Virus record (IMG/VR): IMGVR_UViG_3300047284_000378
DNA length: 64,000 nt
Reading direction: 5' to 3' (one strand)
Origin: a virus
Position numbers and translations under genes: made by a program
In this document: one piece after another, positions 1 through 64,000 of the stretch
Numbering within the stretch: position 1 is the stretch's first letter
How the letters are laid out: each line of letters begins with the position of its first letter
The notes under the pieces: model-generated
Database searches by the model: none
What the model was told of the DNA's origin: nothing
The model's input: only the letters and a program-made list of their open reading frames with translations

Positions 1-484
1 TATTGATAGCCAATGGGCCTATCTCTGTCATGCCCCAATTGGTTATAAATCTAGCTCCCTGTGCCACAAATGTTCTAACGATATCCCAGGTAACTGGATC
101 TGCACCGCAGGTGATCGTGATACCATTTAGGTCTAGATTATAGAAGTTTTTGGTAGACATTATAGCTTTGGCATGTAAAGGAGTTATGTGAGTATGTGTA
201 TAGTTCTTGATATCTCTAACCCAATCATAGGCGCTGAAGGCTACAATATCTACTTTGGCTCCTATTTCCAAACCTGGTAATGTCTGAGCTAATAGACCGC
301 CTGCATGGGTGATCTTACAACAGGTATAGATACTACTATGCTTATCGATACCCTGAACCTGTCTAGCCACTGAGTTGGCTGCTTTCAATTTTTTAGGAGA
401 CTGATAGAATTCTTTGGCCGTACCGCTGGTTCCAGAACTCTGTATAGTAATTCCATTTTTTAGGATAGTTAAGTAATCGATCAT
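1..484 (-). CDS. Adenylate-forming (ANL/AMP-binding superfamily) enzyme, runs off the left edge
   Basis: Not in ORF track. Manual translation from ATG 484 (in-frame stop at 502-500): MIDYLTILKNGITIQSSGTSGTAKEF...CGADP...NWGMTEIGP, matching the A3 (TSGTTGxPK) and A5 (YGMTE) motifs. Confidence 0.75.
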   Translation of the reverse strand, partial: MIDYLTILKNGITIQSSGTSGTAKEFYQSPKKLKAANSVARQVQGIDKHSSIYTCCKITHAGGLLAQTLPGLEIGAKVDIVAFSAYDWVRDIKNYTHTHITPLHAKAIMSTKNFYNLDLNGITITCGADPVTWDIVRTFVAQGARFITNWGMTEIGPLAIN

Positions 485-522
485 GTTTGGTGCCCTAGAT
501 TAAATATTTAATGCGCATTAGG

Positions 523-551
523 TTGTTCTTATCAATTTAAGAATATATAAT
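523..551 (+). promoter_or_regulatory. sigma70-type promoter for the tRNA-like RNA
   Basis: TTGTTC(523-528)-17nt-TATAAT(546-551); predicted start about 558, the first base of the acceptor stem. Confidence 0.6.
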
Positions 552-557
552 ATCATT

Positions 558-668
558 GTGGTCGTGAGTGGAACATGGAAGACCTCCGGTCCGTTGCGAA
601 ACGCACTAGGGAATAGGGCGCCGTCTTAGACACAGCCTTTGTAGGTTCGAATCCTACCGACCACACCA
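558..668 (+). tRNA. Atypical 111-nt tRNA-Leu-like RNA with no canonical anticodon arm
   Basis: 7-bp acceptor stem GTGGTCG/CGACCAC plus A-CCA; perfect T-arm GTAGG-TTCGAAT-CCTAC; Leu-type D region GGAA..TGG.AGAC; about 55 nt between D and T arms. Confidence 0.75.
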
Positions 669-713
669 GATTCTATGATAAGTAGAATACTACTAACAAA
701 GAGGAAACATTAT

Positions 714-917
714 ATGTCAAACACAGTAGAACAACTTAAAGCACAATTTGAAGAATTCCTAGCAGAAGATGCTAAATTTTCAGGCGGAAATTCTGCAGCA
801 GGTACTCGTGCTCGTAAAGCACTTCAGGAAGTCGCCAAGTTAGTCAAGGCACGTCGTAACGAAATCACAGAAGAAAAGAACGCTCGTAAAGAAGCCAAAG
901 CCGCAGCAAAGGCCTAA
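714..917 (+). CDS. Histone H1-like (Hc1-family) small basic DNA-binding protein
   Basis: GNSAAGTRARKAL motif and K/A-rich tail; SD GAGG upstream of ATG 714. Confidence 0.7.
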   Translation: MSNTVEQLKAQFEEFLAEDAKFSGGNSAAGTRARKALQEVAKLVKARRNEITEEKNARKEAKAAAKA

Positions 918-918
918 T

Positions 919-1416
919 ATGGACGATAAGGATACCTATATCCTTAGCGGCAGCGGAACTGACAGCATCACAGTCACAGATACAGTAACCCTGGATCTTG
1001 ACTTTGGTGCTGCTCAACCTGCATTGACCTCGACGGACATACAAACTATCACACTCGATGATCTGATCACAACATCTACTATTACTTTTCCCCAAGCATC
1101 TTATTCTATCAGCGGTACTAGCATTAACAATAGTGTATATACTACAGGTACATCGGGATATACCTGGACACAGCCCTATACTCCTACTGTTAATATTGGA
1201 AATAACGGTATTGACATGGCCGCTGGCACTGACATCAAGATCGACGGTAAGAGTCTTAAAGAGTTTATGACAAAAATGGAACAACGATTATCTATTCTTG
1301 TTCCTGATCCCGAAAAATTAGAAAAGTTTGAAGCTCTTAAGAAAGCCTATGAGCATTACAAAACCATGGAAGCCTTATGCTTCCCTGAAGAGAAAGACAA
1401 AAAGAATGAATGTTAA
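919..1416 (+). CDS. Hypothetical protein (Thr/Ser-rich N-terminus, helical C-terminus)
   Basis: ORF track; tightly packed between neighbours. Confidence 0.7.
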   Translation: MDDKDTYILSGSGTDSITVTDTVTLDLDFGAAQPALTSTDIQTITLDDLITTSTITFPQASYSISGTSINNSVYTTGTSGYTWTQPYTPTVNIGNNGIDMAAGTDIKIDGKSLKEFMTKMEQRLSILVPDPEKLEKFEALKKAYEHYKTMEALCFPEEKDKKNEC

Positions 1417-2077
1417 ACTCGTATCCTATTCACAACCAACAGGCGAATTTAGAGATATGGGCATCTCAGATGCGCAGGAACTCATTGCGTATTGCGCCCG
1501 TGTGTCCAATCCATCCAACCAACTCAATACAGAGACATCAGAGAAGCTTATACGATATCTTGTTAAACACGCACACTGGAGTCCCTTGGAGATGGTTTCA
1601 GCCTGCGTCGAAATCACCACAACCAGAGATATCGCAAGACAGATCTTACGTCATAGAAGTTTCTCCTTTCAAGAGTTCAGTCAGCGATATGCTGACCCTA
1701 CTAAAGACCTCTCGTTCGTACTTCGAGAAGCACGACTTCAAGACCCAAAGAATAGACAGAACAGCGTCGAAACAGATGACGAACGCCTACAAAGAGAATG
1801 GGAACTTAGGCAAAACAATGTCATCACCGAAGCCAGACTGGCCTATGAATGGGCTATCTCTAAGGGCATAGCTAAAGAACAGGCTCGTGCAGTTCTTCCA
1901 GAGGGATTGATAGAAAGTAAACTGTATATGAACGGCACACTGCGTTCATGGGTACACTTTATCGAACTACGCTCGGCAAATGGCACACAAAAAGAACATC
2001 AGCTAGTAGCACTGGCCTGCGCCAAAGCCATCGCCGCTATCTTTCCTATGACTGAAAGTCTAATTCAAAATGGATGA
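1406..2077 (+). CDS. thyX: FAD-dependent thymidylate synthase
   Basis: RHRSFSFQEFSQRY signature, HWSPLE; start reassigned to ATG 1406. Confidence 0.95.
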   Translation: MNVKLVSYSQPTGEFRDMGISDAQELIAYCARVSNPSNQLNTETSEKLIRYLVKHAHWSPLEMVSACVEITTTRDIARQILRHRSFSFQEFSQRYADPTKDLSFVLREARLQDPKNRQNSVETDDERLQREWELRQNNVITEARLAYEWAISKGIAKEQARAVLPEGLIESKLYMNGTLRSWVHFIELRSANGTQKEHQLVALACAKAIAAIFPMTESLIQNG

Positions 2078-2453
2078 AGAACTCAAAGATTTCTGTAAGA
2101 ATTATGAAGTCCGTATCCTAAACGATCAAAAGTATAGGGCACGATATCATCCTCCTAAATTTTTTACAATCCCCGAACGTGCTGACATCATTCGCAATGA
2201 TATTGTTGAGTTTGAACGAGAAAGAGTATTCACTTTAGAAATACCCGAAGGTAGAATGCGATCATTGATAGAAATGGAACGACGTTTTTACAAATGGCAG
2301 CGCCATAGTCCGGGCGAGATTGATATGTTCGAAACTCTAATGAACAAAGAGCGGGAAGAAGCATACTATCGTAATACCAGTCCTGCTGTCCAAAAAGCCT
2401 ACGAGCAATACTCGATCATGCTCAATCTAGCTGGTTACCAAAAGAAATTTTGA
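2070..2453 (+). CDS. Hypothetical protein
   Basis: ORF track; overlaps thyX stop. Confidence 0.7.
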   Translation: MDEELKDFCKNYEVRILNDQKYRARYHPPKFFTIPERADIIRNDIVEFERERVFTLEIPEGRMRSLIEMERRFYKWQRHSPGEIDMFETLMNKEREEAYYRNTSPAVQKAYEQYSIMLNLAGYQKKF

Positions 2454-2470
2454 TTCGAAATTGATATATC

Positions 2471-2499
2471 TTGACAGGTTTTTAGAAATCTCGTATAAT
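2471..2499 (+). promoter_or_regulatory. Consensus sigma70 (early) promoter
   Basis: TTGACA(2471-2476)-17nt-TATAAT(2494-2499). Confidence 0.85.
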
Positions 2500-2526
2500 T
2501 AATGTGTTCGACAGAAAGAAAATCAT

Positions 2527-3342
2527 ATGAGAAATTATTGGACTTGCTCAAAATTCGCAGATTGGATCCGCGGCACTACTAAACTGAAGTGTGGTACTGG
2601 CAAAGAATGGCGTGAATGGGAAGAGGCCGCTAAGGCCAAATACCCAATCCGCTGGTGGCTGGCTGAAGAAGGTTTGGACAAAATTCAAGATGTTTGGTGC
2701 TATATTCCAGAAAGGATCAACGATGTTCGCTACTATATCAACAATCGTTGGGTTACCCGTACTCATGCTCTTACTGCCCATCCTAGGGACATTCCTCGTG
2801 GCCAATGGCGTGATGTAGGAAATCGTTTTCTTCCTTGTCTTTTTAATGAGCTTGTGGATTTCATCGAAATAGAACAAGCATGGCATCACTGTCTTTGGGA
2901 TAACGAAGCCCGTAAAAAATACAACTATCCTTGGTGGCGCCGCTGGTATCGCCAATGGCGTTGCCCAGAAGCAGGTATTGCCTACCTTAATTGGGCAATG
3001 ACCTTGACCAACGAAGAGTTTTTAGACGAGGGCGAGAAGCACAAAGCAGAACCTACATATCAAGCCAAAGCTGCTCGTGAAATGTTAGAACTCTATACGT
3101 GGTGGAAGGAAGTCTATCCAAATCGTCCCGATGTACACGATGCTAGTGGTTGGACTGCCTACTGTGAAATGCGCAGAGAAAAAGGCTACAAGTTCTTTGA
3201 CATGGAAGATAAGACTCCTGAAGAAGCAGAACAGTGCCGTACTGCTCTAGATAAAAGCCACGAAATCGAAAAGGCCTATAATGACGAAGACGAAGCTATG
3301 ATGATTCGTCTAATTAAAATCCGAGAGAGTCTATGGACCTAA
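2527..3342 (+). CDS. Trp-rich hypothetical phage protein
   Basis: 271-aa ORF directly after the promoter. Confidence 0.75.
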   Translation: MRNYWTCSKFADWIRGTTKLKCGTGKEWREWEEAAKAKYPIRWWLAEEGLDKIQDVWCYIPERINDVRYYINNRWVTRTHALTAHPRDIPRGQWRDVGNRFLPCLFNELVDFIEIEQAWHHCLWDNEARKKYNYPWWRRWYRQWRCPEAGIAYLNWAMTLTNEEFLDEGEKHKAEPTYQAKAAREMLELYTWWKEVYPNRPDVHDASGWTAYCEMRREKGYKFFDMEDKTPEEAEQCRTALDKSHEIEKAYNDEDEAMMIRLIKIRESLWT

Positions 3343-3554
3343 CCGAAAAAACCGGTAACAGTGTAGAAGATCTTTACTCTAAATATCTGCAATTTACAGG
3401 AATCATGCTAGAAGATTATGATGCTATGGAGGTAGCTGCCATCATGGCTGCACAGGCATTAAGCCTTTATAAGACCTGCATGAGCGAAGAAGATTATCAA
3501 AAAATGGTAGAAAGTATCTACGATAATAGAAACGAGGTAAAAACTTTTGGATAA
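3333..3554 (+). CDS. Hypothetical protein
   Basis: ORF track; operon-like overlaps. Confidence 0.65.
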   Translation: MDLTEKTGNSVEDLYSKYLQFTGIMLEDYDAMEVAAIMAAQALSLYKTCMSEEDYQKMVESIYDNRNEVKTFG

Positions 3555-3951
3555 AATGAAATCACAAACTCCGGCAGAAGGTATTTTGAAAAAGGACGAC
3601 TGGGGTGACGCTAAGACATATCATGTGGTCTGCGACTGCGGTGCCGATGATCACACTCATAATCTTTGGGTAGAAGCGGACGATTTGGGTATCACTGTGA
3701 CCATTTATGCAACTGTTAAAAGTCCTTGGTGGTCTATGAATCGTTGGAAACAGATCTGGACTCTGATCACCAAAGGTTATCTCGAACATCAAACAGTACT
3801 AACAATCAATCAACAGTCTGCACTCAATTATGCAGAAACTCTTAAAACCGCAATCAAAGACGTAGAAATTTTTAGACAACAAAGATTATCTAAAAAAGAT
3901 ATTGCCAACCAGGTAGCCGCAAAATTAGCTCAACAATCTGACTGTGTATGA
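3547..3951 (+). CDS. Hypothetical protein
   Basis: ORF track; operon-like overlaps. Confidence 0.7.
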   Translation: MDKMKSQTPAEGILKKDDWGDAKTYHVVCDCGADDHTHNLWVEADDLGITVTIYATVKSPWWSMNRWKQIWTLITKGYLEHQTVLTINQQSALNYAETLKTAIKDVEIFRQQRLSKKDIANQVAAKLAQQSDCV

Positions 3952-4493
3952 CTAAAGTTTCAAAAAGCCCCCAAAGGCATACTTTCCAAAAAGAAGGTTA
4001 TGTCAAGCGTCAGGCTGAAAAAGGCGAACCCGTCAACGAGGATTATCTAGATTTTTTTGAGAGCTCTCTCAACCAATATGATGCTAGATTTGACGATCCT
4101 CAAAAGCGCATCAACAATATGGAGTACGATCTCCTAACCACCGATTGGATCTTGGAGAAAGTTCGTACCGATAATTACTATGCCCAAAATTTATATGCGG
4201 CTATGTGCAATAACGGATTTATTAAATTGGAAGTCATTCCTGTGCTCAAAGGTGAGGAATGGGGTTGCAGTTGGCGCTATGCCGGCGGCATAATTGCAGA
4301 CATGCAACAACAGGGAGATTACATCGATTGGTATTGTTCGGGTATTCGAAACGATGGTTATCATAGCGAGTTAGATACCATATCTCCAGAACGATATGTA
4401 CCAGAAGGTTGTATTACCGACGAGATCCGGACAGATCTCCAACGTCTCGGTTGGGCAGTGGCGCCTGGTGGAGATTGGGAAAATTTTAAATAA
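3948..4493 (+). CDS. Hypothetical phage protein
   Basis: ORF track; ATGA overlap. Confidence 0.7.
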   Translation: MTKVSKSPQRHTFQKEGYVKRQAEKGEPVNEDYLDFFESSLNQYDARFDDPQKRINNMEYDLLTTDWILEKVRTDNYYAQNLYAAMCNNGFIKLEVIPVLKGEEWGCSWRYAGGIIADMQQQGDYIDWYCSGIRNDGYHSELDTISPERYVPEGCITDEIRTDLQRLGWAVAPGGDWENFK

Positions 4494-4518
4494 CCTGATA
4501 GGAGAAAAGTAAAACAAA

Positions 4519-4710
4519 ATGACCTGGGAACTTTATGAGGTCTGGTCCGAAGATTCTGAGGGCCATGAAGAGCTTATTGATACTACCAAGAGCCGAAAAG
4601 AAGCCTTACATTTGGCTAGAAAAGCCCTAAATGAGGGGGCAGATGTAGCCAAAGTCTTTAGAGAGTCCGACGACGGCGACTACGAAGAAATTGAACGGTT
4701 GACATCATGA
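4519..4710 (+). CDS. Small acidic hypothetical protein
   Basis: ORF with AGGAG SD upstream. Confidence 0.65.
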   Translation: MTWELYEVWSEDSEGHEELIDTTKSRKEALHLARKALNEGADVAKVFRESDDGDYEEIERLTS

Positions 4711-4727
4711 TCATTTGGTGCTATAAT
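4699..4727 (+). promoter_or_regulatory. Consensus sigma70 promoter with extended -10
   Basis: TTGACA(4699-4704)-17nt-TG.TATAAT(4722-4727). Confidence 0.85.
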
Positions 4728-4759
4728 AGATACATACAGTTAATTCATAGGAGCAACTA

Positions 4760-5944
4760 ATGGCTAAGGCAGCAACCAAAACTCGTGTTACTAAGAAGCA
4801 TGTAGCCGAGCATCGTTCAGCATCTAAGCGCGATCTAAGTCCGAAATGGGACGGTCAAGAATCGTGGAGTGCTGATCAGTTCAGTCGCCATTTTAGAATT
4901 TCCATGGAATACTACAGGATCGAAAGCAGCGGCAAAGATCTCAAGCCTAAGGTTATCAATTGGATGTCTGTGAATGGATATACCAAAGATCAAATCAAAG
5001 CATTCAAAGACACTAAAGATTTTCGCTGTAATCTAACCATGGGTGCTATCGCTGCTAATTTGCTTCGAGGTATGCCTCCTGTACGAGCAGACTTCAACGA
5101 AGGTCGTAATACCGCAGATTGGTTGGGTCAAGCCATTCGAAAGGTCATCGATGAAGGCAAAGACGACTTTGAACCCGAAGTTGTTGAAGAAGCTCCAACC
5201 GTCCCAGTAATGTCAATCCAGGATCGTGTACGTGAAGCCACTTTTGGAATGACTGAAGAGATCGAAGATACACTGGAATCTTTTGTCAAAGATCCCGAAT
5301 CATTTGATCCTAAAGCGTTCAAGTTGTTAAACCTTCTACGAGGTAAACAGGCCAAAGCCGCTCATGCTCGTATTATCAAAGACTTCTATCAGCGTCAATA
5401 CAACGAGTATCTCGAACTGCAAGAAGGCAAGTGCGATCAACTCAAAGAAGCCTACAGTCATTTGACCAAAGTTCAAGTAAAGAAAATCATTACGTTTTAT
5501 CAGGAAATCCTTTCAGCCTGCGATATGCTGATGCAGGAAGCTAAGATCAATCGCAAGCCTCGTGCTAAGAAGTCTAAGCCCGTGGAAAAGATCGTTGAAA
5601 AGCTCAAGTATATGAAGCAAGACGACAAGCTCAAGCTAGTCTCTATCAGTCCCGCAGATATCGTAGGTGCTAAAGAACTGTGGGTTTTCAATGTTAAAAC
5701 TCGCAAGTTGGGCAAGTATGTGACCGGAGAGTTCAACGAGCTAGGCGTTAAGGGTACCAGTATCACAGGCTACGATGAGCACAAGAGTGTACAAAAGACC
5801 CTGCGTAAGCCCGAAGAGCAGCTCAAAGAGTTCAAGGCTGCGGGCAAAGTGGCTCTGCGCAAGTTCCTCGAGGACATTAAAGCAGTAGATATCAAGCTCA
5901 ACGGTCGTATCAACGAAGATACGATACTGCTAAAGGTAGCCTGA
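4760..5944 (+). CDS. Conserved T4-like phage protein of unknown function
   Basis: 394 aa, strong SD (AGGAG), basic C-terminal domain (WVFNVKTRKL, KTLRKPEEQL). Confidence 0.75.
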   Translation: MAKAATKTRVTKKHVAEHRSASKRDLSPKWDGQESWSADQFSRHFRISMEYYRIESSGKDLKPKVINWMSVNGYTKDQIKAFKDTKDFRCNLTMGAIAANLLRGMPPVRADFNEGRNTADWLGQAIRKVIDEGKDDFEPEVVEEAPTVPVMSIQDRVREATFGMTEEIEDTLESFVKDPESFDPKAFKLLNLLRGKQAKAAHARIIKDFYQRQYNEYLELQEGKCDQLKEAYSHLTKVQVKKIITFYQEILSACDMLMQEAKINRKPRAKKSKPVEKIVEKLKYMKQDDKLKLVSISPADIVGAKELWVFNVKTRKLGKYVTGEFNELGVKGTSITGYDEHKSVQKTLRKPEEQLKEFKAAGKVALRKFLEDIKAVDIKLNGRINEDTILLKVA

Positions 5945-5974
5945 TATTTGTTTTAGAGTTTGATAAATAATGGT

Positions 5975-6850
5975 ATGAACAATACCAACATAGATCAAAC
6001 TCTAAACGACCTCAACAAAGTACTCAAAGACCTTGTAGAAGCCGCACACCAACCGGTAGCACAAGAAGTTACGCAATTCTTAGAATTCCGTGCTAAAAAA
6101 GGTTCAGGCAATTCGGGCAAAGGTATAATCTGGAGTGGTCAGGGTCATACTAAACAGTTCGTTTACAACGAAGAACCAGATAGATTTTTCTCTTCTGAGT
6201 CCATAGAACTAGACAAAGATAAGAACATATCTATAGCGGGCGTCAAAGTTCTAGACAGCAAAGAACTAGGTTCCGGAATCACAAAAAGTAATCTGCAGAC
6301 TGTTGGCAGACTAAAAGGTCTGATCGTCGACGGCTCTGTCAACATCAATCAATATCTGATCTATAATGGTTCTGTTGATCGTCTTGGACTAGGCACCGAA
6401 GCTCCTAATGCTGCTCTATCTGTAGCAGAAATGGGCATCGAAGTTATGGTAGGAACCACCGACGACCTTCAGGGTATGGTAGGTACCTTTGCTTCGACGG
6501 ATTTTAATATCGTCACTGACAACACTTCTCGTATCGCTGTCAAGGCCAACGGTAATATTGATCTGGGTAATCCAAATAGAAATCCCATACAGGTTAAAAT
6601 AAATGGCAAACTAAGCATCGGCGTGCAAGTGCCAGATCCTGCTGTTGATCTACATGTTGCAGGTCCTGTAAGATTTAACGGTCACATACAGATGTATGCA
6701 TCTGCACCGCCACAGAGCGGAACCTATGCTGTAGGAGATATGATCTGGAATGAGTCTCCAAGAGTTGGTGCAAACATAGGTTGGGTATGTCTAAGAGCAG
6801 GCAGTCCGGGTGCATGGTATCCGTTCGGAGAAATCAAAGAGCGAGGCTAA
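5975..6850 (+). CDS. Late beta-rich protein, probably structural
   Basis: TAAATA at 5964-5969 five nt before ATG; Gly-rich beta repeats. Confidence 0.6.
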   Translation: MNNTNIDQTLNDLNKVLKDLVEAAHQPVAQEVTQFLEFRAKKGSGNSGKGIIWSGQGHTKQFVYNEEPDRFFSSESIELDKDKNISIAGVKVLDSKELGSGITKSNLQTVGRLKGLIVDGSVNINQYLIYNGSVDRLGLGTEAPNAALSVAEMGIEVMVGTTDDLQGMVGTFASTDFNIVTDNTSRIAVKANGNIDLGNPNRNPIQVKINGKLSIGVQVPDPAVDLHVAGPVRFNGHIQMYASAPPQSGTYAVGDMIWNESPRVGANIGWVCLRAGSPGAWYPFGEIKERG

Positions 6851-6851
6851 A

Positions 6852-7442
6852 TTGTCTGCGCTGGTAATAGGCAACGGCGAAAGTCGCTCGTCTTTGGATC
6901 TAATCGAATTATCTAAAAACAAAATAACGATCGGTTGCAATGCTCTGCACAGAGATTTTGTCACAGATCATCTCGTCTGCTGCGATGCTCGCATGGTCAG
7001 AGAAGCTCTATCTAATCCCAAAACTTCAAGGTCCAAAATCTACGTTAGAGATTCTTGGTACGCTACCTTTAGAAAGATACAGAAGAATAAGAACATTTTT
7101 CTCTTGCCAGAGCTTCCATATCAAGGAAGCCTAAGACCTGATAATCCCACACATTGGGGTAGTGGCAGCTATGCTGTTCTGGTATCTGCATCGCTATGCG
7201 AAGATGTTACTCTGATAGGTTTCGATCTCTACGGCAGGCAAGGTCAAGTGAATAACATATATAAAAACACAGAAAACTATGCCAAGGAAGAATCAGCTGC
7301 TATAGATCATAGCTACTGGGTTTACCAGATATCAAAAGTATTTGACTGTTTCCCAAACACTAGGTTTAAAATCTTAAATCATCATTATTGGTGCATGCCC
7401 GAAGAATGGCAAAAAAATAATGTTGAATTTGTTGCATTATAA
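6852..7442 (+). CDS. Rossmann-like sugar/pyrophospho-transferase-type protein (MptE/MAF_flag10/GT29-like)
   Basis: LVIGNGESR, IGCNA, LIGFDL motifs; probable TTG start at 6852 (track start 6810). Confidence 0.5.
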   Translation: MSALVIGNGESRSSLDLIELSKNKITIGCNALHRDFVTDHLVCCDARMVREALSNPKTSRSKIYVRDSWYATFRKIQKNKNIFLLPELPYQGSLRPDNPTHWGSGSYAVLVSASLCEDVTLIGFDLYGRQGQVNNIYKNTENYAKEESAAIDHSYWVYQISKVFDCFPNTRFKILNHHYWCMPEEWQKNNVEFVAL

Positions 7443-7460
7443 ATACTCTCACAGTATAAT
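7432..7460 (+). promoter_or_regulatory. Dual promoter (sigma70 plus T4-like late) for queD
   Basis: TTGCAT(7432-7437)-17nt-TATAAT(7455-7460) with TATAAATA (7438-7445) in the spacer. Confidence 0.65.
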
Positions 7461-7481
7461 ATACACTTACACACAGAGCAC

Positions 7482-7559
7482 AGCGGTCTCCAATGGCATT
7501 CAACCCGCTATATAAATTCTGCATGTCATCAAACTTACTCGCTTATTTTTACAGGAGGC
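7482..7559 (+). ncRNA. Candidate preQ1-I-like riboswitch/pseudoknot in the queD leader
   Basis: P1 AGCGG(7482-86)/CCGCT(7505-09), loop starts UC and ends AAC, A-rich tail; loop ATGGCA can pair with TGTCAT(7524-29), and GTCTCC with SD GGAGGC(7554-59). Confidence 0.4.
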
Positions 7560-7564
7560 AAGAG

Positions 7565-8107
7565 ATGGCGAAATATTACTCAACAAAAACTTACGGCAAC
7601 GATAGAGGTCTTAGTTGTTGCTTTAGACAATGGCGTGCCACACACAGCCATTGTTCACTGCTACATGGTTACTCAATTGGTATCAAACTTGTGTTCGAAT
7701 GCGACACACTAGATGAAAAGAATTGGGGCATGGATTTCGGTGGACTAAAAGATTTCAAAGCATGGGCAGACTATATGTTTGATCATACCACAGTGATCGC
7801 TGAAGATGATCCACTATTACCTAGATTCAAAGAGATGGCCGGCTGGAGCAGTGATCCAGAGCATGATGGAAATCCGGAACGTGTACAAACTGAACCTTTC
7901 CATCGCAAGGGTGTCTGTGATCTACGCATCGTAGAAGGTGTTGGCTGCGAACTGTTTGCTAAGATGTGCTATGATAAGATGGATTGGCTGCTGAAGAACG
8001 GTAATCACCGTTATCCGCTTAATCCAACTGTGCGTATCAAATCTGCAGAAGTATTTGAACACGCAGGCAACTCTGCAATTTATCAAGTGGATTGGAATCT
8101 TGATTAA
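7565..8107 (+). CDS. queD: 6-carboxy-5,6,7,8-tetrahydropterin synthase (PTPS/QueD family)
   Basis: HCSLLHGY, DFGGLK, FDHT, E-GNSA motifs; SD GGAGG before ATG 7565; metal site is a variant (HGY). Confidence 0.85.
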   Translation: MAKYYSTKTYGNDRGLSCCFRQWRATHSHCSLLHGYSIGIKLVFECDTLDEKNWGMDFGGLKDFKAWADYMFDHTTVIAEDDPLLPRFKEMAGWSSDPEHDGNPERVQTEPFHRKGVCDLRIVEGVGCELFAKMCYDKMDWLLKNGNHRYPLNPTVRIKSAEVFEHAGNSAIYQVDWNLD

Positions 8108-8792
8108 TGTAATCTGTGTTCGATTAGGTAACAAATACGGCAGAGACTATGTAGAAAAACTACGTAACATGGTTTCTAGGCATCTCACTCTGCCGTATCG
8201 ATTTAATTGTCTCACAGATGATCAGCATCCCATAGACGGTGTCAATATCGTATACCTTCCAAGCCAAGGATATAAAAAACTATGGTGGCATAAGGTACAT
8301 CTGTTTGACCCGTCTCTTAATCTAGAAGGTAGGATACTATACTTCGATCTAGATGTTATCATCCATGATAATATCAATAAATTAGTAGAAAACTACAAAG
8401 ACGAATTCCTAGGCATTAGAGATTTCAATAGAAAATTCAATCCACAATGGAACATGTTGAACAGTTCTGTCATGAGTTGGAATGCTGGCCGACACCCTGA
8501 CATTTTTACAGTTTTCAAAGATGATCTTAATAGAGCACAACGACTACACGGAGATCAAGATTGGATATGGCAGATAGCTAAGAATCGAATTAAATTTTGG
8601 CCTGAATTATGGATCCAAAGCTATAAATGGGAAATACGGGATCGAAACGAGCTGGCCTACGAAGGCGGTAAGAGATTTTTCAAAACAGTGAAGAATGTAA
8701 AGATTCCTCAGGACTGTAGTGTCTGTGTATTCCATGGTGATCCAAATCCTCACGATATACAAGATCCTTATGTACTTGACAACTGGCGCTAA
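8100..8792 (+). CDS. GT-A fold glycosyltransferase
   Basis: YFDLDV (DxD), NSSVM, GDQDWI, VFHG.P.P motifs; TTG start overlapping the queD stop. Confidence 0.75.
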   Translation: MINVICVRLGNKYGRDYVEKLRNMVSRHLTLPYRFNCLTDDQHPIDGVNIVYLPSQGYKKLWWHKVHLFDPSLNLEGRILYFDLDVIIHDNINKLVENYKDEFLGIRDFNRKFNPQWNMLNSSVMSWNAGRHPDIFTVFKDDLNRAQRLHGDQDWIWQIAKNRIKFWPELWIQSYKWEIRDRNELAYEGGKRFFKTVKNVKIPQDCSVCVFHGDPNPHDIQDPYVLDNWR

Positions 8793-8804
8793 CGATGTTA
8801 TACT
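8776..8804 (+). promoter_or_regulatory. sigma70 promoter
   Basis: TTGACA(8776-8781)-17nt-TG.TATACT(8799-8804), 6 nt before ATG 8811. Confidence 0.75.
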
Positions 8805-8810
8805 TGTAGT

Positions 8811-9038
8811 ATGAAATTTACTACACATCAAAGTCAAATTCGTACAATCAAACAAGATGATTCTCGTTTTCGTATTGTTGACAAGTTTACAACCTGTGGT
8901 AGAGCAGGTTTTGAAATTTCTCAACAATGTCCTCGAGAATACAAGTTGATTCTCTCTGAATGTATAGATCGTGGATGGATACAACCTGTGGCATACATGA
9001 CTGAACGAGAACTTCTTATTTCAGGACTGAGCCGTTGA
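8811..9038 (+). CDS. Hypothetical protein
   Basis: ORF directly after promoter. Confidence 0.65.
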   Translation: MKFTTHQSQIRTIKQDDSRFRIVDKFTTCGRAGFEISQQCPREYKLILSECIDRGWIQPVAYMTERELLISGLSR

Positions 9039-9039
9039 T

Positions 9040-9225
9040 ATGGACATTCCCTATACTGACCAAGAATGCCGAGAGAAACTAAAAGACCTTTACGAAGGTC
9101 GTACATTGGTTATACCGGCCGACATTGACCATGCTTATCAAATGATGAATCTATCAATGATGTATATCAGAGACAACCAACAACGAATAATGAGTTATTT
9201 AAAACAGGATACTGTAAATGGTTAA
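9040..9225 (+). CDS. Hypothetical protein
   Basis: ORF track; fills the operon. Confidence 0.55.
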   Translation: MDIPYTDQECREKLKDLYEGRTLVIPADIDHAYQMMNLSMMYIRDNQQRIMSYLKQDTVNG

Positions 9226-10276
9226 ACGCATAGGCTTTGCCTGCAAATGGATAGATCATCCTGGCCAGGTAGATGGTATCAAACCCAAGGATGACTGTAA
9301 GAAATATAATACAGGCAGTACCACCGTGGCTTGGTTAAATAGACAAACCAAGGATGTGGCTGTTGAAAAACTATGGTCACTGATGCAACAGAATATCGAA
9401 GCATCTCGACTCCTTGTAGAACGAGTAGGAGAGTTAGATGAAGATCTTAGAATGGTACGACTCAGCAGCGATATCTTGCCTGTGTACACTGAGCCAACTT
9501 GGTCTTGGTATTGGCGGACTTCCGATGTCCGAGCCTATTGCGAAAGAGAGTTTAAGCGTATCGGAGATGCAGCTCGTTCGCAGGGTGTTCGCCTTAGCTT
9601 CCATCCTGGTCAGTTTACTGTTCTTGCATCTGATAATGACGATATTGTAAATCGAAGCATTGAAGAATTCGAGTATCACGTAGACATGGCTCGTTGGATG
9701 GGCTATGGACAAACATTCCAAGATTTTAAAATTAACGTACACATCGCAGGTAGACGAGGCCCCGATGGTATACGTGCTGTCTTGAACAGATTAACTCCCG
9801 AAGCTCGTAACACACTCACAATCGAAAATGAAGAAATTACACACAATCTTGACACCTGTTTGGAACTTGCCGACGTTGTTCCAATCGTACTTGACATCCA
9901 TCATCACTGGATCAATAGTGGCGAATATATTAGGCCTAGTGATGACCGTGTTAAAAAGGTTATTGATAGTTGGCGCGGTGTTCGCCCTACTTGCCATTAT
10001 AGTGTTTCACGGGAAGAGTATTTTGATGACCATTCCAGATACATCAGCCCCGATCTTCGGACGCTATTAGAATCCGGTCACAAGAAAGCAAAACTCAGAG
10101 CACACTCCGATTACTACTGGAATACCGCAGTTAATGAATGGGCTCTGAGCTTTAGAGAGAACTTCGACATCATGTGCGAGAGCAAGGCTAAAAACTTAGC
10201 CTCCTTCGCACTTTATGAACAGGCTAAAGGACTTACTCAGCCTTTGGCTTGCGACCGCGAGTCGTTGCTTTCTTAA
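9218..10276 (+). CDS. uvsE: UV damage repair endonuclease (UvsE/UvdE)
   Basis: RLSSDILP, SFHPGQF, NVHIAG, TIENEE, LDIHHHW, RAHSDY, MCESKAK motifs. Confidence 0.9.
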   Translation: MVKRIGFACKWIDHPGQVDGIKPKDDCKKYNTGSTTVAWLNRQTKDVAVEKLWSLMQQNIEASRLLVERVGELDEDLRMVRLSSDILPVYTEPTWSWYWRTSDVRAYCEREFKRIGDAARSQGVRLSFHPGQFTVLASDNDDIVNRSIEEFEYHVDMARWMGYGQTFQDFKINVHIAGRRGPDGIRAVLNRLTPEARNTLTIENEEITHNLDTCLELADVVPIVLDIHHHWINSGEYIRPSDDRVKKVIDSWRGVRPTCHYSVSREEYFDDHSRYISPDLRTLLESGHKKAKLRAHSDYYWNTAVNEWALSFRENFDIMCESKAKNLASFALYEQAKGLTQPLACDRESLLS

Positions 10277-10541
10277 CAGTTTCTTTGGTTTTCTTAGCCG
10301 CAGCCTTGACCTTGGTCTTGGTTTGTTCAACAACGATCTGTGCATCGGCTGCATCAACCTTGCCATCCTTGTTTACGTCTGCGTCTGCCTTGACACCTTC
10401 TACTGCGATTTGAACAGCGGCCTTGGCATCTTGCACATCAACCTTGCCGTCTTGATTAACATCAAAACTTTTGGTGTTGCGATTATAATACCAAATTCCA
10501 CCTACTGCTAAAACGGCGATTGCTAAAAGAAGTAGTTCCAT
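10233..10541 (-). CDS. Membrane-anchored protein with two dockerin/EF-hand-like Ca-binding loops and basic tail
   Basis: N-terminal hydrophobic helix; DVNQDGKVDVQDA and DVNKDGKVDAADA; TAAATA on the minus strand at 10563-10568. Confidence 0.7.
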   Translation of the reverse strand: MELLLLAIAVLAVGGIWYYNRNTKSFDVNQDGKVDVQDAKAAVQIAVEGVKADADVNKDGKVDAADAQIVVEQTKTKVKAAAKKTKETVKKATTRGRKPKAE

Positions 10542-10561
10542 GGGTTTTTTCTCCTTGTAGG

Positions 10562-11092
10562 TTATTTATTAACTGCTGATAGAATAGCGATTTTATGTGC
10601 CCCTTCTGCGGGTGAAATCCTGAAATTCGTGATCTTGGGTTCTAGGTCGGCAGCGAACCAACCAGTTTTGTCCGAGTAAAAAGATTCTAAAGTCTCGGTC
10701 ATTTGCTTTTTGACCGCACGGTGCTCCGGACTCTGATCCCAGGAATTTGAAAAGTACTTCTGCTCGACCTCACCGGTGTATTCTTGATTTAGTCTAATAC
10801 AGATAAAATCTGCACGATCTTTGTATTCTTCGAATATCGTATGAATATGTTTGTTGATTTCCCAACCGCTCATTATTAGTACATCGTATTCATCTCGATA
10901 AAATTTGATGTAATCGTTGATATAGGCCATGGTTTTTTGCACAGTGGATTCGTAGAATAAACCCGCATCTTGGACTTTAACTCCAAGAAGTTGTTCGTGT
11001 ATCCTGTATTTGGCATCAGAATATGCCTCGATCAATCGATCTACTACTAGATGTTTTGTTCCAGAATTACCTATAGCAAAAATCACTTTCAT
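10562..11092 (-). CDS. Hypothetical protein, possible degenerate P-loop
   Basis: Start reassigned to MKVIFAIGNSGTK (11092); fills gap between genes. Confidence 0.55.
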   Translation of the reverse strand: MKVIFAIGNSGTKHLVVDRLIEAYSDAKYRIHEQLLGVKVQDAGLFYESTVQKTMAYINDYIKFYRDEYDVLIMSGWEINKHIHTIFEEYKDRADFICIRLNQEYTGEVEQKYFSNSWDQSPEHRAVKKQMTETLESFYSDKTGWFAADLEPKITNFRISPAEGAHKIAILSAVNK

Positions 11093-11147
11093 AAATTTGA
11101 TCTCCTTAACAATAATTATTCCAGATAAAATTGCGATAAATATTTGT

Positions 11148-11705
11148 ATGCCCTTACATTTTATTAAATCTCTAACAGAAGCCGCGGACAAGCGAGAACT
11201 ATATCAAGACAAGCTCAAATTTGCCAAAGACGAGCTAGAACCTGTGATGAGCGAAGCTACTATCAAGTATCATTATGACGGACTCGCTGCCAAGTATTCT
11301 GAACGATATAACAAAGGAGAAGGTGATCCCGACTTTAACTACGGCGGCGCGATCTTACACAACCTGTTCTTTGCTAATCTTACCCCACCTAGAGCAGCTA
11401 ATAAACCAGAGGGAATCAGTAAAACTCTAATAGAAGAAAAGTATGATAGTTTTGATAAGTTTAAAGAAGCTGTTGAAAAAGAGTTCATGGCCGCTCAAGG
11501 ATCCAATTGGATCTATATGGATACCCTCGGCGCACTGCACACGATACATAATCACGAATATAAAAAGACCATGAAGATTGCACTGTTGATAGATGCTTGG
11601 GAACACTCTTGGTTTACAGATTACGGCCCCGATAAGGCAAAATATCTATCTAACATCTGGCGAATTATTGACTGGGATGTAGTTAATATTAGATTAGCAA
11701 CTTGA
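11148..11705 (+). CDS. sod: Fe/Mn superoxide dismutase
   Basis: Four metal ligands present (KYHY, ILHNLFF, DAWEHSW); late promoter TAAATA 11137-11142. Confidence 0.9.
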   Translation: MPLHFIKSLTEAADKRELYQDKLKFAKDELEPVMSEATIKYHYDGLAAKYSERYNKGEGDPDFNYGGAILHNLFFANLTPPRAANKPEGISKTLIEEKYDSFDKFKEAVEKEFMAAQGSNWIYMDTLGALHTIHNHEYKKTMKIALLIDAWEHSWFTDYGPDKAKYLSNIWRIIDWDVVNIRLAT

Positions 11706-11735
11706 GATAAATACTCGTGGGAACACACGAGTACT

Positions 11736-12368
11736 ATGAAAAATTACAGAAAATTATACGAGAAATATCATAACTGTTGTCTATTACCCGGAATAGACAT
11801 TCATCATATCGACGGAAATCACGATAATAATTCTATTGAAAATTTAAAAGCAGTTTCATTAGAAGAACATTACAACATACATAAATCTCAAAATGAATTT
11901 TATGCTGCCTACTTAATAGGCAAAAGAATGAAAATAAAGCCTTCCGATTGGAAAATAATGGCTCGAATAAACGGTTCTAAATCCGGTAAATCTAATTACG
12001 ATAAAGGTATAGGATTAAAAGGTTGGGTTGATTCTTTAAGTGAAGAGGAATTTAAAAAACATTGTTCCGAGTCTGGGAAATTAGGAGGACTCAAATCTTT
12101 AGAAAATTCTTTAGGATTCCATTCTGCAGACAAAGAACAAAAGAAAGAATGGGCATCAAAAGCAGGAAAGGCATCGCCAGGTTTTAAATTAGGACACGCT
12201 TCCCAGGCTGGAAAGGTTGGTGGGAAGAAGGGCGGTAAATATGCTAAAGAGAATAGAACTGGGATATTTGCATTAAGTCCAGAACAAGATAGATTAAGGA
12301 TACAAAATATGCAGACTACCTGGGCTATAAAATTAGGAAAGGCGTGTGCCTGGCCTAATTCATTATAA
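11736..12368 (+). mobile_element. Free-standing HNH homing endonuclease
   Basis: DIHHIDGNHDNNSIENL...EEHYNIH plus GKxGG repeats; visibly AT-rich; own TAAATA at 11708-11713. Confidence 0.8.
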
Positions 12369-12378
12369 GGAGCGTAAC

Positions 12379-12495
12379 ATGTTAGATACATTATTTTGGG
12401 TAGCAGTAGGTGCATTCGTAGGTTGGAATTTTCCGCAGCCGTTTTGGGCTAAGATCATTCAGGAAAAAATCCAAACTATGATCGCTAAAAAATAA
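12379..12495 (+). CDS. 38-aa small membrane protein
   Basis: Not in track (too short): MLDTLFWVAVGAFVGWNFPQPFWAKIIQEKIQTMIAKK with SD AAGGAG. Confidence 0.7.
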   Translation: MLDTLFWVAVGAFVGWNFPQPFWAKIIQEKIQTMIAKK

Positions 12496-12507
12496 AGAGG
12501 AACAGGA

Positions 12508-12909
12508 ATGGCATATTCAGACAAAGTTATTGATCACTACGAGAACCCTCGCAATGTAGGTAGCTTTGCCAAGGACGATCCCGAGGTAGGCACCGGTATG
12601 GTTGGTGCTCCTGCCTGCGGGGATGTAATGAAGCTACAGATTAAAGTCAACGAAGAGGGCATTATCACAGATGCGAAGTTTAAAACTTATGGCTGCGGTT
12701 CGGCGATCGCGTCGAGTTCACTGGCAACGGAATGGCTCAAAGGTAGGAACTTACAGCAGGCACAGGATATCAAGAACTCAGATATCGCCACTGAGCTGGC
12801 TCTTCCTCCGGTTAAAATCCACTGTTCAATCCTTGCGGAAGATGCTATCAAAGCCGCAATAGCAGATTATAAGGCCAAACATGATATCATTGACACCGCT
12901 AGCAGCTGA
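12508..12909 (+). CDS. iscU: Fe-S cluster scaffold IscU
   Basis: GAPACGDVM, GCGSAIASSS, KIHCSILAEDA. Confidence 0.95.
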   Translation: MAYSDKVIDHYENPRNVGSFAKDDPEVGTGMVGAPACGDVMKLQIKVNEEGIITDAKFKTYGCGSAIASSSLATEWLKGRNLQQAQDIKNSDIATELALPPVKIHCSILAEDAIKAAIADYKAKHDIIDTASS

Positions 12910-13201
12910 AAAAGTTCGTGCGAATCTAGAGCGTAGAGGCAGCGGGCATGGTATTAAAGTCGGTATAAAGACTACAGGATGCAGTGGCTTGGCCTATGTA
13001 TTGGAATATGTTGACGATCCTTTAGATGAAGATATGAGCTTTGTCAGCCAAGGTATACACGTATTTGTAGATCCTAGAGCTTTGCCTTACATCAACGGAA
13101 TGACCATGGATTGGATCAAAAATGGTCTTAACGAAGGTTTTGATTTTATCAATCCCAACGAACGAGATCGTTGCGGTTGCGGGGAAAGTTTTAGAATTTA
13201 G
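12881..13201 (+). CDS. iscA: A-type Fe-S carrier IscA
   Basis: TTGCSGLAY and C-terminal CGCGESF. Confidence 0.9.
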   Translation: MISLTPLAAEKVRANLERRGSGHGIKVGIKTTGCSGLAYVLEYVDDPLDEDMSFVSQGIHVFVDPRALPYINGMTMDWIKNGLNEGFDFINPNERDRCGCGESFRI

Positions 13202-13478
13202 AAACTGGTAGCTCTACGCTGGCCGGCATATCCCAAATCTTTTTACGCTCAACTCCTTTGCGCTGAGCGAATCTTTTACTATCACAATCAGAGCAACAGT
13301 GAAAGTAATTGTTACTGAGTCGTTTGCTAGATACCTTTTTTAGTTCTCTTTCAAAATTCTTATCACAGTTATCACATCTAAACACAGCTAGAGTTTTTTT
13401 CCTCGTATAGGTATGTTCAGTACCTAGCTTACTGATCCTAACATATTGACTTTCTTGTGATTTAGTTTTCAAGAACAT
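13191..13478 (-). CDS. Small Cys-rich (CxxC...CCxxC) putative Zn-finger protein
   Basis: CDNC and CCSDC; minus-strand TAAATA at 13483-13488. Confidence 0.65.
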   Translation of the reverse strand: MFLKTKSQESQYVRISKLGTEHTYTRKKTLAVFRCDNCDKNFERELKKVSSKRLSNNYFHCCSDCDSKRFAQRKGVERKKIWDMPASVELPVSKF

Positions 13479-13512
13479 AAGTTATTTACATTAGGCTTAT
13501 AAAATTTTTAGA

Positions 13513-13518
13513 TAAATA
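13513..13518 (+). promoter_or_regulatory. T4-like late promoter core TAAATA (representative of a recurrent motif)
   Basis: Same hexamer sits in intergenic DNA before genes at 5964, 7440, 11137, 11708, 26457, 35479, 44148, 44529, 48985, 49182, 50725, 53503 (+) and 10563, 13483, 35427 (-); resembles T4 gp55 TATAAATA. Confidence 0.75.
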
Positions 13519-13549
13519 TCATAGAAATCCAATTTAATCAGGATGCACT

Positions 13550-16500
13550 ATGGCACGTAAAATAATTGATATAGGTACAGTTGGTAATGACGGTACCGGT
13601 GATAGTATACGCGATTCGTTTAGAAAAGTAAACGACAACTTCCGTGAGCTTTATAGCTCTCTGGGCTTAGGTGAAAAACTCACCTTCATTAATCTAGATG
13701 ACACTCCGGCAGACTATCTAGGACAAGAAAATGCGATATTATCCGTTAATAACACAGAAACAGGTCTAGCTTTTAAACAGCTAGTTCCGGGTTCGGGTAT
13801 CAGTGTAGACTTTACCACTAATGCTAGTGAAATTAGAATTTCGGCAGAATTCTCTAGAGTATCCGCAGATCCTGCACCTCAGCTAGGCGGGCCATTAAAT
13901 GCATTCAGCGGTGATAATAGATACACCATAGCCAACTTACCGGATTTAACCGATCCCGCTGAATTCACTGCTGCATTCGCTAGAGTTACCAGTATCTACG
14001 GAACTAACAACGATGTAGACGATCCAGGTAGAGTGGCCGTAAACAAGAGATATGCAGACAGCAAAATATCTCTAGCAGGTATTGATGGCATAGATCCGGT
14101 AACAGGTGATCCGACACCTGCATTTGGCCAGATGACTGGACCGTTGATACTTTCCAGAGATCCGATACCAGAAGATGATCTAGTCCATAATGGTCTTGTG
14201 GCTGCTACCAAAAGATATGTAGATAATTCAGCATTTGGTAGCACCGTCAATTTATATGTGGCTACTTCGGGGCAGGACGACAGAGTTGGGGTTAGTGCAG
14301 CCCTACAAGGTCGTGCTCTGGCCTACGCCTATAGGACCATAGAAGCAGCCTGCAAGAGAGCAGAAGAATTAATCTTAGAATCTAGACTTGAAATAGGTCC
14401 TTATAAAAAATTACTGACCTATAACCAAGGCGCTAGCTTCTGTACACTAGCAGGTATCACAGAAGCTCCTGCGTCCGGTGGAGGCTTCCTAGGACACGCC
14501 CTGATGAGCGTTGATACTGTCGCTATTAATAATCTAGGCGTTAACTATAAGATCGGCGATATTTTAACTGTTAGCGGTGGTACTGCTACTCAGCCTGCAA
14601 GATATCAGGTTCTTTCTATTACAGAAGCAGGCGGTATTATTTCTGTATTACAACTCAGCTCAGGTGTGTATACTGCACTCCCCGGTTCAACTAACATCGC
14701 CACTACTGATAACAGTGCCTTTGGTGCTGGTGCTACATTCGATCTAACCTATAAGGTCAACAATGTGATTGTTGATGCAGGAGGTAGCGGCTACGGCCTA
14801 GTTTCTGTAAGAATTATTCCAGCTCCTGGAGATACCACAGGGTCGGGAGCATTCGGTACTGCCGATGTTGTAGGAGGTATAGTTCAGAGTATCACGATTA
14901 CCGATCAAGGATCTAACTTCACTGCCTTACCTTCGGTTATCGTTAATCTGCCAAGATTTTTAATTAGAACTGATTTTTATAGAACTGACTTTACTGGGGA
15001 TGTACTCACTAATACTCCCACTGCTATCAGAGGCAGAGATATCAGAGAAGGTCTATATCTAAGAGGTGAAACATCAGGCGCACTAGCCCAGATTCTAGCA
15101 CACCAAGGTGCTCTAGATTCTGATGGAAATGAGATATTCGATGTTGACATCAAGTATGGTAGTTTCCAAGACGACGAAATCATTTCCTACGGTGATGTCG
15201 CAAGACAAAAACAAATTTCAATTTTGGTAGAATCGGGTATCTATGAAGAAAATCTACCTATAAGAATTCCTGTTAATACCTCTATAGTTGGTGATGAATT
15301 TAGACGAGTAATCATAAGACCGAAGCCAGGAAGAAGCTCAAGTCCATGGGCATTTATACACTTCCGTAGAGATCTAACAGTAGGCGAGGAAAATACCGAC
15401 TTGCTAACAGTAGCAGATAGATTATTCGGATATCACTATCTAACCAACAGTGGTCAACCGGTTTATCCAATAGTCAACAATAAAGGCTATTATAGATCAG
15501 CTGCACAATTATTATTATTAAATCGAGAATTTATACAGAAAGAAGTTATCGGTTGGATCAGCCACCAGGTTCAAAATAACATCGACCCATTCACTAGCTC
15601 ATTTGAATACGATGCTGAGGTCTGTGAAAGAGATGTAGGTCTTATCATAGATTCTATGATATTCGACCTCAGATATGGAGGTTCGAGTAGAACTATTTCT
15701 GCTGCTCTAAAATACTTTGGCAACGCCAGTGGACTAGTGGCTATCAATGATCAACTGTCCGAAACCGTCGCTGGTATCAGAAGGATCAATACTCTAGCAC
15801 AGTTGGTGATTAGAAATGTCGAAGTCACTGAAATATATCAAACAGCAGTTCCGCAGATCGTCGACGGTGCTTATATCTCCGAAGTAGGTGCAGGCGGTAC
15901 ATCTATAAGTATTTCCGGAGTAACTTCAGCAGATCCTGTGGTAGTTACTACCAGTTCTGCGCATGGCCTATCCAACGGTGATCAGATACTGATCAGCGAA
16001 GTCGGCGGTACTACTGCTATAAATGGTAATGATTACTATGTAGAAGTGATTGATTCAACATCAGTTTATCTATACAATGATCTTTCGCTCACTGATGCTG
16101 TAGATGGTACTAATTTTGGTGCATACACCAGTGGTGGTTATATCACAAACAACGGTGGTGTCATCGGTGCTTTGACCGATGTTATCATTGATGTTATCAG
16201 TGGTTCTGTGGCTGTAAATTATCCCAAGAACAACAACGAGATGGATGTATTCTTGTGCAACGATGCTGTGAGATTCCAAGCAGTGACCTTCCAAGGACAC
16301 GGCGGGTTTGCCATGGTACTTGACCCAGAAGGGCAGATCCTAGCTAAATCTCCATATGCCCAAGAATGTGCATCATTCTCTCGAAGCACAGGTAGACAGA
16401 CATTCGCAGGAGGTCAATACGTAGACGGCTTTACTGGTAACCTAAAGTTTAGAATTATCAGCAAAGACTCTAATACATTCTTGAGAGTTGGGGACCTCAT

Positions 16501-19500
16501 GAGGATGCCGCAGTTGCCTGCATCCTTTATCGTTAGAGATACTGTTTACAGAATTAACTATGTGAGAGATTTTGTGTTTAATCCTGCAGGGTCTACTGCC
16601 TCGCTAGTACTAGACGAATCAACTCCGTGGCCATTTGATGTTTTTTCATATGATGACGAAATCTGTAGCAGAGACGTGGGTCTTATCATTGACGGTCTGG
16701 GCTATGATATAGCACTAGGCACCAACTATCATGCTAGAAAGTCGGGTCTGAGTTATAGGCAGGCTAATGCTCATGTGGTTGTTGAGGATCAGCTACAGTT
16801 AACTCTCGATGCTATAGAATTCGCACACACAACCGCATACGAATTATTAGATTCTTATCCCGCAGCTCAATCTGTGGTACAGAGTAGTGAATTAGTTATT
16901 TTGGATATTATCGAAAACGGTACAACATTTGCACCTACGCTGACTTTTACTAATCCTACAGGGTTGTCATCCGATCTAGTCAAGGCAAAAAATCAACTGG
17001 TAAACAATGTCACTTTCATCAAAGACGAAGTGATCGGTTATATAAACTCTACATATCCTTCGTTGGTTTATGATTCTGATAATTTTTCCAGAGATATACA
17101 ATATATCATCGAAGCTTTAATATATGACCTTATCTATGGTGGTAACAGTGAAACAAGAAAATCGGGTTTAAGATACTACGACGGAGTAGGTAATGCAGAG
17201 GTATTACAGATTCCGTCAGGACAGTTACTCGAGACCAGTGCAGGTATCTTATATGCTAGCTATCTAGCACAACAGGTAATACAGAATCTTCCACCTGCTA
17301 CCACTTATTCGTTGACTACTAGAACTACGGGGCCAGCCGCGACGGCAACAGAAGCTACTACTATCAATACATTGTTAGCCAATGTCAATTCTATCCTTTT
17401 AGGAGGCACCAGTGCTGCGGCTGCAGAAGTATTGCCAACTCTAAGTGCATATCCTTATGCGACCAACGATCTTAATGCGAGAACAATTCTAGTAACCGAA
17501 AAAGCTGACATACAACAGGCTGTGATCGACTACGTAGATGAAAATGCCAATGTGTATGAAATATTGATGCCTGGTAATAGATCTATGTTGAGCAACGACT
17601 TTACACAGATCAACGATCTAGGCTATGGTATCGTAGTAAACAACGGCGGACTGGTCGAAGCAGTCTCTATGTTTACGTATTACTGTCATATTTCTTACTA
17701 CTCGATGGGTGGTGGACAGATACGTTCAGTTGCAGGATCAAGCGCCCACGGTAACTATGCCCTTGTGGCGCAAGGCGCTGATCCTCTAGAAGTACCTACC
17801 CCAGTTACATTGTATTATGATCTCGGGCAAGGAATAACCTGTTATTATCCATCAGGAACATTTGCAAATACGCTAGGCGGATTAGTACTATTCGTTACCT
17901 ACGACGATTATGTCCCTCTCGATGTCAGCGAATTAGAAGTAGATCACGGATTAGGACAAATATATAGATATCCTGTAGTATCTGTCAGCACAGCAGACCT
18001 TCCTGCAGGAGTTGCAAGATTAGGACTAAGAAGCAGCGAAGGCACAGGAACAGATGGTCTTGCTGCGGTCATTCCAGACGGAACCAGGATGACTATCAGA
18101 CAGAACGCACAGGTAGTTCTTACCGGTGATGTTGTTGATGTTGCTGTTCGTCCTTCGACGGGCTTGGTGCTAGCCGAAAGTGTAGATGTTTATCGTATCC
18201 TACAGTTTGAAAATTATACAGACCCGAGCGGAGGATATGTCTTTACTATTTCTATTGCGTCACCTGCTGTTATTACCCGAGCCAGTCACGGATTAAAGCC
18301 GGGTTACCAATTTAGCCTATCTACCACAGGAAGTCTTCCTACTGGTGTTGACACTGTCACAGTTTATTACGTGCTATCAGATGAGTTTACTGCTAACTCA
18401 TTTAGGTTTTCAGCAACCAAAAACGGCAGTGCTATTGTAACTTCAGGGTCACAATCCGGAACACATTCTTACCTTGTTGAGGGACTAGCTAGAACCACAT
18501 TGAGAGAAAACTATAACTATGTAGACCTTTCTCTATGGAGCATACAACCTTACAGCAGTTCTTCTCAGGCCTGTACTATTACCATAGCATCGCCTGCTGT
18601 AGTAACTGCCGTGTCCCACGGATTCGTCGTGGGCGATGTTATTAGATTTGAAACTACAGGTTCTTTACCGGGCGGTATTAGTATCAATAAACACTATTTC
18701 GTAACTGCTACGCCTTCTCTAGACACCTTTAGATTTAGCGATGTATCTGGGGTATCTGCTGTGGATCTAGACACATTCGGATCACAAAGCGGCACACATG
18801 TAGTAGGCAAAGTCAAAGGATATATAGGAGACGACACACTAGCTGTTACACCGTTAGGTACAGCAGATAGTGAAAGAGTGTTAGGTACTAAATTTGTGTG
18901 GAAAGGAACCACACACACTATCAGTTCTTATTCAAACGAAACAGTAACCGGCGAACCCTACGGACTTATAACATTTAGTCCTGCACTGGCAGATAGTGCT
19001 GTATATTTTACATATCTTCCTACTTTCAAATCAGCCACACTCAAGCACGAACCGGGCACATTGACTATTCGTATTTCTTTGACTCGTGTAACATCGCACG
19101 ATCTACTAGAGATTGGTACAGGATCTTATGCTGATACCAACTATCCGAATGAAATATATGGGCCGCCCGTTAATTCTATTAACGATGCCAACGAAACTGA
19201 AGAACGCGGAGTAGGACGAGTATTCTATGTTACCACAGATCAATTTGGTAACTTTAGTGTTGGACCATATTTCCGAGTTGACCAAGGTACAGGTACTGTT
19301 ACGTTTGCTGCGGCAATCGCTCTGAGTAACCTAGACGGTATCGGTTTTAAACGTGGCGTACCTGTAAGTGAATTCTCCACAGATACTGGATTCTCGGATA
19401 ATGCTACAGATACTGTGCCGACGGAGAATGCTACTCGAGGTTATTTAGATAGAAGACTGGGTCTTTCGCATACAGGAGATATTATTAGTTCGGGAAGTCT

Positions 19501-20956
19501 GATACCGGCTATCACTGGCGGATTCATGGCTCTAGATGGTCAACTGGCTATGAAAGCCGATATGGATATAGGCGGCAACAAGATAGAAAATCTAGCAGAT
19601 CCCACTGGCCCACAAGATGCTGTTAACCTAAGAAGCTTGGTCGCATCAAACTTCCAAGAGTTTGATATCGTTGATCCAAGAGCAGGCGATCTACTTGTCT
19701 ATACAGGTAATCAGAAAGATGCTGAAAATGCATCAGTGGTCGGAGATATCAGCCTAAGTATAGACAGCACAGCACATACTATAGATGCACAGATCAACCC
19801 CGGAGTAATAGTCAACGCGGATATTAATGCATCGGCTGCGATCATTCAAAGCAAACTGAGTCTACAGGCAGCTACGACCCGAGCTAATGCCACAGGTATA
19901 ACACAAGCAGATCGTGGTCTAGCAAGTTTTGACAGTGCTCAATTTGATGTCACCGGAGGATGGGTAACACTGAAAGACAACGGTATCGCTCTGTCTGACT
20001 TACCGCAGGTTGCTACTAAGACTGTGTTAGGTAACACCACACTGATAACCAACAATGTCAGTGCGGTGCCTTTCACTGATGTGGTCAACGACGGCGGTGC
20101 TATCAAGAAGAGCCAATTCAGCAGTGGTACAGGGTATCTACGCAGAATTGGTTTTACTTTTAATAACGACACCGACTACGCTATCGTCGACGAGTCGTCT
20201 GCGAACACTGCCAGTACACTGGTCAAACGTGACAGCAACGGTGACTTCGCTGCTAGAAACATCAGTGTAGAAAGGCTGGTCGTAGATACTAAAACTGTAT
20301 TAGATACTACCACATCACTGACAGGTGGTTATACACAGGTATACGGTTTCTTAGGTCAGGTTGGCATATTGATCGGTGATGGATCTGTGGCCACTGATAA
20401 GCGTTCTTTCTATGACAACGACGGACACACATTTAGAACACAGAACGGTCTGGCTAATGCTCCGATCGTGTGTTCTAGCGTACAGGCAACATTGCTGACC
20501 ACCGGAGCAGTCAGTACTGCGGGAACTGTTACAGGTAACTGGAGTTTAAGTGCTGGATCGAGATTCCAAGCAACCTATGCCGACTTAGCAGAGTACTACG
20601 AGGGTGACCGAGAATATGAAGTAGGTACTGTATTAGTATTCGGTGGCGACAAAGAAGTCACTACTACAACAGTAAAAATGGATACTAGAGTAGCAGGTGT
20701 CGTCAGCGATACTGCTGCCTATACTATGAACTCGGCATGTCCTGGTTACAAAAATCTTATAGCACTACAGGGTAGAGTTAAGTGTAAGGTCGTGGGAAGG
20801 ATCCGTAAGGGAGATATATTGGTCACAACCGGAATTCCGGGAGTAGCAGGTTTACCAGAAAATCAAGCGCAGGCTGGTACCATAATTGGTAAATCACTGC
20901 AAGACTATGATTCAGATCACATTGGCACCATTGAGGTAGCCGTAGGAAGGACATAA
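13550..20956 (+). CDS. Giant modular baseplate/tail structural protein (2468 aa)
   Basis: gp9/gp10-type N-terminus (IDIGTVGNDGTGDSIRDSFRKVNDNF), helical repeats (YD...C.RDVGLII), beta repeats, C-terminal ADLAEYY chaperone/autoprocessing-like domain. Confidence 0.8.
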   Translation: MARKIIDIGTVGNDGTGDSIRDSFRKVNDNFRELYSSLGLGEKLTFINLDDTPADYLGQENAILSVNNTETGLAFKQLVPGSGISVDFTTNASEIRISAEFSRVSADPAPQLGGPLNAFSGDNRYTIANLPDLTDPAEFTAAFARVTSIYGTNNDVDDPGRVAVNKRYADSKISLAGIDGIDPVTGDPTPAFGQMTGPLILSRDPIPEDDLVHNGLVAATKRYVDNSAFGSTVNLYVATSGQDDRVGVSAALQGRALAYAYRTIEAACKRAEELILESRLEIGPYKKLLTYNQGASFCTLAGITEAPASGGGFLGHALMSVDTVAINNLGVNYKIGDILTVSGGTATQPARYQVLSITEAGGIISVLQLSSGVYTALPGSTNIATTDNSAFGAGATFDLTYKVNNVIVDAGGSGYGLVSVRIIPAPGDTTGSGAFGTADVVGGIVQSITITDQGSNFTALPSVIVNLPRFLIRTDFYRTDFTGDVLTNTPTAIRGRDIREGLYLRGETSGALAQILAHQGALDSDGNEIFDVDIKYGSFQDDEIISYGDVARQKQISILVESGIYEENLPIRIPVNTSIVGDEFRRVIIRPKPGRSSSPWAFIHFRRDLTVGEENTDLLTVADRLFGYHYLTNSGQPVYPIVNNKGYYRSAAQLLLLNREFIQKEVIGWISHQVQNNIDPFTSSFEYDAEVCERDVGLIIDSMIFDLRYGGSSRTISAALKYFGNASGLVAINDQLSETVAGIRRINTLAQLVIRNVEVTEIYQTAVPQIVDGAYISEVGAGGTSISISGVTSADPVVVTTSSAHGLSNGDQILISEVGGTTAINGNDYYVEVIDSTSVYLYNDLSLTDAVDGTNFGAYTSGGYITNNGGVIGALTDVIIDVISGSVAVNYPKNNNEMDVFLCNDAVRFQAVTFQGHGGFAMVLDPEGQILAKSPYAQECASFSRSTGRQTFAGGQYVDGFTGNLKFRIISKDSNTFLRVGDLMRMPQLPASFIVRDTVYRINYVRDFVFNPAGSTASLVLDESTPWPFDVFSYDDEICSRDVGLIIDGLGYDIALGTNYHARKSGLSYRQANAHVVVEDQLQLTLDAIEFAHTTAYELLDSYPAAQSVVQSSELVILDIIENGTTFAPTLTFTNPTGLSSDLVKAKNQLVNNVTFIKDEVIGYINSTYPSLVYDSDNFSRDIQYIIEALIYDLIYGGNSETRKSGLRYYDGVGNAEVLQIPSGQLLETSAGILYASYLAQQVIQNLPPATTYSLTTRTTGPAATATEATTINTLLANVNSILLGGTSAAAAEVLPTLSAYPYATNDLNARTILVTEKADIQQAVIDYVDENANVYEILMPGNRSMLSNDFTQINDLGYGIVVNNGGLVEAVSMFTYYCHISYYSMGGGQIRSVAGSSAHGNYALVAQGADPLEVPTPVTLYYDLGQGITCYYPSGTFANTLGGLVLFVTYDDYVPLDVSELEVDHGLGQIYRYPVVSVSTADLPAGVARLGLRSSEGTGTDGLAAVIPDGTRMTIRQNAQVVLTGDVVDVAVRPSTGLVLAESVDVYRILQFENYTDPSGGYVFTISIASPAVITRASHGLKPGYQFSLSTTGSLPTGVDTVTVYYVLSDEFTANSFRFSATKNGSAIVTSGSQSGTHSYLVEGLARTTLRENYNYVDLSLWSIQPYSSSSQACTITIASPAVVTAVSHGFVVGDVIRFETTGSLPGGISINKHYFVTATPSLDTFRFSDVSGVSAVDLDTFGSQSGTHVVGKVKGYIGDDTLAVTPLGTADSERVLGTKFVWKGTTHTISSYSNETVTGEPYGLITFSPALADSAVYFTYLPTFKSATLKHEPGTLTIRISLTRVTSHDLLEIGTGSYADTNYPNEIYGPPVNSINDANETEERGVGRVFYVTTDQFGNFSVGPYFRVDQGTGTVTFAAAIALSNLDGIGFKRGVPVSEFSTDTGFSDNATDTVPTENATRGYLDRRLGLSHTGDIISSGSLIPAITGGFMALDGQLAMKADMDIGGNKIENLADPTGPQDAVNLRSLVASNFQEFDIVDPRAGDLLVYTGNQKDAENASVVGDISLSIDSTAHTIDAQINPGVIVNADINASAAIIQSKLSLQAATTRANATGITQADRGLASFDSAQFDVTGGWVTLKDNGIALSDLPQVATKTVLGNTTLITNNVSAVPFTDVVNDGGAIKKSQFSSGTGYLRRIGFTFNNDTDYAIVDESSANTASTLVKRDSNGDFAARNISVERLVVDTKTVLDTTTSLTGGYTQVYGFLGQVGILIGDGSVATDKRSFYDNDGHTFRTQNGLANAPIVCSSVQATLLTTGAVSTAGTVTGNWSLSAGSRFQATYADLAEYYEGDREYEVGTVLVFGGDKEVTTTTVKMDTRVAGVVSDTAAYTMNSACPGYKNLIALQGRVKCKVVGRIRKGDILVTTGIPGVAGLPENQAQAGTIIGKSLQDYDSDHIGTIEVAVGRT

Positions 20957-23406
20957 TGGCAAGAAGAACAATAGACCCCAAAAAGGCTCCTATATTATGG
21001 AGTACCATAGACCAAGCCTTCGAGGACATAAATTTAAATTTCACTGAATTATATGCTACCGTAGGAGGTCCCGGGGGTGTAGTTGATTTCAATGCCCTTC
21101 CTACAAATGTTGTGCCTAGTGACAGCGGAACCTATGATCTCGGATCAACTACCAAGAGATGGCGTGATCTTTATCTTACTGGAACTACCATTTATCTAGG
21201 TGATGCTGTGATTTCTTCTGTGGATGGCAAGGTTAATTTGCCTCCAGGAAGTTCTATAGGCGGCTCAATACTCGATCAAGAATATTTCAAATCCATCGCG
21301 GTTACTGGACAGGACAGCATTGTTGCAGATGCAGGCGGTAACGACGTACTAAACATAGCATCAGGTGGTGGAATTTCCATTACAACAAATGCCAGTACTG
21401 ATACCTTGACTATCACTAATAACGGTGTAACTTCAGCTCTAGCAGGCACTGGTATAGGTGTAAGTGCTGCATCCGGCGCTGTAACATTTACTAACACAGG
21501 AGTTACTGGTCTTGTAGCAGGCAGCGGCATGAGCGTAAGTGCTGCTACAGGAAATATAACCGTGGCAAATACTGGTGTTCTAAGCGTGGTTACAGATCCC
21601 GGTTCAGGTATCAGCCTTGATACTTCCACGCCCGGTGTAGTTAGAATTACCAACAGCGCACCTAATACCACACAGAATTTATATAGAAATATCGCGGTCT
21701 CTGGTCAGGTAACATTGATCGCCGGCGATCCGCTGGCTACATTGACATTGGCCAACGGTAATGGAATAAACATAACTACCACACCAGCTTCAGACACAGT
21801 TACAGTAACCAACACTGGGGTGACCAGCCTTGCTGTGGCATCTCCTGGTCTAAGCGTATCAGGTAGTACAGGTTCCTTGACTCTGACCAACACAGGAGTC
21901 ACAGCGATTTCTGCGGGCAGCGGTATAGGCATCAATACCAGCACAGGAACTGTGGTAGTATCTAATACCAGATACGGATTCGTAAACATAGCAGTATCTA
22001 CACCAGGACAGAATCCTTTACAAGCAGACAATGCATCAGACACAGTGACATTTGTCGCAGGTGATGGTATAGTACTATCTACCAATGAGATCAACGACAG
22101 CCTTACTATCGATGTAAACTATGTCAAGGGTAACGTATATTCTGAAACGTCAACACTACTGATCAATGCTGCCACCGGAAAGATAGTCGGTGACATTGAG
22201 ACTGGACGTCTAAGAACCAGCGAGGCTTCCATATACTTAGGTTACAATGCTGGGGCAACCAGTACTTCAAACTACACAGTGGGTATTGGTTGGGAGGCAC
22301 AGAAAACAAATCCCCAGGGATACACAGTAGGCATTGGCTCATATGCCGGAAAACTAAATCAATCGCAGGCTGCTGTAGCGGTTGGATCTAATGCAGGTGA
22401 ATTCAATCAAGGTAACAGTGCTGTGGCTGTTGGAGTCTATGCGGGACAAAACAATCAAGGTAATAATGCCATAGCCATAGGTAACCAGGCAGGAGTTACT
22501 AATCAACCTGCCGGTAGTATTATTATCAACGCATCGGGAATAGTACTTAACGGAAGTGCTATAGGATTTTATGTGTCGCCTATCAGAGAAGTCACTGGGC
22601 CACAGGTACTTTATTATAATCCTTCAGACAAAGAAGTTACATGGGGACCAACTCCGTCGGGAGGTACAGGCGGCAGCGGCACAGGAGATTTTGAATTAAA
22701 TGTTGCCGGAGACGACTCAACAGTAAGAAGATTGTTCTCGGGAGAAACATTGAAATTTGTCGGCTCGGCAGGTATTACCACAGCCACAGACGGTGAAGGA
22801 CAAGTTACTATCACAGGACCTTCTTTGGCCACTGTGGCTACCAGCGGTAGTTATAACGACCTATCTAATCTACCAACGATTCCAGCAGCATATTCATCCA
22901 CTAGCATTGATGCTCTTTCTGATGTTGATACTTCGACAACTCCACCCACTAATGGACAGAGTCTGGTTTGGAATTCAACCAGCAGTAAATGGTTACCTGG
23001 TACTGTTTCGGGAGGCGGTGGAAGTCTACAATCAAGATCAAACATATCAGCAACTACGGCCAGCCTCGCTAATGCTGCCACAGGAAATCTAACCATAACC
23101 GGTTACAAAGGTTATATGTTATACAAAATCCAAACTTCAGCAGCGGCTTGGGTCAGGATTTATACAGATATAGCTAGTAGGACCGCAGATGGTTCTAGAT
23201 TAGAAGGAGTAGATCCTGCGCCTGGTGCAGGTGTGATCGCAGAAGTGATAACCACAGGAGCACAGACTATATTAGTAAGTCCAGGTGCCCTAGGATTCAG
23301 CAACGAAACTAGTCCAGATACTAATATTCAATTAGCTGTAACAAACAAGAGTGGTGGCACAACCACTATCACTGTCACACTAACTGTAGTACAGCTAGAG
23401 GCATAA
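20956..23406 (+). CDS. Tail fibre-like protein
   Basis: Repeated TNTGVT units and AVAVGxxAG beta-roll-like repeats. Confidence 0.7.
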   Translation: MARRTIDPKKAPILWSTIDQAFEDINLNFTELYATVGGPGGVVDFNALPTNVVPSDSGTYDLGSTTKRWRDLYLTGTTIYLGDAVISSVDGKVNLPPGSSIGGSILDQEYFKSIAVTGQDSIVADAGGNDVLNIASGGGISITTNASTDTLTITNNGVTSALAGTGIGVSAASGAVTFTNTGVTGLVAGSGMSVSAATGNITVANTGVLSVVTDPGSGISLDTSTPGVVRITNSAPNTTQNLYRNIAVSGQVTLIAGDPLATLTLANGNGINITTTPASDTVTVTNTGVTSLAVASPGLSVSGSTGSLTLTNTGVTAISAGSGIGINTSTGTVVVSNTRYGFVNIAVSTPGQNPLQADNASDTVTFVAGDGIVLSTNEINDSLTIDVNYVKGNVYSETSTLLINAATGKIVGDIETGRLRTSEASIYLGYNAGATSTSNYTVGIGWEAQKTNPQGYTVGIGSYAGKLNQSQAAVAVGSNAGEFNQGNSAVAVGVYAGQNNQGNNAIAIGNQAGVTNQPAGSIIINASGIVLNGSAIGFYVSPIREVTGPQVLYYNPSDKEVTWGPTPSGGTGGSGTGDFELNVAGDDSTVRRLFSGETLKFVGSAGITTATDGEGQVTITGPSLATVATSGSYNDLSNLPTIPAAYSSTSIDALSDVDTSTTPPTNGQSLVWNSTSSKWLPGTVSGGGGSLQSRSNISATTASLANAATGNLTITGYKGYMLYKIQTSAAAWVRIYTDIASRTADGSRLEGVDPAPGAGVIAEVITTGAQTILVSPGALGFSNETSPDTNIQLAVTNKSGGTTTITVTLTVVQLEA

Positions 23407-23407
23407 C

Positions 23408-26101
23408 ATGTCTGAATCACTGCAATACATTAGAACAAGAAAATATATCGTAACTGTCAACAGCTACGATGATCTTGATTCTGTCTATGAAGATTTAGAA
23501 ACCTTTGGAAAAACTCCCCCGGGGTTAGAAATTTTCAGAGAAGTAGAATGTGCAGAAAGAAAACCTTCCAGCAGAAGCACTATCTATAGGCTAACAGAAT
23601 GGGAAGCAGGAGAATTATCTAGAGATCCCCGTGTTAAAACAGTCGAGCCGCACCCTTCAGAACTTGGAATCACCGCAGGTATAAATTCAACCGAACAGAC
23701 ATCTACTGCCTGGGACAAATCGGGATCAACAAGTTCGTCAATGAAGAATTGGGGGCTATTGAGATGTAGTGAAGGTGAACAAAGAACAGGATGGGGTGGC
23801 ACTGGCTACGAAGGTAACGGATCAGGAACCGCTGCACAGACTGGAACTATTTCTCTAACACAGACTGGAAGAAATGTAGATGTGGTCGTCATTGACGAAA
23901 ACGGTCTAGTCTGGAATCATCCAGAATATGCCAGAAATGCTGACGGTACCGGCGGTACTAGAACTACACAGTATAATTGGTTCCAACACAATCCTGCGGT
24001 CAAAGGCACATCAGCAGGAACATATACGTATGGTACAGGCAGTCATTCAAGTCACGTGGCAGGCACGGTCGCAGGCAACACTCAGGGCTGGGCCAGAGAT
24101 GCCAACATCTACAACATATACTATCTAGCTGGAGACTCTGGTCTAGGAGATTGGGATTTTCAATATGTCATGGACTATGTTAGACAATTCCATGCTAACA
24201 AGAGCATCAATCCTGCCACAGGAAGAAAAAATCCTACTATAACAAATAACAGTTGGGGCATGAGTATATTTCCTAGCGAATGGAGTTTCTCGGATATCAC
24301 CGCAGTGACCTACAGAGGCACACGCTATGCACCAGAAGGAGTGACAACGTTCTTAGGCACCAGCGGAGTCTGTACAGCCACTAGTCGATTAGCAGTTCTT
24401 TTAGGTTTTGAAAATTTTGGCAATCGTATTACCAGTTCTGGACCAGCGACTACTCCCGGTGGCACTATCACGGCTAAGCCAGCATCATGGACACAAGACA
24501 GTCCGCAGAGTGTTTACATAGCAGAACTCGTAGCACCGAGTTCTTCTTATGTGGTAAATCTAACTACCACAGGATCAAATACTGTAGTGCGTGTTAAATC
24601 AGATATCGCATCTGGTGGTAGTATCGGTATCACTACCCTGTCAGCATCTATACAGATCGTCAGGTCTTCAGACAATAGCGTGGTAGCCACATTCAGCCAA
24701 GGTCCTCTGACATCAGACAACGGCGGCGATGTATCTATATTAATCGACGAAAACGTCACACTGTCATCCGTGGGCAGTTATATCATAACATATTCTACCA
24801 CCTTACAGAACAGCGGCGTGGCCAGTCCGGTAACAGCCTTTGCCATGTTGGCTACTATCAATACTACCCCAACTACCGAAAATGCCACGGTCACTGAAAT
24901 ACCTAACCTACTGTTGGGATCTGCTTCACTGACAGCATCAACAACTCCTACTGTGGGCAATAGCGACGACGGATACTGGACATTAAATCTTCCTTTTAAC
25001 ATAGAATATCTAGGTTCTACTTACTCTACGATTTATCCCAGCACAAACTTTTACCTAACCTTTGGAGCAGGGTCTACTGTATGGAACGGTGTAAGTATTT
25101 CTAATCCGGGCCTACCAAAAATCATGTGGTGTGCTAGAGATAATTCTGTTCAAAGGATCTACTATGGCGTTGAAGGATCAGCGCCAAATAGAACATACAG
25201 AGTAAGACTAGAAGGTAATTCTTCTACGTCAGGAACACTAGGCAGTCCCGGAATGGTCTGTGAATATACATTTTATGAATCGAATCCTAGCAGAATCGAT
25301 CTACAGACGGGCGTCAACAGTGCCAAGCAGACATCGGGCGGATTTACCACTGCCCAATTGAATGCCTGGGGATTTATCTCGGGACAGCGTATACCTTCAA
25401 GAGTCAGCAGTCTAGATGCAGACATAGAAGATGCCATCGACGAAGGAATAATTTTTGTTGGTGCAGCAGGTAATGGCAGATGGCGTCACTGCTTGCCTGG
25501 AGATCTAGACTGGGATAATAGTTTTGAAATGGCTGTGAGATATCCAGCCAGTGTCAGCGCACCTTACTATTATATGAGAGGTACTAGTCCTACAGCCAAT
25601 GACGATGTCATAAATGGTGATTACGATATACCTAACATCTGCGTGGGATCAATTGATTCTATCCAGATAGATCAAAAAGCTCTGTACAGTGATTGTGGTA
25701 CCGGTGTAGACATTTGGGCGCCTGGGACTAACATCATCAGTGCGTTACCCAGCGGAACCGCTGATCCAAGAAGTGCCAGCTATTACCTAGACAAGTACAA
25801 CGGAACCAGCATGGCCAGTCCACAGGTCTGTGGAGTCTTGGCCTGTGCTCTAGAAATTTATCCTCACTGGAAACAAGAAGACGCCAAAGCATACATAACT
25901 GGTATAGCCAAGCTGAATCAATTAACAGCTAGCACAGGAGGCCCCACAGACGGTCAAGATCTACAAGGTGCTCCTAATAAGACATTGTATTATCTAAAAG
26001 AACGAGCGAGTTCTGGAAACGTATTTCCAAAAATAAATTATAACGTAAGACCCTCAACAGGATCAGTATATCCTAGAACCAGAATAAGAAGGACTGTATA
26101 A
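23408..26101 (+). CDS. Subtilisin-like S8 serine protease with a large beta-rich insertion
   Basis: VDVVVIDENG (Asp), HSSHVAGTVAG (His), AAGNG (oxyanion Asn), GTSMASPQVCG (Ser). Confidence 0.9.
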   Translation: MSESLQYIRTRKYIVTVNSYDDLDSVYEDLETFGKTPPGLEIFREVECAERKPSSRSTIYRLTEWEAGELSRDPRVKTVEPHPSELGITAGINSTEQTSTAWDKSGSTSSSMKNWGLLRCSEGEQRTGWGGTGYEGNGSGTAAQTGTISLTQTGRNVDVVVIDENGLVWNHPEYARNADGTGGTRTTQYNWFQHNPAVKGTSAGTYTYGTGSHSSHVAGTVAGNTQGWARDANIYNIYYLAGDSGLGDWDFQYVMDYVRQFHANKSINPATGRKNPTITNNSWGMSIFPSEWSFSDITAVTYRGTRYAPEGVTTFLGTSGVCTATSRLAVLLGFENFGNRITSSGPATTPGGTITAKPASWTQDSPQSVYIAELVAPSSSYVVNLTTTGSNTVVRVKSDIASGGSIGITTLSASIQIVRSSDNSVVATFSQGPLTSDNGGDVSILIDENVTLSSVGSYIITYSTTLQNSGVASPVTAFAMLATINTTPTTENATVTEIPNLLLGSASLTASTTPTVGNSDDGYWTLNLPFNIEYLGSTYSTIYPSTNFYLTFGAGSTVWNGVSISNPGLPKIMWCARDNSVQRIYYGVEGSAPNRTYRVRLEGNSSTSGTLGSPGMVCEYTFYESNPSRIDLQTGVNSAKQTSGGFTTAQLNAWGFISGQRIPSRVSSLDADIEDAIDEGIIFVGAAGNGRWRHCLPGDLDWDNSFEMAVRYPASVSAPYYYMRGTSPTANDDVINGDYDIPNICVGSIDSIQIDQKALYSDCGTGVDIWAPGTNIISALPSGTADPRSASYYLDKYNGTSMASPQVCGVLACALEIYPHWKQEDAKAYITGIAKLNQLTASTGGPTDGQDLQGAPNKTLYYLKERASSGNVFPKINYNVRPSTGSVYPRTRIRRTV

Positions 26102-26112
26102 CGGAGCGCAAT

Positions 26113-26454
26113 ATGGCAAAACAAAATATCAACGTCGGAACCACAGAAAATGACAGGAAAGGCGATAGTCTAAGAGTTGCGTTTCAAAAAGTAAATGCTA
26201 ACTTTACAGAACTTTATACAGCACTGGGATTAGATGTTGCCCCTTTAAATCTAGGGGCGTTTGAATTTGCAGGCAGCACACTAAGTACCACTGACAGTAC
26301 TGCCATTGTTATTGATCAAGCTACTACTGTGACCAGCGATTTAACTGTTGGTGGAGACATTATTGCAAGCAATATCAAACAGGTAACAAGCACAGCTGGA
26401 TTGAAACAAGTTTATTTTGATCCAGCCACTGGACAGTTAGTCGCTGTAATTTAA
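26113..26454 (+). CDS. Baseplate-associated protein with gp9/gp10-type N-terminus
   Basis: INVG...GDSLRVAFQKVNANFTELY. Confidence 0.7.
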   Translation: MAKQNINVGTTENDRKGDSLRVAFQKVNANFTELYTALGLDVAPLNLGAFEFAGSTLSTTDSTAIVIDQATTVTSDLTVGGDIIASNIKQVTSTAGLKQVYFDPATGQLVAVI

Positions 26455-26480
26455 GTTAAATATACTAAAGAGAGCGGATT

Positions 26481-27035
26481 ATGACTATACAAACAATTAA
26501 TATCGGTAATCAAGTCAACGACGGCTTAGGCGATGACCTACGCACGGCATTCCAAAAAGTAAATGCAAACTTTGCAGAATTAAATGCTAGTTTAACTGTA
26601 ACTGCCAGCAATACGGGTTCTACTGGTATTGGCGTTTTCAAAGAAAAAGTAGGCGCTGATCTAAAATTCAAAAAACTGGTTTCCGGTACTAAAATATTCC
26701 TAGAAGAATTCACAGATTCTATCGTAATTAATAATCAACAGCCCGACGGCTTTGTAAGAATAGATACCAACAACGGCACAGTATTAGGAGATGATTATAT
26801 CAATATCACTCTCCAGGGAGCCGACGGTACTGAAAATATCACCACCAGTGTCGTTGGTAGTGTTATATCAGTTAACACAGTATTACCTGTTACGCAGATT
26901 TTAACCTATTATGATTTCGGAACTATCAATCAAGATTTTACCAATGTCTTGCAGCTAGCCCTGTCAGCAGCAAACATAGATTTCGGAACTATATCTAACC
27001 CAGGAACAGTCAGTCTAGATCTAGGCTTGTTTTAA
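26481..27035 (+). CDS. Baseplate-associated protein with gp9/gp10-type N-terminus
   Basis: INIGNQVNDGLGDDLRTAFQKVNANF. Confidence 0.7.
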   Translation: MTIQTINIGNQVNDGLGDDLRTAFQKVNANFAELNASLTVTASNTGSTGIGVFKEKVGADLKFKKLVSGTKIFLEEFTDSIVINNQQPDGFVRIDTNNGTVLGDDYINITLQGADGTENITTSVVGSVISVNTVLPVTQILTYYDFGTINQDFTNVLQLALSAANIDFGTISNPGTVSLDLGLF

Positions 27036-27044
27036 GGAACTCCT

Positions 27045-29510
27045 ATGGCCGTTACGTGGATTACTTCAGCAGGCGATCTAGGAACAATTACAGAAAGAGT
27101 TACCTTAGATATCCCTATGGCGGCTACATCACCTGCGGGTCCTGTGACCTTTTCATTGATCGCAGGAAATCTTCCCCGAGGGTTGAAATTACTAAACGGA
27201 GCCATTAAAGGATCTCCAGTTGAAGTAAAAACATTTACCAAATACAAATTTGTTATCAGAGCCGAAGACGGAGAAGATCTAGAAGATAGAACATTTAGTC
27301 TATCAGTGGATGGTTCTGATGTTCCATATTGGCTGACCGCTGAGGGATTCCTTAAAGTAGGCGAGGGCGACAACTACTTTGTTCTAGATAACGCATATGT
27401 CAATTTCCAACTAGAAGCAGACGACACTGATCTTAATGCCGGAGATGTCTTAGAATATTTTCTAGTACCTTCGGGGGGTGAACTTCCACCAGGTCTATCG
27501 CTGAGCAGGCAAGGATTGATTTCTGGATTTACAGATCCCGTGTTTTCTATAGATTACTTAGAAAATCAAACAGGATCCTATGACACAGCAGCCTTTGACG
27601 TAGTACCTTTAGACCTAGCACAGAAAAGATCCAATGGTTTTGATTCTTTTCTCTACGACAATACTACCTACGACTATAATGAGCCTAGTCGTAGTCCTAG
27701 AAGGCTCAGCAGATTTTATACTTTTGTTGTCGCGGTGTCAGACGGAATAAACGAAATAAGGCGAGTGTTTAGGATATGGGTAGTCACTGAAGAATTCCTA
27801 AAAGCTGATAATAATATACTAGAAGTCGATACTAATTTATTCAGAGCTGACAATACTGGAGACCGTGTTCCTCTATGGATTACAGAAAGTTATCTAGGAA
27901 GATTCAGAGCCAACAACTATGTTACCATTTATCTAGATGTATATGATCCACCTAGTTTACCGGGTACTATCACATACTTCTTATTAGAAACAAATCCCGA
28001 CGGCAGTTCTAGTCAATTACCGCCCGGCATGTCATTAGATACCATAACTGGTGAAATCGCAGGCCGTGTTCCTTATCAGGCAGCGGTAACCAAGACCTAT
28101 CAATTCACCATGCAGGCAGTTAATTTCCCAGCGACACTTGCGGAAATTAATTATACCCTAGTCGGAGATTGGAGTTCTACAAGAATCTATAGAGTCAACG
28201 AAGCTGTTAGATACCAAGGATTTGTTTATATCTGTATACAGGATCATAGAAACGTACAACCAGTAGACGGAGAATACTGGAATCTAGGCGTTTCAACTTC
28301 TGAAAAAACATTTACCGTAGATGTTATCGGAGAAATCGAAAGTTCTATAGAATGGATTTCAGACAGTGACAGAGGTATAATCAAACCCAATCAACCAAGT
28401 TTACTTATGGTCGAGGCAAGAAGTCTACTCTACGGTGGTAAGGTCGTCTACGAACTAGAGTCTGGTATACTACCGCCTGGTCTAAGTTTACTGTCTACTG
28501 GTATCATACAGGGCAAGGTCAAACAGTTTGCCGATGATGCAGGTCCGGGACTGACTAGATTTTTTGACAGAGATTCTAGTCTAATAGATTCAACTGGTTC
28601 AGTTACCTACGACACGACCTTCGACGGGTCAGATACCAGCTTTGATCAGAAGTTTACGTTTTCTATCAAGGCCAGAGACACAGCAAACTTTGCAGAAAAC
28701 ATCAAAGATTTCTTTGTTACGGTCATAGCTAATAACACCAAGACATTCGCTAACCTATATGTCAAGGCTCTACAGACCAAACAGAAAAGACTAGATTGGT
28801 ACAATTTCATCACTAATTCCAATATTTTTATCTCCGACGAAGTATACAGATATGGCGATGCGAACTTTGGTGTACAGTCCGAATTAAAGATGCTGCTGTT
28901 CGCAGGTATCGAAAGCACAGATGCAGTCAAGTATGTACAGGCCATGAGTAGGAATCACTATCGTAAACAAATCAGATTCGGCGATGTAAAGTATGCTGTG
29001 GCCAACGATCCCGAAACACAGGATCCGATCTACGAAGTAATATATGTGGATGTTGTTGACGAGTACGAAGTAGAAGGAAAAAGCATTTCTAATCAGATAA
29101 ATCTCGCAGATAATATCAACAGCAGAGTATTAGTAAGTTATGATGCTATCAGAGTTGACAGCGATATTCCGTTTGTCAGCGATAGAGACCATCAAAGAAT
29201 ATTTCCTAACTCTATTAAAAATATGAGAAACAGGATAAAAAGCATAGGACTATCAGACAGAGAATTTTTACCTTTATGGATGCGCAGCATACAGCCCAGC
29301 AGTTTCGTAGAAACTGGATTTGTCAAGGCAGTGGTCTTATGCTATGTCAAACCAGGAAATTCCAAAGCGATTTTGAGTAGAATCAAGAGCAACGGCTACG
29401 ATTTTAAATCCATAGATTTTACCGTAGATCGCTATGTCATAGATATTCTTGACGGAGAAATAGAGGATAAATATCTAGCATTTCCGCAACGTGGAGAAAA
29501 ATTACCGTGA
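27045..29510 (+). CDS. Baseplate wedge-like protein with Ig/cadherin-like repeats
   Basis: Repeated GxLPPGLxL...G.I.G units; structural context. Confidence 0.65.
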   Translation: MAVTWITSAGDLGTITERVTLDIPMAATSPAGPVTFSLIAGNLPRGLKLLNGAIKGSPVEVKTFTKYKFVIRAEDGEDLEDRTFSLSVDGSDVPYWLTAEGFLKVGEGDNYFVLDNAYVNFQLEADDTDLNAGDVLEYFLVPSGGELPPGLSLSRQGLISGFTDPVFSIDYLENQTGSYDTAAFDVVPLDLAQKRSNGFDSFLYDNTTYDYNEPSRSPRRLSRFYTFVVAVSDGINEIRRVFRIWVVTEEFLKADNNILEVDTNLFRADNTGDRVPLWITESYLGRFRANNYVTIYLDVYDPPSLPGTITYFLLETNPDGSSSQLPPGMSLDTITGEIAGRVPYQAAVTKTYQFTMQAVNFPATLAEINYTLVGDWSSTRIYRVNEAVRYQGFVYICIQDHRNVQPVDGEYWNLGVSTSEKTFTVDVIGEIESSIEWISDSDRGIIKPNQPSLLMVEARSLLYGGKVVYELESGILPPGLSLLSTGIIQGKVKQFADDAGPGLTRFFDRDSSLIDSTGSVTYDTTFDGSDTSFDQKFTFSIKARDTANFAENIKDFFVTVIANNTKTFANLYVKALQTKQKRLDWYNFITNSNIFISDEVYRYGDANFGVQSELKMLLFAGIESTDAVKYVQAMSRNHYRKQIRFGDVKYAVANDPETQDPIYEVIYVDVVDEYEVEGKSISNQINLADNINSRVLVSYDAIRVDSDIPFVSDRDHQRIFPNSIKNMRNRIKSIGLSDREFLPLWMRSIQPSSFVETGFVKAVVLCYVKPGNSKAILSRIKSNGYDFKSIDFTVDRYVIDILDGEIEDKYLAFPQRGEKLP

Positions 29511-30094
29511 CCAGCAATATAAATTTCGCAGCAATCAATGAAAACTTCCCTGTGGCAGGGCAGGATAACGACACACAGGTGTTCAGAGATAATTTTGATA
29601 CAATCAAAACTAACTTTCAAACAGCCTACACAGAAATCACCGACCTACAGACCAACGTAGCTAGAACTGATTTAGACAACGATTTTAATTGGAAGATACA
29701 GAATCGTGCTGTTTTCCAAAATACCTACGAAGCCAAATTCGACGGCGGAACTATCACTACACCTCTAGTGGTAGATTTTGAAAACGGTAGCTATCAGATT
29801 TTTAGATTTGGTGCTAATACCACTGTAGAATTTTTAAATTTTCCAGACGACGATACTATTCCAGCTAGTCTAGGCAAGGTCACACTAGAACTATATGGAG
29901 ACGGTACATCTAGAACCATTACATTTACCACTTCCGGCGGAACTGTTCTTAAGAAATCTGCAGATTTTCCTGCACCATTTACAGTTATTAACTCAGAGGT
30001 TGCGGGCGGTGGTGGAAATCCCATACTCATCGAAGTATGGCGTCATAAAACTGATAGAATTTTCTTAAACTATCTAGGCACATTCAGTTCATAA
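29507..30094 (+). CDS. Virion structural protein (putative)
   Basis: N-terminal FRDNF..IK.NF coiled motif similar to neighbouring baseplate proteins. Confidence 0.55.
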   Translation: MTSNINFAAINENFPVAGQDNDTQVFRDNFDTIKTNFQTAYTEITDLQTNVARTDLDNDFNWKIQNRAVFQNTYEAKFDGGTITTPLVVDFENGSYQIFRFGANTTVEFLNFPDDDTIPASLGKVTLELYGDGTSRTITFTTSGGTVLKKSADFPAPFTVINSEVAGGGGNPILIEVWRHKTDRIFLNYLGTFSS

Positions 30095-30330
30095 TGTTTC
30101 ACCCCTTAGAAGAAGATCTATCCAAACTCACGGACTCTGAAGTAGAACAAAGAGTCCAAGATTTATCTAGAAAATACTTTGCAGCCCAACGTTTAGGGAA
30201 ACCTGAACTATTGACACAGATCGCTACTTTTGTTACAATATACAGAGAAGAAATGTCAAAGCGTTATAGAGAAAAAACTAAAAACGAGCTAGACGGCGAT
30301 TTGGATCAATTAATAAATGTCAATAACTAA
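30094..30330 (+). CDS. Hypothetical protein
   Basis: ORF track; TAATG overlap. Confidence 0.65.
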   Translation: MFHPLEEDLSKLTDSEVEQRVQDLSRKYFAAQRLGKPELLTQIATFVTIYREEMSKRYREKTKNELDGDLDQLINVNN

Positions 30331-30796
30331 ACAATCAGAAAACGATCTAATAGAAGGGGTCCTACGGCATGGCCCAAAAATCATAGAACGATGTTTAGCT
30401 GATCCCAACGACATTTTCTCTTATCTACAGAGAATAAATCAAGAACATCTGAGATATCCTGTTCCTAAAGATCAGTTAGATACTAGCCGCTGGTATATCC
30501 CCACAGAGTACGAAGAAATGGACATAGAGGGTTATTTGATCAGTCAATGTCCCAAAGAAAACTATGAGCGATTAATACAAGAAATTTCGCTATATAAACA
30601 GCACAATATGTTAATGGTTTTAAAAACCATGAAATATGTTATGGACACACTGAGATCTCAAGGTATCGTATGGGGTGTAGGACGTGGATCAAGTGTAGCC
30701 AGTTATGCGCTCTATTTACTGGGTGTCCACAAGATCGACAGTGTTAAATACAGCTTACCAATAGAAGAATTCTTTAAAGGAGATCAAAATGGGTAA
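30317..30796 (+). CDS. Stand-alone fragment homologous to DNA polymerase III alpha (DnaE) palm N-part
   Basis: WGVGRGSSVASYALYLLGVHKIDSVKYSLPIEEFF resembles DnaE GPGRGS..GSL..Y.L.IT..DP....L.FERF; stops before the PDFD catalytic motif. Confidence 0.7.
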   Translation: MSITKQSENDLIEGVLRHGPKIIERCLADPNDIFSYLQRINQEHLRYPVPKDQLDTSRWYIPTEYEEMDIEGYLISQCPKENYERLIQEISLYKQHNMLMVLKTMKYVMDTLRSQGIVWGVGRGSSVASYALYLLGVHKIDSVKYSLPIEEFFKGDQNG

Positions 30797-31019
30797 AACA
30801 CATACAAGCATGCAGGGCAAAGAAATTGATATGGAAAAACTAAACCTAATCAACGAACTAACTCCTGCGATCGGTAACATGAAAGTCAATGCCAGAGGGG
30901 ACGAACTAGGTCCTGGTGGCAAAATCGTGCGCACGAGAGAACAGATCCTCCAGGACTACTATCAAAATAATCCTAGAGCCATAAAAGAAGAAATCGCAAC
31001 TCGAGGCAGCAAGAGGTAA
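30789..31019 (+). CDS. Hypothetical protein
   Basis: ORF track with SD. Confidence 0.7.
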   Translation: MGKTHTSMQGKEIDMEKLNLINELTPAIGNMKVNARGDELGPGGKIVRTREQILQDYYQNNPRAIKEEIATRGSKR

Positions 31020-31022
31020 TAC

Positions 31023-31382
31023 ATGTCAACAGCCTATGATGTCAAGCATGTCAAAATCAAAGCGATCCACGATTGGGTCATTGTTTCCGACATGGATTTT
31101 GGAGAGATAACCACTGCTGCCGGTATTGTCTTAAGATCAGACAATGGTCAAGCACATGGCGTAAAACCAAGATGGGGTCGAGTCTACTGCGTAGGTCCCA
31201 AACAAACCGATGTAAAAGTTGGCGATTGGATTCTAATCGAACACGGACGTTGGACCAGAGCCATGCACATCAATGACGGTGAACGAGAACTCAAAGTACA
31301 CAGAGTCGACACCAATGGTATCATGGCTATTTCGGATACTGCTCCGAGTGCAGAAGATATCCTCATAGGAAATTCGGTCTAA
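31023..31382 (+). CDS. groES: Co-chaperonin GroES-like
   Basis: KAIHDWVIV, TTAAGIVL, VYCVGP, VKVGDWIL. Confidence 0.8.
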   Translation: MSTAYDVKHVKIKAIHDWVIVSDMDFGEITTAAGIVLRSDNGQAHGVKPRWGRVYCVGPKQTDVKVGDWILIEHGRWTRAMHINDGERELKVHRVDTNGIMAISDTAPSAEDILIGNSV

Positions 31383-31621
31383 TGGGTTTTAGAAAAAGCT
31401 GGGATGCTGCTGATATAGCCAATCAGATTCATGCGCTATCTCGTGAGTGTTCCAGCATGTACAACGATGGATTTACATCTTTCGAATATAAAAAAGATCT
31501 ATATCAACTTAAAAAAATCGTCGACGACGCTCTAGCAGAAGCTCCAGATTTTGGAGAAATAGAAAAACAGTGGTTGACAGAACAAGAAAAAAAGCGTATC
31601 ATTAAGATTCTAAAATCTTAA
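31382..31621 (+). CDS. Hypothetical protein
   Basis: ORF track. Confidence 0.65.
   Translation: MGFRKSWDAADIANQIHALSRECSSMYNDGFTSFEYKKDLYQLKKIVDDALAEAPDFGEIEKQWLTEQEKKRIIKILKS
31574..31602 (+). promoter_or_regulatory. sigma70 promoter for the clamp-loader operon
   Basis: TTGACA(31574-79)-17nt-TATCAT(31597-602). Confidence 0.65.
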
Positions 31622-31630
31622 GGAGATACG

Positions 31631-32035
31631 ATGACTAACCCCTTCCGCGACCAAGAAAAGTTCATGCGGGCCTGCGACCAAAGTGTTGATGGTTGGAATC
31701 TAGAACAATTTAATCTCTACGTCAAGTTGATTGACGAAGAATACAATGACGAATTAAAAGCAGCTATCGCCAATTGCGATCCTGTTGAAATCGTAGATGC
31801 ATTGACCGACATATTGGTGGTCACTATCGGCGCATTGCACAGTATGGGTGCGGATGCTGAAGGTGCATGGAAAGAAGTCATGCGCACTAACTTTGCCAAG
31901 ATCGATAAGGAAACTGGCAAGGTACGCAAGCGTGAAGATGGCAAGGTGCTCAAACCCCTAGGCTGGGAACCTCCCAATCTCAAAAATTTTACCAATAAAG
32001 AAACATCATTGCTCAAGCAAGGACTAGAAGGATGA
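31631..32035 (+). CDS. All-alpha NTP pyrophosphohydrolase (MazG/PRA-PH-like)
   Basis: LIDEE..EL, DALTDILVV, EVMRTNFAK, DGKVLKP.GW.PP. Confidence 0.8.
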   Translation: MTNPFRDQEKFMRACDQSVDGWNLEQFNLYVKLIDEEYNDELKAAIANCDPVEIVDALTDILVVTIGALHSMGADAEGAWKEVMRTNFAKIDKETGKVRKREDGKVLKPLGWEPPNLKNFTNKETSLLKQGLEG

Positions 32036-32472
32036 AGATCGGTTTTACCTGTTCAACCTTTGATCTGTTTCATGCAGGTCATATAATGATGCTCAAAGAA
32101 GCCAAGACGCAATGCGATCATTTGATAGTGGGATTACAAACAGATCCAACTATCGATCGGCCGGGTATCAAAAATAAACCCGTTCAATCAGTATTTGAAC
32201 GCTACGAACAACTCAAGGCCTGCAAGTATGTAGACGAAATTCTTGTCTACGAAACAGAAGAAGATCTTGTAAACATCTTGCTTTCATATCCTATTAATGT
32301 TAGAATACTAGGACAAGAGTACGAACACGAAGATTTTACAGGTAGACATGAATGTATGATGCGCTGCATTGAATTTTATTTCAACAAACGCGAACATAAC
32401 TTTTCAACCAGTGAATTACGTCAGCGAGTGATCGCCGCAGAGATAGATAAAAAATTAAAAGGTGAAGTATGA
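32032..32472 (+). CDS. Glycerol-3-phosphate cytidylyltransferase-like (HxGH nucleotidyltransferase)
   Basis: FDLFHAGH, ER.EQL.ACKYVDE, FSTSELR. Confidence 0.85.
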   Translation: MKIGFTCSTFDLFHAGHIMMLKEAKTQCDHLIVGLQTDPTIDRPGIKNKPVQSVFERYEQLKACKYVDEILVYETEEDLVNILLSYPINVRILGQEYEHEDFTGRHECMMRCIEFYFNKREHNFSTSELRQRVIAAEIDKKLKGEV

Positions 32473-32672
32473 CGATGGATCAAGCGGCTGTGTTTTTGGC
32501 CTGTAGTATTTTAGTAGGTATAGCCGCGATAATTATTTTTTCCACTGTCCTGATCGTGAATAATCTACTTCATAAGTATTGGAAGCCTTTTAATCTTTAT
32601 CGAATAGTAGATCCGAATTCTAGATTCGCCTACCCAGAAGAATTAGACACACTCAATAAGGATAAAAAATGA
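32469..32672 (+). CDS. Small membrane protein
   Basis: One hydrophobic helix. Confidence 0.6.
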   Translation: MTMDQAAVFLACSILVGIAAIIIFSTVLIVNNLLHKYWKPFNLYRIVDPNSRFAYPEELDTLNKDKK

Positions 32673-33583
32673 AAGAACTATGGGTTGAAAAATATCGACC
32701 TAAAAGCATAGAAGGTTATGTTTTCAGAGACGACCATCAACGTAAACAGATCGAAACGTGGATCAAAGATCAAAGTATTCCGCATCTGCTGCTTAGTGGT
32801 AGTGCGGGTATCGGAAAAACTACCCTGGCAAAAATACTCATACACGAACTGGGCATCGAAGATTATGATGTCCTAGAGATCAACGCTAGTCGCACAAACT
32901 CCGTAGAAGATGTCAGAGACAAGATCACAAACTTCGTGCAGATGATTCCGTTCGGACCCTTTAAGGTAGTGCTATTAGATGAAGCAGATTACTTATCCCC
33001 CAATGCCCAGGCCGCTCTACGTGGTGTTATGGAAGAATATCACGCAACCGCTAGATTTGTTCTTACTTGCAATTATCCTAATAGGATCATTCCTGCCATC
33101 CATTCTAGGTGTCAAGGATTTCACGTTGAACGGACTGATATCACTGAGTTTACTGCCCGTGTCGCTACTATTTTGGTCGAGGAAGCTGTAGAGTTTGATC
33201 TTGATACACTAGATAACTATGTCAAGGTCACATATCCCGATCTGCGTAAATGTATTAATCTGGTACAACAAAATGTCAACGAAGGTAAGTTGAACCCTCC
33301 TAATAAGGGAGACAGCGGAGAAGCTGATTGGAAGTTTGACATGGTTGAACTTTTCAAGGCAGGTAAAATTCAAGAAGCACGTAAACTACTCTGTGGTAAA
33401 CTACGTGCTGAAGAAATGGAAGAAGTCTATCGTTGGCTCTATGACAACATCGACATATTTGGCAGCGAGGATAATCAAGACAAGGCCATATTGATCATCA
33501 AGCAAGGTCTTGTAGATCATACGTTGGTTGTTGATTCCGAGATTAACCTAGCTGCTGTACTGATTAAATTGGCCAGACTCTAA
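32669..33583 (+). CDS. Clamp loader AAA+ subunit (T4 gp44/RFC small-like)
   Basis: [27 protein letters not shown] motifs. Confidence 0.95.
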
Positions 33584-33906
33584 TGAGCTATCTAGTTACT
33601 GAAAACTGTATCAAGTGTAAACATACTGATTGTGTCAATGTATGTCCTGTGGACTGTTTCTACGAAGGACCAAATTTTCTCGCCATCAATCCTGACGAAT
33701 GTATAGACTGCGGAGTCTGTGTTCCCGAATGCCCTATTGATGCTATCAAGTCTGATTCAGATAAAACCATCGATGGAATTTTTTGGACAGACCTTAATCG
33801 AAAACTCAGTCTTAAATGGCCTAATATAACTAGGTCTAAATCTCCATTGCCTGATCATAAAGAGTGGACAGATAAGCCCGATAAGCTCCAGCATCTAGAA
33901 GAATGA
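33583..33906 (+). CDS. fdxA: 7Fe/8Fe ferredoxin (FdxA type)
   Basis: [17 protein letters not shown] and [12 protein letters not shown]. Confidence 0.9.
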
Positions 33907-34391
33907 CCGATAAAGAAAGCAATGTCGCCAAAGGCAAAGACAGCTACGATGCCAACATCGGAGACAGTCTAGTAGCTTTCTTTAATCGAAATGTCACTGC
34001 CTATCCCACTGAGGTAGGTGGTCCTGCTTTTGATTTAATTCCTGTAGAAAAACAAAAAGATATCATGATAAATGTTGCTCGTATGCACGGGCAACAGGAA
34101 TATAATCGTATCATGGAACTTGTTGTTGTTTTGCAAAAACAAGCAGCCAGTATCAAACGTAGATTAGAAATCACAGACTGGGTTCATGCTGCCAAGTATC
34201 AGTTTCAGATCGCTCACGGTCAATGCTATTGGCTAGCCTTCGACACAAGAAAAGGCGGAACTCTACTGACCATGCATGGTCCAAACGACTGGAGTACTGG
34301 TGTACCCGATAACTACGATTACATCTGTAGAGTAAAATGGTTAGGTGATTATACCTGGATGGAAGTAGACGAAGAAGGAAATCCCATATAA
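33903..34391 (+). CDS. Hypothetical protein (DUF2452-like)
   Basis: [15 protein letters not shown] region recalled as similar to this family; not verified. Confidence 0.5.
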
Positions 34392-34627
34392 TGAGATATA
34401 TGATCGTGACCTATATCAAAAGGCCCGACGGCAAGTATGACGAACTTACCGAGTTTAAAAATAGTGTGAAACTAAAACACTATCAAAGTGCCAAGGTAAT
34501 TCTTGACTTCAAGAAAAAACAATGTTTAAAAAACGGTCTAAATTCTCAAGCATCATATCACGACATGATCGAGTTTTATAAGAGAATGCTAGGGGATCGT
34601 TTGACCCCCTACCTCCCTAAAGATTAA
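34391..34627 (+). CDS. Hypothetical protein
   Basis: ORF track. Confidence 0.6.
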   Translation: MRYMIVTYIKRPDGKYDELTEFKNSVKLKHYQSAKVILDFKKKQCLKNGLNSQASYHDMIEFYKRMLGDRLTPYLPKD

Positions 34628-35355
34628 GAATCACCGTAGATTGCTAAGATCTCCTTTACCGCCTCGTGGCGTTCAATGTCACCTATGTCAAAGTGACAAA
34701 TATCAACATATCTATGATTTGCAAAGTTGTTATACAACTTGAGGAACTCTAACAGACCATTATTTGATGGTCGGTCTGCTTGTTGCAAATCACCCGTTAC
34801 GATCATCTTCGATCCTTGACCTAACCTAGTAAGCAGCATTTTCATTTGACTAGGTGTAGCGTTCTGCATTTCATCAGCTATGATGACTGCGTTCTTGAAT
34901 GTTCGGCCTCTCATATATGCTAGAGGACTGGTTTCAATCACCCCCTCGGTTATCATGTTAGTAATTTCTCTAGCATTGTAGTTTTCAGAGAAAACGTCCA
35001 TTATAGGCTTAGTCCAGGGCTCCATCTTTTGATTAAGATCTCCAGGTAAAAACCCATGTTGTTCATCTACTGAGACTGCGGGTCTTGTAATAACGATCTT
35101 AGTAGCTTCTCCATACTTGAGCTGATCTATAGCCCACTGTACCGCCAGCATTGTTTTACCCGTGCCGGCAGGACCTATGGCAAAAACAATCATTTTTTGC
35201 TGGTCATTTAGCTTGAGTAAGTACGATTCTTGGTTGAGGTTTTTAGGATAGATCTGGATTCTAGGTCTACGTTGATGGGGTTTTTCTACTAATTTTATTA
35301 CATTAGACTCTTCTTGATAAGAGTTAGCCTTCAGTGCTGCTCTTCGTCTTTTCAT
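34624..35355 (-). CDS. phoH: PhoH-family ATPase
   Basis: GPAGTGKT, ITRPAV, GFLPG, YMRGRT, DEMQN, TGD.QQ.D. Confidence 0.95.
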   Translation of the reverse strand: MKRRRAALKANSYQEESNVIKLVEKPHQRRPRIQIYPKNLNQESYLLKLNDQQKMIVFAIGPAGTGKTMLAVQWAIDQLKYGEATKIVITRPAVSVDEQHGFLPGDLNQKMEPWTKPIMDVFSENYNAREITNMITEGVIETSPLAYMRGRTFKNAVIIADEMQNATPSQMKMLLTRLGQGSKMIVTGDLQQADRPSNNGLLEFLKLYNNFANHRYVDICHFDIGDIERHEAVKEILAIYGDS

Positions 35356-35378
35356 ATAAGGTTAGCCCTCCTTTTTAA

Positions 35379-35421
35379 GTGCTAGGCACGGACCTTTGAC
35401 CGTTGTGCCCGTACCGAGCAC
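35379..35421 (-). promoter_or_regulatory. Structured 5' leader hairpin of phoH
   Basis: GTGCT/AGCAC and GGGCAC/GTGCCT nested stems between the late promoter (35427-32) and the SD. Confidence 0.5.
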
Positions 35422-35499
35422 ATGAGTATTTAACAGTCTGGGCAAAAATTTAAATGATATGTTTAAGTTTTTGACTGATAAATACATTTGGGAGAAATT

Positions 35500-36030
35500 A
35501 TGGCTGATATTAAAGACATTATTAGTAACATAGAACAGATCTACGGCTCTAACAATAGCTTAAATTTGCTCAAAGATTTTGAGAGAGTTATAGATGAGTT
35601 AGATATCTATGTCTACGACAACTGGCTAGACGGAGAGCTAGTTGCAGGGCCCAGAGAATCACGCTATTTCGTAGAATGCACGTTCATGTGGCCTAAAGAA
35701 AATATGCCAGAGCCCAAGGGCGGTGTTAGATTATTAGACTACGGATGCAAAGTTCAGATCGCGGAATCAAAGCTGGCCAAGGTTCGTAGAATTAAAAAAC
35801 CCGACGACATACGTCCTGGAACTAAAAAAGGAAAAATAGATCACGAAGATATCTGGTTGGTCAAGATAACTATTCCTAAAAAATTAATGAATGATATCAA
35901 TCGAGGATATAGGAATCTCGATAAGAATAAAGTTGAAGATATACTGAATCTCAGTGGTGTAGTTTCTCAAACTACTGATCAAACCGCAGCAGCACAGGAA
36001 ACAGCAAATGCAGAACAACCAGCAGCTTAA
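35500..36030 (+). CDS. Conserved late protein of unknown function
   Basis: TAAATA 35479-84, SD GGAG, ATG 35500. Confidence 0.7.
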   Translation: MADIKDIISNIEQIYGSNNSLNLLKDFERVIDELDIYVYDNWLDGELVAGPRESRYFVECTFMWPKENMPEPKGGVRLLDYGCKVQIAESKLAKVRRIKKPDDIRPGTKKGKIDHEDIWLVKITIPKKLMNDINRGYRNLDKNKVEDILNLSGVVSQTTDQTAAAQETANAEQPAA

Positions 36031-36751
36031 TGAAGGTCTGAGATCTAAGGATCTCGAAAACATGATCAAACCTCTATTGACCATAGATACTTTTAGATCT
36101 AAGATGGGGGAGGATCGTGATGTCTGTGTTGTCAGTGTTGTGGCCAAAGACCGTAATCCTGCTAAAGACCTAATGGAATTTATCGAGAAAGGTTATAACT
36201 TCGTTTTAGATTCAGATGTTGCTTCGGGAGAAAATACTGACGGCGAATATGTAGTTTTTATAGAGTTGGCCAGAACACCTGAGCTCGCTGAACAAATACG
36301 AGAACTTACCTACGGTATTAAGAAACTCACAGGCATGAACGAATTTAAATTCAAGTATCATAAAAAAGAAGGCGTCCACGATCTTACAGAAGAAAGTTTA
36401 AAATCAGTGATACCTGCTACTCCTAGCATGTATGATAGCTTTCTCAATAATGTCAAGACAGAAGAAGTGAAAAAATTCTTTAGTAAGACGCTAATGGACG
36501 ATCTCAAATTAGATAAGGATATCATTACCATATACAAACCATTTGATAAGGTACTGAAATTTAAAATTGTAGATGAGTCAGATTCTGTACTAGAAAATAT
36601 CGAAGGACCTGTGTCTATCGATGACAAATCTATGAGTGAAATTTTTTGGTTGACTAAAGTATTAGGCGACTATGGCATCAACAAAGTTGATCAAAATTTT
36701 GTTTTGCATAACGGAAAACAAACTATGTTATTACAAAGGATCGAACAATGA
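36008..36751 (+). CDS. Late hypothetical protein
   Basis: ORF track; N-terminal QLNE-G motif. Confidence 0.7.
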   Translation: MQNNQQLNEGLRSKDLENMIKPLLTIDTFRSKMGEDRDVCVVSVVAKDRNPAKDLMEFIEKGYNFVLDSDVASGENTDGEYVVFIELARTPELAEQIRELTYGIKKLTGMNEFKFKYHKKEGVHDLTEESLKSVIPATPSMYDSFLNNVKTEEVKKFFSKTLMDDLKLDKDIITIYKPFDKVLKFKIVDESDSVLENIEGPVSIDDKSMSEIFWLTKVLGDYGINKVDQNFVLHNGKQTMLLQRIEQ

Positions 36752-37377
36752 GTTTTACATTCAACTTCAGCAGAGAACAATTAAAGGAAATGATTCCAAA
36801 GAACCCCTATATCGATCAATGGTATCAGGCTCTTTCAGAAATACTACCGGAGTACGGAATCAATACTCCACAGCGTGTAGCAGCTTTTCTAGCACAGTGC
36901 GCCCATGAATCCGGTGGCTTTGTTTTCTTGAAAGAAAACTTAAACTACAAGGCAGCAAGCCTACGCAAGGTATTTCCTAAGTATTTTCCAGATGATGCAA
37001 CCGCTGCGGCATACGCTAACAAGCCAGAAATGATCGCCAACAGAGTCTATGCGAATCGTATGGGCAACGGAGACGAGGCTTCAGGAGATGGCTTCCGTTA
37101 CTGCGGTCGTGGATTGATTCAATTAACCGGTAAAGACAACTATACATTCTTTGCTGCGTCTTTAGATATTCCTGTTGAAGAAGCCAGCGAATATCTGCAG
37201 ACATTCGAAGGTGCTGTACAGTCGGCCTGTTTCTTCTGGGAGCAGAACAATTTGAATACCTGGGCAGACAAAGGTGATATCCTTACATTGACCAAACGCA
37301 TCAATGGTGGTACCATTGGTTTAGAAGATCGTATCAAACATTATAACCACGCATTACATATCTTTGGAGCACACTAA
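36748..37377 (+). CDS. Glycoside hydrolase family 19 endolysin
   Basis: FLAQCAHESGGF, GRGLIQLTGKDNY, INGG..GLEDR. Confidence 0.9.
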   Translation: MSFTFNFSREQLKEMIPKNPYIDQWYQALSEILPEYGINTPQRVAAFLAQCAHESGGFVFLKENLNYKAASLRKVFPKYFPDDATAAAYANKPEMIANRVYANRMGNGDEASGDGFRYCGRGLIQLTGKDNYTFFAASLDIPVEEASEYLQTFEGAVQSACFFWEQNNLNTWADKGDILTLTKRINGGTIGLEDRIKHYNHALHIFGAH

Positions 37378-37379
37378 TC

Positions 37380-37892
37380 ATGTGGATGTTGAGCTTTATT
37401 CCTGACAGTTTTCTATTGTATATAATCAATACGATACTGATCGTTGGTGCAGTCGGCTCATTCTTATCATTCTTTGTTATCAATAGAATACTGCGCTGGT
37501 TCCCAGCACTTTCTCCCTATTACCTAATATTACAGGTAGTCAGCGCAGCTCTATTGGTAGCAGGATTATTTTTCAAAGGCGGTTACAGTGTCGAGATGGA
37601 ATGGCGAGAAAAGGTTCGAGCACTCGAAGAACAGATCAAGATCGCCGAAGAACGTGCCAACACCAAAAATGTAGAAATACAAACTAAGATAGTTGAAAAA
37701 ACCAAGGTAATCAAAGAAAAGGCCAAGACACAGATCGAATATGTAGACAGAGTGATAACCCAGGACAAAGAAGTAGTCAAGTATATTGAAAACTGTCCTA
37801 TTCCCAAGATCATCGTCGACGAACATAATAAAGCAGCTACTCCACCGGAAGTCATCAAACAACTCAATGACGCAGCGGAGAACAAAAAATGA
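37380..37892 (+). CDS. Membrane protein with periplasmic coiled coil (i-spanin/Rz-like)
   Basis: N-terminal TM helices then coiled coil; follows endolysin. Confidence 0.6.
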   Translation: MWMLSFIPDSFLLYIINTILIVGAVGSFLSFFVINRILRWFPALSPYYLILQVVSAALLVAGLFFKGGYSVEMEWREKVRALEEQIKIAEERANTKNVEIQTKIVEKTKVIKEKAKTQIEYVDRVITQDKEVVKYIENCPIPKIIVDEHNKAATPPEVIKQLNDAAENKK

Positions 37893-38155
37893 AACTAGCA
37901 TATCTACTGGTAGTATTGGGTCTTGCAGGCTGCGCGACATCTGTGCCCGTTAAACAAAAATTTCCAGAAGTGCCAAAGGCCTTAACTGAAAAATGTGAAA
38001 ACCTTAAAAAGGTCGAGGGCGACAAAGTTGCCATTACAGAAATGCTAAAAGTTATCGTAGAAAACTACGCACTTTATTATGAATGTTCTACCAAAGTAGA
38101 CGGTTGGAACGAATGGTATGTAGAGCAGAAAAAAATACACGAGAGTGTTAAATAA
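37889..38155 (+). CDS. Lipoprotein (o-spanin/Rz1-like)
   Basis: Lipobox LAGC, Pro-rich mature N-terminus, extra Cys. Confidence 0.65.
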   Translation: MKLAYLLVVLGLAGCATSVPVKQKFPEVPKALTEKCENLKKVEGDKVAITEMLKVIVENYALYYECSTKVDGWNEWYVEQKKIHESVK

Positions 38156-38156
38156 G

Positions 38157-38426
38157 ATGAAAGCAATTATCGTATCAGTTTTTTGCCTAACTCTAGCAGG
38201 ATGTGCTACCACTAACAATGATTATCAAATCTATGTAGAAGCACAAAAATCTATTTCCAAAGATTTGACAATAACTGAAGCAGCTAGACTTAATGCTCTT
38301 ATAGAAATGACTAAAAGCAGTGATGCGTCTGTAAGAGCCACAGCTATTATGCAGCTACAGAATTTGCAGCAACACAGTAAACAGGTGGTAATTGATCCGC
38401 CTAAGAAAAACATTCTTGGATTTTAA
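38157..38426 (+). CDS. Second lipoprotein in the lysis cassette
   Basis: Lipobox LAGC; start reassigned to ATG 38157. Confidence 0.7.
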   Translation: MKAIIVSVFCLTLAGCATTNNDYQIYVEAQKSISKDLTITEAARLNALIEMTKSSDASVRATAIMQLQNLQQHSKQVVIDPPKKNILGF

Positions 38427-38437
38427 AGGAGCGCCAG

Positions 38438-39001
38438 ATGGCATTACACGACTCAATCTTGAAATTAATTACTAAAGAACCAAAAGACGACAGCGCACCA
38501 AAGCCTCCAGTAGGCAGTCGCAGTGAGCGTGAAGCAAAGATCAAAGACAAAGCAGGTATGGTTATTTCCGTGTTTGCTTTGTTCCTAGCAGTAAACTCAT
38601 GGTATGGTGGCAAATTGTCCAGTACAGTATTAAACAATACGCTAGGTGCTAACAATGCTTGGGCACAATATCAAGCGAAAAACAATAGATTAGTTAGTTA
38701 TGAAATCGCATCTAAAACAACCAGCGATCCTGTGCTAAAGAAAGAGTTCAAAGCAGAAGCAGAACGTATGGATACAGACAAGAAAGAAATCGCTGTCAAT
38801 GCACGTAAAATGGAGGCAGACAGGGAATTAGCAAAGAAATCTAGTCCATGGATCGGATATGCATCAACCGCATATCAGTTGGCCATTGTTGTTCTATCAG
38901 CAAGTATCCTTGCTGTTAGCATGCCAATGTTTTGGAGTAGTTTTGCAGTAGCAGGAGTAGGATTGTTATTATCAGCCAACGGTTTATTCCTTTGGTTTTA
39001 A
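38438..39001 (+). CDS. Membrane protein (DUF4337-like)
   Basis: TM - helical periplasmic part (WAQYQAK) - two TM. Confidence 0.55.
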   Translation: MALHDSILKLITKEPKDDSAPKPPVGSRSEREAKIKDKAGMVISVFALFLAVNSWYGGKLSSTVLNNTLGANNAWAQYQAKNNRLVSYEIASKTTSDPVLKKEFKAEAERMDTDKKEIAVNARKMEADRELAKKSSPWIGYASTAYQLAIVVLSASILAVSMPMFWSSFAVAGVGLLLSANGLFLWF

Positions 39002-39020
39002 ATTTGCATAGGAGCGACAT

Positions 39021-39536
39021 ATGACAGATAAGGTAGAATTAAGCGCGAGCGAACAAAAGAAAGAAGATTGGATGAACAGTAAATGGCGTCCAATGATGGG
39101 ATGGATGTATATGGTTGTATGTACCATGGACATGGTAATATTTCCTATTCTATGGAGTCTATTACAAACATTTACTCATTCACCGATCACACAATGGAAT
39201 CCGTTGACACTTCAAGGTGCAGGATTATTCCATATCGCTATGGGTGCGGTACTAGGACTTGCAGCTTGGGGACGTACACAAGAAAAACTAGGGGGAGCTA
39301 ACAATGGCGGATTACAACCCGTATCACAGAGTGTCACAACAACATTTGGCTCTGCTCCAACAACACCGAGCACATTCGGCGCACCAGCTTCGACAGGTTT
39401 CGGAGCACCAAGTGCCCCAAGTAGCTTTGGCGGAGGCAGCTTTGGAAGCACACCTCGCCCAACAGCGCCAGCAGCACCGATGATGAGTAGCAGCGGTAAA
39501 CCAATGCCGTTTCAACCCGATCAACCCGAACTATAA
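39021..39536 (+). CDS. Holin (GTA 3TM-holin-like) with Pro/Ser/Gly-rich tail
   Basis: KWRPMMGWMY motif, TM helices, lysis context. Confidence 0.65.
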   Translation: MTDKVELSASEQKKEDWMNSKWRPMMGWMYMVVCTMDMVIFPILWSLLQTFTHSPITQWNPLTLQGAGLFHIAMGAVLGLAAWGRTQEKLGGANNGGLQPVSQSVTTTFGSAPTTPSTFGAPASTGFGAPSAPSSFGGGSFGSTPRPTAPAAPMMSSSGKPMPFQPDQPEL

Positions 39537-39547
39537 AGGAAACTAAC

Positions 39548-39763
39548 ATGAAAACAACACTAGCAATTTTTCTTTTAACCAGCGTTTTAGCTTTGCCAGT
39601 ATCAGCAGCCGACGAAGCACCCGCAACTAAACAAGTCTGCGTGGATGTTATGAAAGACGGCAAGCCTGTTATTGATCCAAAAACTAAAAAGGCTAAACAA
39701 AACTGCAAGACCGTAAAAGTACATAAAAAACATGAAGGCACAGCAGTACCACAAAAGAAATAA
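39548..39763 (+). CDS. Small secreted protein with two Cys
   Basis: Signal peptide (ALPVSA-A), basic mature part. Confidence 0.65.
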   Translation: MKTTLAIFLLTSVLALPVSAADEAPATKQVCVDVMKDGKPVIDPKTKKAKQNCKTVKVHKKHEGTAVPQKK

Positions 39764-39788
39764 CCAGTAATTGAAAGACATTAAATAC

Positions 39789-39810
39789 AAGGCCGCTAGA
39801 CGCGGCCTTT
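39789..39810 (+). terminator. Intrinsic terminator hairpin overlapping the dnaJ promoter
   Basis: AAGGCCGC-TAGAC-GCGGCCTT; TAGACG(39797-802)-17nt-TATAAT(39820-25). Confidence 0.7.
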
Positions 39811-39831
39811 GTCTTCATGTATAATACAAGT

Positions 39832-40680
39832 ATGGATTACTATAATATTTTAGGTGTTAATAGAAATGCTAGTCAGGATGAGATAAAATCAGCCTATCGA
39901 AAGATGGCTATGAAATATCATCCCGATCGAGGCGGAGACGAAAAAAAATTCAAAGAAGTTGAAGAAGCTTATCGCACACTAAGCGATCCACAAAAGAAAC
40001 AGGTGTTTGATATGGGAGGTGATCCCAATAATCAAAACGGTGGATTTTATAATCAAGGTCCGTTCGAATTCCATTTTGGCACGGGCAACATGAACGACAT
40101 ATTTGGAAATTTCGGGTTCGGTGGCCCGTTTGGTTTTGGTAATAGGAATGTGCAGAGAAACAAATCCATAAACATCGCTGTAGAGATCACACTAGAAGAA
40201 GTTCTACAGGGAAAAGATATTGATGCAGAACTAGCTATCCCCGGCGGTAAAAAGAAAATCATCAACATCAGTATTCCTCCTGGCATAGAAGACAATCAAC
40301 AGATCAGATATCAAGGTATGGGGGATAACAGCATACCTCATATGCCCCCCGGTGATCTTTTAGTAAACATAAGAGTACTACCGCATATTGAATTCCGTAG
40401 AGAAGGATCAAACATTGTTGTAGATAAAATAGTTTCAGTATGGGATGCTATCCTAGGCTGTTCTCTCAGTATTAAAACCCTGGATAACAAAACTCTACAA
40501 ATTTCAGTGCCGCCTGGCACACAACCAGAAACTGTTCTCAGCTGTAAGAACGAAGGCTTACCTTTGATGAGAACTCAAAGACGCGGTAATCTATTAATAA
40601 AAATTAAAGTAGAAATACCAAAAAATATAAATCAACAGACAAAGTCTACTATCGAGAAATTAAAAAATAATGACATTTAA
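39832..40680 (+). CDS. dnaJ: DnaJ/CbpA-type co-chaperone (no Zn finger)
   Basis: J domain with HPD, G/F region, C-terminal substrate domain; start reassigned to ATG 39832. Confidence 0.9.
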
Positions 40681-41164
40681 ACTAGGACCTCACGAATCTC
40701 TAATAACCCCTAGCACTGAATGGAACTTTGGATCAGACGGCGATGCTCGACTGTTGGAAGAGCAAATGATAGATTTCATGCAACAAAATAACGGCATAGG
40801 TCTAGCGGCTAATCAAATAGGCTTTACCAAGCGTGTGTTCGTAATGGGCAGTGAAAATATCGAAGGATTCCCAAGACCGTTCGCTGTGTTCAATCCCAAG
40901 ATCATAGAATACAGTGAGGACACAGAAATTTCACAAGAAGGCTGTCTTAGTTACCCAGATCTATGGTTAGGTGTAAAAAGGCCTAGAAGTATTATTGTAG
41001 AGTATCAAAACAGCAGCGGCGACACTGTTACCGCTGAAATGACCGGATTAATTTCAAGATGTTTTCAACACGAGTACGATCACTTAGATGGTATATGTTT
41101 TGTTGACAAAGTAAGCCAACTGAAATTAAACTTAGCTATGAAGAAACTTAGGAAAAAGAAATAA
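40670..41164 (+). CDS. def: Peptide deformylase
   Basis: [24 protein letters not shown]. Confidence 0.95.
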
Positions 41165-43506
41165 TGATCGAACCAAGCTCAAATCTGCAACAAATTTTTG
41201 ATAATGCAGTTGAACATGCTAAACAATTAAATCACGAATACATAACCATTGAGCATTTGGTATATGCTATTCTCTGCGACGAGCCCTCATTTCAAATTAT
41301 AGAAAATTATGGTGCCGACGCTAATTTTATCAAAACTAATCTAGAACATTATATCAAAAACAACATGAACGATATCAAGGCCGTTGATCCAGATCAAAAG
41401 CCTAAAAAGACCAGTTCTGTTGAGCGAGTATTAAATCGTTGTTTCACACAGGTGTTGTTCAGTGGAAGACAACGAATGGAAGTAGCTGACATAATCATCA
41501 GCATACTCAGCGAAAAAAATAGTTTCGGTTTTTATTTCTTGAGCAAAGGCGGGTTGAGCAAAGAAAAATTTATCAAGTACTTCCAAGAAAATCTGAATTA
41601 CGAAGAAGAAGAAGAAACAACAACACAGGTAGCCACTAGCTCGCAAATGGAAAGAATTATCAATCAGTTCTGTACTAATCTCAGCCTTTTGGCTAAACAA
41701 CGTAAGATCGATCCTGTGATCGGAAGAGATGAAGAATTAGAAAAGATACAACTCATTCTCGCAAGAAGAAACAAGTGTAATGTATTGATGGTGGGTGATC
41801 CCGGTGTAGGTAAGACTGCCATTGCCGAAGGCCTGGCTCGTAAGATCTTTGAAAAGAAAGTTCCTAAGTTCATCCAAGATCATCAGGTCTATACGCTAGA
41901 TATCAGTGCCCTACTAGCAGGTTCGAAGTATCGAGGCGACTTTGAAGAACGTATCAAAGCAGTTCTAGCTTCACTAGAACGCAAGGGTAAAATTATCCTG
42001 TTCATCGACGAAGCGCACATGATGCAGGGCGCGGGTGCAGCTAACCAGAGCTCAAACGATCTAGCTAATATTCTCAAACCTATCCTTACCAAAGGTATCA
42101 TCAAATTAATCGCTTCCACTACCTGGGACGAGTATCGTAAGCACTTCGAAAGCGATCGTGCATTGATGCGTCGATTCCAACGTGTTACAGTAGATGAACC
42201 TAGTCAAGAAATGACTGTTAAGATTCTCAAGGGTATCCGTAAGTATTATGAAAAACATCATAATGTAAAAATCACCGATGCAGGTATCGATCAAGCGGTC
42301 AAGCTATCTATCAAATACATGGCTGACAAGAAACTGCCAGACAAGGCCATCGACATCATCGACTGTGCTGCTGCTCGTTACAAGCTCAAGGACGATCCTA
42401 CAGAAGAAGGCATCGAACAGCTCGTAGATGTCGAACAAATCACCTACGAACTTAGCAAGATGATCAATATGCCATTAGAAACCGTGGCGCAGAAAGAAAG
42501 CAAGAATCTAACAGGTCTAGAAAAAGGTATGAAAGCAGCAGTCTACGGACAAGATGCGGCTGTAGATACTCTGCTTGATAAGATCTTTGTAGCACAGGCC
42601 GGAATGAAACATCCCAACAAGCCTGTTGGATCTTTCTTGTTCTTAGGTCCTACAGGCACAGGTAAGACCGAAACTGCTAGAACACTAGCAGATAAGATGG
42701 GTATGGAATTAGTTAGGTTTGACATGGGAGAATATCAAGAGAAGCACTCTGTGGCAAGACTTATCGGTGCTCCTCCAGGTTATGTTGGCTACGAAGATAA
42801 TGCTGGTCAACTGATCACTAAACTACAAGAGCATCCTAATGCTATCCTATTGTTAGACGAAATTGAAAAAGCACACCCAGATGTCAGTAACATTCTACTA
42901 GCATTTATGGACAACGGTTTTATCACCGGAAGCAACGGTAAACAGGCAGATGGTCGTAATTGTATTCTTATCATGACCAGTAACCTTGGTGCCAGAGATA
43001 ACGAAAACAATGCCATTGGTTTCGGTGATCTAAGCAAAGACGGAGAAGACGACAAGGCCGTTAAAAAGTATTTTGCTCCAGAATTCCGTAATCGCTTAGA
43101 CGCTGTTATCAAATTTGAAAAGTTAGGTATCAACGTTGTTATCCAGATCGTTAATAAGTTTATTTCCGAACTGAATTCTCAGCTCAAAGATAAGAATATC
43201 GAAATCGTGTTAACAACAAAGGCACAGAAGTGGTTAGCTGAACAAGGGTACGATAGCAAGATGGGTGCAAGACCCTTAGCAAGATTGATCGATAATAAGA
43301 TTAAATCTCCTCTCAGCCGCAGAGTATTATTCGGTGATCTCGTCAACGGAGGCAAAGTCACTGTTGATATCGAGGATAATGAACCGGTCTTCGCAGTTGA
43401 AGATTTTGTAAAAACATTAACTAGAGCTGCCAAGAGAAAATTAGGTATCGCCGACGAAATCGCAGTTACTGAAACTAATGATATCAAAGAAGAAAATAAC
43501 CAATAG
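41164..43506 (+). CDS. clpA: ATP-dependent Clp protease ATPase subunit ClpA
   Basis: Clp N-domain, two AAA+ modules (GDPGVGKT, GPTGTGKT), no ClpB M-domain, IGF loop (AIGFG). Confidence 0.9.
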   Translation: MIEPSSNLQQIFDNAVEHAKQLNHEYITIEHLVYAILCDEPSFQIIENYGADANFIKTNLEHYIKNNMNDIKAVDPDQKPKKTSSVERVLNRCFTQVLFSGRQRMEVADIIISILSEKNSFGFYFLSKGGLSKEKFIKYFQENLNYEEEEETTTQVATSSQMERIINQFCTNLSLLAKQRKIDPVIGRDEELEKIQLILARRNKCNVLMVGDPGVGKTAIAEGLARKIFEKKVPKFIQDHQVYTLDISALLAGSKYRGDFEERIKAVLASLERKGKIILFIDEAHMMQGAGAANQSSNDLANILKPILTKGIIKLIASTTWDEYRKHFESDRALMRRFQRVTVDEPSQEMTVKILKGIRKYYEKHHNVKITDAGIDQAVKLSIKYMADKKLPDKAIDIIDCAAARYKLKDDPTEEGIEQLVDVEQITYELSKMINMPLETVAQKESKNLTGLEKGMKAAVYGQDAAVDTLLDKIFVAQAGMKHPNKPVGSFLFLGPTGTGKTETARTLADKMGMELVRFDMGEYQEKHSVARLIGAPPGYVGYEDNAGQLITKLQEHPNAILLLDEIEKAHPDVSNILLAFMDNGFITGSNGKQADGRNCILIMTSNLGARDNENNAIGFGDLSKDGEDDKAVKKYFAPEFRNRLDAVIKFEKLGINVVIQIVNKFISELNSQLKDKNIEIVLTTKAQKWLAEQGYDSKMGARPLARLIDNKIKSPLSRRVLFGDLVNGGKVTVDIEDNEPVFAVEDFVKTLTRAAKRKLGIADEIAVTETNDIKEENNQ

Positions 43507-44158
43507 AAAATTTTACGGTAAATGGTTATATAAAATTACCCTAAAAATCAGCGGTGTGTCAATCTTAAGGACCAAATCCTTAGATGACACTATTGGTTTT
43601 ATGTTGGATCCGGAATCTGGCAATGTAGCCAGACACAGTATCTTAAGAAGAGCTCTAGCACATTCAGAAGAAATCGTTGAACTCTGTAAATTCTTAAAAA
43701 CATTAAATCCGGACGATTATACTAAACGATTAGAATCTAATCTAATAGATCTATATACCAATGATCAAAACATCTATGTTAATGCCTGTACTCTATTTCA
43801 AGATTTAATCACACACCATTTTGAACCAGAAGAAAATTCCATTGATTTACTATCAAAATCAAATCTTATAGTGGTCAATAAACTGCCGCATGATAAATTT
43901 AGATATAAGGTTTTTCTAACACCCCATAGACTCAAACAAGATCGTGATAGAAAAGAGCAATTTTTATCTTGGTTAGATACACAAAATGGCAGGATAAAGA
44001 TTTCAAATACTGTAAAGGACTGGTTTATCAAAACAGACTGGAACTGGGATCGCCGATATGTGCTAGTAACTGACGAAGCCACTCTTCTAATGATGAAAAT
44101 GGCTAATCCTGATGCTGTGGGCAAGGTCTACGAGCATGTTTTGTTGATAAATACTTGA
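43478..44158 (+). CDS. Hypothetical protein
   Basis: 226-aa ORF overlapping the clpA end. Confidence 0.7.
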   Translation: MISKKKITNRKFYGKWLYKITLKISGVSILRTKSLDDTIGFMLDPESGNVARHSILRRALAHSEEIVELCKFLKTLNPDDYTKRLESNLIDLYTNDQNIYVNACTLFQDLITHHFEPEENSIDLLSKSNLIVVNKLPHDKFRYKVFLTPHRLKQDRDRKEQFLSWLDTQNGRIKISNTVKDWFIKTDWNWDRRYVLVTDEATLLMMKMANPDAVGKVYEHVLLINT

Positions 44159-44514
44159 TGTCCAACGAAATTCATGTTCTACTAGAAAATATCAGCTTAG
44201 AATCTGTCGATTCTAGTTATAGCTACGGAGGCAAGTATCCCGGAGCAGGGTATCACAAAAAAAGTAACCCTATACACACTGTTGTTTATCAGGTCACAGA
44301 TTTTGTCGGCACTATCAAAATACAAGCGACTCTAGCTTTAGATCCCGCAGCATCGGATTGGTTTGATGTAGATAATACAACTATAGGGCTAGGCGAGGAC
44401 AGTTCTGCGTGGACTTCTGCTAGCACCTTTAATTTTTCCGGTAATTTTGTATGGGTACGTGCTGCATACAACATACAAAACGGTACTATCACATCTGTTA
44501 GTTATCTAGTCTAA
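44158..44514 (+). CDS. Late beta-sandwich hypothetical protein
   Basis: TAAATA 44148-53 four nt before ATG. Confidence 0.65.
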   Translation: MSNEIHVLLENISLESVDSSYSYGGKYPGAGYHKKSNPIHTVVYQVTDFVGTIKIQATLALDPAASDWFDVDNTTIGLGEDSSAWTSASTFNFSGNFVWVRAAYNIQNGTITSVSYLV

Positions 44515-44558
44515 GAATTCAAAAGCGATAAATATAGTATCATCTTACGGAAGATACT

Positions 44559-45983
44559 ATGAGAGACCTTTTAAATAAATTAGACGCTATCGTCAGCGAA
44601 ACAGCACTCAAAGACAAGGAAGATCTTGCCGCCAAGCGCAAGGCCTTGCAGGATCTGCAGATGGATCCCACTGCCGCTGAAGATCCAGAAATCAAACAAG
44701 CAATCATCCAAAGAAAAGCCGATTTAGAAAAAGAAGCTAAAGCCAAGGGATTTTCAGAAGGAATCCAACTAGGAGATGATTTCGGTATCAGTTTCAACGA
44801 AGATTTTGAAATCGAATCTTCGGTTGTAGGTTTCGTTAAAGACGGAATCGTTATCGAACTAGACGAATTCGCTCTAGATCTATTAGAAGGTCAGGGATTT
44901 AGTTTCCTAGAAGGCTATCTCAAAGAATCAGAAAAACAAAAAGGCGTCGACGGCAAAGCCTGTTGGAAAGGCTACAGACGTATGGGCACCAAAAAGAAAG
45001 GCGGCAAAACTGTAGACAACTGCGTTAAAGTTTCCGAAGGGTTTGGTTCCCTTGAAGACGAAGTAAAATCATTGCTGAAAAGATTCGAAGAAAATGCCAT
45101 GGAAATTGGTGCCTACGGAGATCCAGATGTTAGCAAAGTCGTAGCAATGCTTAGACAAGGAGACTTTGAAGGCGCTACTGAAGAAGTATGGTCTGCTTAC
45201 TCCGATCAAGACGGCGGTGAGGTTCCTAGATTAGAACCTTATGTCGACGACCTGCAAGACGAGTTCGAAGAACTTGCTCAGGGCGGAGATGAAGACGAAG
45301 GCGGCGACACCGACGATGCATATGCATTGGCATCCGCTGGTCACGGATCTGATGAGGATTACGGTGATTACGGGTTCGAAGAAGATCACTCCGAAGATCC
45401 AGAAGATCCAGCAAATCGTGGAGAATACGACAACGAAGGCGACATGGCAAAAGACGACCTACGCACAATCAACGATGCTGCCAAAGAATTATATAATATG
45501 TTAGATGTAGATGACAATCTACCAGAATGGGTACAGAGTAAGATTAATAAGGCAGCAGACTATATAGACACTGCCAGAGACTACATGAAATCCAATAGCT
45601 ATACCGAAGGGCGTTATCCTTTCGCAGGCAGAAAAGTAGGACAGAAAGAAGGTCCAGCCGGTCAATTAAAGGGCAAAGATCCTGCAGGTTATCCTAAAGG
45701 TAAATTAGTCGGCGGTAGTGAAAGCGTTGAACACGACCTCGACGAAGCTGACTATAGAGGCAGAAAAGTTCAGCTAGGTAAAAAGCTACCCGGTGATGTA
45801 AAAAAATACAAAGTATATGTTCGTAAACCAAACGGTAACATCGTCAAAGTAAATTTCGGCGATAAAAAAATGCGTATTAAGAAATCTAATCCTAGTCGCA
45901 GAAAGAGTTTTAGAGCCCGTCATCGTTGCTCCAATCCAGGACCAAGATGGAAAGCTCGTTATTGGAGCTGCAGGAACTGGTAA
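44559..45983 (+). CDS. Putative internal head polyprotein (modules separated by hydrophobic-x-E motifs)
   Basis: VSE-T, FSE-G, LKE-S, VSE-G, YTE-G, LDE-A boundaries; CWKGY..C and KVNFGD..RARH.C..YWSC modules. Confidence 0.6.
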   Translation: MRDLLNKLDAIVSETALKDKEDLAAKRKALQDLQMDPTAAEDPEIKQAIIQRKADLEKEAKAKGFSEGIQLGDDFGISFNEDFEIESSVVGFVKDGIVIELDEFALDLLEGQGFSFLEGYLKESEKQKGVDGKACWKGYRRMGTKKKGGKTVDNCVKVSEGFGSLEDEVKSLLKRFEENAMEIGAYGDPDVSKVVAMLRQGDFEGATEEVWSAYSDQDGGEVPRLEPYVDDLQDEFEELAQGGDEDEGGDTDDAYALASAGHGSDEDYGDYGFEEDHSEDPEDPANRGEYDNEGDMAKDDLRTINDAAKELYNMLDVDDNLPEWVQSKINKAADYIDTARDYMKSNSYTEGRYPFAGRKVGQKEGPAGQLKGKDPAGYPKGKLVGGSESVEHDLDEADYRGRKVQLGKKLPGDVKKYKVYVRKPNGNIVKVNFGDKKMRIKKSNPSRRKSFRARHRCSNPGPRWKARYWSCRNW

Positions 45984-45984
45984 T

Positions 45985-46323
45985 ATGCTACTAAAAGAAA
46001 TGTTCAGTCCTATAGGGGCTCCTGATCCCGACAAAGATGATACCGATTGGTTAGGTGATCTAAAATTTTTCATCGATAACGATGATCAGTTATTAAACAA
46101 ATATTTTTTTCCTGCTGTAGATAGGCATAAAAAACATGTAGGCAATCCCAATGCCTATAAAATTTACATACGACCATTAGAAAGTTGTCTGGAACAATAC
46201 TGCGAGAAATTCGAAATCGAAGAGCCAGAAACAAAATTTCCCAAAGAAAAACTTATCGACTTGGCTAAAAAAATCGCCAATCAGCAGGATAAATTTTTGA
46301 GCAAAGGCGACTACAAGCGATGA
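45985..46323 (+). CDS. Putative internal head protein
   Basis: N-terminal MLLKEMF; cluster context. Confidence 0.55.
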   Translation: MLLKEMFSPIGAPDPDKDDTDWLGDLKFFIDNDDQLLNKYFFPAVDRHKKHVGNPNAYKIYIRPLESCLEQYCEKFEIEEPETKFPKEKLIDLAKKIANQQDKFLSKGDYKR

Positions 46324-47576
46324 AACTTCTTGAAATGTTTGAGGCTGAATCTAGTAGAAAGCATATCACATTCTGCTTCGGAAGACTTAATCCTCCAACT
46401 ATCGGTCACGAACAATTATTAGACACTGCGGCTAAAGTAGGCGGTGACTATAAAATTTTTGTAAGCCAGAGCCAAGATCCTAAAAAGAATCCTTTAGACT
46501 ACGCAACTAAGATTAAATTTATCAAATCCATGTTTCCCCAACATGCAGATAAAGTAGTCGAAGACAACAGTCTTAATACTATTGTAAAAATCGCATCATA
46601 TCTATATGACCTAGGTTATCGAGACGCTACATACGTTGCCGGAAGTGATCGATTGGAAGATATGAAGAAACTTCTAACACAGTATAACGGTGTTGAAGGT
46701 AAAGCACACGGCTTTTATAAATTCGAAACATTAGATTTTAAATCTAGCGGAGAACGTGAAGATGGTGCTGAAGGTGTTGCAGGAGTCAGTGCTAGTGGTG
46801 CTAGATTGGCTGCTGCTAATAATGACTTTGAAGCATTCCAAGAAGCCACAGGCGCAGGAGACCTAGCTAAATCTTTATTCGATGCAGTTCGTAAAGGGAT
46901 GAAAATCTCCGAAAATGTTTCAGAGGCTCCTATTGAGATGGATCCTGCTGATCCCATGGATCCGATGATCCATAGCGCAGGAGGCAATCCTGCAAAACTA
47001 AAATATCGTATGCTAAGAGCCGCTGGACAGATTAAAGATCTTGCCAGCAGAGTAGACAAAGCCAGTCCCAGCGAATGGCAGACAATGACTCGCCAGTTCG
47101 AAGAGCTTAAAATGAACATGGAACAAATTCGCCATGCTCTAGAAGAACTTGCTAAGATTCGTAAGAAAGGTGGAGTACGTAGTCGAGGCATCGATCCCAT
47201 GATTGATAGCGTTGACGAAGGATGGAAACAAAATGTTGCTGCGGCTGCTCTAGCGGCGGCAAACTTATTAGGTACATCTGCACAGGCCGCAGAAGAACCT
47301 GCAAAGCCTATTACTATCGCGTATGTTATGATAGACGGCGAAATGAGAAAATATAATCTCGGTGATAAATTTGATAATGCCAAAGAAGCAGAAGAATTTA
47401 TCAGCCGTGTATTAGACAAACAAGGATTGCAGGGTTATCAATTAGAAATTAAACACGGCTACGCTAAAAAACAAGACAAGAAAGAAAGTGTAGCAGAAGG
47501 ATATGGACGCTATTGGTGCTCTACCGATAAAAAATGGAAAACTCGTAAAGGTCCTAAACAAAAGAGATCGTCATGA
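46320..47576 (+). CDS. HxGH-type nucleotidyltransferase (phage cytidyltransferase-like) fused to small modules
   Basis: FGRLNPPTIGH, AGSDR, SAS..R; then modules after VSE-A, VDE-G, VAE-G. Confidence 0.75.
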   Translation: MKLLEMFEAESSRKHITFCFGRLNPPTIGHEQLLDTAAKVGGDYKIFVSQSQDPKKNPLDYATKIKFIKSMFPQHADKVVEDNSLNTIVKIASYLYDLGYRDATYVAGSDRLEDMKKLLTQYNGVEGKAHGFYKFETLDFKSSGEREDGAEGVAGVSASGARLAAANNDFEAFQEATGAGDLAKSLFDAVRKGMKISENVSEAPIEMDPADPMDPMIHSAGGNPAKLKYRMLRAAGQIKDLASRVDKASPSEWQTMTRQFEELKMNMEQIRHALEELAKIRKKGGVRSRGIDPMIDSVDEGWKQNVAAAALAAANLLGTSAQAAEEPAKPITIAYVMIDGEMRKYNLGDKFDNAKEAEEFISRVLDKQGLQGYQLEIKHGYAKKQDKKESVAEGYGRYWCSTDKKWKTRKGPKQKRSS

Positions 47577-47959
47577 AAGCAAAAGAATTTATACCAGCAA
47601 GTAAGCCAAGAAACTTCGTTGCTAAGAATCAAAAGACAGCAGGTGCTGGAGCACATAAAGATTTAAAACGTGCCGAAAAGCAAGGCGATGTTAAACATAA
47701 GAAAGATCGTATTCCTATGGACGAAAGAGTAAGAGATCCAGAAGATTGGGATGAAGGTAACACAGAGCCCGGCAACAACTTTGCTATCTATATCAACGGT
47801 AAGAAGTGGAAAGTATTTCCAGGACCCTACGGCGCTTACGCAGACAGCCCCGAAGAGGAGAGTGAGTTTTATAGATTAAAAGACATGGCTCACAGAAAGA
47901 GTCAGCAGACTGGCAAGAAGTGGGAAGTCTACAAAACCGGTGAACCGGCTACAAAGTAA
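47573..47959 (+). CDS. Putative internal head protein
   Basis: MKAKEF start, basic module, MDE-R boundary. Confidence 0.55.
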   Translation: MKAKEFIPASKPRNFVAKNQKTAGAGAHKDLKRAEKQGDVKHKKDRIPMDERVRDPEDWDEGNTEPGNNFAIYINGKKWKVFPGPYGAYADSPEEESEFYRLKDMAHRKSQQTGKKWEVYKTGEPATK

Positions 47960-48177
47960 TGGAACTAAGTGAATTAAAACGTCTTGCAGGAATTACAGAG
48001 TTCAAAGGCTATCAACCTTACGGTGGTAGCAATATAAGTATCACTGGTAACGAAAAAGGTGAACTTATGCGTAAGCACAATATCAGACCCGGAACCCCTG
48101 AATGGTTCCAACTGTGGTTTAGTTTACCGTACCTAACCGGAGAACGACCTGTAGGAGATACTAAATGGTTGAGATAA
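47959..48177 (+). CDS. Putative internal head protein
   Basis: [15 protein letters not shown] start. Confidence 0.55.
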
Positions 48178-48488
48178 GCCCGTCAGCAAAAGTCAAGATA
48201 CAAGATATCTTAGACGAAGAAAATAATCCTAATTTAAAACTTAGAACTTTTGTCCAGGGTGGTGGATGCTCAGGATTTCAATACGGCTTCACCTTTGACG
48301 ATGAACAAAACGACGACGATTTTGAAATCCTTGTAGGTAGATGGAAAATTTTAATCGATGCTATGAGCATGCAGTACATGACTGGTGCAGAAATAGATTA
48401 TGTTGAGGATCTGCAAGGAAGTCAGTTCGTTATTAGAAATCCCAATGCTGTTACAACCTGTGGCTGCGGAAGTAGTTTTTCAGTATGA
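48165..48488 (+). CDS. erpA: A-type Fe-S insertion protein (ErpA/HesB)
   Basis: [26 protein letters not shown]. Confidence 0.9.
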
Positions 48489-48991
48489 GAGCACACGAAT
48501 TTATCGTAGAAAAGAAGCGTAAGAAAAGAAAGCCACGTTGGGCTGCTTACGGACCAGGCCCCTACGGCGGATACGGTTATGCCGTGGGTTATAGCGGAGA
48601 TGGGGGAGGCATCGGGGGCGATGCCGCCGGGGGAGAAGCATCTTATCCAGGTAACATAGGTGCTATGGAAGTAATGAAATTCTTTCAAATAGCCGATGAT
48701 AAGAAAAAAGAACTTTTTAAAGAGCTGTTGAGCAAAGGTAAAAAAGGACTGGCTTGGAAGTTAATACAAGATACAGTAGGCGTTAAATTAGTAGGCAAGG
48801 AGTTTGAAGTCGAAGAAAACTTTGCAGATGGTCGAGTAAAAGGCAAAAGCAGGCCCGGACGTGTGAAACGTGCAGGTGCGAGTTGTTCTGGATCTGTAAC
48901 TGATTTGCGTAAACGTGCTAAAAACGCCAGCGGAGAAAAGGCTAAAATGTATCATTGGTGTGCTAACATGAAAAGCGGCCGCGGTAAATAA
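48485..48991 (+). CDS. Putative internal head polyprotein
   Basis: MRAHEFIVE start (T4 capsid-targeting-like), VEE-N boundary, basic two-Cys C-terminal module. Confidence 0.6.
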
Positions 48992-48995
48992 TACT

Positions 48996-49184
48996 ATGAA
49001 AATACGAGACTTATTAGAAACAGCTACAGCGGGTGCTACTTCGGCGGGCAATGTATCTGTAGGTGTTGTTTACCCTAATAAGCCAGGAAAACAGCCTAAA
49101 AAGAAAAAGAACGGAACTGCCCCCAATGCCTTAGACATACCAGGTGTTAATCTGCTAACAGGCGGTTCTTTAATCAAAAGATAA
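48996..49184 (+). CDS. Small late protein
   Basis: TAAATA 48985-90; MKIRDLLE-T start. Confidence 0.6.
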   Translation: MKIRDLLETATAGATSAGNVSVGVVYPNKPGKQPKKKKNGTAPNALDIPGVNLLTGGSLIKR

Positions 49185-49222
49185 ATACAGTATGACTCTT
49201 TAAAATCAAGGATTTTTTTAAC

Positions 49223-50089
49223 ATGGACTTTAAATCATTAATTACCAAAATCAGCGAAATGGATGACAAGATCAAAACCGTCGCTGCTCCAGAGCTGCCT
49301 AAATCTGTGCAATTAAACGAAGATGCACAGCTACGTGTGCTAGCCGGAACTTCATCTATTTTAGAAGAAGCTAAAAAGATGAAGAAGGATGAGAAAAAAG
49401 AAGAAAAGGTCGACGAGGGTCAGGAAGATCTTAAAAAAGTTGGCGACAAAGTCAAGACACAACACGGTACAATGACCAAGACTGCTACCGGTATTAAACA
49501 CGAGCGTTCCTATGGCAAAGACAAGGACGACGATGATGACGACGAGCCGAAAGCTAAAAAGAAAGCTAAGAAAGAGTCTATTGATCCAGAATTGTTTAAA
49601 TCAAAGTTCATGAAGATGGTCGAAGCTAAAAAGGCTGAGAAAGAAGAAAAGAAAAAAGAATCTAAGAAAAAGAAGATGGACGAAGCCGCCAAGCCAGATT
49701 TTCTCGATCTAGACAAAGACGGTGACAAGAAAGAACCAATGAAGTCTGCTTCTAAAGCCGACGACAAGAAAGATGGTAAAAAGGGTATGAGTGCTAAACA
49801 GGCCAAGTACTTTGGTAAGAAAAACGAGTCTGTTAAAACATCTAAGAAAGTTGTTGCAGAATCAGTCGAACAACCGATGTCTTTCAAAGACATGATGAAA
49901 TTAGTTGTCGAAAGCGGCGGTCAACAACAGATCGATCCCCTAGACAAAGAATTGTTTGCCTGGGCCGAGCGTGTAGCTAAGACCAAACTAGGCGAAGGCA
50001 TGAAAGCTGAAGTCTATGCAGGTATGGTATACGAGCGTATGGGCGGCAGATTTGAAATGTATGACGTACTAAGCGAACAACAAAACTAA
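49223..50089 (+). CDS. Highly charged late protein (scaffold/internal-protein-like)
   Basis: K/E/D-rich; LNE-D, LEE-A, VDE-G, MDE-A, VAE-S motifs; DLDKDGD loop. Confidence 0.65.
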   Translation: MDFKSLITKISEMDDKIKTVAAPELPKSVQLNEDAQLRVLAGTSSILEEAKKMKKDEKKEEKVDEGQEDLKKVGDKVKTQHGTMTKTATGIKHERSYGKDKDDDDDDEPKAKKKAKKESIDPELFKSKFMKMVEAKKAEKEEKKKESKKKKMDEAAKPDFLDLDKDGDKKEPMKSASKADDKKDGKKGMSAKQAKYFGKKNESVKTSKKVVAESVEQPMSFKDMMKLVVESGGQQQIDPLDKELFAWAERVAKTKLGEGMKAEVYAGMVYERMGGRFEMYDVLSEQQN

Positions 50090-50106
50090 AATAGTTTTCG
50101 GTAAAC

Positions 50107-50138
50107 AAAAGCCAGTCTACTATTGACTGGCTTTTTTT
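50107..50138 (+). terminator. Intrinsic (bidirectional-type) terminator overlapping a sigma70 promoter
   Basis: AAAAGCCAGTC-TACTATT-GACTGGCTTTTTTT; TTGACT(50123-28)-17nt-TATAAT(50146-51). Confidence 0.85.
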
Positions 50139-50172
50139 ATGACTATATAATAGCTCTATAAGGAGATATTTT

Positions 50173-50439
50173 ATGGCTAAAATGTATGGTCCCGAAGAAA
50201 AGGCTAAACTCGAAAGATTGATTAACGAAGGCGGAAATGTACTTCGTGAAATTGAAGATCTGCAAGAAGGTCTCAAAGAAACTGTCAAAGCGGTCGCAGA
50301 AGAACTACAAGTTAAACCCAGCATTATTAACAAGGCAATTAAAATCGCCCATAAAGACAATTGGAAATCTCATGAAGAAGAATGGGACGAGATTGAGATG
50401 ATTCTCGGCGTAACTAAACACTTGCCAGAGAAGGATTAA
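50173..50439 (+). CDS. T4 DsbA-like dsDNA-binding protein
   Basis: Helical 88 aa with pattern ..KA.AEEL.V....INKAI..AHKDN, as in T4 DsbA. Confidence 0.65.
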   Translation: MAKMYGPEEKAKLERLINEGGNVLREIEDLQEGLKETVKAVAEELQVKPSIINKAIKIAHKDNWKSHEEEWDEIEMILGVTKHLPEKD

Positions 50440-50727
50440 ATGATTAATGACTTATTTCGTCCCACATTAGAATGGATCCGAGATGACTGGAATTCCAATC
50501 CGTTTAGATTTGTGGTTGAAGTTATTGCCTGGGCGATTTCAATCGGCTGTTCAATCACGATGGCTGTTACTGTACCAACACCGCCACTTCTTGTACTTTA
50601 TCCTATTTGGATACTCGGTTGCGCTATGTACGGTTGGGCTGCTTATACTAGGAAATCGTTTGGCATGTTGGCTAACTATGTGTTATTAACTACCATAGAT
50701 ACCATCGGCCTGATACGGATGCTATAA
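50440..50727 (+). CDS. Small multi-pass membrane protein
   Basis: Three hydrophobic segments. Confidence 0.65.
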   Translation: MINDLFRPTLEWIRDDWNSNPFRFVVEVIAWAISIGCSITMAVTVPTPPLLVLYPIWILGCAMYGWAAYTRKSFGMLANYVLLTTIDTIGLIRML

Positions 50728-50774
50728 ATAAAGCTGTGAAGGTAGGCGAGGCCATAATCCGCATGATAGGTATT

Positions 50775-50792
50775 TGCGAGCCGAAAATCGCA
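50775..50792 (+). promoter_or_regulatory. Candidate translational operator hairpin of DNA polymerase
   Basis: TGCGA-GCCGAAAA-TCGCA (5-bp stem, 8-nt loop) immediately 5' of SD GGAG and TTG start. Confidence 0.5.
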
Positions 50793-50805
50793 TACGGAGA
50801 AAAAA

Positions 50806-53475
50806 TTGAGCTACGTTGACGCATTCTACAATCGCGACGAGGACATGATTCATGTCGTTGAACGCGATGGCAAAGGGCAAAGGCATTTCAAAGATTACCC
50901 TGCCAAACACCTGTTTTACTACAGAGATCCTAGAGGTAAATTCCAATCGATCTATGGAGATCCTCTAACTCGTGTAATCTGTAAGAACATCAAAGAACTT
51001 CGTAAAGAGCTAGCGATCCACTCAAATAAAACTCTTTATGAATCCGATATTAACCCCATTTATCGATGTCTCGAAGATCACTACCTTAATCAAGATGCTC
51101 CAAAGCTAAATGTAGCATTTTTCGATATTGAAGTAGACTTTGATCCCGAACGAGGATATGCATCGCCAGACGATGCATTTATGCCAATCACTGCCATCGC
51201 TGTGCATCTGCAATGGATGAACACATTGGTCTGTCTTGCTATTCCTCCGAAAACATTATCCATGGCTGAGGCCAAGAAGGCTGTAGAAGAATTCCCTAAT
51301 ACCATGCTGTTCGATAACGAAGCAGACATGTTAGACACTTTCTTAGATCTTATCCAAGATGCAGACGTGCTTAGTGGTTGGAACTCGGAAGGTTTTGATA
51401 TCCCCTATACTGTCAACCGTGTAACTAAAGTTCTGTCAAAAGAAGATACACGTAGATTCTGTCTTTGGAATCAATTTCCTAAGAAGCGTGAATATGAAAA
51501 GTTTGGAAAAACTGCCGTTACCTACGATCTCATCGGACGAGTACACCTGGACAGTCTCGAACTTTATAGAAAGTATACCTATGAAGAACGCCATACATAT
51601 CGATTAGACGCTATCGGAGAAATGGAAGTCGGTGAAAGTAAGACTGTCTACGAAGGTACACTGGATCAACTTTATAACAACGACTTCCGCAAGTTTATTG
51701 AGTACAATCGTCAAGACTGTGCGCTGTTAGATAAGCTAGATAAGAAACTAAAATTCTTAGATCTAGCCAATACACTAGCCCACGAATGTACAGTTCTACT
51801 ACAGACTACCATGGGTGCTGTAGCTGTTACTGAACAGGCCATTATTAATGAAGCACACAAGCGGGGAATGATCGTTCCTAATCGTCGCAAAATGGAAGAA
51901 CACGGCGATACACAGGCCGCAGGTGCTTATGTTGCGTATCCCAAGAAAGGTATCCATGAATGGATTGGTTCTCTCGATATTAATTCTCTTTATCCTTCTG
52001 CTATTCGTGCCCTAAATATGGGGCCGGAAACTATCGTAGGACAACTGCGTCAAGATGGTACCAAGGATTATATTGCCGCCGAAATGGGCAAAGGCAAGAG
52101 CTTTGCAGCGGCATGGGAAGGTATGTTTGGTAGTATTGAATATACGTCTGTGATGTCAAAAGAAGTGGGTAGAGAAATTACCATAGACTGGGAAGATGGT
52201 AATAATGATACCTTAAGTGCAGCACAGATTTATGATTTAATCTTTGACAGCAATCAACCTTGGATGTTATCAGCTAACGGTACGATCTTTACCTACGAAA
52301 AAGAAGGTATCATTCCCGGCCTACTAAAACGTTGGTATGCTGAACGCAAGGACATGCAGAAAAAGCTCAAAGAATCAATTACGGCAGGAAATAAAATCGA
52401 AGAAGAATATTGGGATAAGCGACAGTTAGTTAAAAAGATTAATCTCAACTCACTGTACGGTGCTATTCTTAATCCCGGTTGCCGTTTCTTTGATAATAGA
52501 ATCGGACAGTCGACTACACTTACTGGTCGTGCTATTGCTCGTCACATGGCCAGTAAAGTAAATGAAATCATTACCGGTGAGTACAATCATATAGGCAAGG
52601 CCATTATCTACGGTGATACAGACAGTTGTTATTTCAGCGCCTATAATACTCTAAAGAAAGACATTGATAAAGGTCTTATTCCGTGGAGTAAAGACAATAT
52701 CATCGAACTATATGATACCATCGGAGAAGAAGTTAATTCAACATTTCCTAAATTCATGCAAGATGCTTTCCACGTTCCTAAAACACGCGGCGAAGTTATC
52801 AAGGCCGGTCGTGAAATTGTCGCATCAAAAGGTTTATTCATTACCAAGAAACGATATGCTGTTCTATACTTTGACAAAGAAGGTAAACGACAGGATCTTG
52901 ATGGTAAAACCGGAAAGATCAAGGCCATGGGCCTGGACCTTAAGCGATCAGATACTCCTGTAGTCATTCAAGACTTCTTGTCTGATGTGCTTACTCGAGT
53001 GTTGAATGGTGAAGATCGCGAAGATGTGCTAAACTATATCACAGACTTCCGAACAGACTTCAAGACTAGACCGGGTTGGGAGAAAGGATCTCCCAAACGT
53101 GCCAATAATATTACAGAATACGCTAATAAAGAAAAGAAAGCAGGCAAAGCCAACATGCCAGGACATGTACGTGCTAGCCTTAACTGGAATACCTTGAAGC
53201 GTATGATGGACGACAAATACTCGATGAACATCGTCGATGGCGCTAAAGTCATTGTCTGCAAGGTCAAAGACAATCCAATGGGCTATACATCCGTTGCTTA
53301 TCCTGTTGATGAGCTTCGACTCCCTCAATGGTTCAAGGATCTGCCGTTTGATCATGCAGAGATGGAAACTACCATCATCGATGAAAAACTAGAAAACCTA
53401 ATAGGTGTACTAGAATGGGACATAGGTTCTACTAGGTCCGATAATAACTTTAGCAAATTGTTTGATTTTGAGTGA
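50806..53475 (+). CDS. Family B DNA polymerase (T4 gp43-like) with 3'-5' exonuclease
   Basis: FDIEVD, WNSEGFD, YNRQD, DINSLYPS, KINLNSLYG, YGDTDS. Confidence 0.97.
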   Translation: MSYVDAFYNRDEDMIHVVERDGKGQRHFKDYPAKHLFYYRDPRGKFQSIYGDPLTRVICKNIKELRKELAIHSNKTLYESDINPIYRCLEDHYLNQDAPKLNVAFFDIEVDFDPERGYASPDDAFMPITAIAVHLQWMNTLVCLAIPPKTLSMAEAKKAVEEFPNTMLFDNEADMLDTFLDLIQDADVLSGWNSEGFDIPYTVNRVTKVLSKEDTRRFCLWNQFPKKREYEKFGKTAVTYDLIGRVHLDSLELYRKYTYEERHTYRLDAIGEMEVGESKTVYEGTLDQLYNNDFRKFIEYNRQDCALLDKLDKKLKFLDLANTLAHECTVLLQTTMGAVAVTEQAIINEAHKRGMIVPNRRKMEEHGDTQAAGAYVAYPKKGIHEWIGSLDINSLYPSAIRALNMGPETIVGQLRQDGTKDYIAAEMGKGKSFAAAWEGMFGSIEYTSVMSKEVGREITIDWEDGNNDTLSAAQIYDLIFDSNQPWMLSANGTIFTYEKEGIIPGLLKRWYAERKDMQKKLKESITAGNKIEEEYWDKRQLVKKINLNSLYGAILNPGCRFFDNRIGQSTTLTGRAIARHMASKVNEIITGEYNHIGKAIIYGDTDSCYFSAYNTLKKDIDKGLIPWSKDNIIELYDTIGEEVNSTFPKFMQDAFHVPKTRGEVIKAGREIVASKGLFITKKRYAVLYFDKEGKRQDLDGKTGKIKAMGLDLKRSDTPVVIQDFLSDVLTRVLNGEDREDVLNYITDFRTDFKTRPGWEKGSPKRANNITEYANKEKKAGKANMPGHVRASLNWNTLKRMMDDKYSMNIVDGAKVIVCKVKDNPMGYTSVAYPVDELRLPQWFKDLPFDHAEMETTIIDEKLENLIGVLEWDIGSTRSDNNFSKLFDFE

Positions 53476-53483
53476 TTTCGAGG

Positions 53484-53512
53484 TTGATTTTTACTCACGA
53501 TCTAAATATAAT
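53484..53512 (+). promoter_or_regulatory. Dual sigma70/late promoter for the clamp-dpd operon
   Basis: TTGATT(53484-89)-17nt-TATAAT(53507-12) with overlapping TAAATA (53503-08). Confidence 0.65.
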
Positions 53513-53537
53513 CTTAATATACATGGAGACTCTCTAA

Positions 53538-54275
53538 ATGAAAGACATTTTACAAGACATCGTAAGCCACACACAAAATCTAGGCTTCTTAACCACAGTC
53601 AAAGTCACAGGTTCAGAAGATAAGACACAGATCTTTTCAATGGCTGACGATCGATCAGTTATTATGGAGGCAGAAACTGCTAATCCATATCCCGACATGA
53701 TCGGTACATTTGGTATGCCGCAACTACAGAAATTAAAATATCTAGTAGACGGTGCTGAATACAAAGAAGAAGCTAAGATCAATATCACGTTTGCTGAGCG
53801 CAACGGCGAAACTATACCGGTCGGCATCCACTTTGAAAACAAAGATGGTGACTTCAAAAACGACTATCGTTTTATGAATCAGGAAATCATCAACGAAAAG
53901 ATGAAGACTGTGAAATTCCGCGGTGTTAAATGGGATGTTGAAATCGAACCCACTGTTGCCGCAGTACAGCGTTTTAACTTCCAAGCAGGTGCGCATAACG
54001 AACATCCAACATTCTTAGCCAAAACCGAAGGCGGTAATCTAAAGTTTATCTTTGGTGATGCATCGACTCATGCAGGAGAGTTCATCTTCGCTCAGAGTGT
54101 AGCAGGTAAACTTGACAGAGGCTGGACATGGCCTGTTCTACCAATCTTAAGTATTCTCAAGGTTGCGGATGTTAATAACACCAAGATGTCGTTGAGCAAC
54201 GAAGGTGCTATCCAGATCACTCTAGACAGCGGACTTGCAGTTTACAAATACATCATTCCAGCACAGGCGGCCTAA
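53538..54275 (+). CDS. Sliding clamp (T4 gp45-like)
   Basis: 245 aa two-domain alpha/beta pattern, right after PolB; clamp loader elsewhere in window. Confidence 0.7.
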   Translation: MKDILQDIVSHTQNLGFLTTVKVTGSEDKTQIFSMADDRSVIMEAETANPYPDMIGTFGMPQLQKLKYLVDGAEYKEEAKINITFAERNGETIPVGIHFENKDGDFKNDYRFMNQEIINEKMKTVKFRGVKWDVEIEPTVAAVQRFNFQAGAHNEHPTFLAKTEGGNLKFIFGDASTHAGEFIFAQSVAGKLDRGWTWPVLPILSILKVADVNNTKMSLSNEGAIQITLDSGLAVYKYIIPAQAA

Positions 54276-54673
54276 TGATCAAAGGCATCACACAATCCGG
54301 TCGTTATATGACAATATCTAATGGTAATGCCAGCACCTATGTAAATTCTTATTCAGGACAACAAGGTGTTGGTAATATGCGATTTAATACTTCTACTCAG
54401 AACATGGAAGTATTCGACGGTAACAACTGGGTCATGCTCAATATGAGCCATGCCACGGTAGGTTTAACACCGGATGCAGAATCTTTACTCGATTGGGCAC
54501 GTAAGAAGCGTGATGAAGAATTGGCTTGGGAATCATTGGCAAAAGATAATCAAGCTGTTAAAATAGCATTAGACAATTTAGAAAAAGCAAAACAACAAAT
54601 TAAAATAACTGCTACACTAGCCAGAGATACTTCAGACTTCGGCGAAATGGCAGAAGTACAGGCGAGCCCATAA
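54275..54673 (+). CDS. Hypothetical protein
   Basis: ORF track. Confidence 0.7.
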   Translation: MIKGITQSGRYMTISNGNASTYVNSYSGQQGVGNMRFNTSTQNMEVFDGNNWVMLNMSHATVGLTPDAESLLDWARKKRDEELAWESLAKDNQAVKIALDNLEKAKQQIKITATLARDTSDFGEMAEVQASP

Positions 54674-54675
54674 AA

Positions 54676-56220
54676 ATGACAAATAGACCACCAGTTAACT
54701 TAACACCATTACAGAAAGATTACGCAGTATATCTTCCGGCTATCAGCTGTTTTTTCAGCACATATATCAGTAAACAACGATTCGACGAATTTGTTCCACA
54801 GGATAGGATTCCGCAGGGCTTTGATCGCGGTATTGAGGGAATGAATTTTCTTAATCCCGAACAAGGATATTTCACTTACAAATACGGACTATACTCTGCA
54901 GGTCATGCCCAACTGGATCTAGAAAAAACTATGATCCAAGATGCTATGATCCAAGATAGAGATCGTGCTAATACTGTAATCGTTGGCGACTCAGGTGGTT
55001 ATCAGATCGGTAAAGGTGTTCTTAAATTTGATTGGCACAACTTCGAAGGCCCCGCTGCTAACAAGGTCAGAGATAATATTTTAAATTGGTTAGAGTTGAC
55101 CGCAGATTGGTCGATGTTGCTAGACGTTCCTACTTGGGCCAGCGATCATATTCATAGTCCTAAAACTGGACTAAAGAGCTTTCAAGACTGCTTAGATAAA
55201 ACTCTACACAATAATGATTACTTTATTCGTAATCGCTTAGGACAGACTAAATTCTTAAACGTGCTACAAGGCAGTGACTGGGAAACCGCACAGGCATGGT
55301 ACGAAGCAGTGAAACATCTTCCAACAGAAGGTTGGGCCATGGGTGGTAAGAACATGTGTGACATGGAAGTCGCACTAAAAAGGCTTATCATCTTGCGTGA
55401 TGAAAAACTTTTAGATAATAGAAACTGGATGCACTTCTTGGGCACAGCACAATTAGACTGGGCCTGCTATCTAACTCTAATCCAAAGACAAATTAGGAAG
55501 CATGTAAATGAAAACTTTACCATTTCTTTTGACTGCGCATCACCCTTCATTGCTACAGCACACGGTCTCGTCTATACCAACGCACAGCACACCAACAAGC
55601 GTTGGTCAGTCATCATGGACAAGGCCCCAGACAACAAAGCCCTTAGCCAGGCTTTTAATGTCCCCTTTCCATTCGAATCAGAAATTGGTCGAAGACTGTC
55701 CATCGGAGATATCTGCTGGTACAAGCCAGGAATGTTGAACAAGATTGGCAAGGAAGGCAAAACTAGTTGGGATAGTTTCGGTTATGCTCTAATGATGGCG
55801 CATAATACATATTGTCATATCGTCGCTGTTCAACGTGCCAATCATCTAATGGATATTGAGTCTGCTAAGATCAGTCCAAGCTGGCGTCAGTGGAAAAATC
55901 TCAAAGACATGGATAAGAGCGATGAGTACAGCGAATGGGTTCCTCGCAACATCTTATACTTTAATAACTTTGTGGAAGAGTTATTCAAGAGCGAAACTCC
56001 AATGCAGATGATCGAAGATGCTAAACCTATGTTAAACAAAATGATGGGCATGCGTCTGCGTGGTGGCAATGCTAATAACACCTTTAACAAGCATTTTGAA
56101 TCAGAAGAAATCGTTTTAGATAAGTCAGTGTCTCAAGTATCTGCCATGCCAGTATTGGATGAAGATAAGTTAGATGAACTCGAACATGAATTTTTGGAAC
56201 AGGAGGCCCAAAATGTATGA
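54676..56220 (+). CDS. dpdA: TGT-fold guanine transglycosylase, DpdA-like (DNA 7-deazaguanine insertion)
   Basis: GDSGGYQIG, LDVP, VLQG, GWAMGG, MHFLG, SFDCASP; no TGT Zn site; in replication operon with folE. Confidence 0.8.
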   Translation: MTNRPPVNLTPLQKDYAVYLPAISCFFSTYISKQRFDEFVPQDRIPQGFDRGIEGMNFLNPEQGYFTYKYGLYSAGHAQLDLEKTMIQDAMIQDRDRANTVIVGDSGGYQIGKGVLKFDWHNFEGPAANKVRDNILNWLELTADWSMLLDVPTWASDHIHSPKTGLKSFQDCLDKTLHNNDYFIRNRLGQTKFLNVLQGSDWETAQAWYEAVKHLPTEGWAMGGKNMCDMEVALKRLIILRDEKLLDNRNWMHFLGTAQLDWACYLTLIQRQIRKHVNENFTISFDCASPFIATAHGLVYTNAQHTNKRWSVIMDKAPDNKALSQAFNVPFPFESEIGRRLSIGDICWYKPGMLNKIGKEGKTSWDSFGYALMMAHNTYCHIVAVQRANHLMDIESAKISPSWRQWKNLKDMDKSDEYSEWVPRNILYFNNFVEELFKSETPMQMIEDAKPMLNKMMGMRLRGGNANNTFNKHFESEEIVLDKSVSQVSAMPVLDEDKLDELEHEFLEQEAQNV

Positions 56221-56422
56221 GAATAGAATTAAACATCTGCAAGAATCTCATAGACTACTCGATAAACAAATCGAAACATTGTTACAAAATGGATTGTATG
56301 AAGACCTCAAACTTGAGGAATTGAAGAAACAGAGGTTGCTTTTTAAGGACGAAATTGCTAGACTTACTAGACTGCAATGGGAACACGATCACGAAACTGT
56401 AGACTATGACGACGAAAGATAA
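56213..56422 (+). CDS. YdcH/DUF465-like coiled-coil protein
   Basis: H..LD.QI..L....LKKQRL..KDEI pattern. Confidence 0.6.
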   Translation: MYENRIKHLQESHRLLDKQIETLLQNGLYEDLKLEELKKQRLLFKDEIARLTRLQWEHDHETVDYDDER

Positions 56423-56615
56423 TATGTTTTTGAATAGGCAAGACATAGAAAAAATACAAGGCATCTTAGATCAATTCCCAGATGTCGAACACTTCGAAAT
56501 AAAACAAGACACGTCTAGCGGAATTGGTTCGATCACAACTATGACGTTTGGTCACAAGACCAACGGAGTAAACGGATCTTTTATAGTTGAAGTCACAGGC
56601 ATAGAAAGTTGGTAA
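56406..56615 (+). CDS. Hypothetical protein
   Basis: ORF track. Confidence 0.6.
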   Translation: MTTKDNMFLNRQDIEKIQGILDQFPDVEHFEIKQDTSSGIGSITTMTFGHKTNGVNGSFIVEVTGIESW

Positions 56616-56617
56616 TC

Positions 56618-57025
56618 ATGTACACAGAACAACAATACGACGAATTTCAAAACCGCATTCACGAACGTTTTCCAAAAATGTTCGAAGGCAAATACGGCGG
56701 CTTTGCCTGCGGTCCCGGGTGGTGGCCTATGTTAGAAACTCTTTGCGGAGTTATTCAAAGTCACATCGATCAAAGCAAAGACAAATGTCCTCAAGTAGTT
56801 ATAGAACAAATCAAAGAAAAGTTCGGTAGTCTACGTTTTTACTATCAGGGCGGTGACGAATTCGTAGGTGGTGCAGTTTGGCTTGCTGAAAGTCTAAGTT
56901 CTGGTATGTGTGAAGAGTGTGGTGCGCCCGGTCATCGAACTTCGGGCGGTTGGATTAAAACTCTCTGCGATTTTCATATCGCCGAACATGAAGCACTAAA
57001 AAGCAATCAAACTGAAAAAGTCTAA
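56618..57025 (+). CDS. Hypothetical phage protein with C-terminal CxxC...C-xx-H
   Basis: QIKEKFGSLRFY, CEECG, TLCDFH. Confidence 0.7.
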   Translation: MYTEQQYDEFQNRIHERFPKMFEGKYGGFACGPGWWPMLETLCGVIQSHIDQSKDKCPQVVIEQIKEKFGSLRFYYQGGDEFVGGAVWLAESLSSGMCEECGAPGHRTSGGWIKTLCDFHIAEHEALKSNQTEKV

Positions 57026-57028
57026 TCA

Positions 57029-57586
57029 ATGAAAAGAAATTATGCATCTGGTGTTTCTGAATCTATTACCTTCTTCACAGGTATAGAGATTGAGCAAACT
57101 CCTGCTTACGGAATGAAAACTCTATTTGTAGTAGGAGTCCATGATCCGTATACGATCTTAGATATCGTAAGAGAATCTAGGTCTTATATCGATCAATCTA
57201 AGCACATTACACATATCTACTTTGGTGCTAATCAAAGTTTTAAAACTAATGGGGTAAATGATGTTGAGACTTGGCGTCCTTGGGAAAATATGATCTATGT
57301 TTGCCTGGACAGCGAATACGATCTCTGGTGTACCTTAGACTTTGATGTTCGCGAAACGGAAGGATTGCTAGAGAGCGGTCTTACCGAAAAGCGTAGATTT
57401 ATTCCGCAGATTAGTGTAAAATTACCTTATATTAATCAACTTGGATATAATGCTACACTTAAGATCGACGACAAGGATTTTGCAGCAACTAATCCTGGGG
57501 TTTGGTGCCATAACCTACAGGACCTCATTGGTAGAGATCGTTTTACCGACTGGGATCAATATGGCAAGGATGAGATAATCAAATGA
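57029..57586 (+). CDS. Conserved-looking hypothetical enzyme within the dpd operon
   Basis: FTGIEIE.TPAYGMKTLFV, HIYFGANQSF, LKIDD.DF.ATNPGVWCH. Confidence 0.7.
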   Translation: MKRNYASGVSESITFFTGIEIEQTPAYGMKTLFVVGVHDPYTILDIVRESRSYIDQSKHITHIYFGANQSFKTNGVNDVETWRPWENMIYVCLDSEYDLWCTLDFDVRETEGLLESGLTEKRRFIPQISVKLPYINQLGYNATLKIDDKDFAATNPGVWCHNLQDLIGRDRFTDWDQYGKDEIIK

Positions 57587-57936
57587 GTGGTTATGGATTA
57601 ACATCGGCAGGCGGTCAAGCCAAAGTATCTGCTATTAGGCCCGCTCGCAAAATTAGGAAACAAAAAGTGAAACTTACATTCAAACAACGTATTCGTAATT
57701 GGTTAAACAATGACGATTACGAACAAGATGTCCCTCAGCTTGTAGAAACAGACAGACTTTCTAGCGAAGGCATGCGTATGCAGATCTATCGAGCAAGCGG
57801 AGGTTATGTTGTAGAAACTCGTAGCTATGATCGTCGAAAGGACGAAAATATGAATAGTATACATGTTATCACCGAAGATCAAGATCTGGGCGATGCGCTA
57901 GGCAAGATCGTCATGATGGAGGCACTAAAAAGATGA
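57583..57936 (+). CDS. Hypothetical protein
   Basis: ORF track. Confidence 0.7.
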   Translation: MSGYGLTSAGGQAKVSAIRPARKIRKQKVKLTFKQRIRNWLNNDDYEQDVPQLVETDRLSSEGMRMQIYRASGGYVVETRSYDRRKDENMNSIHVITEDQDLGDALGKIVMMEALKR

Positions 57937-58136
57937 AAGAATTTACAGTCAAAGAAAATGCAGGTTTTAGACTTCGTGTAAAAAGTTGGAAGTGTCTTAG
58001 CCCTTCTGATCTAAACAGTATTGAATTCATCAACGAAAGCATCGATGACAAAGGAGAAATTACACAAAGTTCTGTGTATAGTTTCTTCATGGACGATAAT
58101 GAAGTTCGGTCTTTGTGTGAAGGAATGTTAAAGTGA
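57933..58136 (+). CDS. Hypothetical protein
   Basis: ORF track. Confidence 0.6.
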   Translation: MKEFTVKENAGFRLRVKSWKCLSPSDLNSIEFINESIDDKGEITQSSVYSFFMDDNEVRSLCEGMLK

Positions 58137-58528
58137 TTGTTCGACAAGATGTTCGTCCAAACAAAATGATTTGGGTTACCTTTCGTAAAGAAGGTATTCA
58201 CAAATATCCCGCAGCCGCAACAGATCCTAATCTAGCAACAGGAGATGAGTATGATGTATCGTTTTTGGCTAATCCCCATCGCCATATTTTTCATTTTAGG
58301 GTATGGCTTAGTGTCACCCACAATGACCGAGATGTGGAATTTATACAATTCAAACGATGGTTGGAAAAATTGTATTCTAGCAACGAAGGTGTATTGTCGC
58401 TAGACTATAAGAGTTGTGAGATGATGAGCGATGACTTATATGCTCAGATTCACACAAAGTATCCAGATCGTGAAATCTGGATTGAGGTCTCCGAAGACGG
58501 AGAAAATGGTAGTTTCATCAAGTACTAA
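58133..58528 (+). CDS. dpdL: QueD-like T-fold protein with DpdL signature (predicted CDG decarboxylase)
   Basis: FLANPHRHIF matches LxxxHRHxF; SCEM and VSEDGENG T-fold motifs. Confidence 0.7.
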   Translation: MIVRQDVRPNKMIWVTFRKEGIHKYPAAATDPNLATGDEYDVSFLANPHRHIFHFRVWLSVTHNDRDVEFIQFKRWLEKLYSSNEGVLSLDYKSCEMMSDDLYAQIHTKYPDREIWIEVSEDGENGSFIKY

Positions 58529-58541
58529 AAGGAAAGCTATA

Positions 58542-58796
58542 ATGGCTCGTAATTACAGGGATTATTCCTATTTTGAAAACCGCCCGGACGTTGTAAAAGT
58601 TTGGGATGATCTAGAAGCCTATCTCGACTACTGTCGATTCGAACTCTGTGAGTTCAACCCCGCAGATCTTTATCGTAAGGATTCTGCTAACTATCAGGCT
58701 TACCTAAACAGTAAGCGACCAAGAAGACCTTACCAAGGTAATAAACCACGTTGGGATAACAACGGAAGACGTAATGGCCAAAATTTTTCTCGTTGA
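58542..58796 (+). CDS. Hypothetical protein
   Basis: Start reassigned to ATG 58542 (SD AAGGA). Confidence 0.7.
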   Translation: MARNYRDYSYFENRPDVVKVWDDLEAYLDYCRFELCEFNPADLYRKDSANYQAYLNSKRPRRPYQGNKPRWDNNGRRNGQNFSR

Positions 58797-59874
58797 TCTA
58801 GAGGCCGTTGAGACAAGGTATACAGGCCAGTGGAAAACCCACTTGCCTGACCTTTTACGAAAGAGAGGTCACAATGTTCAAGTTATATCTGGCCCTACGG
58901 ATATTCCTAGTGCAACCACTCCTGGCGCTTTTCTTAATTTTGGCGGCACCAATATATATAAGTCTAGCCAAGTTGAGCAAATGGGCCGGTTGTTTTGCTC
59001 CGGATCAGTGGCTCCTGGTGATCACTTTATCTTTACTGATGCTTGGCACCCTGGTATCATAAATCTAAAGTATATGAGTGAGCTACTAGGTATTCCTGTT
59101 GTTACTCATGGATTATGGCATGCTGGCAGCTATGATCCACAGGACTTCTTAGGTCGCCTTGTTGGTAATAAGCCTTGGGTCAGACATGCAGAGAAAAGTT
59201 TTTTTGCAGCATTTGATCATAACTACTTTGCTACTAAATTCCATATTAGGATGTTTGTTGAAAATCTATTAAACGATTTTCCTACAGAGAATCCTTGGCT
59301 GTACGAAGATATGGAAGAAATCTTAGACGGACAATGGCCTAATATCATTAGGAGTGGATGGCCGATGGAATATATGCCAGACACTTTGGCCATGTATAAG
59401 AACATGCCAAAGAAGAATCTCATACTCTTTCCTCATCGTCTTGCTCCAGAGAAACAACTAGATATCTTCTTGGATCTCAAAGAACACTTACCACAATATG
59501 AATTCAAGGTCTGTCAAGAATATCCACTAACTAAAAATGAATACCATAATATGTTAGGTGAAGCAAAACTTGTGTTTAGTGCCAACCTACAAGAAACACT
59601 GGGTATTAGTTGGTACGAAGGTGCCTTAGTCGATGCTATTCCGATGATTCCCGACAGACTCAGCTATTCAGAAATGGCTCTTGATACATTCACTTATCCC
59701 AGCGAATGGACCGAATCATTTGAATCTTATACTGTATATAGAAAAGATATTTGCTATAAAATTATCCAGTATATGGAAAATTATGAAAAATTCTTGCCAA
59801 GCCTAAATAAACAGGTAGATATATTAGCTAAGAATTTCTTTAGTTGCGATAATCTACTAGAAATGTTAAAATAA
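58774..59874 (+). CDS. GT-B (GT4-like) glycosyltransferase
   Basis: FPHRLAPEK and E-x7-E motif (QETLGISWYE). Confidence 0.8.
   Translation: MAKIFLVDLEAVETRYTGQWKTHLPDLLRKRGHNVQVISGPTDIPSATTPGAFLNFGGTNIYKSSQVEQMGRLFCSGSVAPGDHFIFTDAWHPGIINLKYMSELLGIPVVTHGLWHAGSYDPQDFLGRLVGNKPWVRHAEKSFFAAFDHNYFATKFHIRMFVENLLNDFPTENPWLYEDMEEILDGQWPNIIRSGWPMEYMPDTLAMYKNMPKKNLILFPHRLAPEKQLDIFLDLKEHLPQYEFKVCQEYPLTKNEYHNMLGEAKLVFSANLQETLGISWYEGALVDAIPMIPDRLSYSEMALDTFTYPSEWTESFESYTVYRKDICYKIIQYMENYEKFLPSLNKQVDILAKNFFSCDNLLEMLK
59844..59872 (+). promoter_or_regulatory. sigma70 promoter for folE and downstream genes
   Basis: TTGCGA(59844-49)-17nt-TG.TAAAAT(59867-72). Confidence 0.55.
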
Positions 59875-59909
59875 TATGTCATCCACGACTATAACTCGGA
59901 GAATAATCG

Positions 59910-60746
59910 ATGTCAGAAAAATTCAAACCCGATCCTGTTCTTAACGCAGGCATCGACAAAACATTCGTGAAAGACGAATACGAACCCCTAGGCAAACCAG
60001 TCTACATTAAAAAAGAAACAGCCTTAGATGCCATGGCCGGAGATGGTGGATATCAAGAAGCATACTTTGCAGATGTTATTCGCACTAAAATGAAACGTGA
60101 TAAAAAACGTTTCTGGGCAGGAGATAATATCAGTGACTACTTGCAGGAAGGCGATAAAGAACGACTAATCAACGAAGCAACAGAAGCATTTGAACTCGTG
60201 TTAGATCGTTTGTTAATCGACCGCGAAACAGATCCCAATAGTCAAGGCACAGCTCGACGATTGGCTAAAATGTATTTTAACGAAATAATGAGTGGTAGAT
60301 ATGACGAAGCCCCAGATTGCACAGCGTTCCCGAATGATTCGGAGGACCGTTACGAAGGTATGTTGGTTGTTCGCAGTGAGCTTCGCAGTATGTGTAGCCA
60401 TCATCATCAGCCCGTTAGTGGTGTTGCCTATATTGGCATTATTGCGGCTTCCAAGCTCATTGGGCTCAGTAAGTACACCCGTATCGCACAGTGGTGTGCA
60501 AGACGTGGAACTCTCCAGGAGGAACTTGCTAATGATATTGCTCGCGAGATCGCCAAGGCCACAGGAGCCACAGACGTAGGTGTTTATGTTCAAGCGGTTC
60601 ATGGCTGCTGCGAGAATCGCGGCATTATGGCGCATAGTTCGCTGACACAGACTACTGTGCTTAAAGGTGCGTTTAAAGATGATGCAGGAACGAAGAAAGA
60701 ATTCTTCGATAATATTAAACTACAGCAAGACTTTGCTCCGAGGTAA
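59910..60746 (+). CDS. folE: GTP cyclohydrolase I
   Basis: SMCSHHHQP, GLSKY.R, LQEEL, HGCCENRG. Confidence 0.95.
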   Translation: MSEKFKPDPVLNAGIDKTFVKDEYEPLGKPVYIKKETALDAMAGDGGYQEAYFADVIRTKMKRDKKRFWAGDNISDYLQEGDKERLINEATEAFELVLDRLLIDRETDPNSQGTARRLAKMYFNEIMSGRYDEAPDCTAFPNDSEDRYEGMLVVRSELRSMCSHHHQPVSGVAYIGIIAASKLIGLSKYTRIAQWCARRGTLQEELANDIAREIAKATGATDVGVYVQAVHGCCENRGIMAHSSLTQTTVLKGAFKDDAGTKKEFFDNIKLQQDFAPR

Positions 60747-60748
60747 TC

Positions 60749-61165
60749 ATGGCTATTTGGAAAATTACAAACTATCATAAGAAAAATGCTGTAGAACGTC
60801 AATTTTGGTCTAAGGACGGCATCACTGTAACCAAAGACGAAGGATTCCGTTGGGGTACTTGGACCTGCGAAAGCGATGAGAAGCCAGACATCGATCTAAC
60901 CAATTCCGAAGGATACGAAGTTTTGTTCGGAGACTATGATTGGGAAATGGAGGACATGAACGACGGTTGTTGGGTCGAGTGGACATTTCCAGACGATATG
61001 CCCGAAGAAGAACGAGAGCGTATCCAGGCACTTTGGGATGAAGACTGGTACGAAGGTATGGAAGGTGATGGTTGGTCTAACAACGACACCGAGCATTGGA
61101 TATACGGACCTATCCAACTAACTAATCAAGAAACAGGTGAAGAATTCATAGGAGAAGAGCAATGA
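60749..61165 (+). CDS. Acidic Trp-rich hypothetical protein
   Basis: ORF track. Confidence 0.7.
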   Translation: MAIWKITNYHKKNAVERQFWSKDGITVTKDEGFRWGTWTCESDEKPDIDLTNSEGYEVLFGDYDWEMEDMNDGCWVEWTFPDDMPEEERERIQALWDEDWYEGMEGDGWSNNDTEHWIYGPIQLTNQETGEEFIGEEQ

Positions 61166-61365
61166 GAAAACAATTAATCGAAGCGTCAAAACAGCATTAC
61201 CTAGCACACATCGAAAAGCATCGTATCAATGTAGAGGTTATTCTTAACAATCCTACAGCCATTGCCGAACACAGCGACATTATGGATGCCATCGAAAAAG
61301 AAGTTGCTCAGATCGCCGAATATCATGACAAACTAGAAGTAATGAACACATACTTCAAGGAATAA
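61162..61365 (+). CDS. Hypothetical protein
   Basis: ORF track. Confidence 0.7.
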   Translation: MRKQLIEASKQHYLAHIEKHRINVEVILNNPTAIAEHSDIMDAIEKEVAQIAEYHDKLEVMNTYFKE

Positions 61366-61368
61366 TCT

Positions 61369-61584
61369 ATGAACTCCGTTGACATGGCCAACGATCTAAT
61401 CAATCGTGCTAAGAATCTAAAGAAGTTTGAAGTAAAACGCATGCTAGAAGATGGCATTCTATTTAACGGACCTGTGCCGTTTGATATCAAAGGCCGAGAC
61501 GATTGTTATTGGATCTACGCTTATGCTGTCACACAAGAAGAAGCAGAAGCACAAGTTGACGCTTGGTTAAGCAATCGAACATGA
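61369..61584 (+). CDS. Hypothetical protein
   Basis: ORF track with SD. Confidence 0.65.
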   Translation: MNSVDMANDLINRAKNLKKFEVKRMLEDGILFNGPVPFDIKGRDDCYWIYAYAVTQEEAEAQVDAWLSNRT

Positions 61585-62018
61585 CGAAACCATTGCTAGA
61601 CCAACTGATGGTGCAACAGCAGTTGCCGGCTTCTGATAGAAGAGAGTGGGCTTGGCAACACATGGTGGCTGTCATTATGTTGAATCAAACTGGGAGAAGA
61701 GCAGTCAAATATGTGCTGCCTTTGTTCTTAGATCGTTGGCCAGGTCCCGGTGAGTTCCTGTGGGCTACAGAAGATGAAGTCAAAGAAGTTATTTGGCCTT
61801 TGGGTATGTATAACACTCGTTTCAAACGACTGAAAAGAATGACCGCAGATTTCTTGACTTGGGACGGAAATGATGCTACAATGTTATATGGCATTGGCAA
61901 ATATGGTTCAGATAGTTATGAAATTTTTTTCAAACAAAACTACACCGTTGAGCCTACAGATAAAGAACTAAAACGATACCTCGCAGAGGAGATTTTTAAT
62001 GTTGTTGAAACTGCTTGA
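61581..62018 (+). CDS. HhH-GPD DNA glycosylase, MBD4-like
   Basis: VAVIMLNQT, PLGMYNTR, LYGIGKYGSDSYEIF (MBD4: LHGIGKYGNDSYRIF). Confidence 0.8.
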   Translation: MTKPLLDQLMVQQQLPASDRREWAWQHMVAVIMLNQTGRRAVKYVLPLFLDRWPGPGEFLWATEDEVKEVIWPLGMYNTRFKRLKRMTADFLTWDGNDATMLYGIGKYGSDSYEIFFKQNYTVEPTDKELKRYLAEEIFNVVETA

Positions 62019-62469
62019 ACGACTAGGCCGTAAGCGTATCATCTATGATCGCGTACACAACGAACCGTATCTAGAACGGTATTATCTCTTTTTAAAAGAA
62101 AGAGAACGTTTTCCTTTCAATGTATTCTTACATAAGTTTCTTAAAGGCGATCCGGACGATGTTCATGATCATCCTTGGCCCTATGCCACATTGATCTTGA
62201 AAGGTGGTTATTATGAATGGATTCCGCAGTTTGACACAGACGGTCGTAAAACATGTGAAATACGTAAATGGAGAGGACCCGGCCATTTTCGTATATGTAG
62301 CCCTAGCTCTTATCATCGTATTGAGCTTAAGCCTGGCGTAACAGCATGGACATTGTTTATGCCAGGCCCTCATAAACGAGAGTGGGGTTTTCTTGTCAAT
62401 AATAAATGGGTACAACACGAGCAGTACCTAAAGGAGAGATATGAACAAGCTCATAATAAACCAGCATGA
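61999..62469 (+). CDS. Cupin-fold metal-binding protein
   Basis: HDHPW...E...HRIEL cupin motifs. Confidence 0.7.
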   Translation: MLLKLLERLGRKRIIYDRVHNEPYLERYYLFLKERERFPFNVFLHKFLKGDPDDVHDHPWPYATLILKGGYYEWIPQFDTDGRKTCEIRKWRGPGHFRICSPSSYHRIELKPGVTAWTLFMPGPHKREWGFLVNNKWVQHEQYLKERYEQAHNKPA

Positions 62470-63025
62470 ACTAATTGGACTCGTAGCTAAAATTTGTAGA
62501 GATGTCGTATTAAGTGGTTGGCGACCCGACTATATTGTAGGAATCACCCGAGGAGGGTTGGTTCCTGCTGTCATGATTAGTCAATACTTAAAGGTGCCTA
62601 TGTGGACTCTTAATGTCAGTCTTAGAGATGGCACAGAAGGTGAAAGCAATCTTTGGATGGCTGAAGACGCTCTAGGTCCAAATTCTAAAGAACGATTTGT
62701 TGACGATGCAGACGATGTGGCAGGAGTATTACAGGCCGCTAGCGATCTTTTAGAAGCAGGAACTTATAAAGAGATTCTTATAGTAGACGATATCAACGAT
62801 ACCGGTGCTACATTTAACTGGATCATGAACGACTGGAGATCCTCTTGTTTTCCCAACGACGACTCCTGGGAAGAGGTATGGAACAATAATGTAAAATTTG
62901 CTGTCGTAGTTGATAATCTTGCCAGCGACTGTGCTGTTAAAATGGATTATGTAGGCAAGGAAATCAACAAGGCAGAAAACGATGTTTGGGTAGATTTCCC
63001 ATGGGAAGATTGGTGGACAAAATGA
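62441..63025 (+). CDS. Type I (purine) phosphoribosyltransferase
   Basis: VGITRGGL, ILIVDDINDTGATF (PRPP loop), FPWE. Confidence 0.85.
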   Translation: MNKLIINQHELIGLVAKICRDVVLSGWRPDYIVGITRGGLVPAVMISQYLKVPMWTLNVSLRDGTEGESNLWMAEDALGPNSKERFVDDADDVAGVLQAASDLLEAGTYKEILIVDDINDTGATFNWIMNDWRSSCFPNDDSWEEVWNNNVKFAVVVDNLASDCAVKMDYVGKEINKAENDVWVDFPWEDWWTK

Positions 63026-63405
63026 TTAAAGTGATGCAAGAACAGCCTAACGACATCGACGATTCTAAGGCTCCCTGGACTGAGTTAGTTGAAGAAGATT
63101 ATCATGTTAAGGTATTCCAAGACAAGTATCCTGTAACAGAAGGTCACTTGTTGTTCGTGCCTAAATATAATACCGTTCATGTACTAATGGATGCTATAGA
63201 AGATGCTGTTAGATGCGGACTTCAAAAGGTCGAAAACAAAGAGTGGGACGGCTTTAATCTAGGTATTAATATAGGCGAAGCAGCAGGACAAACAGTAGGA
63301 TGGCCACATGTACATTTGATACCTAGAAGGAAGGGAGACATGCAAGATCCGACAGGCGGTGTTAGACATGTTATACCCGAAAAAGGCAATTATAGAAAAT
63401 GGTAA
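63022..63405 (+). CDS. HIT-family nucleotide hydrolase
   Basis: GHLLFVPK, GFNLGIN.GEAAGQTV, PHVHLIPRR (first triad His absent). Confidence 0.85.
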   Translation: MIKVMQEQPNDIDDSKAPWTELVEEDYHVKVFQDKYPVTEGHLLFVPKYNTVHVLMDAIEDAVRCGLQKVENKEWDGFNLGINIGEAAGQTVGWPHVHLIPRRKGDMQDPTGGVRHVIPEKGNYRKW

Positions 63406-64000
63406 TGAAAAAAAGAACGTTATTCATCGGAGACAGTCACACCATGGGATATATGTCTACTCCTAATAAAAAAGGAGTAGGCAGCTTCAGTCAATGGCAG
63501 GAAAATAATTATGCCGAAATTTACAGTCAAATCAATGATAAGCCTGTGATAGTTTATGCATTATCAGGAGCTTCAAATAGATTATACACCGATTGGCTCA
63601 AAGCCATGTTTGAAAAATATAACGACATAGATGAAGTGTTTATATGTCTATCTTCCTTTAATCGGTTTATAATTGCATTAGATGATTTAAGCAACGAAGA
63701 AGCATTACCAGTTGATTGGTTTCAATACCAACTAGAAACTTCCACAGATCAAATACATCGATACATGGATATCATAGTCAGAGATAAAACCATGCAACTT
63801 TTAAATAAATCTATTTTTTCAGACTACGATAATTTTCCAGGAATAGAATTTAGTGGTGAAGACGGACTGATAACTCCAAATATCAGAAAACATACCTACA
63901 TGCAGGTAAAATTATTTTTCGAACTGAACACATTTGTAGAAAAAAGAGAATTTTTAAACAGTGTGTATACATGGGATAATATTTGCCATGATAACAAAGC
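63405..64000 (+). CDS. SGNH/GDSL-like protein, runs off the right edge
   Basis: Not in track; MKKRTLFIGDSHTMGY...ALSGASN, open to window end. Confidence 0.55.
   Translation, partial: MKKRTLFIGDSHTMGYMSTPNKKGVGSFSQWQENNYAEIYSQINDKPVIVYALSGASNRLYTDWLKAMFEKYNDIDEVFICLSSFNRFIIALDDLSNEEALPVDWFQYQLETSTDQIHRYMDIIVRDKTMQLLNKSIFSDYDNFPGIEFSGEDGLITPNIRKHTYMQVKLFFELNTFVEKREFLNSVYTWDNICHDNK

Follow-up and report, generated by a model that had tools for sequence, protein, structure and literature searches.

A tRNA-shaped RNA of 111 nt, encoded at positions 558–668 on the plus strand of the window (the whole stretch of 64,000 nucleotides of viral DNA analyzed here, IMG/VR record IMGVR_UViG_3300047284_000378), was shown to be a selected, tRNA-Leu-derived RNA that lacks an anticodon and heads an operon with a sigma-70-type promoter. 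The elements of the RNA gene and its immediate surroundings are the following:

523–528 (+): –35 box TTGTTC, separated by 17 nt from the –10 box; most relatives have TTGAC(A)
546–551 (+): –10 box TATAAT, ending 6 nt before G558
558–564 (+): 5' strand of the acceptor stem, GUGGUCG, pairing with 658–664; 7 bp, perfect in the window
565–585 (+): U8, G9 and tRNA-Leu-type D arm (AGUGGAACAUGGAAGACCU); Leu-type residues invariant in 94 sequences
586–610 (+): equivalent of the anticodon arm, a helix of 10 bp containing a C.C mismatch and one bulged A (RNA positions 29–53: C29-G53, C30-G52, bulged A51, G31.U50, G32-C49, U33-A48, C34.C47, C35-G46, G36-C45, U37-A44, U38-A43); covariation in homologs
596–599 (+): GNRA tetraloop GCGA capping this helix (RNA positions 39–42, G39-N-G-A42); relatives have C, U, A or G at loop position 2
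611–615 (+): junction G-AAUA (RNA positions 54–58), a conserved G followed by 2–4 variable nt
616–638 (+): long variable arm (RNA positions 59–81) with GGGC/GCCU, a 3x3 internal loop and GUC/GAC; basal and distal stems covary
626–628 (+): UUA triloop of the variable arm; UUA in 59 of 86 folded members
639–640 (+): UU linker with the candidate U48 partner of A15; (U)UU conserved before the T stem
641–657 (+): T arm GUAGG-UUCGAAU-CCUAC; two of five pairs changed on both sides
658–664 (+): 3' strand of the acceptor stem, CGACCAC, complement of 558–564
665 (+): discriminator A73, present in 94 of 94 sequences
666–668 (+): encoded CCA, present in 93 of 94 sequences
670–688 (+): hairpin AUUCUA-UGAUAAG-UAGAAU without U tract, 60–90% conserved in subfamily 1
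714–917 (+): Hc1 (histone H1-like) gene (Pfam PF07432, 7e-16) with ribosome-binding site GAGG at 701–704

Fold of the RNA and covariation in its family

The earlier note on this DNA had described an RNA at 558–668 with a perfect acceptor stem, an encoded CCA, a T arm, A73 and a Leu-type D arm, all of which we found again, and the distance between the D and T arms, estimated there at about 55 nt, was measured as 55 nt. The RNA has the 7-bp acceptor stem, the D arm, the T arm and the UUCRANY-type T loop of a cloverleaf, and its acceptor and T arms covary. ARAGORN, which searches for both tRNA and tmRNA and had been proposed as a check at the time, called neither anywhere in the window. The Rfam tRNA model (RF00005) scored the RNA at 29.1 bits as compared to a gathering score of 29, which it attained only by omitting 52 nt and by placing GCCGU-CUUAGAC-ACAGC in the anticodon arm; one relative reached 28.3 bits, which is below threshold. 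A minimum-free-energy fold of the single sequence was no better than that of shuffled sequence (z = –0.55), and the structural case therefore rests on the comparison of homologs.

Homologs were collected with the exact 3'-terminal 25-mer of the RNA and with a degenerate pattern placed on the D arm and the T loop, the matches of which are a lower bound. Both sources together gave at least 177 IMG/VR loci, corresponding to 94 distinct RNA sequences of 98–119 nt with pairwise identities of 55–100% and with scores of 84–115 bits in a covariance model of the family, termed R1. In the R1-based alignment of the 94 sequences, 98.9% of the cells are paired and 12 of the 21 pairs are changed on both sides. 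The observed covariation score was equaled by none of 500 shuffles, and slid registers drop to 27–48% paired. Seventeen variants of the acceptor stem exist, in which five of the seven pairs are changed on both sides (GUGGUCG, GUAGACG, ACAGACG, GCAGACG and GUAGUUG among them, with a matching complement in each). T-stem variants comprise GUAGG/CCUAC, GCAGG/CCUGC, AUAGG/CCUAU and GAAGG/CCUUC, and conservation of the T loop exists partly by construction since the homolog scans demanded a near-canonical T loop. Within the D arm, AGUGGAA, GG, A and ACCU are invariant in all 94 sequences (family pattern GUGAGUGGAA..UGGNAKACCU), the only variable part being a spacer of 1–5 nt before GG.

With regard to the region between the D and T arms, for which a larger branched domain had been suggested in the earlier note, the homologs instead show two unbranched hairpins, and the layout, as read from the aligned sequences, is that of an ordinary class II cloverleaf whose anticodon end is sealed. 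Both hairpins covary, which answers the covariation check of the insert that had been proposed together with that suggestion, and the central and variable arms covary also within the subfamily of the window. In alignment A1, the covarying pairs of the anticodon-arm equivalent are 33:54, 34:53, 35:52, 37:48 and 38:47, and the U-A pairs beside the GNRA loop are present in the alifold consensus. Among the three small hairpins formerly drawn in the insert, GTC-TTA-GAC is retained, as the variable arm's GUC/GAC stem, present in the window, is replaced by GAC/GUC, GCU/AGC or GGC/GCC in relatives; CTA-GGGAA-TAG finds no support in homologs, and TGCG-AAA-CGCA has to give way to UU-GNGA-AA, given that its C is free to vary in the homologs. 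Readings of 558–668 as a tRNA-Leu(UAG) with a 35-nt insert or with an extra arm on the wrong side are contradicted by covariation.

The two hairpins differ in their variability. Triloops other than UUA are AUU, CUA, AUA or GUA among the 86 folded members. The central arm ranges from 16 to 40 nt in the family and is capped by UUCG, GNRA or other loops. Minimal members feature a 6-bp UUCG hairpin of 16 nt (CCUCCC-UUCG-GGGAGG) at this position, while other forms include GAAA-capped helices, helices with an AGUA/GAA internal loop (16 of 94) and arms reaching 40 nt. That the CCUCC/GGAGG stem of the central arm could serve as an SD/anti-SD element was considered but is speculative and without support.

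Such freedom in arm length and cap is incompatible with decoding, for which the distance between elbow and anticodon must be fixed, and judging from its sequence the RNA is almost certainly unable to decode. It is thus very improbable that the family represents real decoding tRNAs, be it a tRNA-Leu(UAG) with a 37-nt D/anticodon-arm insertion, a spliced tRNA or a quadruplet or odd-loop decoder with an 8-nt UUGNGAAA loop or, in minimal members, with CUUCGGG. This explanation could draw on the Rfam match barely at cut-off with GCCGU-CUUAGAC-ACAGC as anticodon arm and on the assignment of two minimal members, L132 and L143, to tRNA-Arg(UCG) by ARAGORN. The ARAGORN call, however, is obtained by moving the UUCG hairpin by one register, which introduces a C.A mismatch, and the Rfam anticodon loop is ruled out because the exchanges of GUC/GAC for GAC/GUC, GCU/AGC and GGC/GCC preserve the triloop hairpin and break the Rfam stem, leaving loops like UGUAAGC without U33. 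In agreement with the earlier note, neither ARAGORN nor, in view of this covariation, the Rfam alignment provides a 7-nt anticodon loop with U33. The would-be anticodon furthermore shifts among close relatives (GNGA with N free, UUCG, UUUG or UUAG), an arm of 16–40 nt stands against the fixed elbow distance needed, and the phages already own tRNA-Leu(UAG) and tRNA-Arg(UCG). Splicing to a standard anticodon, which had been raised as a possible objection to a tRNA mimic, has nothing to remove in a 16-nt UUCG hairpin, and the arm of the minimal members leaves no such anticodon to form.

A second objection raised at the time, decay to a functionless pseudo-tRNA or integration-site remnant, is scarcely credible. 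A single locus, L017, would fit it; the copy found there is 5'-truncated and located behind a terminator, and the RNA is therefore dispensable at least in the L017 lineage. The homologs as a whole are conserved, however, with covariation in every helix, invariant residues at the tertiary contacts, a conserved consensus promoter whose spacing does not change and one orthologous copy each in phages with PolB proteins that are 77–86% identical.

Carriers, promoter and downstream genes

The carriers constitute one clade of large uncultured freshwater phages of about 280–350 kb. PolB encoded in the window is 77–86% identical to PolB of three large relatives and 44–51% identical to that of the jumbo phages Phosso and Atu_ph07 and of 350-kb coliphages. 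Relatives of 282 and 345 kb are available, the larger one being 94% complete. The relatives carry 27–31 canonical tRNAs in one cluster, including tRNA-Leu with the anticodons UAA, UAG and CAA, all with encoded CCA, and the RNA occurs as a single copy per record at a distance of 20–40 kb from this cluster.

The exact 3'-terminal 25-mer of the RNA is present in 110 IMG/VR contigs and in at least 119 freshwater metagenome contigs; among the metagenome matches listed, in which metatranscriptomes are not distinguishable, none begins where nucleotide 1 would be expected. The runs listed with window positions 300–2300 are freshwater DNA runs only, with no RNA run among them. Comparison of two members with 50,697 phage records by blastn revealed no further member, yielding either nothing or similarity to the T arm of tRNA-Tyr only, and a scan of 185,579 bacterial and archaeal species genomes, limited by the pattern used, gave two matches, neither of which is a member. 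Application of R1 to the cultured phages S-SRM01, T4, Phosso, Atu_ph07 and Turkey3 detected ordinary tRNAs only, with tRNA-Leu scoring best at 34–41 bits. Overall, the best canonical matches to R1 are tRNA-Leu genes with 34–52 bits, reaching up to 51.8 bits in related phages.

Each of the 94 distinct homologs has a TATAAT-like hexamer that ends 6 nt ahead of nucleotide 1 and is conserved to 96–99% per position. The –35 element starts with TTG in about 99% of all members and reads TTGAC in more than 90% of subfamily 2; several members possess a perfect TTGACA-17-TATAAT promoter, as compared to TTGTTC-17-TATAAT in the window, the –35 box of which matches at three of six positions and is omitted by a stricter promoter scan. 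The conserved spacing backs the claim in the earlier note that transcription would start at nucleotide 1, the predicted start being G558. A start at this position would mean that there is no 5' leader to remove and therefore no need for a cut by RNase P. The promoter sequence implies transcription by the host sigma-70 RNA polymerase, and expression is probably early.

No terminator-like site was found on the plus strand between 668 and 714, that is, between the RNA and the Hc1 gene. In subfamily 1, to which the window belongs, an Hc1 gene lies 40–45 nt past the CCA in 102 of 105 loci with enough flank. In subfamily 2, the CCA is directly followed by the AU-rich sequence UUUUUAAC and then, about 25 nt downstream, by a gene for a small signal-peptide protein. 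The next gene in locus L049 is a tRNA gene, such that the RNA heads a tRNA operon.

This arrangement bears on the possibility that the RNA acts in cis as the 5' module of an early operon, where it could protect the triphosphate end, set a processing site or tune the next gene. Processing could then follow the principle of tRNA punctuation, with enzymes of the RNase E/Z type cutting after the CCA and the freed RNA arising as a by-product. Promoter, RNA and coding gene are indeed arranged in series without terminator in both subfamilies, the gap to the next start codon amounts to only about 25–45 nt, and both the AU-rich UUUUUAAC of subfamily 2 and the tRNA operon headed by the RNA in L049 would fit. 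RNase E favors AU-rich sites of this kind. A role in cis, however, needs neither an invariant A73 nor Leu-type D-loop residues nor a variable arm that is long and covaries. The subfamilies have different downstream genes but both keep the RNA, and for punctuation the ordinary tRNAs of these phages would do just as well. We consider this explanation rather unlikely.

Probable leucine identity and possible functions

In Escherichia coli, leucine identity is established by A73, the A15-U48 pair, G18G19, A20a and contacts of the D loop with the T loop, with A73 being essential for leucylation (PMC9976931). A tRNA-Leu without anticodon and variable arms is still leucylated by the E. coli enzyme, both arms being dispensable (PMC9976931), which agrees with the statement in the earlier note that LeuRS largely ignores the anticodon. 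In the family described here, the D arm closely resembles that of genuine tRNA-Leu from related phages, GUGGUGGAAUGGUAUACAC, from which it differs by one extra A. The residues matching A14, A15/U48, G18G19, A20a and the D/T contacts are invariant (GGAA, GG, an A 2 nt after GG, UU and UUCGAAU). Numbering of these determinants follows the analogy with E. coli tRNA-Leu, and the tertiary pairs are candidates; by the same analogy, the U at 639–640 is a candidate for the Levitt pair. On this basis, the published determinants of bacterial LeuRS are all present and invariant in the family. Parts that LeuRS ignores, on the other hand, are variable, and variation is seen in the acceptor pairs, the central arm and the variable arm.

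Because the known bacterial LeuRS determinants are kept, the host LeuRS probably binds and leucylates the RNA. The pattern of invariance is the one expected from selection for recognition by LeuRS, although it would partly be expected also from any constraint on a tRNA fold, and charging is for this reason stated as probable only. Clear Watson-Crick pairing in the D stem is limited to two pairs, and one nucleotide is present in excess of genuine tRNA-Leu, which might impair recognition by LeuRS. Of the chargeable but non-decoding mimic proposed in the earlier note, the second attribute is well founded, as no member has a usable anticodon loop, and the first is in line with the invariant LeuRS determinants.

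A leucylated RNA of this kind could be a dedicated aminoacyl carrier that passes leucine to a non-ribosomal acceptor from a donor pool kept from translation. Candidate enzymes are the host L/F-transferase or Bpt in the N-degron/Clp route, enzymes of the Fem or CDPS type and the phage enzyme cluster arranged head-to-head with the RNA. The LeuRS determinants are intact, a ClpA/B-type ATPase is encoded at window positions 41164–43506, as already pointed out when a role in the N-degron route was first suggested, and a divergent gene for a minimal adenylate-forming enzyme (AMP-binding, PF00501) shares the intergenic region upstream of the RNA. The L/F-transferase itself (PF03588), however, was found neither in the record of the window nor in two near-complete relatives; class I synthetases (PF00133) were not found in these two relatives either, and neither a LeuRS-type synthetase nor an L/F-transferase was found in G000, G001 and G002, although an enzyme of the host may supply the activity. 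No family of aminoacyl-tRNA-dependent transferases was recognised beside the RNA, and the open reading frame beyond the AMP-binding gene has no Pfam match. The AMP-binding gene recurs as upstream neighbor in only one of the 177 other loci, on which grounds a functional link to it was rejected. Taken together, a carrier function appears improbable.

We tentatively favor an action in trans, in which the RNA would be an early-expressed, leucylatable and non-decoding stand-in for tRNA-Leu or class II tRNAs, a possibility we entertain seriously without regarding it as established. The RNA is kept across subfamilies while the gene downstream is swapped (Hc1 versus the small signal-peptide protein), and the conserved parts are those recognized by enzymes that approach tRNA from the acceptor, elbow and variable-arm side. 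We rank a decoy for a factor that binds the body or tail of tRNA higher than a function as 5' leader or as aminoacyl donor. According to this proposal, the host sigma-70 RNA polymerase would start at nucleotide 1 of a near-consensus, early-type promoter; the transcript would continue into the next gene, and host tRNA 3'-end processing would free the RNA at its encoded CCA. The product would adopt a class II tRNA fold with acceptor stem, D arm, long variable arm and T arm, in which a sealed helix, arbitrary in its length, forms the anticodon end. Host LeuRS would probably bind and charge it, and the ribosome could not use it because it has no anticodon. The RNA might then tie up a host factor that takes hold of the body or the 3' tail of tRNA, e.g., a defense nuclease or a tail-modifying toxin, by which the real tRNAs of phage and host would be spared. 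It speaks against such a decoy that it would need to compete with the whole tRNA pool for a catalytic nuclease unless it binds much more tightly, and the position of the RNA, always directly before a coding gene without terminator, fits a role in cis as well.

tRNAs are a main battleground between phages and bacterial immunity, and the known answers of phages are spare tRNAs and tRNA repair enzymes. The immune nuclease Cas12a3 grips the T arm, the acceptor stem and the CCA tail of tRNA (PMC12851939), and prokaryotic Schlafens and other enzymes cut many tRNAs including phage-encoded ones (PMC13056530). More specifically, the RNA could be an RNA-based means of counter-defense, an early and abundant leucine-tRNA decoy jamming an enzyme that attacks tRNA bodies or tails and not anticodons, although we regard this narrower version as doubtful. 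The trap would consist of the intact acceptor stem, T arm, elbow, variable arm and CCA, with the sealed anticodon end avoiding the ribosome, and candidate targets would be a nuclease that cuts tails, a nucleotidyltransferase that extends them or an acetyltransferase acting on aminoacyl-tRNA. A decoy against anticodon nucleases, as had been envisaged in the earlier note, is unlikely given that the loop they recognize is absent.

A conserved, strongly promoted and non-decoding copy of a tRNA points to a second use that phages make of the tRNA shape, possibly as a decoy, as a carrier of amino acids or as a transcript module. Since the family is large and cleanly delimited, and its RNA short enough for synthesis, charging, partners and effects on tRNA-targeting defense are directly testable even with the phages being uncultured.

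Comparison with known tRNA-like RNAs

A description of anticodon-sealed, Leu-type tRNA mimics from phages was found neither in Rfam nor in the literature searched; in the main text of a 2023 catalogue listing 10,006 candidate viral RNAs, tRNA-like motifs are referred to in general terms only. Closest in structure are class II tRNA-Leu molecules (RF00005), with which the family has in common an acceptor stem of 7 bp, A73-CCA, U8, a D loop of Leu type (GGAA..GG.A.AC), the long variable arm and the canonical T arm. In contrast to them, it has neither a 7-nt anticodon loop nor U33 but a sealed helix of 16–40 nt, its variable arm is longer (17–27 nt), one extra nucleotide precedes the D stem, and its genes have their own promoter starting at nucleotide 1 and are sited away from the tRNA cluster. 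The same logic underlies the engineered minimal tRNA-Leu of E. coli, for which the top half, the D/T core and A73 suffice for leucylation (PMC9976931). Whereas these are laboratory constructs, members of the family are natural and selected, keep a closed helix and a large variable arm, and are charged only by inference.

Small stable phage RNAs with tRNA-like parts and unassigned function also include species 1 and 2 of phage T4 (rnaC and rnaD), and rnaC carries the T-arm-like sequence CCGGGUUCGAAUCCCGG. They are not homologous to the family, with R1 giving 18 bits for rnaC as compared to 84–115 bits for members and no match for rnaD. The annotated rnaC does not end in CCA, and both T4 RNAs lie within the tRNA cluster and are not Leu-shaped.

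The tRNA-like domain of tmRNA resembles the family as a tRNA mimic without anticodon, and this domain is charged. tmRNA, however, comprises 260–400 nt, takes its alanine identity from G3.U70, has pseudoknots and a coding domain in addition to a D arm that is reduced, and acts together with SmpB. In the family, pair 3:70 is G-C in the window, mostly G3-C70 or A3-U70 overall and G.U in just two of the 94 sequences, and no tag reading frame can fit because the RNA has only 111 nt. Mimicry of tRNA is well known from tmRNA, the Y-RNA-like YrlA, the 3' ends of plant viruses and the stable RNAs of T4 and T5, and for this reason the family extends known tRNA mimicry rather than founding a new category.

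Genes accompanying the mimic in the window

With regard to its immediate surroundings, the mimic, i.e., the tRNA-Leu-shaped RNA that lacks an anticodon loop, is flanked by the following genes:

Window 714-917: Hc1-type histone H1-like phage gene, directly downstream of the mimic
Window 2-484, minus strand, continuing in viral contig L316:146-2130: minimal AMP-binding (adenylate-forming) protein of 243 aa

The Hc1-type gene shares 75% DNA identity with the "histone H1" gene of the Synechococcus phage S-SRM01; upstream of that S-SRM01 gene, no mimic is present. The AMP-binding gene is transcribed divergently from the promoter region of the mimic and is followed by a gene for a 417-aa protein without any Pfam match; as a neighbor of the mimic it is common to only one other locus, L096. 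At a different position, the window carries three adjacent host-like genes for protein quality control:

Window 39817-43506: DnaJ (PF00226 and PF01556), peptide deformylase (PF01327) and a ClpA/B-type double AAA+ ATPase

Deviating and mislabeled members of the mimic family

Contig L017 harbors a 5'-truncated copy of the mimic, in which the end of an open reading frame and an intrinsic terminator take the place of the promoter and the first ca. 24 nt, while the Hc1 gene is retained downstream:

L017:6074-6260, minus strand: 5'-truncated mimic copy
Preceding this copy: intrinsic terminator, AGGGCAC..GUGCCCU-U7

Two of the minimal members, i.e., those with a 16-nt UUCG-capped central arm, are called as tRNA-Arg(UCG) by ARAGORN (L132:4647-4745 and L143:8519-8618). 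ARAGORN arrives at these calls by placing the UUCG hairpin one register off, and part of the mimic family will thus be mislabeled by automatic annotation. A G3.U70 wobble pair occurs in two members, L113 and L128 (acceptor GUGGACG/CGUCUAC). This pair is the identity mark for alanine; in the two members it is probably a mere intermediate between A3-U70 and G3-C70.

Other tRNA-shaped RNAs on viral contigs

The acceptor stem AGUCAGG/CCUGACU is common to a set of Leu-type tRNA-shaped RNAs (L200, L212, L220, L226, L257, L267, L272, L299, L305 and L313), all of which also have a Leu D arm and the discriminator A73. They end with CAA, not CCA, and feature unrelated central regions of 50-80 nt without an anticodon loop. 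Class-II-shaped tRNAs with a long variable arm are present in L213, L216, L221, L222, L233, L236 and others. They combine a Leu-like D loop and a G73-CCA 3' end with an anticodon loop, CUGUUAA or CUGUUUA, that contains the Asn anticodon GUU; a long variable arm would be unusual for tRNA-Asn. Furthermore, tRNA-Leu(UAA)-like genes in L199, L223, L242, L280 and L296 carry a structured anticodon-loop insertion of ca. 30 nt. This insertion is located directly 3' of CUU, the site classically occupied by cyanobacterial group I introns, but it is much too short for such an intron.

Follow-up and report, generated by a model that had tools for sequence, protein, structure and literature searches.

The leader of a queD-like gene in the viral record IMGVR_UViG_3300047284_000378 carries a 48-nt H-type RNA pseudoknot (positions 7482-7529), which comparison with related leaders identifies as almost certainly a structured cis-regulatory RNA. 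The pseudoknot probably binds a small molecule and, if it does, the arrangement of the leaders makes it fairly likely that the ligand would switch translation on. On balance, the evidence tilts towards the pseudoknot being the sensor of a phage-specific riboswitch candidate that controls translation of the queD-like gene. The element is uncatalogued, matching no Rfam family, and is preserved in hundreds of related phages with compensating changes. Throughout, the window refers to the whole stretch of DNA that was analysed, which is 64,000 nucleotides long.

Anatomy of the leader

Direct reading of the window recovered the leader sequence of the original prediction at the same position. The source of this queD-like gene leader is an uncultured jumbo phage. 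All features of the leader are given on the + strand. The upstream ORF ends with a stop codon at 7440-7442 (direct reading), and a putative sigma-70-like promoter spans 7432-7460, with TTGCAT at 7432-7437 and TATAAT at 7455-7460 separated by 17 nt. A dual promoter had been predicted here; a single plausible sigma-70-like promoter was found, and it scores under the -35 threshold of the promoter scan. Promoter-like hexamers stand at the equivalent place in 19 of 22 leaders of type G3 and 17 of 37 of type G1 (the leader types are described below), the -10 hexamer of relatives ending a median of 7-8 nt 5' of P1, and it is plausible that the TTGCAT/TATAAT pair acts as a promoter.

The first helix of the pseudoknot, P1, pairs AGCGG (7482-7486) with CCGCU (7505-7509), and its top pair, G7486-C7505, is invariant. 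P1 encloses a loop of 18 nt (7487-7504, UCUCCAAUGGCAUUCAAC), which opens with L1, UCUCCA (7487-7492). The second helix, P2, consists of two parts. In P2a, AUGGCAU (7493-7499) forms seven pairs with AUGUCAU (7523-7529). U7500 stands opposite C7522 as a U/C mismatch inside P2, and the two pairs of P2b follow, joining C7501-A7502 to U7520-G7521. L2 is the dinucleotide AC (7503-7504), of which C7504 is invariant and lies directly 5' of the P1 3' strand. L3 covers 7510-7522 (AUAUAAAUUCUGC), begins with an A-rich tract at 7510 and contains the 3' strand of P2b. The originally proposed P1, 18-nt loop, A-rich tail and Shine-Dalgarno (SD) sequence are thus all borne out. The proposed AUGGCA/UGUCAU pseudoknot is also real and covaries in relatives, but its extent had been understated by one base at each end.

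Downstream, the SD sequence GGAGG is at 7554-7558 (direct reading). It precedes the queD-like gene (7565-8107), which encodes a protein of 180 aa that profile matches assign to the PTPS superfamily. A glycosyltransferase-like gene with an uncertain start (8055-8792; phrog_1962, 1.3e-25) comes next. In the minimum-free-energy fold, a helix that would sequester the start codon joins GUCAUC (7525-7530), five bases of which belong to the P2a 3' strand, to GAUGGC (7564-7569), the start region with the ATG at 7565-7567. Another pairing, between GUCUCC in the leader and GGAGGC at the SD, had been put forward as an alternative. It can be drawn in the window, but it is unconserved, and it looks like chance because two relatives (L003 and L004) keep the SD region and have GGACUUGA instead.

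The window leader folds no more stably than shuffled versions of itself (-17.6 kcal/mol, z = -0.39). The case for a structured RNA is built on the comparison of relatives, not on the single window sequence.

Conservation and covariation

Published phage genomes were useless as a source of leaders because they held no close match: a megablast search returned nothing, and the best QueD among them is only 46% identical to the window's. IMG/VR, by comparison, contained 267 QueD relatives, of which 80 with 70-97% identity were kept, and 79 of these loci gave usable leaders. The motif is present in 74 of the 79; 73 parse directly, and one (L046) does so with a single P1 mismatch. A first alignment (A1) comprises 43 distinct sequences and, because its loci were retrieved via the QueD protein, it is unbiased for the RNA motif. 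A P2-based model aligned 101 copies, 93 of them distinct. A DNA-pattern scan of IMG/VR found at least 120 loci, which carry bias at the positions fixed by the pattern; with the first set, they amount to 131 distinct cores.

Thirteen positions are invariant in A1, and most of them are unpaired. Outside L3 they are the top G-C pair of P1, the second and third bases of L1 (C7488 and U7489 in the window), one loop G and the C before the P1 3' strand. Within L3 they are A3, A5, A7, U9, C10, G12 and C13. L3 is 13 nt long in every relative, and the L2 spacer measures 2-4 nt. The invariant unpaired bases are concentrated at the junction of P1 and P2.

P1 is paired in 100% of both the 43 and the 93 distinct sequences, and four of its five pairs change on both sides, giving variants such as AGCGG/CCGCU, UGCGG/CCGCA, AGUGG/CCACU, AGAGG/CCUCU, AGUCG/CGACU and AUCGG/CCGAU. 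P2 is paired in 91% of the 93 distinct sequences, an alignment that was fitted to P2 and therefore favours it, and whose seed sequences were also selected for pairing. Sliding the partners in this alignment lowers pairing to 23-55%, and the covariation score is 0.424 compared with 0.01-0.10 when the partners are slid. The four P2a pairs nearest P2b, on the side of the mismatch, each occur as 3-5 pair types. Variants of P2 in relatives include GGCA/UGCC, GGCG/CGCC, GGUG/CACC, GACA/UGUC, GGGC/GCCC, GGCAA/UUGCC and GACGC/GUGUC. With P1 and P2 counted together, two-sided changes occur at 10 of 12 pairs among the 93 distinct sequences. Covariation of this kind in both helices is what the original prediction had proposed to look for in aligned queD leaders. 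The same alignment contains 44 G-U cells in P2, which places the RNA on the + strand. An unanchored 'best helix' swap control for P2 failed to discriminate, and anchored counts and model-based alignments were used in its place.

The idea of P2b came from the loop C-A facing the U-G of CUGC across the U/C mismatch, together with one relative (L056) that had CG with CCGC. This was turned into a prediction set beforehand, and IMG/VR was scanned for the CCGC form with the loop interior left free. All 52 loci found (17 of 17 distinct) have UCG[U/A]C in the loop, and none has UCA.

Distribution and gene association

The window holds a single copy of the element, scoring 62.6 bits, with the runner-up match at 16 bits. 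Four large genome fragments likewise have one copy apiece, always at queD. A 95%-complete relative of 335 kb has no copy, and its queD abuts the upstream gene.

Association with queD is close to exclusive. Among the matches listed, 125 of the 131 distinct cores lie directly 5' of a QueD-like ORF, and three are truncated by the end of a contig. Two stand at the head of two-gene operons (cupin-queD in one, a 293-aa protein followed by queD in the other), and one is a second copy 5' of a radical-SAM ORF. The QueD-type proteins behind the element are 30-97% identical to the window's, while the CCGC variants stand 5' of proteins that are only 30-73% identical to it.

A pattern scan of 185,579 prokaryote genomes gave five matches, three of them true and all on MAG contigs. 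These may be binned phage DNA, since a terminase match was found on a contig (C1) of a Haliscomenobacter MAG; C1 may not be the 183-kb contig that carries the motif.

Expression platforms and a proposed switch

The distinct leaders fall into platform types G2 (66), G1 (37, the type of the window) and G3 (22), with six others, so that a single conserved sensor is combined with four or more expression platform designs. In each platform, the 3' strand of P2 doubles as the base of a helix that hides the SD or the start codon, with an overlap of 2-5 nt. For G1, this helix is the GUCAUC/GAUGGC pairing described above for the window. In G3, UGUCAUUG pairs with CAAUGGCA. In G2, the helix is CCUAUG...CAUAGG, and its two C-G pairs use the last two bases of P2. 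P2 ends 12-42 nt 5' of the start codon (median 33), and the SD is never inside it.

Several calculations bear on this arrangement. In 124 of 125 leaders, either the AUG or the SD is occluded by the fold of the tail. Keeping the P2 strand from pairing in the computed folds raises the unpaired probability of the SD from 0.21 to 0.44 and of the AUG from 0.08 to 0.31 in G1, of the SD from 0.24 to 0.59 in G2, and of the AUG from 0.01 to 0.43 in G3. The G2 hairpin goes from -4.6 to 0 kcal/mol when deprived of its two C-G pairs. Two results call for caution about the mechanism. The P2 3' strand is only modestly more complementary to the ribosome-binding site (RBS) than to random coding windows (duplex energies of -6.2 and -4.7 kcal/mol, respectively; median rank 0.26), and RBS pairing, seen in 105 of 125 leaders, still occurred in 83 of 125 when the P2 strand was shuffled. 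A mechanism based on transcription termination was rejected, as a scan found no terminator-like site.

The proposed switch works as follows. Without ligand, the P2 3' strand (GUCAU together with C7530) would pair with the GAUGGC start region and hide the AUG. A ligand that stabilises the pseudoknot would tie up the P2 3' strand, which would free the start codon and the SD and turn translation on. This direction is predicted because P2 and the RBS-hiding helix are mutually exclusive, and it runs opposite to the feedback (OFF) control of the original prediction. In the window, P2 by itself is worth about -4 to -6 kcal/mol and is outweighed by the sequestering fold at -10.0 kcal/mol, so that the ON state would require extra stabilisation, for instance by a ligand. 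With P2 locked, a weaker fold of -6.9 kcal/mol still touches the start codon in the window. ON control is unusual for a biosynthetic gene, which counts against this reading. The combination of a conserved aptamer-like core with variable expression platforms and mutually exclusive pairings, seen here, is a generic feature of riboswitches.

Alternative explanations

The element could instead be a translational operator for a protein, whether QueD, a different protein of the phage or a factor of the host, S1 for example. The near-exclusive tie to one gene family across 30-97% protein identity is what autoregulation would produce, a protein effector could exploit the mutually exclusive pairings just as well, and protein-binding pseudoknots are known in phage mRNA, as in T4 gene 32. 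This explanation is nevertheless unlikely. Three copies head a different first gene (the cupin gene, the gene for the 293-aa protein and the radical-SAM ORF), PTPS-fold enzymes are not known to bind RNA, and invariant unpaired bases packed densely around a helix junction in an RNA as short as 48 nt are what small-molecule aptamers typically show.

A ligand-independent element would stabilise the 5' end, serve as a folding or kinetic timer, sense temperature or enhance translation constitutively. Such roles suit the G1 and G3 leaders, in which the knot begins a few bases from the inferred 5' end of the transcript, and the competition between P2 and the RBS-occluding helix could respond to temperature or transcription speed. 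They fit poorly with G2, the commonest type, which is internal to operons and has promoter-like hexamers nearby in only three of 66 leaders. Moreover, a simple thermometer or stabiliser needs pairing alone, whereas here the sequences of L1, L2 and L3 are conserved. An explanation of this kind is therefore rather improbable.

The original prediction likened the element to class I preQ1 riboswitches (preQ1-I; RF00522), the landmarks of which, for types I-III, are reviewed in PMC11625349. The class includes the elements of B. subtilis queC, T. tengcongensis, C. antarcticum and E. coli. If the element were a divergent true member of that class, it would bind preQ1 or preQ0 and repress queD. The architecture supports the likeness. 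Both are small H-type pseudoknots with P1 and P2, backed here by covariation, and both have a 5-bp P1 closed by an invariant G-C pair with the G on the 5' strand (43/43 and 93/93 distinct sequences here). The C directly 5' of the P1 3' strand is also invariant here, and by analogy it is predicted to pair with the ligand. The base before this C is U in type I and A in types II and III of preQ1-I (PMC11625349); in the present element it is mostly U; the window and a few other copies have A, and about one copy in ten has C. L3 follows P1 in both and has conserved adenines, three of them invariant here, and the element is placed 5' of a que-type gene with a proposed action on translation.

Class membership does not follow from this resemblance. 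A covariance-model search found no match to RF00522 at E <= 10, either in the 181-nt region of the window around the leader or at 18 homologous loci. In preQ1-I, L1 opens with a conserved U that reads N9-H of preQ1, and the last A of the A-rich L3, adjoining the P2 3' strand, reads an edge of the ligand (PMC11625349). Here, L1 begins with A, U or C and continues with an invariant C and U, so that it reads N-C-U plus 1-9 more bases where preQ1-I has U-U or U-C. L3 ends Y-U-C-U-G-C (UCUGC at its end), is partly paired there and has no A adjoining P2. P2 spans 7-10 positions with an internal U/C mismatch, compared with about 4 bp in preQ1-I. The SD of preQ1-I lies inside P2 or a terminator takes its place, and the ligand turns expression off; here, the SD is outside P2 and the wiring predicts ON. 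The element is also seen here on phage contigs only, and no QueC, hence no encoded route to preQ0 or preQ1, was found in the 95%-complete relative. Of eight preQ1-I features, four are present: the element is an H-type pseudoknot, a G-C pair closes P1, the C is conserved, and mostly U or A precedes it. The other four are absent: the model does not match, L1 does not open with the conserved U, no A adjoins P2, and the SD does not lie within P2 with OFF logic. On these features the element is placed outside class I preQ1 riboswitches, although it may work in a similar way, and true membership is very unlikely. The suggestion that something other than preQ1 is sensed is a reasonable one.

Finally, it is scarcely credible that the conservation reflects coding sequence or a DNA-level protein site: an ORF (7493-8107) is in frame with queD, the ATG at 7493 would add 24 residues and P1 is an inverted repeat in DNA, but that ATG is absent from the loop in most relatives, variation tracks base pairing rather than codons, the covariation contradicts both ideas, P2 is no palindrome and, read on the other strand, the many G-U pairs would become A-C mismatches. 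An upstream ORF or N-terminal extension from the ATG at 7493 was rejected because this codon is not conserved.

Comparison with other RNA families

A search of 7420-7600 (181 nt) against 4227 Rfam families gave no match even at E <= 10, and no family matched at the motif in the 18 homologous loci. At the gathering score, the only Rfam match in the whole window is tRNA-like (558-665). A literature search found no paper on a queD-leader RNA in phages.

Like preQ1-II, preQ1-III, SAM-II and SAM-V, the element is a pseudoknot with a loop that would run along the groove of the second helix, but it differs from these families in size and consensus and has no Rfam match to them. By analogy, the pyrimidine-rich L1 (C-U) could form major-groove triples beside C-G and A-U pairs. 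L1 is unchanged where the A-U pair became G-C, in the CCGC variants.

In its proposed logic, the riboswitch candidate resembles two experimentally validated translational ON switches, the add adenine riboswitch of Vibrio vulnificus and guanidine-III. In both, a stabilised aptamer captures a strand that would otherwise hide the ribosome-binding site, whereas their folds and ligands are unrelated to those considered here. Among sensors of GTP-derived heterocycles, THF-II (the folE motif) is likewise a cis-regulator in the GTP cyclohydrolase I branch, and pterin has a 2-amino-4-oxo face that the conserved C could read. THF-II is, however, a hairpin with an internal loop and an OFF switch, and the element has no Rfam match to it. 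Glutamine riboswitches (the glnA motif) occur in cyanophages, pelagiphages and Melnitz (PMC9004378). Like the present element they are carried by large aquatic phages, but they are copies of a bacterial class, whereas the scans made here revealed no bacterial counterpart of the element.

Possible ligand, pathway and significance

If the element does bind a small molecule, the most likely ligand would be a guanine-like heterocycle from the route GTP-FolE-QueD-QueE, with the invariant C7504 as the base that reads it. One reading, tentative but worth considering, is that of a new class of riboswitch confined to large aquatic phages, which would act in a feed-forward manner and turn on translation of QueD-type proteins when such a heterocycle accumulates. 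Candidate ligands would then be dihydroneopterin triphosphate, the precursor, or a 7-deazapurine, CDG or 7-deazaguanine. The regulated enzyme would belong to a FolE-QueD-QueE pathway that lacks QueC and a recognisable DpdA and is linked to glycosyltransferases and sugar-tailoring enzymes.

Riboswitches are seldom found in phages, and those known there copy bacterial classes (PMC9004378). A phage-confined class with clean covariation and well over 150 distinct representatives would therefore show viruses evolving their own metabolite sensors, in this case one without a bacterial counterpart, and would provide an aptamer of 48 nt that recognises a GTP-derived heterocycle. Knowing the ligand would also hint at the product of the jumbo-phage pathway formed by FolE and the QueD-like and QueE-like enzymes. 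Moreover, ON control of a que-type gene would be unlike all three known preQ1 classes, which are gene-off switches (PMC11625349).

FolE is encoded in all five large fragments and a QueE-like radical-SAM enzyme in four of the five. The queD-like product matches Pfam PTPS (1.7e-11) and the PHROG QueD-like family (7.5e-35), but reaches only 30 bits against the NCBIfam QueD cut-off of 89. Its best solved relative is an uncharacterised protein (E = 0.004). By these profile scores, the QueD of the window is a divergent one. Neither QueC nor TGT/DpdA was found in the five large fragments or the 95%-complete relative, and PHROG scans around folE-queE clusters found no DpdA-like gene. The phage supply of deazaguanine assumed in the original prediction is thus not established. 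Some known pathways go no further than CDG and rely on a distant DpdA3 (PMC10516641). Enzymes of this distant type would escape the QueC and TGT/DpdA searches used here, so DNA modification is neither shown nor excluded.

The neighbours of queD vary between groups. In the group of the window, UvdE is found at 52 of 80 loci and superoxide dismutase at 28 of 80. Homologues of the glycosyltransferase-like gene (phrog_1962) lie 3' of queD in 15 of the first 80 loci, and in other relatives the gene at this place is GT2-like by atlas features. Elsewhere, queD is accompanied by genes for a GT2-like glycosyltransferase, B12-binding radical-SAM enzymes, a sugar C-methyltransferase and a cupin, as well as by SDR, epimerase and QueE-like genes.

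Operons headed by the motif

In many relatives, the 48-nt pseudoknot motif (window 7482-7529) stands at the head of an operon in which queD is the first gene. It is followed by a gene for a GT2-like protein, a B12-binding radical-SAM enzyme or a sugar C-methyltransferase, and then by cupin, SDR/epimerase and QueE-like genes (for example, L215:7017-10663, L213:10696-14550 and L085:278-7807). Such a gene set suggests a pathway that tailors a glycosylated or methylated heterocycle. One relative, L032, carries two copies of the motif within a single locus, one (1347-1393) ahead of a radical-SAM ORF (1422-2360), the other (2927-2973) ahead of queD.

FolE, QueD-like and QueE-like enzymes are encoded by relatives, namely G006 (L065/L211; 335 kb, 95% complete) and G001-G004. 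Searches of these genomes with Pfam models detected neither QueC nor TGT/DpdA.

In the window, four genes between 7565 and 11705 share one orientation; they encode the queD-like product (7565-8107), a glycosyltransferase-like protein, the UV-damage endonuclease UvdE (9218-10276) and an Fe/Mn superoxide dismutase (SOD; 11010-11705). A gene for a pterin/deazapurine enzyme is adjoined here by a damage-protection module. UvdE lies downstream of queD in 52 of the 80 related loci; for SOD the figure is 28.

Start-region pairings

The loop strand AUGGCA of the aptamer mimics the true start of the queD-like gene, AUGGCG, and its ATG (7493-7495) shares a frame with queD (ORF 7493-8107). This ATG has no conserved role as a start codon. 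The resemblance is a by-product, since both sequences pair with the same strand, the 3' strand of P2. Among leaders of the window's type (G1), UCGC accompanies the second codon GCG, as in the window's subgroup, while UUGC accompanies GCA. This association may reflect another small helix involving the start region (in the window, 7538-7541 with 7568-7571), or it may be due to chance.

Host assignment

Three contigs with the motif (L085, L086 and L089) are filed under Bacteroidota MAGs, including a 183-kb contig of a Haliscomenobacter MAG (L085, NZ_JBBAKG010000001.1). These contigs may be phage DNA binned together with a possible host, as a terminase match was found on contig C1 of the Haliscomenobacter MAG, the identity of C1 with the 183-kb motif contig being unconfirmed. 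Strong SD sequences in the leaders disfavour a Bacteroidota host.

Elsewhere in the window, a tRNA-like match at 558-665 scored 29.1 bits, exactly the Rfam gathering score.
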